Shown one piece after another: positions 1 to 64,000 of a DNA stretch of 64,000 nt. Each line of letters opens with the position of its first letter. Within the stretch, counting starts at the first letter, position 1. The stretch covers positions 150,970,001 through 151,034,000 of the forward strand of contig NC_082707.1 in the NCBI RefSeq assembly GCF_030144855.1, in the 5' to 3' direction. Below the pieces are notes generated by a model. It had not been told where the DNA came from and did not search any database. It saw nothing but the letters and a program-made list of their open reading frames with translations. The stretch comes from Hypanus sabinus (taxonomy: Eukaryota). A program made the position numbers and the translations under genes.

Positions 1-1354
1 CAGTACTGACCTGGTTTTTCCAATCCATTTTTATGTTAAAATGCCCAACGATTATCATGACATTGTCTTTCTGACACACCTTTTCTATCTCCTGCTGTAG
101 TTTCTGCAACCATTCTTCATCTTCAAAGCACTCTGCAAAATCTGTCCTACTATTTTCATGAAAGTAGTCCTGCAATTCAACTTTTGGCTCAAACACCTTG
201 TAGCAGGAGATCAGCATGCCATTTGTCCAGATTTTCACAAACTTTTTTTTTAACATTCTTGAGTGTTCTAGTCTTTGTTTAATAAATTTAACCATTTTGC
301 AGCATCATCCAGAATCCTATTTATTTCATCTCTAAGAGTTTTTGACATCAGCACCTGTCTATGAAGAAAGAAACGTCAGAATTTCCTTTCTCTACAAGAG
401 AGCCAAAGCCTCTCATGGAGCCAACCATTGGTGGGACACATCAGTACAGTTCCTCCAAGACAGACTTTTTGTTTCCCGATATGAAAACAAAACATTAAAT
501 AAACCTTGGCATTTGTTTGATTCAGGCAGCTTTTTGCAACAGAAAAACTTTTCTTGAATTTCACCATCTTTTACAAATCTTACAAGTGCTACAGCATGAC
601 ATTTACTGGTGAAATCTGTTGACTCATCAACTTGGATAGAGAAGCTATTGTTTTTCAGTTTATCGCTCTTCAGCATCATGTGACATGTCATCAATACATC
701 GACTTATCATGCTTTTTGAGAGTGAAACCTTTTCAATTCCTCGTACTGCATCTTGTCCTACCATTTTGCCCACTAAAATTTTATGTGCTAGCTTTATTAG
801 GATCTCATCAGCTGCGTGATTTTTACTTTCCTGGGTAATAAGTTCTGCTGAGTTGCGGTGCATAACAATTCCATCTTTAGAATAAAAATTTCCTCTTCAA
901 TTTTCTACTACATGGTTTGTTCACTCCCATAAGTCAGTCAGCAGTGCATAAGGGGAAATTGGGGGAGGTAATTCGGGAGGGAGAGGCTGACGTCACAGCC
1001 CAGGTTGGGAGAGTCTATTCACACCATGCTCCTCATCAGCCTACCATTCTCCCCTCCGTGCAATACAGCGCTCACAAATTCTCCACAGTCTCCCCTATCT
1101 TGCATCAAAAACTGAAAGTGGACTCAACCAAATAAACACGGTTCTAATATGCACCGCCATACTGGTCTGGGAGACTTCTAACGTGATTGCTTCTGGGTTG
1201 TTCAGTCACTGCACACCACTGCAAGCACTAGCATCATGCATTGCATGAACTTTTAAAAAACTATGGTTTGCTTTAATCACAATCTCTTCTGGAACCCCTA
1301 GCGACCTCCATAGAACCCAAGATTTCCTCATGGAACTCATGTTGAGAAACCTTG
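1..1354 (-). mobile_element. hAT (Buster/Charlie-type) DNA transposon, degenerate, 5' part; runs off the window start
   Basis: Minus-strand ORF pieces 'FSIQVDESTDFTSKCHAVALVRFVKDGEIQEKFFCCKKLP' (first catalytic D, DEST motif) and 'KVSLSKSMISRCIDDMSHDAEE'. The terminus reads CAAGGTTTCTCAAC on the minus strand (1354-1341), flanked by CCCTAGAA, an nnnTAnnn Buster-type target site. Confidence 0.85.
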
Positions 1355-1989
1355 CCCTAGAACAATAGATTAGGTCTCATTATATTCTCCAATCATTTAA
1401 CAATTGTGGAATTGTCTCCATTGATGATACTCTGTCTAGCCCAAGCCATCTGACTGGATAATATTCATGTCAATGAAGCCTGGTGACCTAATATTTGTAA
1501 ATATTTGAGACTAAGGTTATGCACATAATTTGCATATGTTCTATTTCTGGAAAATCAGCTTGCTTTATTTGAAATCTATTGGTGCAGTTTCTGTTAGACT
1601 TTCTGTTCATTCTGCACTTTAGGCTCCATTTTCTGAGGTAGTTCTGATTAAAAGATGGAGTGAAAAGCAATGAATTGTTTTTGTCAATGAAATTAAAATT
1701 TCTCTAAAGATGCCCAAATAATAATTGATTGTACTACTTACTGGCCTGATGACACACAGCTCACAAAGAGTAAAATCAAATTTGATTCATTAAGCTGAGT
1801 TTTCACAATGCAATAAATGAGAGTGAACCAAAAACAACTCTAAGTATAAACAAATGAAGCTCTGGAAAAAAATGCCCGGGAACAAGTTGCTCCAATTGTC
1901 TGTGTTATAAATTGATTAGTAAGAGTGGTGACTAAGCAATAGACAATTAGTGAATCAATCTCATAATACCAACGAGTGTGAGACTTCAA

Positions 1990-2420
1990 AATAAAGAAAG
2001 ATTAGCAGTTATGGTGTGTCTTTCACCTTTTAAAAGGTGTCCAAATTGCTTTAAAGCCTAGGAAGTGCTTTTGTTGTGACTTGTTTTAATGCAGGAAACA
2101 CAACAATCAAATTATTTTCAACAATAACACCAAATCAGTAATATGATAGTGACAAGGTATTCTACATGTATGATATCTATAGACATATAAGTATAGAACA
2201 AGACACTAAAGATAACCCTTTCCTCTTCAAAGTAACCCTATGAATTCTTGTCTGCCCAGTAAGCAAGTCCTTGTAGCCATGGTTTTCCAGCATCTGGCAA
2301 GTGGCACATCCAACAATGTAGTCTTCCCTCAATAATGCTGGAGAATCAGCTGAGATTTCTATGTCCTTAGCCTCCTGAGTGAAGCAACAACCTCTGGCTC
2401 ACAGATGATATTACTCCCCA
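1990..2420 (-). mobile_element. Deu-domain SINE (SacSINE1/AmnSINE-like), old
   Basis: Degenerate similarity, as recalled, to the DeuSINE body (e.g. 'tccaaattgctttaaagcc', 'gtggcacatccaacaatgtagtcttccctcaataatgctggag'). Confidence 0.55.
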
Positions 2421-3049
2421 TCTGCACTTGGTTATGTTTCTGCCATATCTGTAATCTCCCAAAGGACCTAACAGCCTTCATCCACATGTCTACACATATC
2501 TGGTGTGATTTATTTTTATTACAAGTCAAAGAACAGTAAGAAAGTCCTGCACAGTATCTTGACCAATAATTTTAACCATCACAAGCTCTGGTTATTACTG
2601 CTTTGATATTTGTGACACTTTGTCATTGCAGCGGAAAAGCTAAAAAATCAGGTACATTCACTCTCAGCTTGTGTAATGAAAGAGTTGTTAAAAAAATGCA
2701 ATTTTTTTAATCTTAATCCTAGAGCAAAAAAAAAACTATTATTAGATTTCACCAAGGAGACTACTAATGGTTTCAGCAGCCTTATTTACAGATTTTTAAA
2801 AAAGTATATAAGGTTCTATCTCAGCCACTTACTCCATTGTCACTGAGGTGACAGAAGTGAAAGGATAATATTTGAACCCACAGTACCGCAGAATTATATC
2901 ATGAGTTTTATTTTACTATTATTTCATAAGTTTTAGTATCATAATCGCTGAAGTATATTTGTACTGTTTTAAATTTCCATCAAGTTATGGGACCGTATTG
3001 ATTCACTACCTTGAACAATATTAGTTAAAACAAAACCATACTAACATAC

Positions 3050-3259
3050 TGCTGTGTCTGTGCACAACTACAAATCAATTAAATAAAAGCACACATGTGG
3101 GAGATGGTTTTAATTGGTGTATTTGCAGTGAGAGAGAGAGAGAGAGAGAAAGAGAGAACAATGCACATGCATAGAAAACAGTGCATGTGCAGACAACAGA
3201 TCACTACATAGTGCCTGGGGGTTGTCATTGCTCTAAAAGGAACAGATCCATACATTATA
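3050..3259 (-). repeat. 3' LTR of Gypsy A (contains a GA microsatellite, ~3130-3157)
   Basis: Shares 'tgcatgtgcagacaacagatca', 'tgctctaaaag' and 'atccatacatta' with 11354-11524; adjacent to the PPT. Confidence 0.85.
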
Positions 3260-5742
3260 CTTCCCTTCCCTTTATATTAATGCACTATAAATCTGTATAT
3301 GTACAAAACATTCCGTTTCCCCATCATAAACCAATATTGTAAATAGACATGCTTTCACAATATTAGTCGATAACTAACTTCACAGTTTTAAAAGTTCAGT
3401 CTTTCTGGGGTGATGCTCTGCTTCTTTCAGGATGACGCCTCTGGACCAGTGGAGTGGCATTAAACTTGGCAGAAGCCGTGTCAAGGATAATGTTCTCGAT
3501 ACACCTCTGGACCAGTGGAGCACCATCAGATTCGGTAGGTGTCTTATCTAAGAAAATGGTCCAGGTTTCCGCTGTCACGTTGCTGACGGCGACATCATCA
3601 CTGAGAGAAAGGCCCGGTGACTGTAATGCTTCTGTCGTGTTGGATGCAGTCGACTCAGGTGTGTTCTACAGTTCAGCATCAGCGTCTGGTCCACATGACG
3701 TCTCATGTATGATCTCCAACACCCACTGTGTACATCAGTATTCCAGTTCTTGTAGCTATCCCAAACAGCTTTCGGCCAAATCATCAATCTGTTTACCTAT
3801 TGCCGGCCACCAAACTTAACTCTTGACTCTACCCAGGTGTTCTTCATGCAGATTCTCTAACACTCTGGTGCGCAGTTTAGAGGGAACCACAACATGAAAT
3901 CCACACACCAGTGTTCGTTGACATACTGACAGTTGGTCTCATTTCATGGAAATGTAGGGTTGAAATGAACAGTAAACACAAAGTTCACTGCAGATGCTAT
4001 GGCCACTTGGCCATCCTTGCATAGTGATTTCATAGAGTTTGATAATGTCAGGTCATTCACTGTTTCCCTTTGTATTTCAGAATTTGTTAGCAACTGGTCC
4101 ACCAATGATGCGGTGTGGAATTCTTCGCTGGGTCACAGTATGAAGACTTTTCTTCTTTAGAAACATAGAAACATAGAAAAGCCTACAGCACAATACAGGC
4201 CCTTTGGCCCACAATGCTGTGCTGAACATGTACTTACTTTAGAAATAACCTAGGGTTACCTATAACGCTCTATTTTTCTAAGGTCCATGTACCTATCCAG
4301 AAGTCTCTGAAAAGACCCTATCATATCTACCACCACCACTGTCGCTGGCAGCCCATTCCACGTACTCACTATTCTCTGTGTAAAAAACTTACCGCTGACA
4401 TTTCTTTTGTACCTACTTCCAAGCATCTTAAAACAGTACCCTCTTGTGTTAGCCATTTCGGCTCTGGGGAAAAGCCTCTGACTATCCACACCATCGATGC
4501 CTCTCATTATCTTATACACCTCTATCAAGTCACTGCTTATCCTCCACCGCACAAAGGAGAATAGGCCAAGTTCACTCAACCTTTTCTCATAAGGCATGCT
4601 CCTCAATTGAAGCAACATCCTTGTAAATCTCCCCTGCACACTTTCTATAGTTTCCACATTCTTCCTGCAGTGAGGTGACTAAAACTGAGCACAGTACTCC
4701 AAGTGGGGTCTGACCAAGGTCCTATATACCTGTAACATTACCTCTTGGCTCTTAAACTCAGTCCCATGGTTGATAAAGGCCAATGAACTGTATGCCTTCT
4801 TAACCACAGTCAACCTGTGCAGCATCTTTGAGTGTTCTATGGACTCAGACCCCAAGATCCATCTGATCCTCCACACTTCAAGAGTCTTACCATTAATACT
4901 ATATTCTGCCATCATATTTGACCTACCAAAATGACCCACCTCACACTTAACTGGGTTGAACTCCATCTGCTACTTCTCAGCTGAGTTTTGTATCCGATCG
5001 ATGTCCTGCTGTAATATCTGACAGCCCTCTACACTATCCACAACACCTCCAACCTTTGTGTCATCAGCAAATTTATTAACTCATTCCTCCACTTCCTCAT
5101 TCAGGTCATTTATAAGAATCACAAAGAGAAGGGGTCCCACTGGTCACCGACCTCCATGCAGAATGTGACCCATCTACAACTGCTCTTTGCCTTCTGTGAG
5201 CAAGCCAATTCTGGATCCACGAAGCAAGGTCCTCTTGGATCCCATGCCTCCTTACTTTCTCAATAAACTTTGCACGGAGTACCTTATCAAATGCTTTGCT
5301 GAAATACATATACACTACATCTACTGCTATACCTTCATCAATGTGTTTAGTCACATCCTCAAAAAAATCAATTAGGATCGCAAGGCATGACTTGCCTTTG
5401 ACAAAGACATGCTGACTATTCCTAATCATAGTATGCCTCTCAAAATGGTCATAAATCCTGCCTCTCAGGATCTTTCCATCAACTTACCAACCATTGAAGT
5501 AAGATTCACTGGTCTATAATTTCCTGAGCTAACTCTACTCCCTTTCTTGAATAAGGGAACAACACCCGCAACTCTCCAACTGTCCGGAACCTCTCCTGTC
5601 CCCATTGATGATGCAAAGATCATCGCCAGAGGCTCAGCAATCTTTTCCCTTACCTCCCACAGTAGCCTGGGGTACATCTTATCCATTCTGGAGACTTATC
5701 CAATTTGATGCTTTCCAAAAGCTCCAGCAAGTCCTCTTTCTT

Positions 5743-5902
5743 GACGTACAATCAAGCTGGATGAACTCAGCAGGTCAGACAGCATCCATTGAAATGAGCA
5801 GTCAACATTTCGGGCTGAGAACCTTTGTCAGTCCTGAGTTCATCTAGCTTGTTTGTACATCTTGATTTGACCACAGCATCTGCAGTATACTTTGTGTTTA
5901 AA
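5743..5902. mobile_element. Penelope-derived fold-back mini-element (subfamily B) inserted in CR1
   Basis: Inverted arms 'agctggatgaactcag' / 'ctgagttcatctagct'; decayed hammerhead motif on the minus strand; TSD tcctctttctt (5732-5742 / 5903-5913). Confidence 0.8.
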
Positions 5903-8451
5903 TCCTCTTTCTTAATGTTTATATGCTCAACCTTTTCAGTCCACAGCACGTCATCCTTACGATCACCAAGATCGTTTTCTGTAGTGAATACTGAAGTAAA
6001 GTATTCATTAATTATTGCTGCTATCTCCTCTGGTTCCATACACACTTTTCCACGGTCACACTTGTTTGGTCCTATTCTCTCATGTCTTATCCTCTTGCTC
6101 ATCACATACTTGTAAAATGCCTTAGGGTTCTCCTTAATCCTGCTCACCAAGGCTTTCTCATGGCCTCTTCTGGCTCTACTAATTTCATTCCTAAATTCCT
6201 TCCTGCTAGCCTTATAATCTTCTAGATCTCTATCATTACCTAGTTTTTTCAACCTTTCATAAGCTTTTCTTCTATTCGTGGCTAAATTTTCAACAGGCTT
6301 TGTATACCCTGGTTCCAGTATCCTACCATCCTTTCCGTCTTACTGAAACGTACCTATGCAGAATACCACACAAATATCCCTTGAGCATTTGCCACGTTTC
6401 TGCTGTACAGTTCCCTGAGAACATCTGTTCCCAATTTATGCTTCCAAGTTCCTGCTGATAACTTCATATCTCCTCTTATTCCAATTAGGCATTTTACTAA
6501 CTTGTCAGTTCCTATCCCTCTCCAATGCTATGGTAAAGGAGATAGAATTGCGATCATTATCTCCAAAATGCTCTCCCACTGAGAGACCTGACACTTGACC
6601 AGGTTCATTTCCCAATGCAAGATCAAGCACAGCCTCTTACCTTATAGGTTTATCTACATATTGTGTCAGGAAACATTCTTGAACATACCTAAAACTCCAC
6701 CCCATCTGAACCCCTTGCTCTAGGGAGATGCCAAACAATATTTGGGAAATTAAAATCTCCCACCACAACAGCCCTGTTATTATCACACCTTTCCAGAATC
6801 TGTCTCCCTATCTGCTCCTTGATGACCCTGTTACTATTGGGAGGTCTATAAAAAACACCCAATAGAGTTATTGACCCCTTACTACTCCTATCTTCCACCC
6901 ACAGAGACTCAGTAGACAATCCCTCCATGACATAACTCCTTTTCTGCAGCTGTGACACAATCTTTGACTGGCAGTGGATTGTCCCACCTCTTTTGCCACC
7001 CTCCCTGTCCTTTCTGAAACATCTAAAGTCTGCAACTCTAAGTAACCATTCCTGCCCCTGAGTCATCCAAATCTCTTTAATGGCCACAACATCAGCTCCA
7101 AGTACTGATCCACGCTCTAAGCTCGTCTGCTTTGTTCATGATATTTCTTGCATTAAAGTAGACGCATCTCAAACCATCGGTCTGAGCACATCTCTTCTGC
7201 ATCACCTGCCTATCCTCCCTCTCGCACTGTCTCCAAGCTTTCTCTATTTGTGAGTCAACTGCCCCTTCCTCCATTTCTTCAGTTCCATTCCCACCTCCCA
7301 GCAATTCTAGTTTAAACTCTCCCCAATAGCATTAGCAAACCTCCCTGCCAGCATATTGGTTCCCCTGGTATTCAAGTGCAAACCATCCATTTTGTACAGG
7401 TCACACCTGCACCAAAAGAGGTCCAAATGATACAGAAATCTGAATCCCTGTCCCCTGCTCCAATCCCTCAGCCATGTATTTGTCCTCCACCTCACTCTAT
7501 TCCTATACTCATTGTTGTGTGGCATAGGCAGTAATCCCAAGATTACTACCTTTGAGGTCCTGCTTCTCAACTTCCTTCCTAACTCCCTGTAGTCTGTTTT
7601 CAGGATCTCCTTCTTTCTCCTACCTGCGTCATTGGTACCAATATGTACCACAATCTCTGGCTGTTCACCTTCCCACTTCTGGATATCGTGGACACGATCA
7701 GAAACATCTCGGACCTTGGCACCTGGGAGGCAAACAACCATCGGTATTTCTTTCCTGCATCCTCAGAATTGCCTGTCTGACCCCCTGACTATATCACTGC
7801 TGCCATCCTCTTCTTTCCCTACGCTTCTGAGCCACAGGGCCAGACTTTGTGCCAGCCACTGTTGCTTCCTCCAGGTAGGTCATCCGCCCCCCCCTCCCCC
7901 AACAGTACTCAAACAGGAGTACTTATTGTTAAGTGGTCAGCTACAGGGCTACTGTCTAGTAACTGACCCTTGCCCTTCCCTCTCCTGACTGTTACCCACT
8001 TATCTGTCTCCCAAGGCCACGGTGTGGACTACTTGCCAATAGCTGCTCATTATCAACTCCTTGCTCTCCCTGACCAGATGAAGATCATCGAGCTGCAGCA
8101 CCAGTTCCCTAATGTGGTCCCTAAGGAGCTGCACCTGGTGCAGATGTGGCCTTCTGAGAGGCTGGGAGTCTCCTGGACTACCTACATCTGACACCTAATA
8201 CGGAACACTGGCCTTGTGGTCATACTTCCTGTTTCTATTCTATAGTATTAGTGTACCTCACCTTGACACATTATTGCCGAAGCCCTGTTGAGCCAAAGCC
8301 GTCCTACTCTGTCTACCTCTACTCCATCGCCTATTCCTCTGACACCCACTCTATAAAGCTGTCTCCATTTTAAACTCTTCCTGCAGTCTAACTCATGATA
8401 TTCACATGCATATGCAGTCGTTCCTTGATCAAACCACCAAAGGAAAAATGA

Positions 8452-8652
8452 CATACACAAAATGCTGGTGGAATGCAGCAGGCCAGGCAGCATCTATAAG
8501 AAGAAGTACAGTTGACGTTTTGGGCGAAGGGTCTCGGCCCGAAACATCGACTGTACTTCTTCCTATAGATGCCGGCTGGCCTGCTGCGGTCCACCGGCAT
8601 TTTGTGTGTGTTGCTTGAATTGCCAGCATCTGCAGATTTCCTCATGTTTGCG
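8452..8652. mobile_element. Penelope-derived fold-back mini-element (subfamily A) in the CR1 5' UTR
   Basis: ~70-bp inverted arms around 'gaagggtctcggcccgaaacatcgactg' plus a ~40-nt 3' extension; TSD aaaggaaa(a/t)atga (8439-8451 / 8653-8665). Confidence 0.85.
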
Positions 8653-11353
8653 AAAGGAAATATGATGTTTTTCTACTCTTCCTGTCGGTCTAACTCGCTG
8701 ACGTCCACACACCTGCACAGCCATTCCTCGATGCCAATATTGCAACATGCTTCAAGCTATTAGCATTGCTGTGTGGTTTGGTACCCTTCAATTGTAAGTG
8801 ATAAGAGTGAGCTCCTAGGAACAGTGCCCAAACTTGTAACCGGGTAGCAGTCATCACTGGAATTTCCTTCTTGGGATTGAAGATCGACACAAGGGGTTGG
8901 TGACCTGTCACTACTGTAAACCTTTGCCTCTACAGGAGGTGGTGGAACATGTTTATTCCCCATTATAGAGCAAGGGCCTGTCGGTCAATCTGAGCGTCGT
9001 TGCATTCTGCGCTCGTCAGTGATTTTGAAGAAAACACTTTCGGGTGTTCAGATCCATCTTTCATAATGTGTGACAAACGGCTCTAATGCCATGAGCAGAC
9101 GCATCACACAACAGTCTGATGGGCATGGATAGGTCATAATGGGTGAACAATTCATCAGATGTTATTAGTCTCTGTTTCCTTAAAAGCTCTTTCACATCTT
9201 TCTGACCATTGCCACTTGCTCCTATCTGTAACAGTGCATTCAATGGGTGCAGCACTGTAGCAATGTTTGGGAGAAACCTGTGGTAGTAGTTTACAAGCCT
9301 AAGTGTGACCTGATTTGTGACACAGTCTCCAGATTGATTGCCTGTAGCACTGCCTCAATGTTCTTGTGTCTTATGTAAGCCATGCTTGTCAATGGCATGT
9401 CCAGGATATGAGATTTTGTTCTTGAGAAACTCACATTTCTCTCTCGTTGCACACAGACCACACTCATGCAGCTTTGTAAGCACTTCAGCAAGGTTCTGGA
9501 GCTCCTCTTCATCATTCTTGCCACTGATGATGATGTCATCAAGGTAATATCATGTTCCTGGGGGATCTTAGAGACCTTGGTCTATTGCTCTTTGCTGGAA
9601 CTGATGCGAATCCAAAGAGGAGATGATTGCACTGGAGCAGTACCTTGCATGTGTTGATTGTGAGAGCTCCTTGCTTGCTGCTCCTCAATCTCCATTTGCA
9701 GACAGGCTTGTGACAAGTCAATCTTTGAAAATCACTTCCAAAGATGCAAAACTGTCTTCTATTTGTGATAGGAGATATGGTACAGTACACAGCACAAGGT
9801 TGATGCTCAACTTGAAATTTCCACATTTGCCAATGGCTTCAGCCTTCCCTTTTTGATCACCTGGATAACAGGCATGGCCCAATCCTTCTACTGAACCTTA
9901 GAGAGAATTTCAAGCCTCCAAGCTCTGTAGTTCAGCATCCATTTTAGTACATAATGCATAAGGCACTCGATGTGTTCTGTGGAATCTTGGTGTTGCGGTT
10001 TCATCCAGTTCAATTCTGGCCTTCATGCCTTTGAGTTTACCGATTCCCTTTTCAAACACTTTCTCATTAGCAGTAAGCAGCTGTGCCAGTCCCTGGTTCG
10101 TGCTACCATTTGGACTGGCGTTGCCTGTTGCTGCAATGCTAAGAACTTTGATTGTATGGAAGTCTAGTTGGAATTTTCTCTACCATTCATGTCTGAAAAG
10201 TGCTGACCCTCCACGTTTCAGTACATAAAGCTCTAACTGCAATGTTTGGTCTCCACAGGTCACATTTATTTTCAGTTTACATTTGGGAGACATTTTTTTG
10301 CTCATTTAAGTCTTTAGCATCACCAAAGTCTTCTCTAATGGTATCTTAGGAAACATTCTGTTGTCAGTCTCTAGAATTGTGGACAAAGCTGACCCTGTAT
10401 CCAGCTCCATGTTCAGTTTTACACCAGACACATCTATTGTGAGCTAGATGATTTTGTGATCTGCTTCAGTTGTACTCTACAGTTCCAGGGATGACAGTTC
10501 ACCTTTTCTGTCTCTATGTTATTTAATTCTGTTTTACATTCAGTAACTTCATGCATTTGCTTAGTTTTGTGTTTCAGCCTATTCACTCAGCTGTGCTTTT
10601 TGTCCCTTTATGTTACATTGTCTGTGACTTTTTCTTTGAACCAAGTCATTTGCATCATTGGAAAATTTGCCTCATTGCTAACATTCGCATTTCAGATTCT
10701 AACCTCCTTTTCTGTAGTTCTGTTGCATCCTTTGCTGCAGTCTCTAGTGATATTGTATTGGTCAATTCCTGTTCTAAACTTAGGTTTCTTTCAGATATTA
10801 GCATCTTTTAACCGCTTAGACTATGCATGTCACATACAAGCCTGACCAGTAATGCATCAAAAAGTCTATCTCTAAAGTCACAGTACTGGGAAAGTTTGCA
10901 CAATTCTGCAATGTGTTCAGAAATGCTTTCATCTTTTGACTGGTTCCTTTTATAAAATCTAGATCTCTCAACTATTACTAAGGATTTAGGGTGCAGGTGA
11001 AAATTTCATCGAACATCTTGCTTGCTGGCTTTTCAGGGTTAATAAGTTGCGTAAGAGACTTTACATCTTTGCACCATTATGCAAAGAAGTATAGGGGCTT
11101 TCTTTTGCTTCCTCACAATGTTCATGTTACTGTACAGTTCCATCCTCTTGATATATGAATCTCAACCTTCATTAGCGCCATCAAATTTGTCAACTTTCCC
11201 ACGTTATTTTCACTTTCAATTCAGTGTGCCTTTCTCTGTTACTCAGCCATTTCTTCAGCATTCCATACTGTTTACCTCTCGCTGTTTGATCCTGAAACTG
11301 TTGGTGCAGTACCTAATATTTCCTGACATTTGGGTTCGTACTTGTCGCCAATT

Positions 11354-11524
11354 TGTTGTGTATATGCACAGCTACATATCATTAAATAAAGGAAATGGCT
11401 TTAACTGGTGTATTCACATTGCAGCAAGAGAGAGAGAGAACAATCTGCATGTGCAGACAACAGATCAATACAAAATGCTAAGGTGGGGGTCAATGCTCTA
11501 AAAGAAATACATCCATACATTACA
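11354..11524 (-). repeat. 5' LTR of Gypsy A
   Basis: Reads TGTAATG...ACAACA on the minus strand, followed by AAT TGGCGAC (PBS). Confidence 0.85.
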
Positions 11525-11635
11525 GATTCTGAAAGCAAAGTCCTGCACAATGTTGCTAAAGAGTTTCTATCCTTAAACCTGTCACTTTGATCTTCCACTG
11601 TTTTATTTGTTAACTAATAAATAAAACAGCCTTTC

Positions 11636-13384
11636 CTTGGGGAACAAGGAAATGACAGATGAGTTGAACAAGTACTTTGGATCTGTCTTCACTAAAGAAG
11701 ACACAAACAATCTCCCAGGTGTAATAGTGGTCAAAGGAACTAGGGTAAAGGATGAACTGAAGGAAATTTATATTAGGAAATAAATGGTGTTGGATAGACT
11801 GTTGAGTCTGAAGTCCCCGGGACCTGATGGTTTGCATCCCAGGGTACATAAAGAGGTGGCTCTATAAATCGTGGACACATTGGTAATGATTTTCCAATGT
11901 TCTATAGATTCAGGAACAGTTCCTGCTGATTGGAGGGTGGCTAAAGGAGGGTGGCCTCCTTTCAAGAAAGGAGGGAGAGAGAAAACAGGGAATAATAGAC
12001 CGGTTAGCCTGACGTCAGTAGTGGGAAAGATGCGGGAGTCAATTATAAAAGAGGGAATTATGACACATTTGGATAGCAGTAGAAGGATCAGTCCAAGTCA
12101 GCATGGATTTATGAATGGAAAATCATGCTTGACTAATCTTCTGGAGTTTTTTGAGGAAGTAACTATGAAAATGGACAAGGGAAAGCCAGTGGATGTAATG
12201 TACCTGGACTTCCAGAAAGCTTTTGATAAAGTCCCACATAAGAGATTAGTGGGCAAAATTAGGGCACATGGTATTGGGGGCAGAGTACTGACATGGATTG
12301 AAAATTGGCTGGCTGACAGGAAACAAAGAGTAGCGATTAACGGGTCCCTTTCAGAATGGCAGGCTGTGACCAGTGGGGTACCGCAAGGTTTGGTGCTGGG
12401 ACCGCAGCTGTTTACAATATACATTAATGACTTAGATGAAGGAATTAAAAGTAACATCAGCAAATTTGCTGATGACAGAAAGCTGGGTGGCAGTGTGAAA
12501 TGTCAGGAGGATGTTATGAGAATGCAGGGTGACTTGGACAGGTTGGGTGAGTGGGCAAAAGTATGGCAGATGCAGTTTAATGTGGATAAATGTGAGGTTG
12601 TCCACTTTGGTGGCAAGAACAGGAAGGCAGATTACTATCTAAATGGAGTCAAGTTAGGAAAAGGAAGCACAACGAGATCTAGGTGTTCTTGTACAACAGT
12701 CAATGAAAGCAAGCATGCAGGTACAGCAGGCAGTGAAGAAAGCTAATGGCATGCTGGCCTTTATAACAAGAGGAATTGAGTATAGGAGTAAAGAGGTCCT
12801 TCTGCAGCTGTACAGGGCTCTGGTGAGACTACACCTGGAGTATTGTGTGCAGTTTTGGTCTCCAAATTTGAGGAAGGACATTCTTGCTATTGAGGGAGTG
12901 CAGCGTAGGTTCACAAGGTTAATTCCCGGAATGGCGGGTCTGTCATATGTTGAAATTGGAGTGACTAGGCTTGTATACACTGGAATTTAGAAGGATGAGA
13001 GGGGATCTGATTGAGATATATAAGATTATAAAGGGATTGGACACGCTGAAGCATGTTCCCACTGATGGGTGAGTCCAGAACTAGAGACCACAGTTTAAGA
13101 ATAAGGGGTAGGCCATTTAGGACTGAGATGTGGAAATTCACCCAGAGAGTGGTGGATATGTGGAATGCTCTGCCCCAGAAGGCAGTGGAGGCCAAGTCTC
13201 TGGATGCATTCAAAAGAGAGTTAGATAGAGCTCTTATAGATAGCGGGGTCAAGGGATATGGGGAGAGGGCAGGAACGGGGTACTGATTGTGTAAGATCAG
13301 CCATGATCACAGTGAATGGCGATGCTGGCTAGAAGGGCCGAATGGCCTACTCCTGCACCTATTCTCTTTTGTCTATTGTCTATA
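11636..13384 (+). mobile_element. CR1 LINE, 5'-truncated (RT and 3' end)
   Basis: 291-aa RT ORF 11871-12746 (GKSCLTNLLEFF, YLDFQKAFDKVPH, GVPQG, SKFADD), then frameshifts; tail 'ttgtctattgtctat'. Confidence 0.95.
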
Positions 13385-13807
13385 GATAAAATCTCTGACC
13401 CTTTTACGGATGTCGATCCCTGGCCTTTGCTCATCCCTGGAGCATCTGGACAATAAAGAAACATATGTATGACTAATGTTTATTGCTGCAGTTCTGACTT
13501 CAATGCAGTTATTCCAAGCTAACTTATCACCAAACTCCAGGTCCTGTGAGTCAGTGACTCCCTATGCAACTGGAGCATAGACTTCCTGAACAACAGACCA
13601 CAATCAGTATGCACAGGCAGCAACACTGGACTATGATCATCCTAAGAACTGATGCTCCACAATGTTGAGACCTCACCCCCTTACTCTACTGCCTGTACAC
13701 TCAGGACTGGGTGTCCAGAGCCTGCCCTTACTCCATTTACAAGTTTGTGGATGATAGTGGGCCACTTCTCAGATAATGATTTGTCAGAGTACAGGAAGGA
13801 GACAGTG

Positions 13808-15715
13808 AGCAACACACAGAAAATGCTGGAGAAACTCAGCAATCAGGCAGCATCTATGGAGGGGTATAAACAATCAATGTTTCAAGGTGAGACCTTTCAT
13901 TGGGACTGGAAGAGAAAAGGGTCAGAGGCCAGAATAAGGTGCTGGGGGATGGAGAAGGAGCACCAGTTGGCAGGTGATAAGTGAAACCAGGTGAGAGGAA
14001 AAGTGAAATGACAAGCTGGGAGTTGGTAGGTGGAAGATGTAAAATAATGAAGAAGAAAGAATCCAATAGGAGATGACAGTGATGGAGGGTTGATGAGCAG
14101 GTGAGAGGGTAAACAGAAACGGTAATGGAAAAAAGAGAGGCGGGGGAAAGGGAGTAATTAGCAGGTTAGATAAAACATTTTTTCTAGCATCAGGTTGGAG
14201 GCTGCCCAGATGGACTATGAGATGTTGCTCCTTCAACCTGCATTTGACCTGAATCATAGTACAGGAGGCCATGGAGAGACAAGTCACAATTGGAATGGAA
14301 AGACAAATTGAAATGGGTGGCCATCATAAAATCCTGTTTTTCTAGTAGACTGTGTGCAGTTGCTCGACAAGGTAGTTACCCAATCTCTGTTAGGTCTAAA
14401 TGATGTGGAGGAGACTCCAGTTAGAGAATCAGATACAATAGATAGCCCTGACAGACTTGCAGGCAAAGTGTTGTCTCAGCTGCTAGGACTGTTTGAGACC
14501 CTGCATTGTGGTCAGGAAGGTGATGCAGGGGAAGGAGTAGCATTTGGCATGCTTGCAGAGATAATCAGAATCAGAATCAGGTTTATTATCACCGTCATGT
14601 GTCGTCAAATTTATTAATTTAGCAGTAGCAGTTCAATGCTATACATAATATAGAAGAAAAAAGTAAGTAAATCAATTATAGTATACGTATACTAAATAGA
14701 TTAAAATTGTGCAAAAACAGAAATAATATATATTAAAAAAGTGAGGTAGGGTTCACAGGTTCAATATCCATTTAGTAATCAGATGGTAGAGGGGAAGAAC
14801 CTGTTTCTGAATTATTGAGTGTGTGCCTTCAGGCTTCTGCTCTCCTACCTGATGGTAACAGTGAGAAAAGGGCATGCCCTGGGTGCTGGGGGTCCTTAAT
14901 AACGGACGCTGCCTTTTGACTAAATTACAATCCTCGGCAGCTTCTTTCAGTCCTGTGCAATCGCCCTCCACCACCAAACCCCGCCACCCCCCATCATACC
15001 AGACAGTGATGCAACCTGTCAGAATGCTCTCCATGGTACATCTATAGAAGTTTGTGAGTGTTTTTGCTGACATACCAAATCTCTTCAAACTCCTAATAAA
15101 GTATAGCCGCTGTCTTGCCTCTTTATAACTGTATTGATATGTTGGGACCAGGTTAGGTTCACAGAAATCTTGACACCCAGGAACTTGAAGCTGCCCGCTC
15201 TCTCTACTTATGATCCCTCTATGCGGATTGGTATGTGTTCCTTTGTGTTGCCCTTCCTGAAGTCCACAATCAGCTCTTTCATCTTAATGGTGCTAAGTGC
15301 AAGGTTGTTGCTATGACCCCACTCCACTAGTTGACATATCTCGCTCCTGAACACCCTCTTGTTTCAGCCTGAGTTTCTACCAACAATGGTTGCATCATCA
15401 GCAAATTTATAGATGGTATTTGAGCTATGCCTAGGCACACAGTTATGAGTATAGACAGAGTAGCGCAGTGGGTTAAGCGCACACACCTGAGGTGCTCCAG
15501 TGTTGATTAGCTGTGAGGAGGAGATATTGTCACCAATCTGCACATATTGTCGTCTTCTGGTTAGGAAGTCAAAGATCCAATTGCAGAGGGAAGTGCAGAG
15601 ACCCGAGTTCTGTAACTTCTCAAAGATAAGTGTCAGGAGGGAGATGAGTAGGGAGCAATAAGAGGACAAAGCAGAAATGATTCCTATGGAAAGCAGAAGG
15701 ATGGGGAAGATTTTA
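13808..15715 (-). mobile_element. Penelope-like element, 3' portion (GIY-YIG endonuclease, 3' UTR, terminal repeat), split by Rex1
   Basis: Minus-strand 'QHFACKSVRAIYCI' and 'RLKEQHLIVHLGSLQPD' match the Penelope GIY-YIG C-terminus. Ends in the same terminal repeat as the fold-back elements, with a decayed hammerhead at ~13872-13910. Appears to resume at ~15625-15715. Confidence 0.85.
14565..15623 (-). mobile_element. Rex1/Babar LINE, 5'-truncated
   Basis: 'SLCNWIFDFLT', 'GAPQVCAL', 'YKFADDATIVG', 'FYRCTMESILTGCITVWY'; (GATTCT)n tail; AGATAA on both flanks (14559-14564 / 15624-15629). Confidence 0.9.
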
Positions 15716-18595
15716 GGGAGATAGAGAGGTTTGGACATGATGTCATAATAACAACCTTTTTTTCAATAAACAAAAGAGCTGGTCATTGACTTCAGAAAAG
15801 GGGACTCCTATCTACATCAAGGTGGTGACATTGGGAGGGTTCTGATCTTCAAGTTTTTTAGGTGTGAATATCACCAATAGCCTGTCCTGGTCCAAACACA
15901 TTGATTTCACAGCCAAGAAAGCTCACCAACTGATTAGCGCAAGAAGTTGAAGATGTTTAGCATGTACCTGTCGACCCTTACCAATTTTTATCAATACATC
16001 ATAGAAAGCTTTATCAAAAACACTGTAATGGGATCTTCAGGCAAACAAACCCAGGCTTGAAGTAAATTTGATACTCAAAATATAAAGTAATAACATGTAT
16101 TTATTTGAAGTACATAACGGAGAAATAACAAATGACTTGGAGCATACTTATTCGAGAGGACTGGAGTACACACAATATTAGTTCACTCAGAGCCCAAATT
16201 CAGGATTCAGCAATGAACGCTAGTCATGACTAACTTAAATAGAGCTCAGGAATCATGTGCGTATTAAAATAAAAACTCAATAAACCAGCAGTCAATGAAC
16301 TGTGTATACTTCTTCACCATGAACAAAATGAGGAGGTGGAGGAGACTTGGAATCAAGAGCCAAGGGACTTTAAAGTACAGATTTAAGGGAGGAAACATGA
16401 AAGGTAGAATGGATACACAGAGTCCATGATAATTGTAGGTGGTATGACAACTGATTGATTCTCCATAGAACTTCTAAATGATCAATGTACTTAGGAGCCA
16501 GTTTCGGAGATTTCACCTCCATAGGAGGATCTTGAGTGGAAAAAGAAACTCACTGGACCAGAGAGAACAAAGGTCTTGGTCGCCTTCGACAATTAGCCTG
16601 ACGCTGCTGCTGCTGGGAGTTGGCTATTAAATTGATCTCACCTTTGACCGTGTCTGCCTGTATCTTTTAACAATCCTATTGGCTGCAGGGACACCCACCT
16701 TGGACACCTGCTCCAGGAATAGAGGAAGACTGTAGCTTATATATTCAAAGTGTGGCATCACAATGGAGGAGTATACAAGATTATTACGTGCAAACTCTGC
16801 CCAAGTAAGGTGGTCACTCCATTTAGTTGGGTATCCTGAAAACAAATTTCATAAGGATCTTTCCAAATTCTGATTCTGTCTGTCCATTGATTTGCAGATG
16901 GAACCCATAGGATAGGATAACCACTACCCTGATGAGTTGACAAAAATCCTTCCACAATTTAGACGTGAATTGTGGACCATGGTCCAAGATGATAACCCAG
17001 TGATAGCCATATATCCAGAAGATATTTCATAACATAAGATCAACTGTCTCTGAAGCATTGGAAAGTTTGGGAGAGGGCCAAAGTGGCATGCCTTTAAGAA
17101 TCATTCCACTACAACCATAATATCATTATTCCCACAGAATGAAGGAAGACCAGTGATAAAGTCCATCAAAATATGAGACCAGGGATGAGTAGGAATAGGT
17201 AAACGTTGTAAGAGACCTTGGGGTAGTGATTTAGATTCCTTATTTTCAGCACATATTTCACATGCCAAAACATAGTCCTTGATGTTTTTGGTTATGCCTG
17301 ATCACCAGAATCACCTCTTAATGAACTTTAATGTTGCAAAATTCCCAGGTGCCCAGTGTCTGAGGCATAACCTCCACTACAAAAGGTAGGTGGATTGGGG
17401 GAACAAGTACAGGTGTTGTGGTAAATCTATTTCTAATGTTGACGGAAAGCGGCTTCTGCCTCTGGAATCCAATGGAAAGGCCCTGCAGATCTTTTAGTGA
17501 GGTGGTAAGTGGACCTGTGGTAGAACTGAAATTGCAAATGAAGTGACAATAGAAATTGGCAAACCCTAAAAACCTTTGGAGCTGTTTAACCAATGTAGGT
17601 TGAGGCCAATTCTGTACCACTTAGGTCTTCTCAGGGTCCATGTGTAGATCTCCATTAAAACTGACAAATCCAAGAAAAAATACTTTGTGGATGTGGAACT
17701 CACTCTTCTCAAGTTTAATAAAACAGGTATATGTTGAAGAACACTCCATACATATTGAACGTGTTCCTGAAGCAAATGAGAAAAAAAAGGATATTGCCCA
17801 AATAAACAACAAATAAACAATAAATAAACAAAGTGAGTAACCATTTTTCAGAGCATGGTGCTAATAAAATTTTGAAAGACCACTGGAGTATTTACTAAGC
17901 CGAATGGCATCACCAGATATTCATAATGTACAGTGGAAGCTGTGAAGGTCAACTTCCATTCATCTCCCTCTCAAATCTGGATAAGATCGTAGGCAGTCCA
18001 GAGATCAAGTTTCATGAACAGTGGTGCTCCTTGTAGTAGTTTGAACATCATATTCATAAGATGGAGCGGATACCAGTTCTTTAAAGTAAACTTATTTAGA
18101 CACCTGTAATCAATATATGGTCTCAGTCTGTCATCCTTTTTGGATATAAAACAGAATCCTGCTCTAGCAGGAAAAGTGGATGATCAAATACACCCTGATG
18201 CCATAGCCTCCTTAATATACTCCATCATGGCTGGTCTCTCGACAGTGGATAAGGAACAAAGCCTTTCCCAGGAAGGACAAATACCTGGTAGCACGTCAAT
18301 AGTGCAATCATAGTTTCTATGTGGATGAATTGTTGTGACTCTCTTCTTGCTAAGTACCTCCAGCAAGTCTAAATATTTTGCAGGCACTCTGGGCAACTCA
18401 TTTGACTTAGGAGTCCAGTTCTGAGAAGTCAAAAGGCAACTTAGGACTTACAACTGATGACTCACTGTAATAACAGTAGACATCTTGGAAAATTAGGCTG
18501 CCATCTTGGAAACTCAGGCTTGGGCTTGCCTCTTGGGACATCTGGTTAGCCTTTCAGGATCTCTGATTGGTCTTTCAGAACTGTTTGAAGGACAG

Positions 18596-20135
18596 TGTCA
18601 TAGAAAAGTACAGCACAATAACATGCCCTTTAGCCCATTTAGTCTGTGCTGAGCCATTTACACTGCATACTCCCATTGGTCTGTACTGGGACCATAGCCC
18701 TCCATATACTTACCATCCATGTATTTATTCATACTTCTCAAATGTTGAAATTGAGCTCACATTCACCACTTATGCTAGCAGCACACTTCACACTCTCATG
18801 ACCCTCTGAGTGAAAAAGTTTTCTATCATGTTCTCTTTAAACTTTTCTAATTTTCACACTTAATCCATGACTTCTACTTGTTTTCCTATCCAACCTCAGT
18901 GAAAAAAACTGCCTGCATTTATCCTATCTTTAACCCTCATAATTTTGAATACTTCTATAAAATATTTTCTCAATCTTCCACATTCCAAGCAGTAAAGTCC
19001 TAGCCTATTCAACCTTTCCTTATAATTCAGGTCCTCCAGTCCTAGCAACATCCTTATAAATTTTCTCTGTGCTCTTTCAACTTTATTTACATCTTTTCTT
19101 TAGATAGGCAACCAAAACTGCACACAGTACTCCAAATTAGGCCTCACTAATGTTTCATACAACTTAAACATAACATCCCTTCTCCTGTATCCAGTATAGT
19201 GATTTATGAAGGCTAATATGCCAAAAGCTTTCTTTACGGCTCTATCAACCTGTGACACTGTTTTCAAAGAATTATGAACCTATATTTCCAGATCCCTTCA
19301 TTCTACCACACACCTCAGTGCTCTACTGTTCAGTATGTAAGACCTATCCTGGTTGGTTCCACAGAAGTGCAACACCTTCAACATTTTACACTCGTCTGCA
19401 TTAAATTCTATCTGCCATTTTTCACCCCATTTTCCAGCTGCAAGCCATGATAGCCTTCTTTGATGTCCACTACACCACCAAGCTTGTGTCATCTGCAAAT
19501 TTGCTGATCCAATTTACCACATCATCATCCTGATCATTTATATAGATGACAAATAAAAATGGAGCCAGCTCTGATCCCTGCAGCGCTCCACGAGTCACAA
19601 TCTTCCACTCAGAAGCGACCATCTACTACCACTCTCTGGCTTCACCCACAAAGCCAGTGTCTAATCAAATTTATCACCTGAAGTTGACTGCTGAGCAACT
19701 GAACCTTCTTGACCAACCTCCCATGCCTGGCCTTGCCAAATGCCTTGTAGACAACGTCCACTGCTTTGCCTTCATTACCTTTCCTAGTAACTTTCTCCCA
19801 AAAATCTAGTAGAATGGTTAGATACGATCTACCATGCACAAAGCCACGCTGACTATCCTTAATTAGTCAATGTCTATACTCATATATCTGGTCTCTTAGA
19901 ACACCTTCCAATATCTTACCTACTATTGATGTCAGGTTCACTGATCTATAATATCCTGGTTTATTTTCTGAGCCTTTCTTAAACAATGGAGCATCATTGG
20001 CTATCCTACATTCTTCCAGCACCTCACCTGTCACTATGAATGTTTTAAATATCTCTGCTAGTGTCCTGGCAATTACTTCCCGCAGGTTTCAAGGGAACAC
20101 CTTGTCAGGCCGTGGGGATTTATCCACCCTAATTA
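18596..20135 (-). mobile_element. CR1 LINE 3' fragment inserted in Gypsy B
   Basis: 'GRSYLTILLDFWEKVT', 'KWQIEFNADECK' and a CR1-type 3' end at ~18600. Confidence 0.85.
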
Positions 20136-21867
20136 TTCTGGCAAAGGTTTGGCCAACCCTGAATGGTGCCAGATGACCAATTAATGCATGGATTATGGGA
20201 AAGTAACCATAGTTAACCAATGATTGGGGAAGTACCTAGAAAGTGAATAAGGTGAAATTGAATCATCTCCTCGAGCATATCAATTGTTAACTTGAGAGGA
20301 ATGGTAAGATAAGAAATTTATCCAGGTTGCACCAGTCTCCCATCGAGGACCATAGCAAAGAGTGGCTGGTTGAAACATAATTTAGACACTGTGATTTCAT
20401 GGCTACGCCAAGATCTAAAGAATTCCCAGCTGAGCTGGAGTTTACTAATGTACCAAGGGAATGGTGATGCCCCCCCCCCCCAAGACAAAGGGAAGGTAAC
20501 AACACTTCTGAGTTCATCAAACTAGGAGAGAAATAAAAGACCATCATAGTTCTCCTGTCACTGGACGGTCCTGGGAGTTCCCTGACAACCTGGGCCAAGA
20601 GACTTGAAAATTCCCAGTCTCACTGCAGTATAAGCAGCTCCTCTGCTTCACTTGTCTCTGTTGCTCTGCTGGGGAGAGCGGGTTGTTTCTAGTTGCTTGG
20701 GGTCCTCTGAAGAAGGCTTCAAGGATGTGGGTTGAGACTTGGATTGTGGAACCGGAGCAGGCAACTCACCATGCCTTTCCCTTCCTCTCTTGAACCTGTG
20801 ATTATCAATTCTAATAGCCATATCCAAAAGCTCCTTCAAAATCCTCTATTGGGTCCTTGGTCATTAGAACATCCTTGAGTTGGTTATTTAATTTACATTG
20901 AAAGCCTTCAATTTCCAACAGCTGTCTGCTTCCAAGGTCCAGAACTTGACTGAATAGTTGGCAACAGATCGAGCTCCCTGACACAAATGGAGGGGTCAGT
21001 TGGCTGCTTCTGATGGACCCCAGCAGTGTGAAAGAATATCCTCCACATAGTTCTTAAAAACCAATTAATATCAACATACATGGGAGAATCTTTCTTCCAT
21101 AAGGCTGTAGCCCATGAAAGGTCCTGTCTGAAAAAGGGAAATCACGTCAGCTACATTACACCTGTCTGAGGGTAACTTAACAGGCGGTAAGTCAAATGCT
21201 GGAGAACACTGACTTCAGAAATCACAGCAAGACTCAGGTCTCCATTGTACTGCTACAGGGCTGGCAGATTCATGGACCCCTCACAGTAGTTCTGGGCAAA
21301 CGTAACAGAATACATAGGCGAATGCTGGGAATCAGTGTCCATCCCTGGAAAATGTAAATCTTGTCTACCAGTGTCAGAGTCTTTCTGCAATGTTGCTGGT
21401 ATCTCTTAGAATAAATGTTTATGCTGTCTAACTGTCTCTTCTTGGCAGGTCAATGCCGTACATAGTTGATCAAACTTCACTGGATCCATGATGGCTGAGT
21501 TCCACTGTTTGTTCCAAACAAACCCAGGCACAGAGTAAATTTGACACTCGAAGGTAGAAAGTAATGATGAGGATTTATTTGAAGAATGTAATAGAGGAAT
21601 AACAAATAACTCAGAGCGTACATACTCAAGAGGGCTGGCATACACAGAATGTTAGTTCATTCAGAACCCAAATTCAGAACTCAGCAATAAACACTAGTCA
21701 TGATGAATTTAAATAGTGCATATAGTACGGGAACCCCACGCATATCAAAATCAAAATTCAAAACGATGCTCAAGAAACCCGCATTCAAAAGACAAGTGGC
21801 ACTAAAACACAAGGAAAACAATGACTAAACCAGTTTCTTAACAAGTTCTAGTTAAAACAAATCAATG

Positions 21868-22155
21868 CATGGTAGCATAATAGTTAGCACAACAATTTAC
21901 AGTACCAGTGATCCGAGTTCTATTCCTGCCATTGCCTGTAGGGAGTCTGCATGTTCTCCCCGTGATAACGTGGGTTTCCTCCAGGTGCTCCGGTTTCCTC
22001 CCCCAGTTCAAAGACACAAAAGTTGGTAGGTTAATTGGCCATTGTAAATTGTCCCATGATTAAGCTAGGGTTAAATTGGGGGTTGCTCGGTGGCGGGGCT
22101 CAGGGGTCCAGAAAGGCCTACTCCATGTTGTATTTCAATAAATAAACAAATAAAT
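21868..22155 (+). mobile_element. V-domain tRNA SINE (HE1-like) inserted in the 5' LTR of Gypsy B
   Basis: tRNA-like head (tggtagcataatagttagc...gagttctattcc), V-domain 'tgcatgttctccccgtg...cgtgggtttcctccaggtgctccggtttcctccc', and an (AATA)n tail. Confidence 0.9.
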
Positions 22156-22299
22156 GATGTTTAGGTGTGTCAGAGTTCAAAGGCTTAATGCTCTCTGATG
22201 CCCTTTGCTGGTCTGAAGAGTTCATGACAGAAAGAATTCTATCTATTTAGGACCTTCCAGCCCTTTGAGCTGCAGCACCAGCAACCCTCAATTTAACCC

Positions 22300-22590
22300 A
22301 GAGGGCACAGCCTCAAAATAGAAAGACGTCCCTTTGAAACAGAGATGAGGAGGCATTTCTTGAGCTGGAGAGGAGTGAATCTGAGGAATTCATTGTCATA
22401 GATAGTTGTGGAGGCCAAGCCATATTTAAAGCAGAGGCTGTTAGGTGCTTAATTAGTCAGGAAATCAAAGGTTTTGGGGAGAAGGCAAGAGAATGGGGTT
22501 GAGAGAGAAAATAAATCACCCATGATCAGATGGCAGAGAGGCCCAATGTACCGAATGGGCTAATTTTGCTCTTATGTCTTATGGCTTTAT
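22300..22590 (+). mobile_element. CR1 3' fragment
   Basis: 'agagggcacagcctcaaaata...ggagaaggcaagagaatgggg...ttatgtcttatgg', the CR1 3' end. Confidence 0.75.
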
Positions 22591-22884
22591 AGTCTAAAAT
22601 GATTGAATGTGCTACATATCTTCTATTTGAATCTTCTTGTTTTTTTTCTGTCTCTGAATGTCTGCTAACAAAAAAGACAGAGAAATTTAGAAAATAGAAT
22701 AACTATTGCAAGTAAATGAAACAGCAGAAAGAGGTTCTTCAGCTATGGTTTTTACAGTGATGAAGTGTATGGACTTTGAATTCAGTTCCAGCATATTGTT
22801 TTGTTATACTTTAGACTGGAATCAAAAATATTGAAGGAGGTTGTTGATTACAAAATGGATAAGTGAAGCTGTCATCTTTGTATT

Positions 22885-23725
22885 AGTATTAGTTTATTAT
22901 TGTCATATATACATACCAAGTTACAGTAAATAATTGTCCTGCATATGGTTCATACAATTAAAATCATTGAACTAGAATAAGGTAAAACAATATTAACACA
23001 GAATAAAGTGTACAAGCTACCAAAAAAGTGCAAACAAACAATGAAGTCCAAAACATTAATTGGGTGGATTGGATTGTGAGGCCAAGAGTCCATCTTAGTC
23101 TACAAAAGGTTCATTTAGTCTACAAAAGAGTCTGACAACAGTGGGATAGAAGTTGACTTGAGCATGGGGGTATGAGCTTTCAGGGCTTTACTATCTTATG
23201 TCTGATTGGAGAGGGGAGAAGCGAGGATGATTGGGGAAGGTGGAGACTTGTTTAAGCTGGCAGGTTTATGGAGGCTTTTATTTCAAGTTGTTGCTGTGAC
23301 ACCATTCAACCAGCTGATCTATCTCACTTCTGTATGCTTCATCCGAAATTCTTCCAAAATAGTTCTGTCATCAGCAAATTTATAGGTGATCTTTGAACTG
23401 TGCCTAGCTACACAATTATGGTCGAGAGAGTAGAGCAGTGTGCTAAGTACACATCTTAAAGTGTGCCAATGTTATTTGTCAGTGAGGAGGTGATCTTATT
23501 TCCAATCTGCACAAGTTATGGTCTCCTGATGAGGAAGTCAAGTATCCAGTTACAGACGCCCAGGTTTTGGAGTTTCTTGGTTAGAACCAAGGATATGATT
23601 GTGTTTAATGCTGAGTTGTAGTTAATAAACAGTAGCCCAATGTAGGTAATACTATTGTTAAGGTGATCTAAGACCGAGTGGAGAGCTAGTGAGATCGCAT
23701 CTTCTGTAAACCAATTGTGGTCTTC
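22885..23725 (-). mobile_element. Rex1/Babar LINE fragment with internal deletion
   Basis: '[42 protein letters not shown]'. Confidence 0.8.
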
Positions 23726-23822
23726 TGGCAATCTCAATTTTAAGCACAATTCCATTGTTTTTCTTCTCTCTTAAAATAATTGTCCATTGTTATTTACTAA
23801 ATTTGCATTTATTAGAACCTTC

Positions 23823-24430
23823 AGATTTAGAATCATATTTGTTAATCAAACATATAGAGAAAAATACTGTGAAATGTGTCATTTGTGTTAATGAAAAATA
23901 CATTTGAGGATGTGCTGGGGCAGCCCGTGAGTGTCGCCACATAGACTGACACCAACAAAGCATGTCCACGATGCTCAGCAGAATAACACAGAATACAACA
24001 AGAAACAAAATGGTGACAGCAAAACAAGCCCTATTGCTCCCTCCCCTCCACCCACACACATGGGCCGTCATCCAACTCCAGGACAGCCCTTTAGTCTCCA
24101 GCCTACGCCATCTGGTTTTAACTTCCAGACTTCTGATTGACCTTCTGTCTTTGGTCTTCTGTATCAATTCCCAAACTAACCAATAATGGGTCCCAGGATT
24201 CAAGGTTCAAACTCTGGCTTTGTCGACACAATGGCCTCACGTCTCCTGCTTGCATGAACATCCAAACACGGAACCTACCAAGCTTGGACAGCCCAGCATA
24301 CATGGGTGCCCCTCATCACTCGTCCATGCCACTGTAGAACACTGTAGTCCATGTGAACGTAGAGCAGAAACTATACTTTAGATGTCCTTCACACTTTGCG
24401 TACAGAAAACAACAAAGCCTGCCATTTGAC
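23823..24430 (-). mobile_element. Unclassified non-coding retroposon-like repeat
   Basis: GATTCT-like tail at the left end, TG-rich 3' part on the minus strand, AAATGGC at the putative 5' end; no coding remnant recognised. Confidence 0.4.
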
Positions 24431-25044
24431 TGTCTACATTCTTACTAATTTCTTTTTCCCCGTTTAGTATTTACGGTTATAGTTATGATATAAAAATATT
24501 AGGAAGTAATGGAGGTGCATGGGGCAAAGTATTCTATACCATTGTGCAACATACATTCATAAAGATTGATATCATTGTTAGAAACAGCAATAGTGTACAG
24601 GAATCTCTCATTTATATATTTCTAAACAGAAATTTGAGGTGAAATGATGAACACTATTCACAAAACTATGCAATTCTAATAATTAAATTTGGTTAAACAT
24701 TTGAAAATGTTTGACATGAAGGAATGTGTTAAAATGACACTTGACTTGACAGGTAACATTAATAAAATATGACTTTGACTTGGAGATGGATTTTGCTAAC
24801 AGATGTAAATAAATGTGCAATAACACTTAAAGTGAAATAAAATCTAGAAAGTGAAGTATTTGGCTGCTAGTCATGCCATGATTGCAATAAAGATGAAAAT
24901 ACTTCATTGATTCTCAGGATTGTGAATATTATTGAAGTTTTTCCCCTAAAAATGCAGTTGTAAATACTTTTTAATTCATATTTTTTATGAGAAGTGGCAT
25001 GAAAGCCACCATGATTTTATTCAATTCTTTGAAAGACAGAAAAA

Positions 25045-25390
25045 CAGAGTTTGTATTTATGTAATGTTGTTTGTAACCTCAGGATATCTCCGTAAGTATT
25101 ACTAATCTATCAACTGTTGTAATTTATGATATACGGCAAGGTCTTATGAAATATGAAACTGACAAACCATATTGTTTTATTAATAAATTTGCTAAGGGAT
25201 AAATACATGCTCAGTCATCTGAAAGAGTTATTTTCCTCTTTTCTAAATTAATCACTTGGGATCATTTATGAATACTTGAGAGGTGGTCAGATTTGGGTTA
25301 AAGAAATCAGGTTAGATCTGTGTCCAGGTCTCTGGAGAGGATCTTGAAACCATATCCTCTTTACCGACAGGATATGGTATCTAACCGATC
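25045..25390 (-). mobile_element. Deu-domain SINE, old
   Basis: 'tttgtatttatgtaatg..cctcaggatatc', 'agggataaata', 'gtctctggagaggatcttgaaacc' (B-box region on the minus strand). Confidence 0.55.
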
Positions 25391-25614
25391 TGCACAAATA
25401 ACCATTAACAATATCTTTTATTTGACCTTAAAAAACAAAATCTAGGTGCATGATATCTACTTGTCTCTATTGTAAATAGCTACCTATGATCTGTACATTG
25501 TGATAATTAACCGTGTTTGGTATTGTGAGGTAATGAGGTATGGAAGACTATACAGTATGGACTTGGACAACCTACTATGTTTTACATCTTGTCACAATAA
25601 ACCTACAACACGAG

Positions 25615-26220
25615 ACAACATATACACAATGCCTGAGGAATTCAGCAGGCCAGACAGCGTCTATGGAAAAGAGTAAACATTCACCGGTTTGGGCTGAGAT
25701 CGTTCATCAGGATTGGAAAGAAAGAGGAAAAGTCAGAATAAGAAGTTGGGGGGAGAGGAGGAAGAAGTACAGGTGGCAGGTGATAGGTGAAACCCGGAGT
25801 GGGGAAGGGGATGAAGTAAAGAAATGGGAAGTTGATTGGTGCAATTCCCCATTCCTGTTTCCCTCACTCAACTTATCTCCTTACTTGTCCATCACCTTCA
25901 TTTGGTGCTCCTTCTCCTTTCCTTTCTTCCATGGTCTTTTATCCTCCCCTATCATATTCCCCCTTCTCCAACCCTCCCCAGATTTTTACTTCACCAGCCC
26001 CCCACTTTCACCTATCACCTACCACCTTCTAATTCTTCCTGGCCTTTCCCAACTTCTTACTCTGAGTTCTCCTTTTTCTTTCCAATTCTGATGAAGAGTC
26101 TTGGCCTGAAACATTGACTGTTTACTCTTCTCCATAGATGCTGCCTGGCCTGCTGAGTTCTTTAGCATTTGTATATGTTGATTTGGATTTCCATCATCCA
26201 AAGATTTTCTTATGTTTGTG
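25615..26220. mobile_element. Penelope-derived fold-back element (subfamily A, long arms including 3' UTR)
   Basis: Inverted terminal-repeat copies at ~25620-25715 and ~26082-26180; hammerhead core CTGATGA...GAAA at 26088-26111; 'cctacaa' on both flanks. Confidence 0.85.
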
Positions 26221-26849
26221 AGCCTACAAAACAATCTCACTTAACTACAGTGCAGGTGGAGTAGATCACCAAATTAATTCTGTTTCTTCTGAGAAAAGTA
26301 ATAACATGTCCACAAATTTCATTTGTGCACTTCTGACTTGCACAGAAGAAGACTTTCAGAAAGTTTGTAGGGTCTGATTTCATTGGGAGCTGTTTTACTG
26401 CCACAGATTCTTGCGACTAGATTCACCTTCATATTTTAAACTAACCTTACCACTACCATCCTCCTTTTCCAAGGAGAATTATAAGCTTATGTTACTAGCT
26501 CATGGGTTTTCTCTCCCATGTCCTAATCACATTCATAATCTCATCCACCAATTCAGAACCCAACCTACCCAAAACCACTTGGACCTTTTGTCCCACATTT
26601 TCCTCAGTTGGGTTCATTGTCTCCAACAATTGCCTAATCGTAGGAATTCAGAAGAGAAGTTGTAGCTACTGTGAGACACTAAGAAGATTGAGAGTTTCCT
26701 GGGTGAAGTTTTCCAGCGAGGGATTATAAGCACAAGTGGGTGTCTATCTAGAAGAGCAGGAGGCAGTGGAGCTGCAGTCACTCTCTACCTCTAACTGAAC
26801 CTACTATGCTTTACTATACTGAACTCTCTATGCTTTTCCTATCTAAGTT

Positions 26850-27060
26850 ACCATTTCAAATTCTACTTAGGCATTGTTATTCTATCTCCCTCTAGTACCT
26901 CCTCAAGCAGCATATTCCATCTAACCACCACCTTCTGTGTGAAAAAGTAACCCTCAAATCTCTTTAAATTTCTTCCTTCTCACTATAAAACTATGTTCCC
27001 CGATCTTATCCCTTGGAAAAAAGACCCTGAATATTGGCTCTATCTAAGACCCTCATACCG
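26850..27060 (-). mobile_element. CR1 3' fragment
   Basis: 'ccaccaccttctgtgtgaaaaagtaacccctc'-type CR1 3' coding end. Confidence 0.55.
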
Positions 27061-27489
27061 TCATAATCCTGTTTAATGTCTCTCTGTCGATGTTAAGTTG
27101 CACTTGAAGATCTGTGTACGGTTCTGGTTCATAATACTCCTACTCCTAACTTGCACCTTAAGGTCTCTTTGTACAAAAAGATTTCAAAGTTCTCTGCCAC
27201 TTACTGTGTATTTCCTGCCAGCACTTTGCCTCCTAAGATACAGTACTTGATTAACACACTGATCTAATCCTGAGTGCAATATTTTAGAAAAAAATGTAGT
27301 ATGTTTAAACAGAGTGATTAAAATGATTTGGAATGTTTGATTCTGTGTATAGACTGCAACTGAAAAGGTTGAAATAAAAGTATGAATGATATAGTCAAAG
27401 TAGATAGAAGATTTTGTCATTAGCAAGAACCAGAGGGTATAGAAAGTAGCTGGTTGGGAAAAAAAATACCTGAAATAAAATGAGGAAAA

Positions 27490-27720
27490 CACATTTTACA
27501 CAGAAAGTGGTTAGTTGACTACTAGAGTTAGGGATAGAAGTGGATTAATTTATGATATTCCTAAGAGAGCTGCACATAAAATGGAAAGGAACAATTTTCA
27601 GGGATCTGTGGGTGAGTGCAGTAGGATAGTTTTATCTGGATCTTAGTTGCACTAAGCTGGAGTTGACTTGATGGTCCAAATGGGTGACTGTATTTTTCTA
27701 CTAAGTTCCTATGTGTGTTT
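27490..27720 (+). mobile_element. CR1 3' fragment
   Basis: 'ttttacacagaaagtggt...gatggtccaaatgggtgactgta'. Confidence 0.5.
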
Positions 27721-27899
27721 AATCTATTGATCTCACTCTTTGACATTCTTCTTTGGCATTCCTTTAGTATTAAGGTTGAATTACTTATGCTCAAGTGTTT
27801 TTGGTTTAGAAATGACTGAGAAGGCCAACATGGGGTGTATGGTCTACAAGATAGTGAGCTCTTTCTTCTGTATATTTTGTGTGCACTCAGCACCTTGGA

Positions 27900-28330
27900 C
27901 GTAAGTTCTCAGTGCCATCCTCAATAGTCCTCATTTTGAGCAATCATGCACCATGAACCAAGGAATTTGAGGGGTCATTAGGATGTTTGACATTTCTCAA
28001 GGAAGCTTTTAGAATATCTTTGAATCTTTTCCTTTCTGAGAGGTAACTAGTTTGAGTTATGTGTTATTGCTGGGCTGATGTCCTGGGAAAGAATGCAGAC
28101 ATAAGATTGTTTACCCTCCCACTGGATTTGGAGCATTTTGTGGAAACAACTTTGGTGATATCTTTCAAATGCCATCAGGTATTCCAAATCTCAGAAGTGT
28201 TTATATGCCACAGACCCTTGTAAAACAAATGTTGCTTCAGGTTCGAGATTTTTAGCTTTAAATACCATCCCTTCAGTAGGCCAAATGCTGTGTTGAGGCA
28301 CTGAAAACAAGATGTTTACTCTCAAGAATG
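27900..28330 (-). mobile_element. RTE-clade LINE 3' fragment
   Basis: Minus-strand 'YHQSCFHKMLQIQWEG' resembles the RTE C-terminal HQRCLRKILxIxW motif. Confidence 0.65.
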
Positions 28331-29699
28331 TACTGTGACCATGCTTCCTATGGAACATTTTGGGCCCTTGGGTGTTCACAATGCACCCAAAATGTAGGCT
28401 GCACGGAATGTGATTTCCAGACTTGTGTCATTCCCTTGGTCACTTAAGTCAGTGATCTTATGCTATGGGGAATCAATTATTTCTTCTTAACCTGTTGCTT
28501 GTTGCCATAGAATGTTGTTTGCTAGACAAAGAAGAAGTCAAAAACTACAGACATGTAATGAGAAATTTCCATGATTCTCATGCAGCTGGTAGATTATCAG
28601 ATATCAATTCTCTAAAATAAATTCCATTTCAGAATTTTCATTTTTATAGTAAAGATCTGAATAAAAATTGAAAATATTCTCAACTACTCAACTGTTTCCA
28701 AGCATGCATCTGTTCTTTCCTAAATGATTTTGATCTGCAATTTTGTACATGGTCAATTGCTAGTATTTACATCAGCCTTTCAATAAGCACGAGTATTATT
28801 TTGTCTAAGCCAAACAATCCACAAAGCTTTTCCCTTCTAGTTTTGATAATGAGTTCTCACTAAGGATTATATTTTCCAGAAAACAAAATCCTATTGGTGT
28901 GGAATACATGCGTCACTTTAGGGTCACCAATTCCACTATAAAATTCAAAATAATAACTGAAGAAATGCAAAATAATAAATGCTGTCAAAATTGGCCCTGT
29001 GTTACATGCCAAAGTTCTATTACCATTTTACATTTCTCATTTGCTAAATCTAGAATCCACTAGATGGAAGACAGTTGCACATTGCATTTTGTGTACAGTA
29101 TATGCCATGTGTTTAGAGTAATATTTCAGATTAATGATTAACACAAAAAACATTGCAACATTAATAAAATTTTTAACCAAATGTTGCCTGCATATCCATA
29201 ATAATAGGCTTAGGCTGCCAATTATTTGATTGAATGTGCTTTCTCAGCCAAGATCTCCTCTATGAATATCAGGAAGTAAATAAGGATTATTAATGAAAGG
29301 ATGGGCTACGTATGTCATTTTTGAGTTTAATCCTGATTCCCATAATCATATTTCTATTTGTTTATATTTATGCAGCCATCAAAGCAATCAGTAATTCTTC
29401 ATTTTAATTTCAGCTAATGTTATGCAGACTTCTGTGTTAATTAAATAAAGAAAGTATTAGAAATTGTTTTAGCTTTGTGCAAAAATCAAGCGGATTTAGT
29501 ATCCTGGAAACATGATAGTGCCCTGAAGGTGGAAGACCCATGATGAATCATCTTTTTCCCATCTCACTATTGTCATCAATGTTTCTCCGTGGTCCTCTAG
29601 TAGCATCCATCCGAAAACAAAATTGGATGTGATGGGAGAATGACCAAAATGGTCATTATTGCAGCACTACCATAACATTCTAGGATATCTGTTGCAGTA

Positions 29700-30400
29700 C
29701 ACAAAACGCAGTGCAATATCTCCACTTACTCAGAAGTTTCTGCAGATTCACCATGTCATTAAAACTGTAACATGCTTCTATGGATGTACAGTGGAGAGTA
29801 CACTGATTGGTTGCATCACAGCCTGGTATGGAAATACCAAAGTCCAAGAACGGAAAAGCCCACAAAAAGTAGTGGATACAGCCCAGTATATCACTGGAAA
29901 AGCTCACCCATCATTGAGCAAATCTAGAAGGAACACTTCCACAAGAAAGCAGCATCCATCATCAAGGACCTCAACTATCCAGATTATGCTCCCTTCTACA
30001 GGAGCCTTAGGTCGCACAGCAGTAGGTTCAGAAACAGTTATTACCCTCAACCTTAAGTGCCCTGAACCTGCATGGATAATTTCACTCACCTCAACACTGA
30101 ACTGATTCCAAACCTATGGACTCATGTTCAAGGACTCTACTACTCATGTTCTCAGTGTTATTTATTTATTTATCTATCTATCTACCTATCATCTATCTAT
30201 TTATTTATTATTATATGTTTTTATATTACAATTTATCTTCTTTTGTACATTGGCTGTGTGAAAGTTTTTGTGTGTAATTTTTCATTAATTCTATTGTGTT
30301 TTATTGTTTTACTATGATAGGCCTCAAAAATATGAATCTTGGGGTAGGATATGATGAAATATACATACTTTGATAATTGGTTTACTTTGAACTTTGTAAT
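29700..30400 (+). mobile_element. Rex1/Babar LINE 3' fragment
   Basis: 'FYGCTVESTLIGCITAWYGN..QKVVDTAQYITG'; 3' tail 'tactttgaactttg'. Confidence 0.85.
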
Positions 30401-30627
30401 TTGAAAAACAAATTCTAAGCACAAGTATTTGTCCAAATAAATTACATTTGAATGAATTGTTCAGATATTATGTTTTTGGTAGCTTGGGCATTACCAGTTT
30501 TGGAAAATGTTTTAAATAATCAGGAAAAGGCAGGCTATTTACAAAGAGACCAACAAATGCGTGAATCTATTTGAAACAATTCAAACCCCAATTCTGTAAT
30601 GAATTATTCTTGAATCAATATTACTTT

Positions 30628-31201
30628 TGTAACCCTTAGGCTCGCCCAGCTCTTGTTCATCTAGGGGAATCAGCCTTCAGCCCCACCAAACAGGGTAATC
30701 ACGTTTGTGTGGATGCTGTGTACCCCCAGTTACAAGCCCACAATGCAAAATATCAGACCGTACACCATATGCAATCAAATGATTGAAATTTATGAATCTT
30801 AATCTGAGTATAGGGTTAGTAATGAAAATAAAATAAAATCAAGTCAAAGTCACATTGGTGTTCACTCAGTTGTCATTCTTCCACCATCGATCTCCTCTGA
30901 GTGTCATCGACCTTCAGACCCTCAGATCCCAGTCCACTCCATCTGGGGGTCTACCAGCTCTCACCACACACGTCCTCCCTCTTCCTCTCCCCTCAACAAA
31001 AGACCGTGAAAACAACATCCTTCCAGATACACAAGACAAAACACCAATCTCCAGTTGGCTGACATGAATGTTACAGTTCTGTTATCTCCAGCCATGAACT
31101 AAACATTGCTGCTACAGAGAAAACATTACCTCAGCAGTGAACATTACAGAGAAGCCATTACATAAGCCTTAGCAGTGAAACATTACAAAGATGCCATTAC
31201 A
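30628..31201. mobile_element. Solo LTR
   Basis: TGTAA...TTACA termini; flanks cttt / cttg (4-bp TSD, one mismatch); internal tandem units 'agcagtga(a)acattaca...gccattaca'. Confidence 0.65.
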
Positions 31202-31891
31202 CTTGCAATTGCTCAAAAATCAGGAGAAGATAGGTCCATGTCATTCATGAGAAATTATCTAATTTTCTTTGAATATAAATGTAATTGTTTTCGGGGTTAG
31301 CACGTATAGCAAATAACTTCAGCCACCAATCTTCAGATCTGAATATGAACAGTAGGTTAAATGTAACATGCAACTCTAAACCATGTGTTCCTAAGAACTG
31401 TGAACCACAGTTAATTGAAAGACCAGACAATGCTGATTTAAATTTATTATTGGAGGGTCTGTAGTGTGAGTGCAAAGAGGGAGATGTAAAGGTTGCATGT
31501 AGTTCAAAGGAAGCATTGTGGACACATTGTAAACATGGAAGTGTACTAGATTGTCCATTGATCTTAAGCATATAAAATGTCAAGTAGTGTTGGGTCAAAC
31601 AGACCTACTTCCTGTGAAAGGGTCTCCATATGATTCCTGCTGTGTCTCATTTTCTTGGATAAAGAGACTGCTTTATACCTACTAGTACCTCTGTCTGGTG
31701 GCTTCGTTCATGTGATAACATTTAGGAGCTCATCCAGGATGCTTTTCTGACCCATTGTGCGGTCAGTGATCTCAGCTGTCTAAGTGGGTGAGTACGTTAA
31801 TATTAATACTCACACTTGCACCTGTTTAAGGTGGCTCTGAGATAGCTAGGCATTACGAACATAGCGGAGAGCTGAACCGGTAGATATAAAA

Positions 31892-31915
31892 GTGTGTGTG
31901 TGTGTGTGTGTGTGT
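31892..31915. repeat. (GT)12 microsatellite
   Basis: Direct reading. Confidence 0.95.
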
Positions 31916-32435
31916 ACGTTAAGAGACTAAACATTTTTCTTAGCGTTTTACATTCAGTGTTATAAAATGAGGTAGATGCATGAAATGTGATATAGAATGA
32001 GCTGTAGCTCCTTGGAAATCCAATCAAATAGTTCATGACAATTAGAAAACCACTTATGGATGGTTCAGAAGCATTAATTCTTTTAAGCAAGACAGTGTTC
32101 ACTTGAGCTTAGAATTCAGAATATATTTGCTGAATCTGAACTGAAAGTTTACTTTTCATAATCTGATGGAGCAAAGCTAAATCTTGTTGAGCCGGAAATA
32201 TCCCCATGTTTTAACATTTGAAAATATTTACTCCTTACACAGACGGAAAGCAGGCAGGAAAAATAGGAATTACAATGGATGTAATCACTCAATTACAAAA
32301 ATGGAAGTATTCAATTTGCCAGCATGGCTTCTTACTATATTTTTTGAAACAGTTCTACCACAAGTCAAATTAAAATCACAAGAAATAAAAGAAAACATGA
32401 GTTGAATATCTATATAATATCTTTGAACTTTTCAG

Positions 32436-32703
32436 ATATATGACTTTCTTGTCAAGGAAAGCAGACCTAGTTGAAAGTACAATACCTTGCTTAGGAAGAC
32501 TGACAATCATAATTGGAGATGGTTCTTTGACTTCCTGCCAGGCGCATTCTATTCTGCCTTGTGGCTAATGCCTGATGTACATCATACTCAGGCACCATTA
32601 GTTTTACTCTACTGAAAGAGCTCTCATCTTTGCATTAGCAAACTGCAAGATCCAGATCCAAACAGGAATTATGGCTGCCATTACTGTTGCCTTAGATGAG
32701 AAG
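32436..32703 (+). other. Candidate exon (5' UTR + ATG at 32671, MAAITVALDEK)
   Basis: ttttcag| acceptor, AAG|GTAAAT donor, attATGG Kozak context, unique sequence; no homology recognised. Confidence 0.25.
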
Positions 32704-34733
32704 GTAAATTAAAGCACTTTCCAATTTATTTAATTGAATGTATAAGATATTTTTTTTTTTAAAAAAAGCAGAGCCCTTCTTCATTATGTTGGACAACATT
32801 TTCTCTCTGAACAGCAACATCAAAATGATTGGCTGGTTATTTGTATTCTATTATATTCTCTTTGCCAACTGTTTAATATTGTATATGTTCCTTGAGAATA
32901 AAAACTGTGGAAGTGAAATAAAAACAGAAACTGCTGGAAAATCTCAGCAGAGCAGGTTGCATCTATACCAAGAAAATGTTAGTATTTCTGTTCTGTTCAT
33001 CTGAAGTGAAGTCTTTATTTCCAGTGCAGAAAGCAAAACTTCCATTGAACTTTTAAAATCATTAATTAATCTCTCTTCAAATTCATACATATCTCTGTTT
33101 AGTGTGCAAATATTAGTATGGTTAAAACAGAAAGCATCTGAATATTGATTTAGTTTTCTTGGCACATATTTTTCAAATAGCATTAAGAATCATTGCCTAG
33201 TAAGTGGTTGACAGCTGTAAAATCACGTTAATTTGTCATCTTGCAGTACACACTTGTTGAAGGGTGTGCCACAGATTGTACTATACAGTGTCAATGCTTC
33301 TGAAGACAGCTCCTGGCAGGACATTTTGGGATAATATTTTCCTGCATGGTTCAGGGTCAAAACTATAATCATGATTGTTTAATCAGGCTTTTTTTCAACA
33401 TCGACTTTATTCTGGGGTCAGTACACTACACAAAGAATCTATGGACTATTCCCAGAAGAGTGAATTTCACTTTTAAGGCATATGGTGTTAAATAATATTC
33501 AAAAGTACCAAAGATGCCTGGTTATAACTACCCAGATGAGATGAGAAGGCTTTTGAAATTATAATCCTGAGTGATAATCTGATGCCATCAACTAAACAAT
33601 CAAGGAGTCTGAGTGCATAAACATACGGAGAGTGTTTCTGGTGGGGTTTGATGAGAAAGAATAAGAGGACTTTGAGTGAAGCTTAAACACTAACATGGGC
33701 TCAATGTTCTGGTGCACAGTTTGTATATTTTATGTAATTCCCTTGGTTTTGGTCTGCCTACCTCATCCAATAAGTAGAAGAGGTTTGTATCTTCAGTAGA
33801 AATTTCGTAAGACTTTGCACAACAAAACAGCACAGGAACACCACATATGAAACTGAGAAAAAAAAATATTGTCTCCAAGGGCATACTACTTGAGAAAGTA
33901 ATTATAAACCTTTACACTAAATTCACTCCAAATACATCACAAGAAGATCCATTGGTTGCAACCTTCTAGGCTTCAGTCTTATTTCGAAGAGTTTAACGGT
34001 AGATATTGAGATGGTATTATGTTAGCTGACCACAAAGTACTAAACACAAGTGAAGACTGTAAACCCAATTGGATATAAATAAATAATAAATACTCTCACT
34101 AAAGGGAGATTATATTGTAACCAATCTTCAAACATTAGTTTACTTCCCTGTTCATTCTCCATCGTGAGTTTAACTCCCAATACCCACTAGTCAAGCAGTG
34201 GTTCCCCTCTCCCTGCCAGGGAGAGGATACTTCCAGCTAACAAAGTAGTTTAAAACACTGTTCATTTATTTACAGTGATAGACATTTAAATCCACACAAC
34301 TCTCTTAATACACATTTAAAACTTGCAGAGGATTTCTATTTTAAACACTTCCCAATTCGTACAGAGGATCTCTAGCTTGTCTTGAATCATTAAATCATTA
34401 TCTTCAATCTTGAAACATTATCAAACATTTCCAAATGACAAACCATTTCTATAACACAAATCATTTCCAAATCCAAAAGACTTAAGCATTTCTTAAACAC
34501 AAAGGATAAAGCATAAATCAAAAAGAACATGGATTTCCAAGACTCAGATATAATTCCTATAAACTAAAAAGATATGCCAAAGATGCAGAAAGACTGAAGC
34601 TGGAGGAATGGATTATAGTTCATTCATGTTCCTGAATGCTACTTTACTCATTCCTAATAAGTGTGAACTGTTGTCTGTATTCATACCTTTTAAACCACTT
34701 GAGTGACTTCACAAGCATGTGATATTTCCTCAG

Positions 34734-34925
34734 AACACACACAAAATGCTGGAGGAACTCAACAAGCCAGGCAACGTCCATGGAAAAGAGTAAACAGTCA
34801 ATATTTCAGGACGAAACCCCTTCATCAAGACACTTTTCCACAGATTCTGCCTTGCCTGCTGAGTTCCTCCAGAAAATTGTATGTGTTGTTTCAATATTCC
34901 AACATCTGCACATTTTCTCTTGTTT
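34734..34925. mobile_element. Penelope-derived fold-back mini-element (subfamily A)
   Basis: Inverted arms 'ctggaggaactca' / 'tgagttcctccag'; hammerhead-like motif on the minus strand at 34795-34831; 15-bp TSD gt(g/a)atatttc(c/t)tcag. Confidence 0.85.
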
Positions 34926-35723
34926 GTAATATTTCTTCAGTTATCTTTTTAACACCAACAGTTTAAAAACATCTTTTGGAGACATTGATCTTAGCTAGCT
35001 ACCATTAATGCTGCATTGCTAGCTTCTTTGAGTGCATAAGCATTTCAAACTATAAACATATCAGTTATTAATATGCTGAATGATATTATCCATCTGTTCT
35101 ATGAGCTTCCTTGAACTAATCAACTTAAGAGACAGCTTGTCTGTTTGAAACAACTCAAATTAAACAGCCCATTGTCTTATACTCTACCCTTGAGCAATAA
35201 TAAAGCAGGTGCAGTGACTCTTTACAGACAGATCATCTTCAAAATACATAGCTTATTTGCAAAGCTGTTCTATAAAGAGTGCTTTTCATTCACATTTTTT
35301 AAGAACTGAACACTTACTTCCATTTATGATCAGAAGTTAAACAAACTGTTGAAAGTTTACTTACAACTGTTTCACTTTACATGATGATGTGTTTAGGAAA
35401 CAATGTTAAGCAAAAAAAAATCAAGAAGTAAATGTCTAACACAATAGAAACAGATCTACTATCCTTTATAAAGTAGTCATCAGTACTGACAGGACTTGTC
35501 AATTCATAATTTCATAATAATTTTTCATAGTGTCACCAGGTGTAGCAGATTTCTGGCCTTACTGCTGGGAAGAGTTTCTTTTGTATTCTGTGACATATAT
35601 AGAAATATGTTATGTAGGATAATTAGTTCATTACATGTGTTTGTGTGGCTTGCTGTCCAATTTAACAATGTTAGTGTGAATTTCTGTCACTGCTGCAGAC
35701 CCATAACTCACTGGTCTTGACTC

Positions 35724-38172
35724 TGTAATTATATGTGTACATAATAAAAAACTTCAGTTCCCAGCATGCAATATGGGGCAGTTCAGCAGGAAACTGGAAA
35801 GGTGTTGGTGAACTGGGAAAACGTGCTTAAGTGCAGAGCTGGAAGCCATAATTGTTAACAAATGTGCTAGCCCACAGAAGATTTGTGTTTTTATCAAGAA
35901 AAAATATACCTTGTTAGGAAAGAGACACTACGCTGCGATGTAGAAATGTTGCCAGCACACTGCCTTGAAGAAATTGAGGTGAAAGCCTAAAAATCCCCTC
36001 AATGGATAAAGTAAGTCCTCCCACAGCTATGCTGTTTACCAGCAACCTAACTGATACATGGAAATTCTTCAATCAGTGATTCAATATATATATGCCAGTA
36101 AGTAGATCTGGAGGCGCCGAGGGAAAATTGAAATTTATTTTTCTACACATAATTGTCAAAGGTGCTTTGTACATCTACAATACCTTTCAAATTGATGCGA
36201 AGAGAATTTGAATTGGACACCCTGATGACAATATTTGAGGAGTATTTTGACTCATGTAAAACATTGCATTTGAAAGATATAAATTCTTTTCCTGTGAATA
36301 GAAATAAGGTGTCAGCTTTGACCAAAACTTAGCTGACCTTTACACACTGAGTAAATCCTGAATTTGGAGATTTGAGATACTCACTAGTCAGAGACAAAAT
36401 AGTTTGTGGAATCCCAGATATGGACTCAGAGATAGATGGCTCCATGAAAAAGATTTAATACTAGAAAGAACTGTGAGTATTTACGGAGCAGTGGAGACCA
36501 CATGAGCACAAGCTAAGGAGCTGCACAGAGCAGAAACAACAGAGCATATCATGAAAACAGAGTGACAGAGCACAAGGCATTTCCCAAATCAACAGCAAAA
36601 CAAAGAGGTAAGCTCAAACAGCAAATGCAACAAAGATGGAGGTAGGCACATCCCAAAGACGTGTCCTGCTCAGGGAAAGTCCTGCAATAGTTATAGGAAG
36701 AAGAATCATTTTACGAAGAGCTCAAAACTGGGGCTACCATGAGGAAGGTGCACACTTCTGGTGAGGAAATTGTGAAAGTTTTGTAGATTCTCGGCAGACT
36801 GCTGGTGCTGGTAAGACAGAATAGATTGTTCCAGTGACTGTGAATGAGACAGTAATTCCATTCAAGTTGGACATCAGATCCCAGGTGTTGTCCATCAATG
36901 ATTACAAGACTCTCAAAGTAAAGAGCAAGATTTACCCAGTGACGTTTAAAGTACCTGGCTATTTTGGACAGAATGTTCCAGTAAAATGAGGCTGTATAAT
37001 GACCTTCAGGCACAAGGGACAGCACCTAATGGCACAGCTGCCAAATACTGAAAAGCGAAGACAGCCAGTACAAGGTCTGACTGCATACAAAAGGCTTAAC
37101 GATTTTCACCATGGCTTCACAGACCAAAGATGATTAGGCAACATTCAAGAATGAATACACAGATGTCTTTGAGGTGCTTGAATGCTTACCTGATGTAACT
37201 TGAGAAATGTGTAACATAATCCTTCAGAGCCACAGAGAGGTTATGCAAGGACAAGAACTTTACCTTCTTTAGACATCCATACCAAGCTACACTGCCATGA
37301 CATTCAGGATGCTTGTGCTAAACAAAGAGAACATGAAGAAGAAGTCACCAGTCTTGCTTCCACGTCATGCAGGTTTGGGTCAAAATCTGTCTCTCAAATA
37401 CTTCCAGTTAGAGAATAGAAATCAGAAATATCCTCTCCAAAGTTGAAGAGGGAAAATAAAAAGGAAGCTGGGGAGACCACACAGAACCAAAGGCCAGAAA
37501 GCAGCAACCATTCAACATAATTCAACAGGAAAAGTTGTTATCTATGATACACAGTCAAGGAGCTCCGCAAATTGAGACAAATTCAGTGGAACCTTTGCAA
37601 AGACTCACTGATCACCTGGATGTAGTTCAGGGCTCCATTGCAAGGCACATGGAGTGAATTATGGTCACACAGCAGGAACCAAAACAGATGAGCAGGTAGG
37701 ATCTTGGCAGAAAGATATAAAAGAAATGAACACCAAGGTCAAAATTCTCAAATGTACACTGGTATTAATGTAACAAGTGAAATCAAGCCATCTGTGACCA
37801 AAAGAGATCAGTAAGGCACCACAGAGATGGATTGAGAGTGGCTGAGAGAATGGGGTGCTGTATTTGCTCATTACAATTGAAGTTAATGTAACTATCTGTG
37901 TTGGAAAGCATTATGGCTTCTTACAGTTTTATGAGTACATAGTATTGCGCTTTTTTTTGCTTTAAAGGGGAAGATCTGTTTTATGCGTGTACACAATAAA
38001 GAACTTTAGTTCCTAGTTTGCAATGCAGGTATTTCTGCTGGAAATGGAAGGACATTGGTGAACCGGAAGCATGCGCTAAAGTGTTAATCTAGAAGCAATG
38101 ACAGTTAATAAATCTGCTAACATTTGAAAACCCATTTATAGTTTGTCTTCTTTCAAGAATAAACATAACTAT
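35724..38172 (+). mobile_element. Gypsy LTR retrotransposon (provirus C), heavily deleted
   Basis: Similar LTRs ~35724-35910 and 37977-38172; PPT aaaggggaaga at 37964-37974; gag start 'MDKVSPPTAMLFTSNLTDTWKFFNQ' at 36002; knuckle 'CPAQGKSCNSYRKKNHF'; protease 'IPFKLD'. Confidence 0.8.
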
Positions 38173-38354
38173 GACTGTTAATAATAATTCCATTGGTTAC
38201 TGACTCATGCTGATGAAATGATTTCAGTAATATATTAGCTATGGGTTAGTATCTGATCATTGGTGTCTGTGCACTCATTGTGATTAATTGTTTGTTTTTT
38301 TTGCTGTATCTCACTCAGACTTGATAATCATGAGCTAAATTAATTTTACTGTTT

Positions 38355-39180
38355 TGACAGATTAGGAATATGGGCAAAGAAGAGGCAGATTGAATATAGT
38401 GCCGGGAAGTGTGTGGCCTTGCACATTAGTTGAAGAAATAAAGACATAAATGATTTTCTAAATGGGGAGTGAATTAAGAAATTGGAACTGCAAGGGGACT
38501 TAGAAGTCCTAATGAAGGATTCACTAGGAATTAGGTTGCAGATTGAGTTGTTACTAAATAAGGCAAGTTCAATGATAGCAATAATGTCAAGATGACTAGA
38601 ATATAAAAGCAACAATGTAATGTTGATGCCTCATAGGACATTGGTCTGACAACTTTTGGTGTATTATAAGCAGTTTTGGTCCCCATAATGAAGAAAGGAC
38701 GTGCTGGCTTTGGAGGGGATTCAGAAAAGTATATGCGATTGATTCCAGGAATGAAATAGTTAACAAATGAGGAGCATTAGATAGATCTGGGCCTATACTC
38801 ACTGGAGTTTAAGAGAATAAGGGGACATTTCATTGAAACTTACTGAATATTGAAAGGCCAAGATCAAGTAGACATGTAGAGAGTATTTCTATTAGTGGGA
38901 GAATTTAGGACCAAAGGCAGCGAATAGAAGAATGCACTTTAGAACAGAGACAAGGTGAAATTTGGTGAATCTGTATAATTCATTACCACACATGGCAGTG
39001 AATGCCTAATGTTTGAGTATACTTAAAGCTGAGGTAGGTTCTTAATTAGTAAGGCTGTCAAAGGGAAGAAGGCAGGAGAATGAGGTTGAGAAGGACAATA
39101 AATTAACCAAGATTGAATGGTGGAGTAGACTCAATGGGTCAAATAGCCTAATATTTCTCCTAAGTCTTATGTTCTAATGA
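38355..39180 (+). mobile_element. CR1 3' fragment
   Basis: 'RLGIWAKKRQIEYSAGKCVALH' and a CR1 3' UTR ending 'cctaagtcttatg'. Confidence 0.85.
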
Positions 39181-40400
39181 TCTTTGAAATATTTCTGTAA
39201 TTTACAAAGATAAAACAGAGCACTAATCGGAACATGTTTTGGATAATGGGTTCATAGATCTGTGAAGAGATTTGAAGGAGACCTGATATTTTTTTAGGTT
39301 TCAGACATACTTAAGATAGTTATAATAGAAAATACACTGAATTAACCAAAGGTATATTTTCTGTTGTATATTAGGAATAGCCAACTAATCCAAAATTGAA
39401 TACTGTTCATCCTTCAAACCACAACACGGAGCTGAAAAATCAGAAATAATAATTCCAAAGCTCATTTTGTTGTGTTTTTAAGACAACAGTTGTTAGAAAT
39501 TATTCTGTTATTCCTAATCTTCTAGGGCCACTTTATATTTCTTTCTTCCTTGGTATCATCTTTGTCATTTAAGCTTTCCTTTTCCCCTTTCATTGCAATT
39601 CTCCTTTCTTTCCCTGCCTCTGTCATTCCATAAAACCTTGTGAATCTCTAATCATTCTGAACTCCAGTCAAAGAGCATCAACCTGCAGCAGTTAACTATG
39701 CTTCTCTCTCCGTGAATGCAACTTGTTTCACAAGTTCTAGCATTTAGCATCTTGATTGAAAAGAAAACTTTTTAATAGCAAAATGGTTAGTTTTGGAAAT
39801 CATAATTCTTCAGGTTTCAATCAATGAATGGAGTACCATTCTTGTGGCTTACTAGTATCACTGTACATTAGGAAATGTTCACTCCAATGAATTATATGTT
39901 GACAATTTGCATAATTTATTTTTTCATCAGAAAATAATTTCTTTATCCTATTACTAGGCAACACATCAGCCATGCTTGCATGTACAAAGGTTAACAGCAA
40001 CCTACTATTGAGATACCAGAATATTCAAGTTCCTCATTGAATGGTACATGTAATAGCCTTTTATACAGCTACATGTAATCACAAAAGTTAATGCTCCTTC
40101 TAGTTAACTTGCTTCAAAATGCTTGCTTTCATTAATAATTCAAGAGGACACAAAATCTTCTCTGTAAAGCAATTTCCATTTTACTTTTAATACACAAAAA
40201 TCTTTTTATCTTCCAACACATAGCTTGCCATCTACCTAGTGCTGTAATGTTTCTGGGAACATATATTTTCCATTAAACCCTCATCAAAATTAAAGACTAT
40301 TGATGAAACCACAAAAAGAAAAAAAAAATCTGGATTACTCTAAGAACATTCAAGGCAACTCTTGGAAATATACTGTTCTTCATTCAAACCTGTTGGTTGG

Positions 40401-43400
40401 ACATAATACCATAAAACATGAGATATAGGAGTAGAATTACACCATTTGACTAATTGAGTCTGCTCTGCCATTTCATCATGGCTGATCCAATTTTTCTCTC
40501 AGTCCCAATCTCTTACCTTCTCCCTGTATACCTTTGTGCCCTGACAAATCAAGAATCTATAAACCTCTGCCATAAATGCATATAAAGACTTGGCCTCCAC
40601 AACTATCTGTGGCAAAGAATTCCACAGATTCACCACTCTCTGGCAAAACAAATTCCTCCTTAATTCCATTCTAAAAGGGCGTTTATCTATTCTGAGACTG
40701 TGTCCACTAGTCTTAGATTCTCTCACCATAGGAGGTATCCTCTCCACATCCACTCCATTAAGGTCTTTCACCATTCAATAGCTTTCAATGAGGTCACCCC
40801 TCATTCTTCTCAATTCTAGTGAATACAGGTCCAGAACCAACAAATGCTCTTCATATGACAAGCCATTTAATCCTGGAATAATTTTTGTGAATTTCCTTTG
40901 ATCCACCTCCAGTTTCAGCACATCATTTCTGAGATAAGGGTCTTAAACATGCTCACAATACTCCAAGCGAGGCCTCACCAGTGCTTTATAAAGCCTCAAC
41001 ATTGCATCCTTGCTTTTATAGTCTAGTCCTCTTAAAATGAATGCGAACATTGCATTTGACTTCCTCACCACAGACTCAACCTGCAAATTAACCTTTAGGA
41101 AATCCTGCACAAGGTCTCCTAAGTCTGTATGCACCTCAGTATTGTATTTTTCTCCATTTAGAAAACAGTCAACACTTTCATTTCTTCTACAATACAATTA
41201 CCGACACTTTATTCCATCTAACATTTCTTTGCCCATTCTCCTAATCTGTCTAAGTCCTTCTGTAGTCTCTCTACTTCTTCAAAACTACCTGCTGCTCCAT
41301 CTGTCTTCTTATCACTTGTAAACTTTGTAATGAAGCCATCAAATCCATCGTCCAAATCATTGACATTAAAGATAAAATGAATCGGTCCCAACACAGTCCC
41401 CTGTCGAACACCACTAGTCACCGGTGGCCAGTCAGAAAAGGCTCTTTTTATACCCACTCTTTGTTTCCTGCCAATCAATCACTGCGTTATCCATATTTCC
41501 CATAATACCATGAGCAATATACCAATATTTCCCATAATACCATGAGCTCGTAATTGGTTATGCAACCTCAAGTGTGGCATCCTGTCTGAAAATCCAGGTA
41601 CAGAACATCAACCAATTCTCTTTCGTCTATCCTATTTGTTATTTCTTCATAGAATTCCAACAGATTTGTCAGACAAGAGTTTATCTGGAGGAAACCATGC
41701 TGACTATGGACTAGTTTATCATACACCTCCAAGTACCCTGAGACCTTATCCTTAATTATTGACTCCAACATCTTTCCAACCACTGAGGTCAGACTAAAGG
41801 CTGATTTATGGGCTACGCCGCAGCCCTGATTTTCACTTCTGCATAGGTTCTATGCCATAGCAAGCATGCGTTGGTGTGTGCCAAAACGCTAGTTGGCGGT
41901 GGGGTTTCTATGTCACTGTGTTGAGTTTCTTCGTGACAGACATAGACAAGGAAATGCATTTCAAACATTTTCGCATGTTGACAGGTAGATTTAATGATTT
42001 GGTTCTTCTATTTCGCATCAGTGTACAGACATGGTGGAGAAGAAGCAACTGGAAATGCATAGGAGGAAATGCGATGCTACCAAGTGGACCAATCACAGTT
42101 GTTGCAGTCTGCATCACCGCAATGTGTGATGTACCTTTTTGGCAAGGTGTACGTCACCCTACGGTGTAGGGTACACCGTAGGTACGGGATAGGGTATGCA
42201 ACGCAAGAGAATAAATCAGCCTTATCTGCCCTATATTTTCCTTTCCTATGTCTTTCTCCCTTCTTGATGAATGAAGTGACTTTTGTAATGTTCCAGTTTT
42301 TTGGAATCTTTACAGAATCTAGTGATTCTTGAAATATCATTACTAATGGCTCCACGATCTCTTCAGCCACCACTTTCAGAACTCTGGGATGTACACCATC
42401 TGGTCCAGGTGACTTATCTAACTTCAGACCTTTCAGTTTCCGAAGCACCTTCTCTCTAGTTATGGTAACTTCACACACTTCATTCTACCTGACTCCTGGA
42501 ACATCCACCATACTGCTAGTGTATTCCACGGTGAAGACTGTTGCAAAATCCTTATTCAGTTCATCTGCAATGTTGTTGTCACACATTTCTACCTCTTCAA
42601 CATCATGTTCCAGTAGTCTGATATTCACTCTCATCTCCCTTTTACACTTTCTGTATCTGAAGAAAATTTTGGTATCCTTCTCATTATTGGCTAGCTTACT
42701 TTCGTATTGCATCTTTATCTTTTTAATGAACCTTTAATTGCTTTATGTTGTTTTTTAAAAGCCCCTAATCCTTTAATTTCCCACTTATTTTTGCTCTATT
42801 TTATGCCCTCTCTTTGGCTTCAGTGTTGGCTTTGACTTCTCTTGTTAGCCGCAGTTGTGCATTCTTTCCTTTAGAATACGTCTTCCTCTTTCAGATGTAT
42901 ATATCTTCTGCATTCTGAATTGCTTCCAGAAATTCCAGCTATTGCAGCTTTGCCTTCATCCCTGACAGTGTACTTCTCCAATTAATTATTTGATGCCTAC
43001 GACATCATACCTGCCAATCTGCAATTGTGTTGCAAATTCATCTACCTTATTGCATGCAAATACATCACCTCAGTCCTGTATTCACCCTCTTTGATTTTGT
43101 CCGCCTTTTTATGTTGCAACTCATCCTGTTGACTGTAATTTTGCCCTATCAATATCTTCTCCTCACTACACATTGCCTCTGTTTGTAAACCAGCTACCTT
43201 ATCTTCAGCACTATTATCTGTCTTTCCTATGAAACTTCTTGCATTGAAATGTTGGCAGCTCAGGATACTAGTCACGCCATGCTCAACGTTTTGACTCCTA
43301 ATATGGTCTGAGATCTTACCAGCATCTGCTGCTGCAACCTCTCCATTAACTGTTCTGGGCACTCTGCTTCCCACCCCCCTGCAACTCTTGTTTAAACTCC

Positions 43401-44615
43401 ATGATGCAGCTTTAACAACCGTCCTGCTTGGATATTTGTCCCTGTCCAGTTCAGGTGCGAACCATCCCTTCTGTACAGGTCCCGTGTTCCCTGGAAGAGA
43501 TTCCACTGGTCCAGAAATCTTATGCCCTCCCTCCTACGCAGACTCTTTAGCCACATATTAAACTGTAAAATCTTCCAAGTTCTGGCCTCACAAGCACCTG
43601 GCAGGGATAGCACTCCTGAGATTGCAACCGTGGAGGTCCTGTCCTTTAATATAGAACCAAGCACCCAGATCTCCCTATACAGAGCCTCTTCACTCACCCT
43701 ACCCATGTCATTGGTACCTACATGCACCATTACTTCAGGCTGTTCACTCTCCCAATTAAGAATATTGAGGACTTGATCCGAGATATCCCAACCCTGGCAC
43801 CCAGGAGGCAATAGACCATCCCAGAATCTTGTTCTCACCCACAGAATATCCTGTTCATTCTCCTAACTAATGAATCCCCTATCAACACAGCTCACCTCTT
43901 CTGCTCTTTTCGTTTCTGAATCACAGAGGCAAACTCTGCCAGAGACTTGACCACTGTGCCTTTCCTCTTTTAGGTCATCCCTTCGACAGTATCCAAAATG
44001 ATATATGTGTTGCTGAGGGGGATGGTCACAGGGGTAATCTGCACTGGTTCATTAACCCATTTCCCCTTCTTGACCATTTTCTTAACTTCCCCAGTTTTCT
44101 GTGTCCTGCACTTTGGGTGTATCTGCCTCTCTTTATGTCCTATCTATCTCCCCTTCAGCCTTCCGAATGATCTGGAGTTCATCCAATCCCAGCTCCAGCT
44201 CCTTAAAAAGATTTGTTAGAAACTGTACTGGATGCACTTCTAGCAGTCTTCTGGCCTTCCCACATCCTGCAAGTGCTGCATTTCACTATCCTGCCTGGCA
44301 TCTCTACTGTCCTAGCTGAGCAGATATAGAGAAGAGAAGGAAAAAAAGAAAACTTAAGCTTTTCTTTCCTTTGCTTTCTCTGAATGAAGCCTCTCCTCCC
44401 GGAAGCCTCGAAGAGCTAAAGCCTCAAGATCACACTTTGACCCTGGCCGCTCAGTTGACATCTGTTGCGCTTGCCCCTGCTCTCCTTAATTCACTCTTAC
44501 TAATCAGCTCCAGATACCGAATAGTGTCTGGTCAAAGCTCTTTTTCAGTGTTGCAACCTACTACTGCATCTTATCCTTCGGGTGTGGACCTGACTGAAGT
44601 CCCCTGCTCTCCAAG
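40401..44615 (-). mobile_element. CR1 LINE (chimeric lineage), near full length with most of APE deleted
   Basis: RT ('SCLTNLLEFYEE', 'RPRLEYCE'), esterase ('VMVHVGTNDMG', 'DGSHL'), ORF1 N-terminus ~44100-44290 and 5' UTR to ~44615. Confidence 0.92.
41798..42222 (+). mobile_element. PIF/Harbinger non-autonomous element (MITE) inserted in CR1
   Basis: 12-bp TIR AGGCTGATTTAT / ATAAATCAGCCT; TAA / TAT flanks (3-bp TSD, one mismatch); transposase remnant 'DKEMHFKHFRMLTGRFNDLV'. Confidence 0.85.
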
Positions 44616-46834
44616 CGTCTGATCCCCTATTGTGCATCTGATTCTACACTGTAATTTTTCTTAACTTATTCCATGTATGAAGAAACAAACACCACATAGC
44701 CTGATCAATCTTTAATCTTGTTTTTCTTATCTAAAACCATTAACTTTTGAACAGTTTGCTTTGATGTAATAGAAAATGATACAGAGCAACAAATCTGTAA
44801 TTTCCTTTTGACCAACAGAATTGTTAATCATGCACAAACAGAGTCTCCCTCAGTTCACAGAACTGATGGTGGTGGCCATCCCAATCCAGCTAAGGCTGTT
44901 TCCTCCAAGGACATTCTACTCACAGTGGGATAGTAGATTCATTTATAATATCAGGCTTCTAGACAGATAATATTTAAAGCAGGCACATCAGTAACATTAA
45001 AAGCCAACTAGGTAAGTATATGGATTGGAGAGGTTTAGAGGGCTTTTGGCAAATTGGTGGGACTAGCAGACTGGGTAACACAGACAGCATGAACAAGTTG
45101 GACTGAAGAGACTTTCTCCATGCAATCTGACTTTATGACTTGCTACTTCTTGGATACGTTGACATTGGAAGCTTGGGTGACTTTTGTCCCATGGATCATT
45201 GAAGAGCTAGCTGTTACAGAAAGTGTAGGAAGTGCTAAAGAGACAAGTCACTGTCATGCTTGGAGGATAAGCATGCAGAACAACACCTTCATTTATCCTT
45301 GGTTAATCTTGTGAGGTGATTAAACTTCATCCAGATGCTCCTGCTCAGTGGTGCTTGAATCCAAAAGACTGCAAATGCTTTGAAGCAAATCCCTAATCTG
45401 GTTTTTCAAACAACTCTTCTTACCATCTAAAAATACATGCTTGGTGAGTTCTTCTTAGTAAATGTGAACAATTAATTCACATGCCGATGGTATAAGTGTT
45501 AAATTGTCAATTAGAGAAAAAGCTTTTTCCATTTATTTATCTAGGATATTGACTAGATAATACCCTTTTTTGGACAAAGGATTAATTTCTGTCACTGTCT
45601 ATTCATTTGTTAATGTATTGAATTAAGAAGCATAGATGCTGCAATTTAGAGTGTAATTTGAGATCTTCTTTCCCTTTAGCAAATTGATGAAGATGAAGGA
45701 CACAATTGTCATTTCAGTTGAATGATTGCTGCTGAGAATTGAGAGGTTAGGAGTTTCTACAGCTTCATTCTGCAAAAACAAACATCAAATTAAAAAGGTT
45801 TGACCTCTGTTGTGGTGGTACAGGATCTTCGTATTCTTGTGAGGTTGGAGAAAGATCAAATTGTTGTTAATAATCAGTAGTGATTAATACCAATGTGGGA
45901 CCTTTCATCCTACAAGTGGTTCTTTTAGCAACTTTCATTTTATTACAATGAAATTATTTAGACATGATGTAACATAATAATGTCTATCAGTTATGATAAT
46001 ATTATCGTAGAAATCAACTATCTGGAGCAAAGTAATTTTTCCTTTCAAGCTATCGATATGCTGGCTTGTACTGTTAAGAACTTGCTCTTCACTCAGAGCA
46101 TTTTGCACAACTGTCAATTGGAATTATCTGAACTTTGCTTCTCTACCCCTTCTTTTTCATAAACTAATTATGCATAGAAATACTGAACTAGGCATTTCAT
46201 GATTAACTTTTAATGAAAGACTGTTGTTCTTCCGTCACAATCTCATTTGCCATAGCAACAAGAATAGGCTAATAAGTCTTCTTGAAAGTCCAGCCTGATT
46301 CTTTGATTTGAACCATCAAGCTCAGTCAATACTGTTGAAACAATTACTGGACTTCTGTGCATTTAAGTAATATTCAGCTAAAATCAGAAGCAGCTGACAA
46401 TCATGTGCTAAATACCTTGTACATCTTATCTAGTTTATAGTGTACATCTGGATTCCTGTTTCCAGTCAAGAGCTCAGTGAAGAAAATAAAATACATTTAG
46501 CACAAAATTGACACAAAGGGAACAAAGGCTTTGATACATCTGAATGTATATTGACTGATTTATAGGAGTTGTCAGCAAGTTCAAATGTCTCAGATCTGAC
46601 ACATTCACAAAAGTTAACTTATATTGGTTGTGTTTTGTGTAGAATTTCCATCAATTTTCCAAACCCTCACTATGGGAAATGGGAGAAGTAAATTATAATA
46701 TCAGTAGACCTTGAATGACCCGAGCACATCCTGCATACATGTGCTATTGCCACTGAGAGATAATATATCAGAAGTGGTATTTAGTAATTTTTTTTTTCCC
46801 TGGTTTAAAATGGTGCTAATGAAGCGCTGTGACT

Positions 46835-46886
46835 ACTTACCTGTAGCAAACAAAACAAAGAACACTAATATCTTCTTTATTAGTCA
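46835..46886 (-). promoter_or_regulatory. Candidate recursive splice site (3' splice site immediately followed by a 5' splice site)
   Basis: Minus strand: TGACTAATAAAGAAGATATTAGTGTTCTTTGTTTTGTTTGCTACAG|GTAAGT. Confidence 0.5.
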
Positions 46887-46989
46887 CACTCTTTCTGGTA
46901 ATGATCACTGCAATAAATAGCCTGTAACTTCCCTTTTGAAGTTGAGCTTTTGAACCACCTCTATGACCTGGCATTTTTGCAGTGTAAAC

Positions 46990-47778
46990 TGGAGTTTTGA
47001 AGGTGCAGGATGGTTGCGATGTGGCGTTTACAAACTGAGTTGAGGTGCTGGACTCAGGCTTGAGAGTAGGGAATCAGCCAAGTTTGGCCATTGCTGGAGG
47101 AGACATGGAGTTCATTTGATGTGGCAGCACGGAGGCGAGGCAAGCAGAGGCAATGCAGATTCAAGGTGGTAGGGCGTGGGACATGGCTCAAGAGGGAGGA
47201 AAGACCTGAGGTTTGATCAACTTAAGCGCTGAGCTGAATTAGATACAGGCAGATATGAGCTGGCAGGGCCCAGTCCTGGGAGTGTCTTGAAGTGACAGGG
47301 CTCAGGTTTGGAAACAAGGGACAATCTGAGGTTTGATCAACTTAAGCACGGACCAAACTGAAATGGTCAGGTATGGGTTGAAGCAAAGCAGCAAAGTCCA
47401 AGTCCAAGAGCGAGGAACAACGCAAGTTTAGAAGGTTTAATTGAGCCAAATTGAAGAGTCAGGGTTTCGGGGCTGGAGCTGAGGGACGGGCCAGTTAAGC
47501 TTGCTGTTCTGCAAAGTTTATTTATCTCTGCACTGAATTGAGGCCATGGCCTGCGACTAACGGGCTCCTGAATCGGCTGCATTGATGACAAGCTTCAAGG
47601 CTATGGACTCACATTCATAAACTTCAATCGTTTGTATTCTTTTGTTGTTTGTACAATGTCTTTTTTCTGCACGTTGGGTTCTGTTTGGGAATCTTTGGTC
47701 TTTGGCTGCCTGTAAGGAGACGAATCACCATATTATATATCGTATACAAACTTTGATATGATATGTACTTTGAATTTT
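46990..47778 (+). mobile_element. Non-autonomous retroposon with Rex1-like 3' tail
   Basis: GC-richer 5' part with direct repeat 'tgaggtttgatcaacttaagc' (~47207 and ~47327); 3' end resembles the Rex1 tail at 30320-30400; no ORF remnant. Confidence 0.55.
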
Positions 47779-49254
47779 AATCCAGGCTGGGGTCGAACAA
47801 AAGTAGAATTAGCACGTAATTTTAAAAGTTATTGCAAATACTTTAAGGATCCTATACAGATATTGGAGTATCGAAATACAAACAACTACAAAAATAGGAA
47901 TATTAAAATTAAATATTAGGAATATTAGTTGGAAAGTAGGGATATATTTTACTGGAACCTAGCAAAATACATGGAGAAAGGGTAAAGTAGATCTGCTGAA
48001 TTGATTAGATGTAATTGTAGAACAGGCAGATAGGTTGGAGCATTAAAACTGACATAGAAGTGTTGGATGGATGGCTTGTTTCTGGGCTGTAAATTCTAAT
48101 CCTCCAACAAAATACACAGTGGAGAAATAGAAGCATCCGTACTTTGCCAATTGTAAAACATTTGCCAGTCTGTTTTTCCAGTTGAACTGCTACAATGTAG
48201 TTTCAAACTTTGTTAATTCTGAGAGCCACAATTTCATACAATTATGATGTAGTGCAGGTGCAGCTCTATGAAGCAAAGCAAATATTAAATATGTGTAGAT
48301 TTCCTACCTCTCTAGACAGTCCCACCAGCTGTGTCTTTCAATTTAAGAGAGCAAGAAATTCATACAGTATTAGGTACAGAAATCTAAACCCTACTTGAAT
48401 AGTTTTATTGTTGCAGAATTTGTATCCAGTGGTGAGAATGATAGAACACATCAGCCATGGACCTTTCTTGTTGAATGCCTGCAAATTAAAAATAAAGTCA
48501 GAAATGCAAGAAACTCAAGATTAAGGTAAAATCCTAAAGTTCTCAGTATGTAAAGTGACATTGTGGAAAGGGAAACAGATTTAATGCTTCAGTTTGAAAG
48601 CCCATCGTCAGAATTGGAATAAATCAAGTAAATTAGTTATAAGTTACATGGATATGACAACAAGAATCTGCTGCTTTGTCCTATCCTTTCATCCCACAAC
48701 TTCACAACTTGCAGATTATTCACTATTTTTGTTATATTTGTGTTTGTTCTTTTAAAAGTTGGGTATAACATGTTTAGTTTATGCCTTGCATGTGAATGGA
48801 TGCTGCTTATATGATGTTGTGTCCTTGATGCTGTTGCAAGTAAGTTTTTCAATGTATTTGTGCATGCATGTACAAGTGCATATGATAATATATTTGACTT
48901 TGAATTTGACCTTGATATATTGCCTACCTGACATTGACCAAGTGCTTTAGCTGAAGGCATAAGTTTTGTATAAGTGTGGTATATATAATATGTGTTGTAG
49001 ACAAAAAAAAATATTTTAAGGTTATTATCCTTTCATGGATTGCGACTGTATTACTGGCACTGTCCAGATTGTAACAATAGTTGTAGGAAGTTCCAAAAGG
49101 AATCCATGGAAAAGTCCATGAAGAAAGTTCATGGATTGTTTCAGTTCCTCATGCCTCATGTGAGTCACCCTGTATATTCTGCAATTGAATTTGAGGTTAA
49201 GAGGCCATTGAGCACATATATTTTACAATACTAGAATTTTTATAGCATTTTTAC

Positions 49255-49735
49255 AGAGTCAAAATGTCATCATTTTGGGTAGCATACAAACAGGCTCTTC
49301 AGCCCAATCTATCTACGCTGATGTCAAACCTGACCATATTAATTCCATCTGAATACATTTCATATACATCCCTCTTTGCCCTGCTCATTCAAACACCTGT
49401 CCAGTTGCCTTTTAAATGTGTTAATGTTCCTGTCTCTAACACCTCCTTTGGCAGCTTATTCCAGATACCATCAGCACTTTGTGTAAAAGTTTAACCCTCA
49501 GATCTTCTTTAATACTCTTCTCTCACACCTTAAACCTATGCCTTCTAGTTTTCAACAGGCAAACCATAGGAAACAAAACTCTCTCTATAAAAGTCAAATC
49601 TTAGCTTCTTTCACTCCAGGAAAATTATACCTAGACTATCTTGACAACTTAGTCCATCCAATTAAGGCAACATTCTCTCTAGCTTAATCACTTTCTTTCT
49701 ATAGCATGATGATCTGAAGAGCACACAATACTCCA
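49255..49735 (-). mobile_element. CR1 3' fragment
   Basis: 'ggcagcttattccagatacca..ctttgtgtaaaa', 'gcacacaatactccag'. Confidence 0.7.
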
Positions 49736-49744
49736 GCGTTCTGG

Positions 49745-50313
49745 CAACACATTCATGACTGTATGGTTAGGTTCTGCTCTGACGCTACCTTCCGGTGTGC
49801 AGATGACACCACTGCAGTGAGCCATATCTCTCATAATAATGAGTCAGAGCACAGGAAGTAGATAGAAAACTCATGGCATGCTACCATGACAATAACCTTT
49901 CGCCCAAAGTCAGCAAACAAGAGCTAGTTATTGACCACAGGAAATGGGATGGTGCATGTGCTTCTGTTCACATCAACAATGCTGTGGTCGAGAGGGTTAA
50001 GAGCTTCAAGGTCCAAATAGTTAACATCACCAATGTCTTTTCCTGGTTCAAGACTATTCACCAGCATCTCTACTTCCTCAAGAAGCTAAAGGAAATTTAC
50101 TATATCCCTTTGACCCTTATTAATTTTTATTGACATACCATAGAATGAATCCTATCTGGATTCATCATGGGTTGGTATGGCAACTGAATAAAAAAAACTA
50201 CAGAGTTGTGAACACAGCTGACTACATCATGGTAACCATCCTCCCCTCCAAAGATTCTGCGTACACTGCTGGCTGTCTCAGTAAAGCAGCATTGATCTTT
50301 AAAGGCCCCACCC
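49745..50313 (+). mobile_element. Rex1/Babar LINE fragment
   Basis: 'DNNLSPKVSKQELVIDHRK..VERVKSFK..QHLYFLKKLK'. Confidence 0.8.
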
Positions 50314-50712
50314 TGTCAGGATGCTGAAGCAGCGACCCAATGGCAGGCCAAGTACTGTGAGCGCTGTGACATTTGCAGATCCAGAGGGGCAACAAAGTCA
50401 GTGTTAAAATTCAGGTGGAGATCAGATATTCCAGAGAAATCCAAAAACCAGAATCACAAAATAGACAGAGTCAATATTCAGCAGGGAGAGTTCAGGTACG
50501 AATGCTGGAAAGGCTCAGGAAAACTCACTGGCAGAATCTGGCAACAAACAGGTGAAAACACGGGACTAAAATACACTGAGCGATAAACAGAGAGGCAGAT
50601 GATAGGTGGAGCACAATGAGACAGGTGGGAGCAAAACAGGTAATAATAAGAAACAGGTGAGAGGCGGTGCACTCAGTAATACAGGGGCTGGAATAGTGCA
50701 GGAGCAGGGACA
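50314..50712. mobile_element. Gypsy-type LTR (solo or fragment)
   Basis: Starts TGTCAGG, purine-rich with repeated 'acaggtg' units typical of fish Gypsy LTRs; right end abuts a Rex1 tail. Confidence 0.5.
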
Positions 50713-50714
50713 AG

Positions 50715-51900
50715 ATAAAAAAAAATTACGTAATTAAAAAAAACACAGAGAAAGCTACACTAGGCTATAGACCTACACTGGACTGCATAAAGTGCACAAA
50801 AACAGTGCACACATTACAATAAATAATAAACAGGACAGTAGGGCAAGGTGTCAGTCCAGGCTTCGGTTATTGAGGAGTCTGATGGCTTGGGGGAAGAAAC
50901 TGTTATATACTCTGTTCGTAAGAGCCCAAGTGCTTTGGAGCCTTTTCCCAGATGGCAGGAGGGAGAAGAGATCGTATGAGGGGTGCATGGGGTCCTTCAT
51001 AATGCTGTTTCCTCTGCAGATGCAGCGTGTAGTGTAAATGTCTATGATGGCAGGAAGAGAGACCCCGATGATCTTCTCAGCTGACCTCATTATCTGCTGC
51101 AGGGTCTTGTGATCCGAGATGGTGCAATTTCTGAACCAGGCAGTGATGCAGCTGCTCAGGATGCTCTCAATATAACCCCTGTAGAATGTGTTGAGGATGG
51201 GGGTGGGAGATGGACTTTCTTCAGCCTTCACAAAAAGTAGAGACGCTGCTGGGCTTTCTTTGCTATGGAGCTGGTGTTGAGGGACCAGGTGAGATTCTCC
51301 GCCAGGTGAACACCAAGTAATTTGGTGCTGTTTACGATCTCTACCGAGAAGCCATCAATGTTCAGCTGGGAGTGGTCGCTCCTTGCCCTCCTGAAGTCTC
51401 TTTTGTTTTTTTCATTTTAAGAGACAGATTGTTACATCTGCACCAGTCCGTTAGCCGCTGCACCTCCTCTCTTGAAGCTGACTCGTCTTTTTGCTGATGA
51501 GATGCACCACAGTTGTGTCATTGGCGAACTTGATGATATGGTTCGAGCTGTGTGTTGCAGCACAGTCGTGGGTCAGCAGAGTGAACAGCAGTGGACTGAG
51601 CACGCAACCGTGGGGAGCCCCCATGCTCAGTGTGATGGTTTTGGAGATGCTGCTTCCGATCCGGACTGACTGAGGTCTCCCAGTCAGGAAGTCTAGGATC
51701 CAGTTGCAGAGGGAGGTGTTCAGGCCCAGTAGGCTCAGCTTTCCAATCAGTCTCTGAGGGATGATTGTGTTGAATGCTGAACTGAAGTCTATGAACAGCA
51801 TCTGAATGTATGTGTCTTTTTTGTCCAGGTGGGTTAGGGCCAGGTGGAGGGTGGTGGCAATGGCGTCATCTGTTGAGTGTTTGGGACAGTATGCAAACTG
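50715..51900 (-). mobile_element. Rex1/Babar LINE, 5'-truncated, relatively well preserved
   Basis: '[47 protein letters not shown]' and 'FYRGYIESILSSCITAWF..SFFPQAIRLLN'. Confidence 0.92.
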
Positions 51901-51904
51901 GAAG

Positions 51905-52047
51905 GGTCAACGTTTTGGGTCAAGACCCTTCGTCCTGACGAAACGTTAACTGCTCCTTTCAACAGATGCTGCCCGACCTGCTGAGTTCATCCAGCTTTTT
52001 TGTACATCTTGATTTGACCACAGCATCTGCAGTGTACTTTGTGTTTA
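51905..52047. mobile_element. Penelope-derived fold-back remnant (subfamily B)
   Basis: Right arm and tail nearly identical to 5834-5900; hammerhead pieces on both strands at the inversion junction. Confidence 0.8.
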
Positions 52048-52049
52048 CA

Positions 52050-52420
52050 CTTCTGTATCTTATTAGCCAGCTCACTCTAGATCCCAGAGGTTCTAAACTT
52101 TTGGGTCAGCTTATTATAGGACCTTGTCAAAGGCCAGGTGGACATCATCAATCACCAGGCCCTCATTAATCCTCTTGATCACCTCTCTAAAAAGGTCAAT
52201 CAAATTCAAAGACATGATTCCCCACCCACAAATCCATGCTGACTATCACTAAGCAATCGTTACCTTTTAAAATACAAATAAGTCTTTTACCTCAGAAATC
52301 TTTCCAATAACTTTCTCATCAATGATGTATGTAATGCTCACCAGCCTGTCGGTTTCTCCCTGGTATCCTTCTTAAATAAATGCTCAGTCTTATGGTACCT
52401 CAACTGCAGCCCATGTAAAA
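52050..52420 (-). mobile_element. CR1 internal RT fragment
   Basis: 'accttgtcaaaggcc', 'acaaatccatgctgactatc'. Confidence 0.6.
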
Positions 52421-52692
52421 ACAAAATAATTCTGCCTAGTATTCTATATTAAATTTTGTAAAACATTGAATAAATGTTTGAATAGTTCAAAATGACATCT
52501 TAACTCTTTCTGAATCCTTAGAATGTCGGGTCTGTGTATCTGTAGTTAGTATTGTTGGTAGAGTGTCTAAAAAAGGTAAATACTTTCAATGTCTGTGGAA
52601 CATTTTCTGATAGATGCAGTGCTTTTTCTCAGTCTCAGGCGGCATTAAAATGTGAATATCTGTCAAGTTTGTTTCAATAGTTCAATATTTTA

Positions 52693-53745
52693 TCAGTTCC
52701 ATTTAATATCAGAGAAATGTATACACCATACAACCTGAAATTCTTGTGCTTCATGGATAGCCACAAAAACAGAACAGTGCCCTGAAGAATAAATGACAGT
52801 AAAAACATTAAAACCCCAAAGCAACTCCAACTTCCCCACACAAAAGAAGCAGGAGGGTAATGACCCACTCACTCCCCCACTTACCTCATCAAAAAAAGAC
52901 ATCAGCATCCCCCACCCACCGAACAAGCAATAGAAAAGCCCTCGAGATACCATGATCTGCAGTACAACAAAAACTAATTGATTACCTGATAACTCAACAT
53001 ACCACAGGCTCTCTCTCTCCAGTAGAGGGACAGAGAGATGTCGCCCATTCACAGTGAGAGGGGAGACACAAACAAAGCAACTCACTGATTTCCAATGATA
53101 AAGTCTGCCACGTCACTTTTTTTTAGGTTCTCTGACTTGAGAATTGCCAACATATTCTCCTCCACCAACAAGAGAGAGCGAGCACTGCAGGTTTCTGCAA
53201 ATAAAATGAAGTGAGATGTTTGATGTTTAACAGATCCCGTAACACATTTTTATGAACTCCCTAACCCACACATAAAAACTTTCATGTTATAATGTCGTCA
53301 CATCAGACCTGCCTCTTAAAGTGAAACCCCAATTCAAAGCCAGTGGTTGTCAATTATGTACATTTCTGCCAATTAAATTACCCTACAGCATGATTTTCAG
53401 AATACAGAGCTCCTGATAGCAGCTCAGCTGTTCCTGATGCTCCATTTGCTTCTGTGACTTTTCAGTCACCAGCACCGGCATTCAGCTTGTCTATAGCTCT
53501 GCAAAGGCTCTGAACCTCAAAGGCACCCTCATCTTCTAGACCGTATGCTTGTGATGCCGAAAAATGGCCAGCCGCAAACCCCCGGCAGTTCGTTCCACCA
53601 TCACAAGGATCCAAAGTCTGAGTATAGCTCAGGGTCTCGGACAGAACCCCATCTAATTTGAACAGGAAAAAGAAAGACACTAAAGGTAGAAATTAAGATC
53701 TTCCTGCAGATAAGCTCGAAGGAGTCGCTGTCAAGTGCCATCATA
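52693..53745 (-). mobile_element. Non-autonomous retroposon with Rex1-like 3' tail (possibly with an LTR piece at ~53200-53390)
   Basis: Minus-strand 3' end 'gaatttcaggttgtatggtgtatacatttctctgatattaaatggaac'; 5' end ATGATGGCAC; no coding remnant. Confidence 0.5.
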
Positions 53746-53930
53746 GGCCCGCCCAGTTTGATGGCTTGATGGATTCTTTCTTGGATTCAGGCTTATGGCT
53801 TATATGTAATATTAATGTTCTTTTGTAAGTCAGAGGGTTGTTATGTCCAATATATTCATGGACTAATGGATGAAGAATGGCGATTAAAGTGTCTAATTGA
53901 TCATGCAAGGATGCTGAACACCATGTTAAC

Positions 53931-56900
53931 ACCATAAGACCATAAGATATAGGAACAGAATTAGGCCATTTGGCTCATAGAGTCTACGCCACCACTTCAT
54001 CATGTCTGATCCAATTTTCCTCTCAGCCACAGTCTCCTGCCTTCTCACCATATCTCTCCATGCTCTGACCAAACAAGAATCTATCAACCTCTGCCTTAAA
54101 TATACATAAAGACTTGGCCTCCACAGCTGCCAGAGGCAAACAAGTTCACAGATTCACCACTCTCTAGCTAAAGAAATTCCTCCTCATCTCCATTCTAAAA
54201 GGATTCCCCTCTGTTCTGAGTTTGTGTCCTGTGGCCATCAAATAGTCTTTATATGACAAGCAGTTCAATTCTAGAAACATTTTTGTGAATCCCCTTTGGA
54301 TCCTTTCCAAGTTCAGCACATCCTTTCCATGATAAGGGGCCCAAAGCTGCTCACAATACTCCAAGTGAGGCACCGCCAGTGCTTTATAAAGCCTCAACAT
54401 TACATCCTTGCTTTTATATTCTAGTCCTCTTGAATTGAATGCTAACATTGCATTTGCCTTCCTCACCACAGACCCAACCTGCAAATTAACTTTTAGCGAA
54501 TCTTGCACAAGGACTCTTAAGTCCCTTTGCATCTCAGTTTTTGTGTTTTCTTTCCATTTAGAAGATGGTCAACCCTTTCACTTTTTCAACAAAATTACAT
54601 GACCATACACTTACTGGCCCTATACCCCAACTGCCATTTCTTTGCCCATTCTCCTAATCTGCCAAAGCCCTTTTGTAGCCTTTCTACTTTCTCAAAATCA
54701 TCTGCCCCTCTACCTATCTTTATATCATCGGCAAACCTTTCAACAAAGCCATTAATTCCATATTCAAATCACTGACATATAACGTAAAAAGAATCGGCCC
54801 CGACACTGAACATCATGAGTCACCAACAGCCAACCAGAAGTGGCTCCCTTTATTCCCATTCTTTGCCTCCTGCCAATCAGCCTCTGCTTTATTTATGCTA
54901 GAATTTTTCCTGTAATACCATGGGCTCATAACCTGTTAAGCAGCCTCATGTGTGGCACCTTGCCAAAGGCCTTCTGAAAATCCAATTATACAACATCAAC
55001 CAAATCTCCTTCTTACTTCTTTAAAGTATTCTAGCAGATTTGTCAGGCAATACATTCCCATGAGGAAACATTGCTGCCCATGACCTATTTTATCATGTGC
55101 CTCCAAGTATACCGAGACTTCATCCTTAATAATCGAATCTCACATTTTTCCAACCACTGATGTGATACTAACAAGCCTATAGTTTCCTTTCTTCTGCCTC
55201 TCTCCCTTCCTGAAGAGTGGAGTGACATTTGCAACTTTCAAGTCTTCCTGAACCATTCCAGAATCTAGTGATTCTTGAAAGATCGTTACTTACTAAAGCC
55301 TCCACGATCTCTTCAACCACTTCTTTCAGAACTCCGGGTGTATGCCATCTGGTCCAGGTGACTTATCTACCTTCAGACCTTTTAGCTTCCCAGGAACCTT
55401 CTCTCTAGTTATGGCTACTTCACACAGCACATGCACCCTGACACCTGAAACTTCCACCACATTGCTATTGTTTTCCACAGTGAAGACTGTTGCAAAACAC
55501 ATATTCAGTCCATCCACCATTTCAGTGTCTCCCATTTCTACCTCTCTAGCATTATCTTCCAGTGGTCTGATATCCACTCCCGTCTCCCTTTTACACTTCA
55601 TATATCTGAAGAAACTTCTGGTGTTCTCTTTAATAATATTGGCTAGCCTACTTTTGTATTCCATCTTTACATTCCTAATGACTTTTTTAGTTGGTTTCTG
55701 CGGGTATTTGAAGGCTTCCCAATCCTTTACATTCCTAATGATTTTTTGCATTATTTTATGCCTTCTCTTTGGCTTTTATGTTGGCTTTGACTTCTCTTGT
55801 TAGCCACCGTTGTGTCATCTTCCCTTTAGAACACTTCTTCTTCTTTTGGATGTATATATCCTGTGCCTTCTGAATTGATTCCACATGTTCCAGCCATATC
55901 TGCTCTGTGGTCAATCCCTGCCAATATTCCTTTCCAATGAACTATGGCCTACTTGACTCTCATGCCTCTATATTTCCCTTTACTCCACTGTAATACTGAT
56001 GCATCTGAATTTAGCTTCTCAAATTTTAGTGTGAATTCAATCATATTAAGATCACTTGCCCCTACAAGCTCTTGTACCTTAAGATCTTTAATCAATTCTG
56101 GTTCATTGCACAACACCCAATCCAGAGTAGCTGATCGCCTAGCTGGTCTTAACCACGAACATCTCTAAAAAGCTGTTTCATAAGCATTCTACAAGCTCCC
56201 TCTCCTGTATGCCAACACCAACCTGATTGTTCCAATCTAACTTATTGGTGAAATCCCCCATGACTACTGTAACATAGACCTTTTGGCATGCACACTCCAT
56301 CTCCCATGTAATTTGGAGGCCACATCCATACTATTGTTTAGGGGTCTATATAGAACTTGAATCAAATACTTTCTACACTTGTAGATCTTTAGCTCTATCC
56401 ACGATGATTGAACACTTTCCAACCTTATGTCATCTCTTTCTAATGATATGATTTCAGTTTTTTTTTTACCAACAGAGCAACACCACCCCCTCAGACTTCC
56501 TACTTATCCTTTTGATACAATGTATATCCTTGAACATTGAGCACCCCAGCTATAATCTTTCTGTCTTGATTCAGTGATGCTTACAACATCGTACCTGCCA
56601 ATCTGCAACTGTGCTGCAAGTTCTCCAACATTATTCTGTAGGCTGGCATCATTCATATTTAACACCTTCAGTCCTGTATTCACCCTTTTCAATTTTGTCT
56701 GCTTTTTTATGTTGCAACTCATCCTGTTTTGACTGCAGTGTGGCCCTAGCAACAGCCTCTCCTCACTACACATTGCCTCTATTTGTAAACCAGCTACCTC
56801 ATCTTCAGCACTATTATCCACCTTTCCTGTGATATCTCTTGCATTAAAATATAGGCAACTCAAGACATTTGTGGCACCATGCTCAATCTTTAGATTCCTA

Positions 56901-59900
56901 ATTTTGTTTGATGTCTTACCCATATCTGCCTCCACAATCTCTCCACTAACTATTCTGGCACTCTGGTTCCCATCCCCTCAAGTCTAGTTTAAACCCTTCC
57001 ATGCGGCATTAGCAAATTCTTCTGTTAGGACATAGTCCCCCTTCAGTTCAGGTGCAAATCCCTTCTGTACAGGTCCCACCTTCACTGGCAGAGATCTAAT
57101 GAACTAAAAATCCTATGTCCTCCCTCTTATACAAACTGTTTAGCCATGTAGCACATGGCATGAGTAGCAAACCTATGATCACAACCATGTAAGTCCTGCC
57201 CTTTAACTTAGCACCTAACAAATAAAAGCTCAAACAAATAAATAGAGGGCTACCTCAAGCGGAGCGGCCTGTGGAAAGTGGCCAGTGAAGGAGTGGAGAT
57301 TTGAGGCTTTGACTTGAGAGATTCTGGCAGTTTGGGCAGTTGTACTGTGCAATCAAGTCAATCAAGATTTGAATAGCTCAGCAGAAAGCCGTTGATTAGA
57401 TTATCAAGATTGAATAGCTCAGACTCAGCAGTGAGCAGCTGATTGGGCAATTGAGGTCAGGTGACCAAGCAGTTTGAAAAGCTTAAACAAATAAATAGAG
57501 GGTTACCTCAAGCGGAGCGGCCAGTGTGTGAGCATGCCATTGAAGGAGTGGCGATATGAGGATTTGACTCGAGAGGCTTCGACGAGCTTCACTCCAAGTG
57601 AGGTAAGGCTGGGTAAGTTCCTTTCAAAGGAGAAAGTTTCAAAAGTTGAGGCAAGTATTGGGTAGGTCATGGCAGCTAAGATCGGCCCTGTGGTTTGTTC
57701 ATCCTGCAGCATGTGGGAAATCAGGGATTCTTCCAGTGTCCCTGACAACTACGTGTGCAGGAAGTGTGTCCAACTGCAGCTTCTGGCAGACCGCATTGAG
57801 CATCTGGAGCTGCGATTGGATTCATGCTGGAGCATCCGCGATGCTGAGAAAGTTGTGAATAGCACGTTCAGTGAGTTGGCCACACCGCAGGTAAAGGCTA
57901 CACAGGCAGAAAGGGAAGGAGTGGCCACTAGACAGCGTAGCAGTAGGCAGGTAGTGCAGGAGTCCCCTGGCAAAATCTCCCTCCTAAACAGATAGACTGT
58001 TTTGGATACTGTTGGGGGAGATGTCTCATCAGGGGGAGGCTGAGTTCATTGCATCATGGGTGTCTCTGCGGCACAGGAGGGAAGGAAAAGGAGTGGGAGA
58101 GCTAGAGTGATAGGGGATTCGATTGTAAGGTGAATAGATAGGCATTTCTGCGGCTGCAAACGAGACTCCAGGATGGTATGTTGCCTCCCTGGTGCAAGGG
58201 TCAAGGATGTCTCAGAGCGGCTGCAGGCCATTCTGGAATGGGAGGGTGAACAGCCAGTGGTCGTGGTGCACATAGGTACCAACGATATAGGTAAAAAACA
58301 GGATGAGGTCCTACAAGGCGAATGTAGGGAGTTAGGAGTTAAACTAAAAAGTAGGACCACAAAGGTAATAATCTCTGGATTACTACCAGTGCCATGTGCT
58401 AGTCAGAGTAGAAATAGGAGGATATTTCAGATGAATACGTGGCTTGAAAAATTGTGCAAGGGGGAGGGATTCAAATTTCTGGGGCATTGGAACCAGTTCT
58501 GGGGGAGGTGGGACCAGTATAAACAGGACAGTCTGCACCTGGGCTGGACTGGAACCAATGTCCTAGGGGGAGCGTTTGCTACTGCTGTTCAGGAGGCTTT
58601 AAACTAATGTGGCAGGGGGATGGGAACAAGTGCAGAGAGACAGAGGGGTGTAAAATGATGGTAGAAGAAAAAAAGTAGTAAGGTGAAAAGTAAAAGTGGC
58701 AGGCAGGCAAATCCAGGGCAAAAAGCAAAAAGAGCCATTTTTCAACATAATTGTATAAGGGCGAAGAGTGTTGTAAAAACAAGCCTGAAGGCTTTCTGTG
58801 TCAATGCAAGGAGCATTCGTAACAAGGTGGATGAATTGAATGTGCAGATAGTTATTAATGAATATTATATAGTTGGGATCACAGAGACATGGCTCCAAGG
58901 TGACCAAGGATGGGAGCTCAACATCTAGGGATATTCAATATTCAGGAGGGCTAGACAGGAAGAAAGAAAAGGAGGTGGGGTAGCATTGCTGGTTAGAGAG
59001 GAGATTAACACAATAGAAAGGAAGGACATTAGCCTGGAGGATGTGGAATCGATATGGGTAGAGCTGCAATACACTAAGGGGCAGAAAACACTGGTGGGAG
59101 TTGTGTACAGGCCACCTAACAGTAGTAGTGAGGTTGGGGATGGCATTAAACAGGAAATTAGAAATGTGTGCAATAAAGGAACAGTAGTTATAATGGATGA
59201 CCAATCTACATATAGATTGGGTGAACCAAATTGGTAAGGGTGCTGAGGAAGAGGATTTCTTGAAATGTATGCGGGATGGTTTTCTGAACCAACATGTCGA
59301 GGAACCAACTACAGAGTAGGCCATTCCAGATTGGGTATTGAGCAATGAGGAAGTGTTAGTTAGCAATCTTGTCGTGCGAGGCCCCTTCGGTAAGAGTGAC
59401 CATAATACGGTGGAATTCTTCATTAAGATGGAGAGTGACATAGTTAATTCAGAAACAAAGGTTCTGAACTTAAAGAGGGGTAACTTTGAAGGTATGAGAG
59501 GTGAATTAGCTATGATAGACTGGCAAATAATACTTAAAGGGTTGACGGTGAATATGCAATGGCAAGTATTTAAAGATGGCATGGATGAACTACAACAATT
59601 GTTCATCCCAGTTTGGCAAAAGAATAAACCAGAGAAGGTAGTGCACCCATGGCTGACAAGGGAAATTGGGGATAGTATCAAGTCCAAAGAAGAAACATAT
59701 AAATTAGCAAAAAAATGCGGCACACCTGAGGACTGGGAGAAATTCAGAGACCAGCAGAAGAGGACAAAGGGCTTAATTAAGAAAGGGGAAAAAAGATTAT
59801 GAGAGAAAGCTGGCAGGGAACATAAAAACTGACTCTAAAAGCTTTTATAGATACGTGAAAAAAAAAGATTGGTCAAGACAAATGTAGGTCCTTTACAGTC

Positions 59901-62245
59901 AGAAACAGGTGAATTGATCATAGGGAACAAAGTCATGGCAGACCAATTGAATAACTACTTTGGTTCTGTCCTCACTAAGGAGGACATAAATAATCTTCCG
60001 GAAATAGTAAGGGACCAAGGGTCTAGTGAGATGGAGGAACTGAGGGAAATACATGTTAGTAGGGAAGTGATGTTGGGTAAATTGAAGGGATTAAAGGCAG
60101 ATAAATCCCCAGGGCCAGATGGTCTGCATCCCAGAGTGCTTAAGGAAGTAGCCCAAGAAATAGTGGATTCATTGGTGATAATTTTTCAAAACGCCTTAGA
60201 TTCTGGATTAGTTACTGAGGATTGGAGGGTGGCTAATGTAACCCCACTTTTTTAAAAAAGGAGGGAGAGAGAAACCGGGGAATTATAGACTGGTTAGTCT
60301 GAGATCGGTGGTGGGGAAAATGCTAGAGTCGGTTATCAAAGATGTGATAACAGCACATTTGGAAAGAGGTGAAATCATCGGAGAAAGTCAGCATGGATTT
60401 GTGAAAGGAAAATCATGTCTGACAAATTTTATAGAATTTTTTGAAGATGTAACCAGTAGAGTGGATAGGGGAGAGCCAGTGGATGTGGTATATTTAGATT
60501 TTCAAGAGGCTTTTGACAAGGTCCCATACAGGAGATTAGTGTGCAAACTTAAAGCACACGGTATTGGGGGTATGGTATTGATGTAGATAGAGAATTGGTT
60601 GGCAGACAGGAAGAAAAGAGTAAACGGGACCTTTTCAGAATGGCAGGCAGTGATTTGTGGGGTACCGCAAGGCTCAGTGCTGGGACCCCAGTTGTTTACA
60701 ATATATATTAATGACATAGATGAGGGAATTAAATACAGCATCTCCAAGTTTGCAGATGACACGAAGCTGGGTGGTGGTGTTAGCTGTGAGGAGGATGCTA
60801 AGAGGATGCAGGGTGACTTGGATAGGTTAGGTGAGTGGGCAAATTCATGGCAGATGCAAGTTAATGTGGATAAATGTGAGGTTAACTACTTTAGTTGCAA
60901 GAACAGGAAAACAGATTATTATCTGAATGGTGGCCGGTTAGAAAAAAGGGAGATGCAATGAGACCTGGTTGTCATTGTACGCCAGTCATTGAAGGTGGGC
61001 ATGAAGGTACAGCAGGCGGTGAAAAAGGCAAATGGTATGTTGACATTCATAGCAAAAGGATTTGAGTACAGGAGCAGGGAGGTTCTACTGCTGTTGTACA
61101 AGGCCTTGGTATGAATATTGTGTGCACTTTTGGTCCCCTAATCTGAGGAAAGACATTCTTGCCATAGAAGGAGTACAGAGGTTCACCTTTGGATTCTGAG
61201 TTGGAAGATCAGCCATGATCATACTGAATGGTGGTGCAGGCTCGAAGGGCTGAATGGCCTACTCCTGCACCTATTTTCTATGTTTCTATCTCCCAGAGCT
61301 CTCTATGCAAAACCTCATGACTTGTCCTGTCTTGTCTTTGTTACCTACATGGACTATGACTTCTGACTGTTCACCTTCCCAATTAAGAATGCTGAGTACT
61401 TGTTCTGAGATATCCTGAACCCAGACAACTGGAAGGAACATACCATCTAGGAATCTCATTCTCATCCACAGAACTCTGTCCATTCCCCTAACTAACGAAT
61501 CCCCTATCACCATAGCTCGCCTTTTCTCCCCCTCTTTTCTTCTGAGTCACAGAGGCAGACTCTATGCCAGAGACATGACCACTGTGACTCTCCTCTTTTA
61601 GGTCAACACCCTCTGTAGTATACAAATTGATATACCTGTTGTTGAGGGGGATGGCAACAGGTATACTCTGCACTGACTACTTAACCACTTTTTCCTTCAG
61701 TTTCCTATGTCCTTCACCTTGAGTGCAAGTACCTCTCTGTATGTCCTACCTATCTACCCCTCACCCTCCTGAATGATCCAGAGTTCATCCACTTCCAGCT
61801 CCAACTCCTTATTGTGGTTTGTTAGAAGCTGCAGCTGGATGCACTTCTTGTGGTTGTAGTGGTCAGGGAAGCTGGAGTCTCCCTGTCTTCCCACATCCTG
61901 CAAGATGAGCATTTCACTATTCTGCCTGGCATTTCTACTGTCCTACCTAAGCAGCTATAAAGAAGAGACTGATTTTAAAAAAACTTGAGCTTTTCTTTTC
62001 TCGTTTTCTCTGACCGAAGCCTCTCTTTGCTGAAGCCTTGAAAAACTAAAGCCTTAAGATCACCACTGACTATGTCCACTGAGATGATGGCTGCTGTGCT
62101 TGCTCCTGCCTTCCTTTAATTTGCTCTTACTGATCAATTCTAGACACCAGTTGGTACCTGTTCAAAGCTCCGTTATGCTGCCGTCACCAGCTACTGCCTT
62201 TTATCCCCGGGCAGTGGACCAGATTGAAGTCCTCTCCTCTCCAAC
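53931..62245 (-). mobile_element. CR1 LINE (chimeric lineage), full length but split by another CR1 (own pieces 53931-57219 and 61290-62245)
   Basis: (CTTATGGT)n tail; RT and APE remnants; the esterase region continues across the insertion ('gcacctaac' ... 'ctcccagagctctctatgc'); GDSLVRG motif at ~61500; 5' UTR matches 44340-44615. Confidence 0.9.
57220..61289 (+). mobile_element. CR1 LINE, near full length (ORF1 57669-58607; ORF2 ~58680-61190), pseudogenised
   Basis: ORF1 CSSC...CRKC + leucine zipper, then GDS/GTND/DxLH esterase; ORF2 NARSIRNK, ITETWL, YRPP, SDH, GKSCLTN, FADD; tail 'ttttctatgtttctat'; several stops and frameshifts, and a deletion near 61190. Confidence 0.95.
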
Positions 62246-62568
62246 AAAGGATGTTTTTGAAAAAAGTCATGGGACTAAAGTTGAAAGTTTGTTTGTCCCT
62301 GTGTGTCTGTCTATGCTTGTGAAATTTCAATTTATTGGTGTACCGTTCCTGATTTCATCAGGCTTTAAACAAGGGCCAGAAATCATGATCTGTGCCAACA
62401 ACCCAGGGGTGGTTACATGAGTGAATTGGAATTTGGGGATCCACTAACAACAGCAACAATCAAGTGGTGACTAAGAATCATGGGCACTGGTATCTTTGTG
62501 AATCCATATAGTATTTTGTGTGGTTTATTTGTGCCTTTCTATTCTATAATAATTAATTAGGCATAAGG

Positions 62569-62704
62569 TGCGTGTGTGTGTGCGCGGTCAAGTAGCTAGT
62601 GCGACACTGAACCCAGGCACGGATGGAAAGCGTGCAAGGCAGCCGGCCAGATTCGAATGCGGGACCTCTCGCCCAGAAGTCCAGTGCTGATGCCACTACG
62701 CCAC
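62569..62704 (-). mobile_element. tRNA-derived SINE with CA-rich end
   Basis: Minus strand GTGGCGTAGTGGCATCAGC (A box) ... ATTCGAATC (B box) ... GCACACACACACGCAC; no complete cloverleaf or acceptor stem. Confidence 0.75.
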
Positions 62705-62709
62705 TTTGT

Positions 62710-63080
62710 TGTGTTAGTATGCTTATTACCAAATCTCCTGGGCACTCAGATAGTTTGGATCTGACCAACCTAACTCTCTACATCAAAGTTCCAGCAATCT
62801 CTTCTCTTTCTTTCCGTAACATCCAAGGATACACTTGGTTAGGCTTAATGCTTTATCCAAGGGATTTCCAGTATATTAAGTCCCAGTGACTGACCATGTG
62901 TATCCTAGGATGTTATGAGAACCAAGAGTATATGTTTCAAGATCTCCAGCACCTCCTTCTTTGTAATGTTGATGTTCTCCAGCATATCGCTGTTGCTTCT
63001 CCGAACTTACCAGCTTCCATGCCTTTCCCTCTGGAGATATTCACTGGTTATAATCTCCAACTTAAGGACTGAGGTGAAGG
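62710..63080 (-). mobile_element. CR1 internal fragment
   Basis: 'caagatctccagcacctccttctttgtaatgttgatgttctccag' matches the CR1 pre-RT region (cf. 5900-5990). Confidence 0.55.
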
Positions 63081-63274
63081 ATATCTGCCTCAAAACTAAA
63101 ATTAATGGTTATGATTAATCAGCTGCATTTTATAAATATAAATTTTGAGAAATGAATGGCATATTAACGTTGCTTTTTCAAATTTAATTTCACCCATTTA
63201 GCAGTATTTGCTTTATAAATGATGAAATGGCTTGTATTTATAGAGTGTCTTTTAAAACCTCAGGAAGAAGTGCA

Positions 63275-63730
63275 GAAAAGATTTATGAGAATGTTTCTGG
63301 GGTGAGAGGTGCCTGAGTTATAGGGAGAGTTTGGCCAGGCTGAGTCTTTATTTCTTGGAACAAGATTGAGAGGTGACCTCACAGAAATATTCAAAATTAT
63401 GACAGGCATAGATAAGGAGGACAGAAACAGTCTTTTTCCAAATTAGGGGAGTTAAAACTAGGGAGGGGGAAATGTGTTAGTGATAGATTAGGTGAGAAGA
63501 GAGAAAATAGTGTGCGGGGCAATGCTTTAACATAGAGGGTGCTGAAGGTGAGTATATGGAACAAGCTGCCAGAAGAAGTGGTTGAGGAAAATACAACAGT
63601 ATAATTTCAGAAGCACTTAGATATGTAGATAGATGGGGTGGGGGTTAAGAGGGAAGTTTGGATTAGCTGGTTGGGAACTGGTTAACATGGATTTGTTGCA
63701 CCAAAAAGCTGGTGTACTGTATAGTCTATA
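63275..63730 (+). mobile_element. CR1 3' fragment
   Basis: 'RFMRMF..LGLYFLEQ..RGDLTEIFKIMTGIDK'-like reading. Confidence 0.75.
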
Positions 63731-63731
63731 T

Positions 63732-64000
63732 TATAATATGAGACTACTTTATGTTTTAGTAATACATTGTTGCATGCGCTATTAGGCGTGTATTGATCTG
63801 TACGTGTGTGCCGCGTTCAGTTTCTACCAGTAAAGAACCATGAATCTCAGCTCCCGTCTCCAGCGTTTTCATTAATAGCATTGTCGTGTAACCAGGCCAC
63901 ATATACAACAAATTGGCGATGAGGTTAATGAACCTACATCGTATCGGGACGCCGTGTTTTAATTGATAATGACGCTTGGAAGAAGAGCGCTAGGGATGAG
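63732..64000 (+). mobile_element. Start of a Gypsy element: 5' LTR (start at 63732 or 63768, end at 63910) + PBS; continues beyond the window
   Basis: ...ACAACA AAT TGGCGATGAG junction has the same form as Gypsy A's LTR-PBS junction; AGTAAA poly(A)-like signal; CpG-rich. Confidence 0.75.

What the first reader, a model, noticed from the sequence alone, without database searches (positions are those of the whole stretch)
46835..46886. Candidate recursive splice site (zero-length exon) on the minus strand: hints at a hidden giant intron
Seen: in non-repetitive sequence the minus strand reads TGTTCTTTGTTTTGTTTGCTACAG|GTAAGT (junction 46841/46840). This is a U-rich tract plus CAG acceptor fused directly to a perfect GTAAGT donor, with a branch-point-like GACTAAT ~40 nt upstream. 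Established: this is the signature of vertebrate recursive splice sites, described in very long introns of neural genes (e.g. CADM1/2, ANK3, OPCML, NTM, ROBO2, HS6ST3, PDE4D, NCAM1). Inference: the window has no recognisable host exons, so it may lie inside one such intron, and this could be a cartilaginous-fish orthologue of a known RS site or a new one. Caveats: AG dinucleotides lie between the GACTAAT and the tract. An ordinary 67-nt exon (from tttattgcag|TGATC; open as IITRKSVTNKEDISVLCFVCY) ending at the same donor is an alternative reading.
Basis: partly seen in the sequence, partly recalled or inferred. Interest (0 to 1): 0.7.

Follow-up and report, generated by a model that had tools for sequence, protein, structure and literature searches.

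The report
Splice-site-like motif, probably a chance match
The acceptor-plus-donor splice motif is really there and is the best of its kind in this window, but hundreds of equally good ones are expected by chance in a genome this size and nothing testable here shows it is used, so it is most likely an ordinary look-alike.

Summary
The minus strand does read TGTTCTTTGTTTTGTTTGCTACAG|GTAAGT, with the junction at 46841|46840. The GACTAAT, the intervening AGs and the 67-nt open alternative exon are all as described.

On a rough splice-site score it is the best of 564 AG|GT junctions in the window. About 0.016 sites this good are expected per 64-kb window. That means hundreds to over a thousand per ray-sized genome, against roughly ten efficient recursive sites known in human.

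Nothing else supports recursive splicing:
- No host exon, CpG island, strand skew or RNA family was found in the window. Every ORF that matched a Pfam family is LINE retrotransposon debris.
- The downstream donor that vertebrate recursive splicing needs to define an "RS-exon" is missing. The best one within 400 nt scores below the random median.
- The only good branch-point motif has three AGs between it and the acceptor.

The 67-nt exon reading has a weak acceptor and no protein relatives.

The decisive tests could not be run.

Verdict: most likely a chance motif (about 0.75). A cryptic or ordinary exon donor is about 0.13, and a true recursive site about 0.07. The scan flagged another AG|GTAAG site in this genome before (s1-187762); its follow-up saw only normal splicing.

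The parts
46841..46864 (-). U/G-rich tract plus CAG: 3' splice-site-like half (TGTTCTTTGTTTTGTTTGCTACAG). 13 of the 16 positions from -20 to -5 are pyrimidines, with 3 Gs interspersed.
   Evidence: sequence; rough 3'ss score 7.99, in the top 0.15% of all AGs in the window.
46835..46840 (-). GTAAGT: consensus 5' splice-site-like half, directly abutting the CAG.
   Evidence: rough 5'ss score 8.57, in the top 0.014% of all GTs in the window.
46879..46885 (-). GACTAAT, the only YTNAY branch-point-like motif in the 70 nt upstream (A at -40 = 46880). It is followed by AGs at -36, -33 and -26.
46841..46907 (-). Alternative reading: a 67-nt open exon from tttattgcag|TGATC to the same donor. Its length is not a multiple of 3.
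   Evidence: acceptor score 0.45, only in the top 9% of AGs; no credible protein relative of the enclosing 78-aa ORF.
46665..46670 (-). Best candidate for a downstream donor that could define an RS-exon (ATA|GTGAGG, 170 nt after the junction). It is weak.
   Evidence: score 1.85, below the median (2.35) of the best donor found within 20-400 nt of random positions.

Best explanation
This is a fortuitous juxtaposition of a T/G-rich tract, a CAG and a consensus GTAAGT in unique, heavily CpG-depleted non-coding DNA between LINE fragments. It has no dedicated function. If the minus strand happens to be transcribed, the motif would act at most as a pseudo or cryptic splice site. The sequence and its rarity per window are shown. 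The lack of function is inferred from base rates and from the missing accessory features.
For: Chance expectation is 0.016 sites of this quality per 64-kb window on both strands. That gives roughly 250-1,700 per 1-7 Gb cartilaginous-fish genome. About 20 would be expected among the 1,360 windows of this genome already read (window count). Efficient intronic RS sites number about 10 in human (PMC6224609). No downstream donor of even average quality lies within 400 nt. All three frames close within 12 codons after the junction. No Pfam-recognisable host exon was found: every ORF that matched a family is LINE-derived, with RVT_1, Exo_endo_phos_2, Lipase_GDSL_2 or ALKBH8_N. Splice-flanked ORF candidates look TE-derived or random. 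There is no CpG island and CpG o/e is 0.23. There is no G/T strand skew and no Rfam family.
Against: It is clearly the best combined AG|GT site in the window, and both halves are close to consensus. A site this strong would probably be used at some level if it sits in the sense strand of a long intron. The absence of exons and CpG islands across 64 kb fits a giant intron as well as it fits intergenic DNA. The scoring matrices are rough, and MaxEntScan-type models were not available.
Confidence: 0.75

Rival explanations
1. It is a true recursive splice site (zero-length or cryptic RS-exon) in a very long minus-strand intron. The tract plus CAG is first spliced to the upstream exon, and the reconstituted exon|GTAAGT donor then removes the rest of the intron.
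For: The motif matches (Y)nNCAG|GTAAGT perfectly and is the best in the window. The window has no exons or CpG islands, which is compatible with a giant intron. Stops in all frames after the junction fit a cryptic or poison RS-exon.
Against: Vertebrate RS starts by defining an RS-exon through a downstream 5'ss (PMC6224609). The best donor within 400 nt scores 1.85, below the random median. Branch point A at -40 is followed by AGs at -36, -33 and -26. No host gene, strand or transcription evidence exists. Base rates favour chance by roughly 10-100 to 1.
Confidence: 0.07
2. It is the 5' splice site of an ordinary or cryptic exon of an unannotated minus-strand transcript, such as a lncRNA, a poison exon or an alternative exon. 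The exon could be the 67-nt one (46907-46841) or a longer one starting at 47093, 47186 or 47233.
For: CAG|GTAAGT is a perfect donor. The 67-nt stretch is open. Acceptor-like AGs with modest scores of 2.1-2.9 lie 253, 346 and 393 nt upstream.
Against: The 67-nt exon's acceptor is weak (score 0.45, top 9% of all AGs). The enclosing 78-aa ORF has no Pfam family. Against 1.84 billion representative proteins it gave only repeat-inflated spurious hits, to repetitive hypothetical proteins from a stick insect, an alga and two unnamed records. No promoter-type CpG island lies upstream.
Confidence: 0.13
3. It is the 3' splice site of a conventional exon that merely begins with GTAAGT. This is the 'annotated RS-exon' type, whose internal donor is normally repressed by the exon junction complex.
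For: Thousands of annotated human exons begin with a 5'ss-like sequence (PMC6224609). The acceptor half is strong.
Against: All three frames are closed within 12 codons, and no decent donor ends such an exon within 400 nt.
Confidence: 0.03

Closest known systems
Vertebrate recursive splice sites with cryptic RS-exons (CADM1/CADM2/ANK3 type; Sibley et al. 2015 as summarised in PMC6224609, PMC5126111 and PMC10156609)
   Same: A juxtaposed polypyrimidine-type tract, CAG acceptor and GTAAGT donor. Stop codons follow the junction in every frame.
   Different: No recognisable downstream 5' splice site to define the RS-exon. The host intron, strand, transcription and conservation are all unknown. Known saw-tooth-supported sites lie in introns of 172-875 kb (PMC10156609, Table 1).
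Drosophila ratchet points (Duff et al. 2015; PMC8605326, PMC6110457)
   Same: The same zero-length-exon sequence logic (acceptor fused to donor).
   Different: There are about 197 in fly long introns and they are strongly conserved. This is a different lineage, and most fly sites also have a donor within 100 nt downstream (PMC6224609), which is absent here.
Pseudo-exons / cryptic splice sites in deep intronic or intergenic DNA (e.g. PMC8819188, PMC7175933)
   Same: Strong consensus-like splice motifs that arise by chance in non-coding sequence, without conservation or regular use.
   Different: None that could be shown here. This is the class I file it under.

Membership tests
Vertebrate recursive splice site | Juxtaposed 3'ss and 5'ss motif, (Y)nNYAG|GTRAGT | tested here: met
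   TGTTCTTTGTTTTGTTTGCTACAG|GTAAGT, the best of 564 AG|GT sites in the window.
Vertebrate recursive splice site | Lies on the sense strand inside a long intron of a transcribed gene (172-875 kb for saw-tooth-supported human sites, PMC10156609) | not testable with these tools
   No genome coordinates, annotation or vertebrate genome collection were available. No host exon, CpG island or strand skew was found in the window, which fits either a giant intron or intergenic DNA.
Vertebrate recursive splice site | A downstream 5' splice site defines an RS-exon (PMC6224609) | tested here: not met
   the best donor within 400 nt is ATA|GTGAGG at +170, score 1.85, below the random-position median of 2.35. 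A rough PWM was used, so a weak functional donor is not excluded.
Vertebrate recursive splice site | Usable branch point with an AG-free zone up to the acceptor | tested here: inconclusive
   the only YTNAY is CTAAT (A at -40), with AGs at -36, -33 and -26. A degenerate UnA branch at -26 remains possible.
Vertebrate recursive splice site | Exon-to-RS junction reads, lariats and saw-tooth coverage in total or nascent RNA | not testable with these tools
Vertebrate recursive splice site | Evolutionary conservation of the AG|GTAAG core (PMC5126111; bioRxiv 10.1101/2025.08.14.666599) | not testable with these tools
   No elasmobranch or other vertebrate DNA collection is available. Blank look-ups carry no weight.
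Ordinary coding exon | Good acceptor, open frame, and protein-level similarity to known proteins | tested here: not met
   The frame is open over 67 nt. The acceptor score is only 0.45. No Pfam hit. phmmer against 1.84 billion representatives gave only repeat-inflated spurious hits.

The most novel reading that the evidence does not exclude
The site is a working recursive splice site in a giant intron of a minus-strand (probably neural) gene of a stingray. That would be the first described in a cartilaginous fish, and it might be orthologous to one of the few human or zebrafish sites, implying conservation across jawed vertebrates.
Probability: 0.06. Interest if true: 0.55.

Novelty: not a real feature. 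Interest (0 to 1): 0.12.

Why it matters
If it were real, it would extend recursive splicing of giant introns to cartilaginous fishes and give a deep comparison point for the handful of conserved vertebrate sites. As it stands, it shows that a perfect AG|GTAAGT motif alone does not predict recursive splicing. Such motifs are expected by chance hundreds of times in a large genome. The informative features are host intron, RS-exon donor, conservation and RNA intermediates, and here they are either absent or untested.

Tried and rejected
- **U1 snRNA pseudogene on the + strand** (ACTTACCTG is the U1 5' end). Rejected: the following bases do not continue as U1, and Rfam found no family in the window.
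- **Tract derived from a microsatellite or LINE/SINE tail.** TRF found no array. There is no tRNA-like element. 45.8-48.0 kb has no similarity to the rest of the window. Genome-wide repetitiveness could not be tested.
- **Host strand from transcription-associated G/T skew.** None was found after removing LINE-rich stretches.
- **Promoter upstream on the minus strand.** There is no CpG island anywhere in the window.
- **Host exons.** Pfam scans of 50 ORFs gave only LINE domains. Splice-flanked open-frame candidates look TE-derived or random.
- **Exact look-ups of four window ORFs in public assemblies**, to fetch same-species or related contigs. None is on record.
- **phmmer of the 78-aa ORF over the putative exon.** Four hits, all to internally repetitive hypothetical proteins: a stick insect, an alga and two unnamed records. 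Their scores come from summing many marginal stretches, so they are not homologues.
- **Exact 24-mer scan of metagenome contigs.** 0 hits.
- **Earlier-findings look-ups by sequence and relatives.**

Full report
**Observation.** The minus strand of the window reads ...gtgactaataaagaagatattagTGTTCTTTGTTTTGTTTGCTACAG|GTAAGTAGtcac, with the junction between 46841 and 46840.
- GACTAAT lies at 46885-46879, with its branch-type A at -40.
- AG dinucleotides lie between it and the tract, at -36, -33 and -26.
- A 67-nt open stretch (46907-46841) follows tttattgcag and ends at the same donor.

The window has no N runs, is uniformly upper case, and contains no tRNA genes or Rfam families.

**Is it more than chance?** The 9-mer YAGGTAAGT alone is not: it occurs 2 times in the window against 0.93 expected from shuffles. 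I then scored all 564 AG|GT junctions on both strands with rough acceptor and donor matrices. These were approximate vertebrate frequencies from memory, so they serve for ranking only.
- The site is the best in the window: 16.56 against 12.86 for the runner-up.
- Its acceptor half is in the top 0.15% of all AGs, and its donor half in the top 0.014% of all GTs.
- Convolving the empirical score distributions of the two halves gives an expectation of 0.016 sites this good per 64-kb window.

So the site is unusual for one window but not for a genome.
- At 1-7 Gb, the typical range for cartilaginous fishes (my own knowledge), 250-1,700 such sites would arise by chance.
- About 20 would be expected in the 1,360 windows of this genome already read by the scan (window count).

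**Context.** The window is dominated by LINE debris.
- Large within-window repeats pair 40.4-44.4 kb with 53.9-57.0 kb, and 11.8-13.4 kb with 60.1-62.0 kb.
- Every ORF that matched a Pfam family is LINE-derived, on both strands, with RVT_1, Exo_endo_phos_2, a GDSL-esterase-type ORF1 or ALKBH8_N.
Another note indicates that the genome is a stingray (s1-236310).

The 44.4-49.8 kb stretch that holds the site shows none of this.
- It has no similarity to the rest of the window.
- It has no tandem array at the tract.
- Its ORFs have no Pfam match.

No host gene could be found.
- A scan for open frames flanked by good splice sites gave 11 candidates. They look TE-derived or random.
- There is no CpG island, and CpG o/e is 0.23.
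- After removing LINE-rich parts there is no G/T strand skew that would hint at transcription of either strand.

That fits intergenic DNA as well as it fits a giant intron.

**Recursive-site architecture.** In vertebrates, recursive splicing begins by defining an RS-exon, which needs a 5' splice site downstream of the RS site. In fly too, most sites have such a donor within 100 nt (PMC6224609).
- Here the best donor within 400 nt is ATA|GTGAGG at +170 (G at 46670). It scores 1.85, below the median (2.35) of the best donor found within 20-400 nt of random positions in this window.
- All three frames close within 12 codons after the junction. That excludes a coding exon starting here, but it would fit a cryptic poison RS-exon.
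- The only YTNAY motif in the 70 nt upstream is CTAAT at -40. The AG at -26, which is 14 nt past it, would compete as an acceptor. A degenerate branch at -26 is possible.

One defining feature is therefore met (the motif), one is not met (the RS-exon donor) and one is inconclusive (the branch point).

**The ordinary-exon alternative.**
- The 67-nt exon's acceptor is weak: score 0.45, only in the top 9% of AGs.
- Modest acceptor-like AGs lie 253, 346 and 393 nt upstream.
- The 78-aa stop-to-stop ORF that covers the exon (46840-47073, minus) has no Pfam family.
- In an exhaustive phmmer search of 1.84 billion representative proteins, that ORF gave only four hits. All are internally repetitive hypothetical proteins: one from a stick insect, one from a green alga and two unnamed records. 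Their scores are sums of many marginal 25-40-residue stretches. I treat them as spurious.

A non-coding or poison exon ending at this very good donor remains possible but has no support.

**What could not be tested.**
- No collection of vertebrate genomes is available, so neither the host gene nor conservation could be examined.
- Blank look-ups do not count as evidence. These were the earlier-findings searches by sequence and relatives, the exact-ORF look-ups and a 24-mer scan of metagenome contigs.
- The paper library holds no report of recursive splicing in elasmobranchs.

**Comparison with what is known, and odds.**
- Efficient intronic RS sites number about 10 in human against 197 in fly (PMC6224609).
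- Saw-tooth-supported human sites sit in introns of 172-875 kb, with a median near 550 kb (PMC10156609, Table 1).
- They are conserved (PMC5126111; bioRxiv 10.1101/2025.08.14.666599).
- Broader split-read and lariat surveys find many more, mostly stochastic, sites (PMC10156609).

Chance sites of this quality are expected in the hundreds to thousands. The prior that a random site lies on the sense strand of an intron is about 0.2 (my estimate). The RS-exon donor is missing. From these I put a true recursive site at about 0.07, an ordinary or cryptic exon donor at about 0.13, an exon that merely starts with GTAAGT at about 0.03, and a non-functional chance motif at about 0.75.

A similar AG|GTAAG claim elsewhere in this genome (s1-187762) was followed up with RNA data and showed only normal splicing. 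I did not check that myself.

**Verdict.** The interpretation cannot be decided with the tools available, and the testable evidence leans against it. Interest is low unless mapping and RNA data show otherwise.

Noticed in passing
window 7310-7762 (-) and 43395-43862 (-): LINE ORF1-like frames with a GDSL esterase/lipase domain (Lipase_GDSL_2, also OSK). They lie next to endonuclease and RT fragments, so these are CR1-type elements that carry an esterase ORF1.
   Followed up: partly
window 14756-15283 (-): This ORF matches Pfam ALKBH8_N (E 7e-8) next to an RVT_1 fragment at 15367-15762. It is probably the C-terminal region of a LINE reverse transcriptase rather than a real ALKBH8 exon.
   Followed up: no
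window 8713-8929 (-): An open frame reads ...VVTGHQPLVSIF..., flanked by good splice-like sites. By eye it resembles the RNase H-integrase linker of a Ty3/gypsy-type LTR element. Not tested.
   Followed up: no
window 51828 (+): The second-best AG|GT junction in the window (TGTCTTTTTTGTCCAG|GTGGGT, score 12.86). It lies antisense inside an RT-bearing LINE fragment (RVT_1 at 51454-51906, minus), which shows how such motifs arise in TE debris.
   Followed up: partly
window 37190-37317 (-): A 128-nt open frame with acceptor score 5.5 and donor CAG|GTAAGC (7.6). It is on the same strand as the candidate site and 9.5 kb downstream. It is the best splice-flanked open frame outside recognised TEs. The peptide has no obvious identity and was not searched.
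   Followed up: no
window 8450-8516, 25617-25683, 34734-34800: A three-copy short repeat family (…AATGCTGGAGGAACTCAGCAGGCCAGGCAGC…-like). It is probably a dispersed SINE or TE fragment common in this genome.
   Followed up: no
whole window: CpG o/e is 0.23 with no CpG island in 64 kb. GC content is 35-47%, and no exon was recognised. This is a gene-poor, heavily CpG-depleted stretch.
   Followed up: yes
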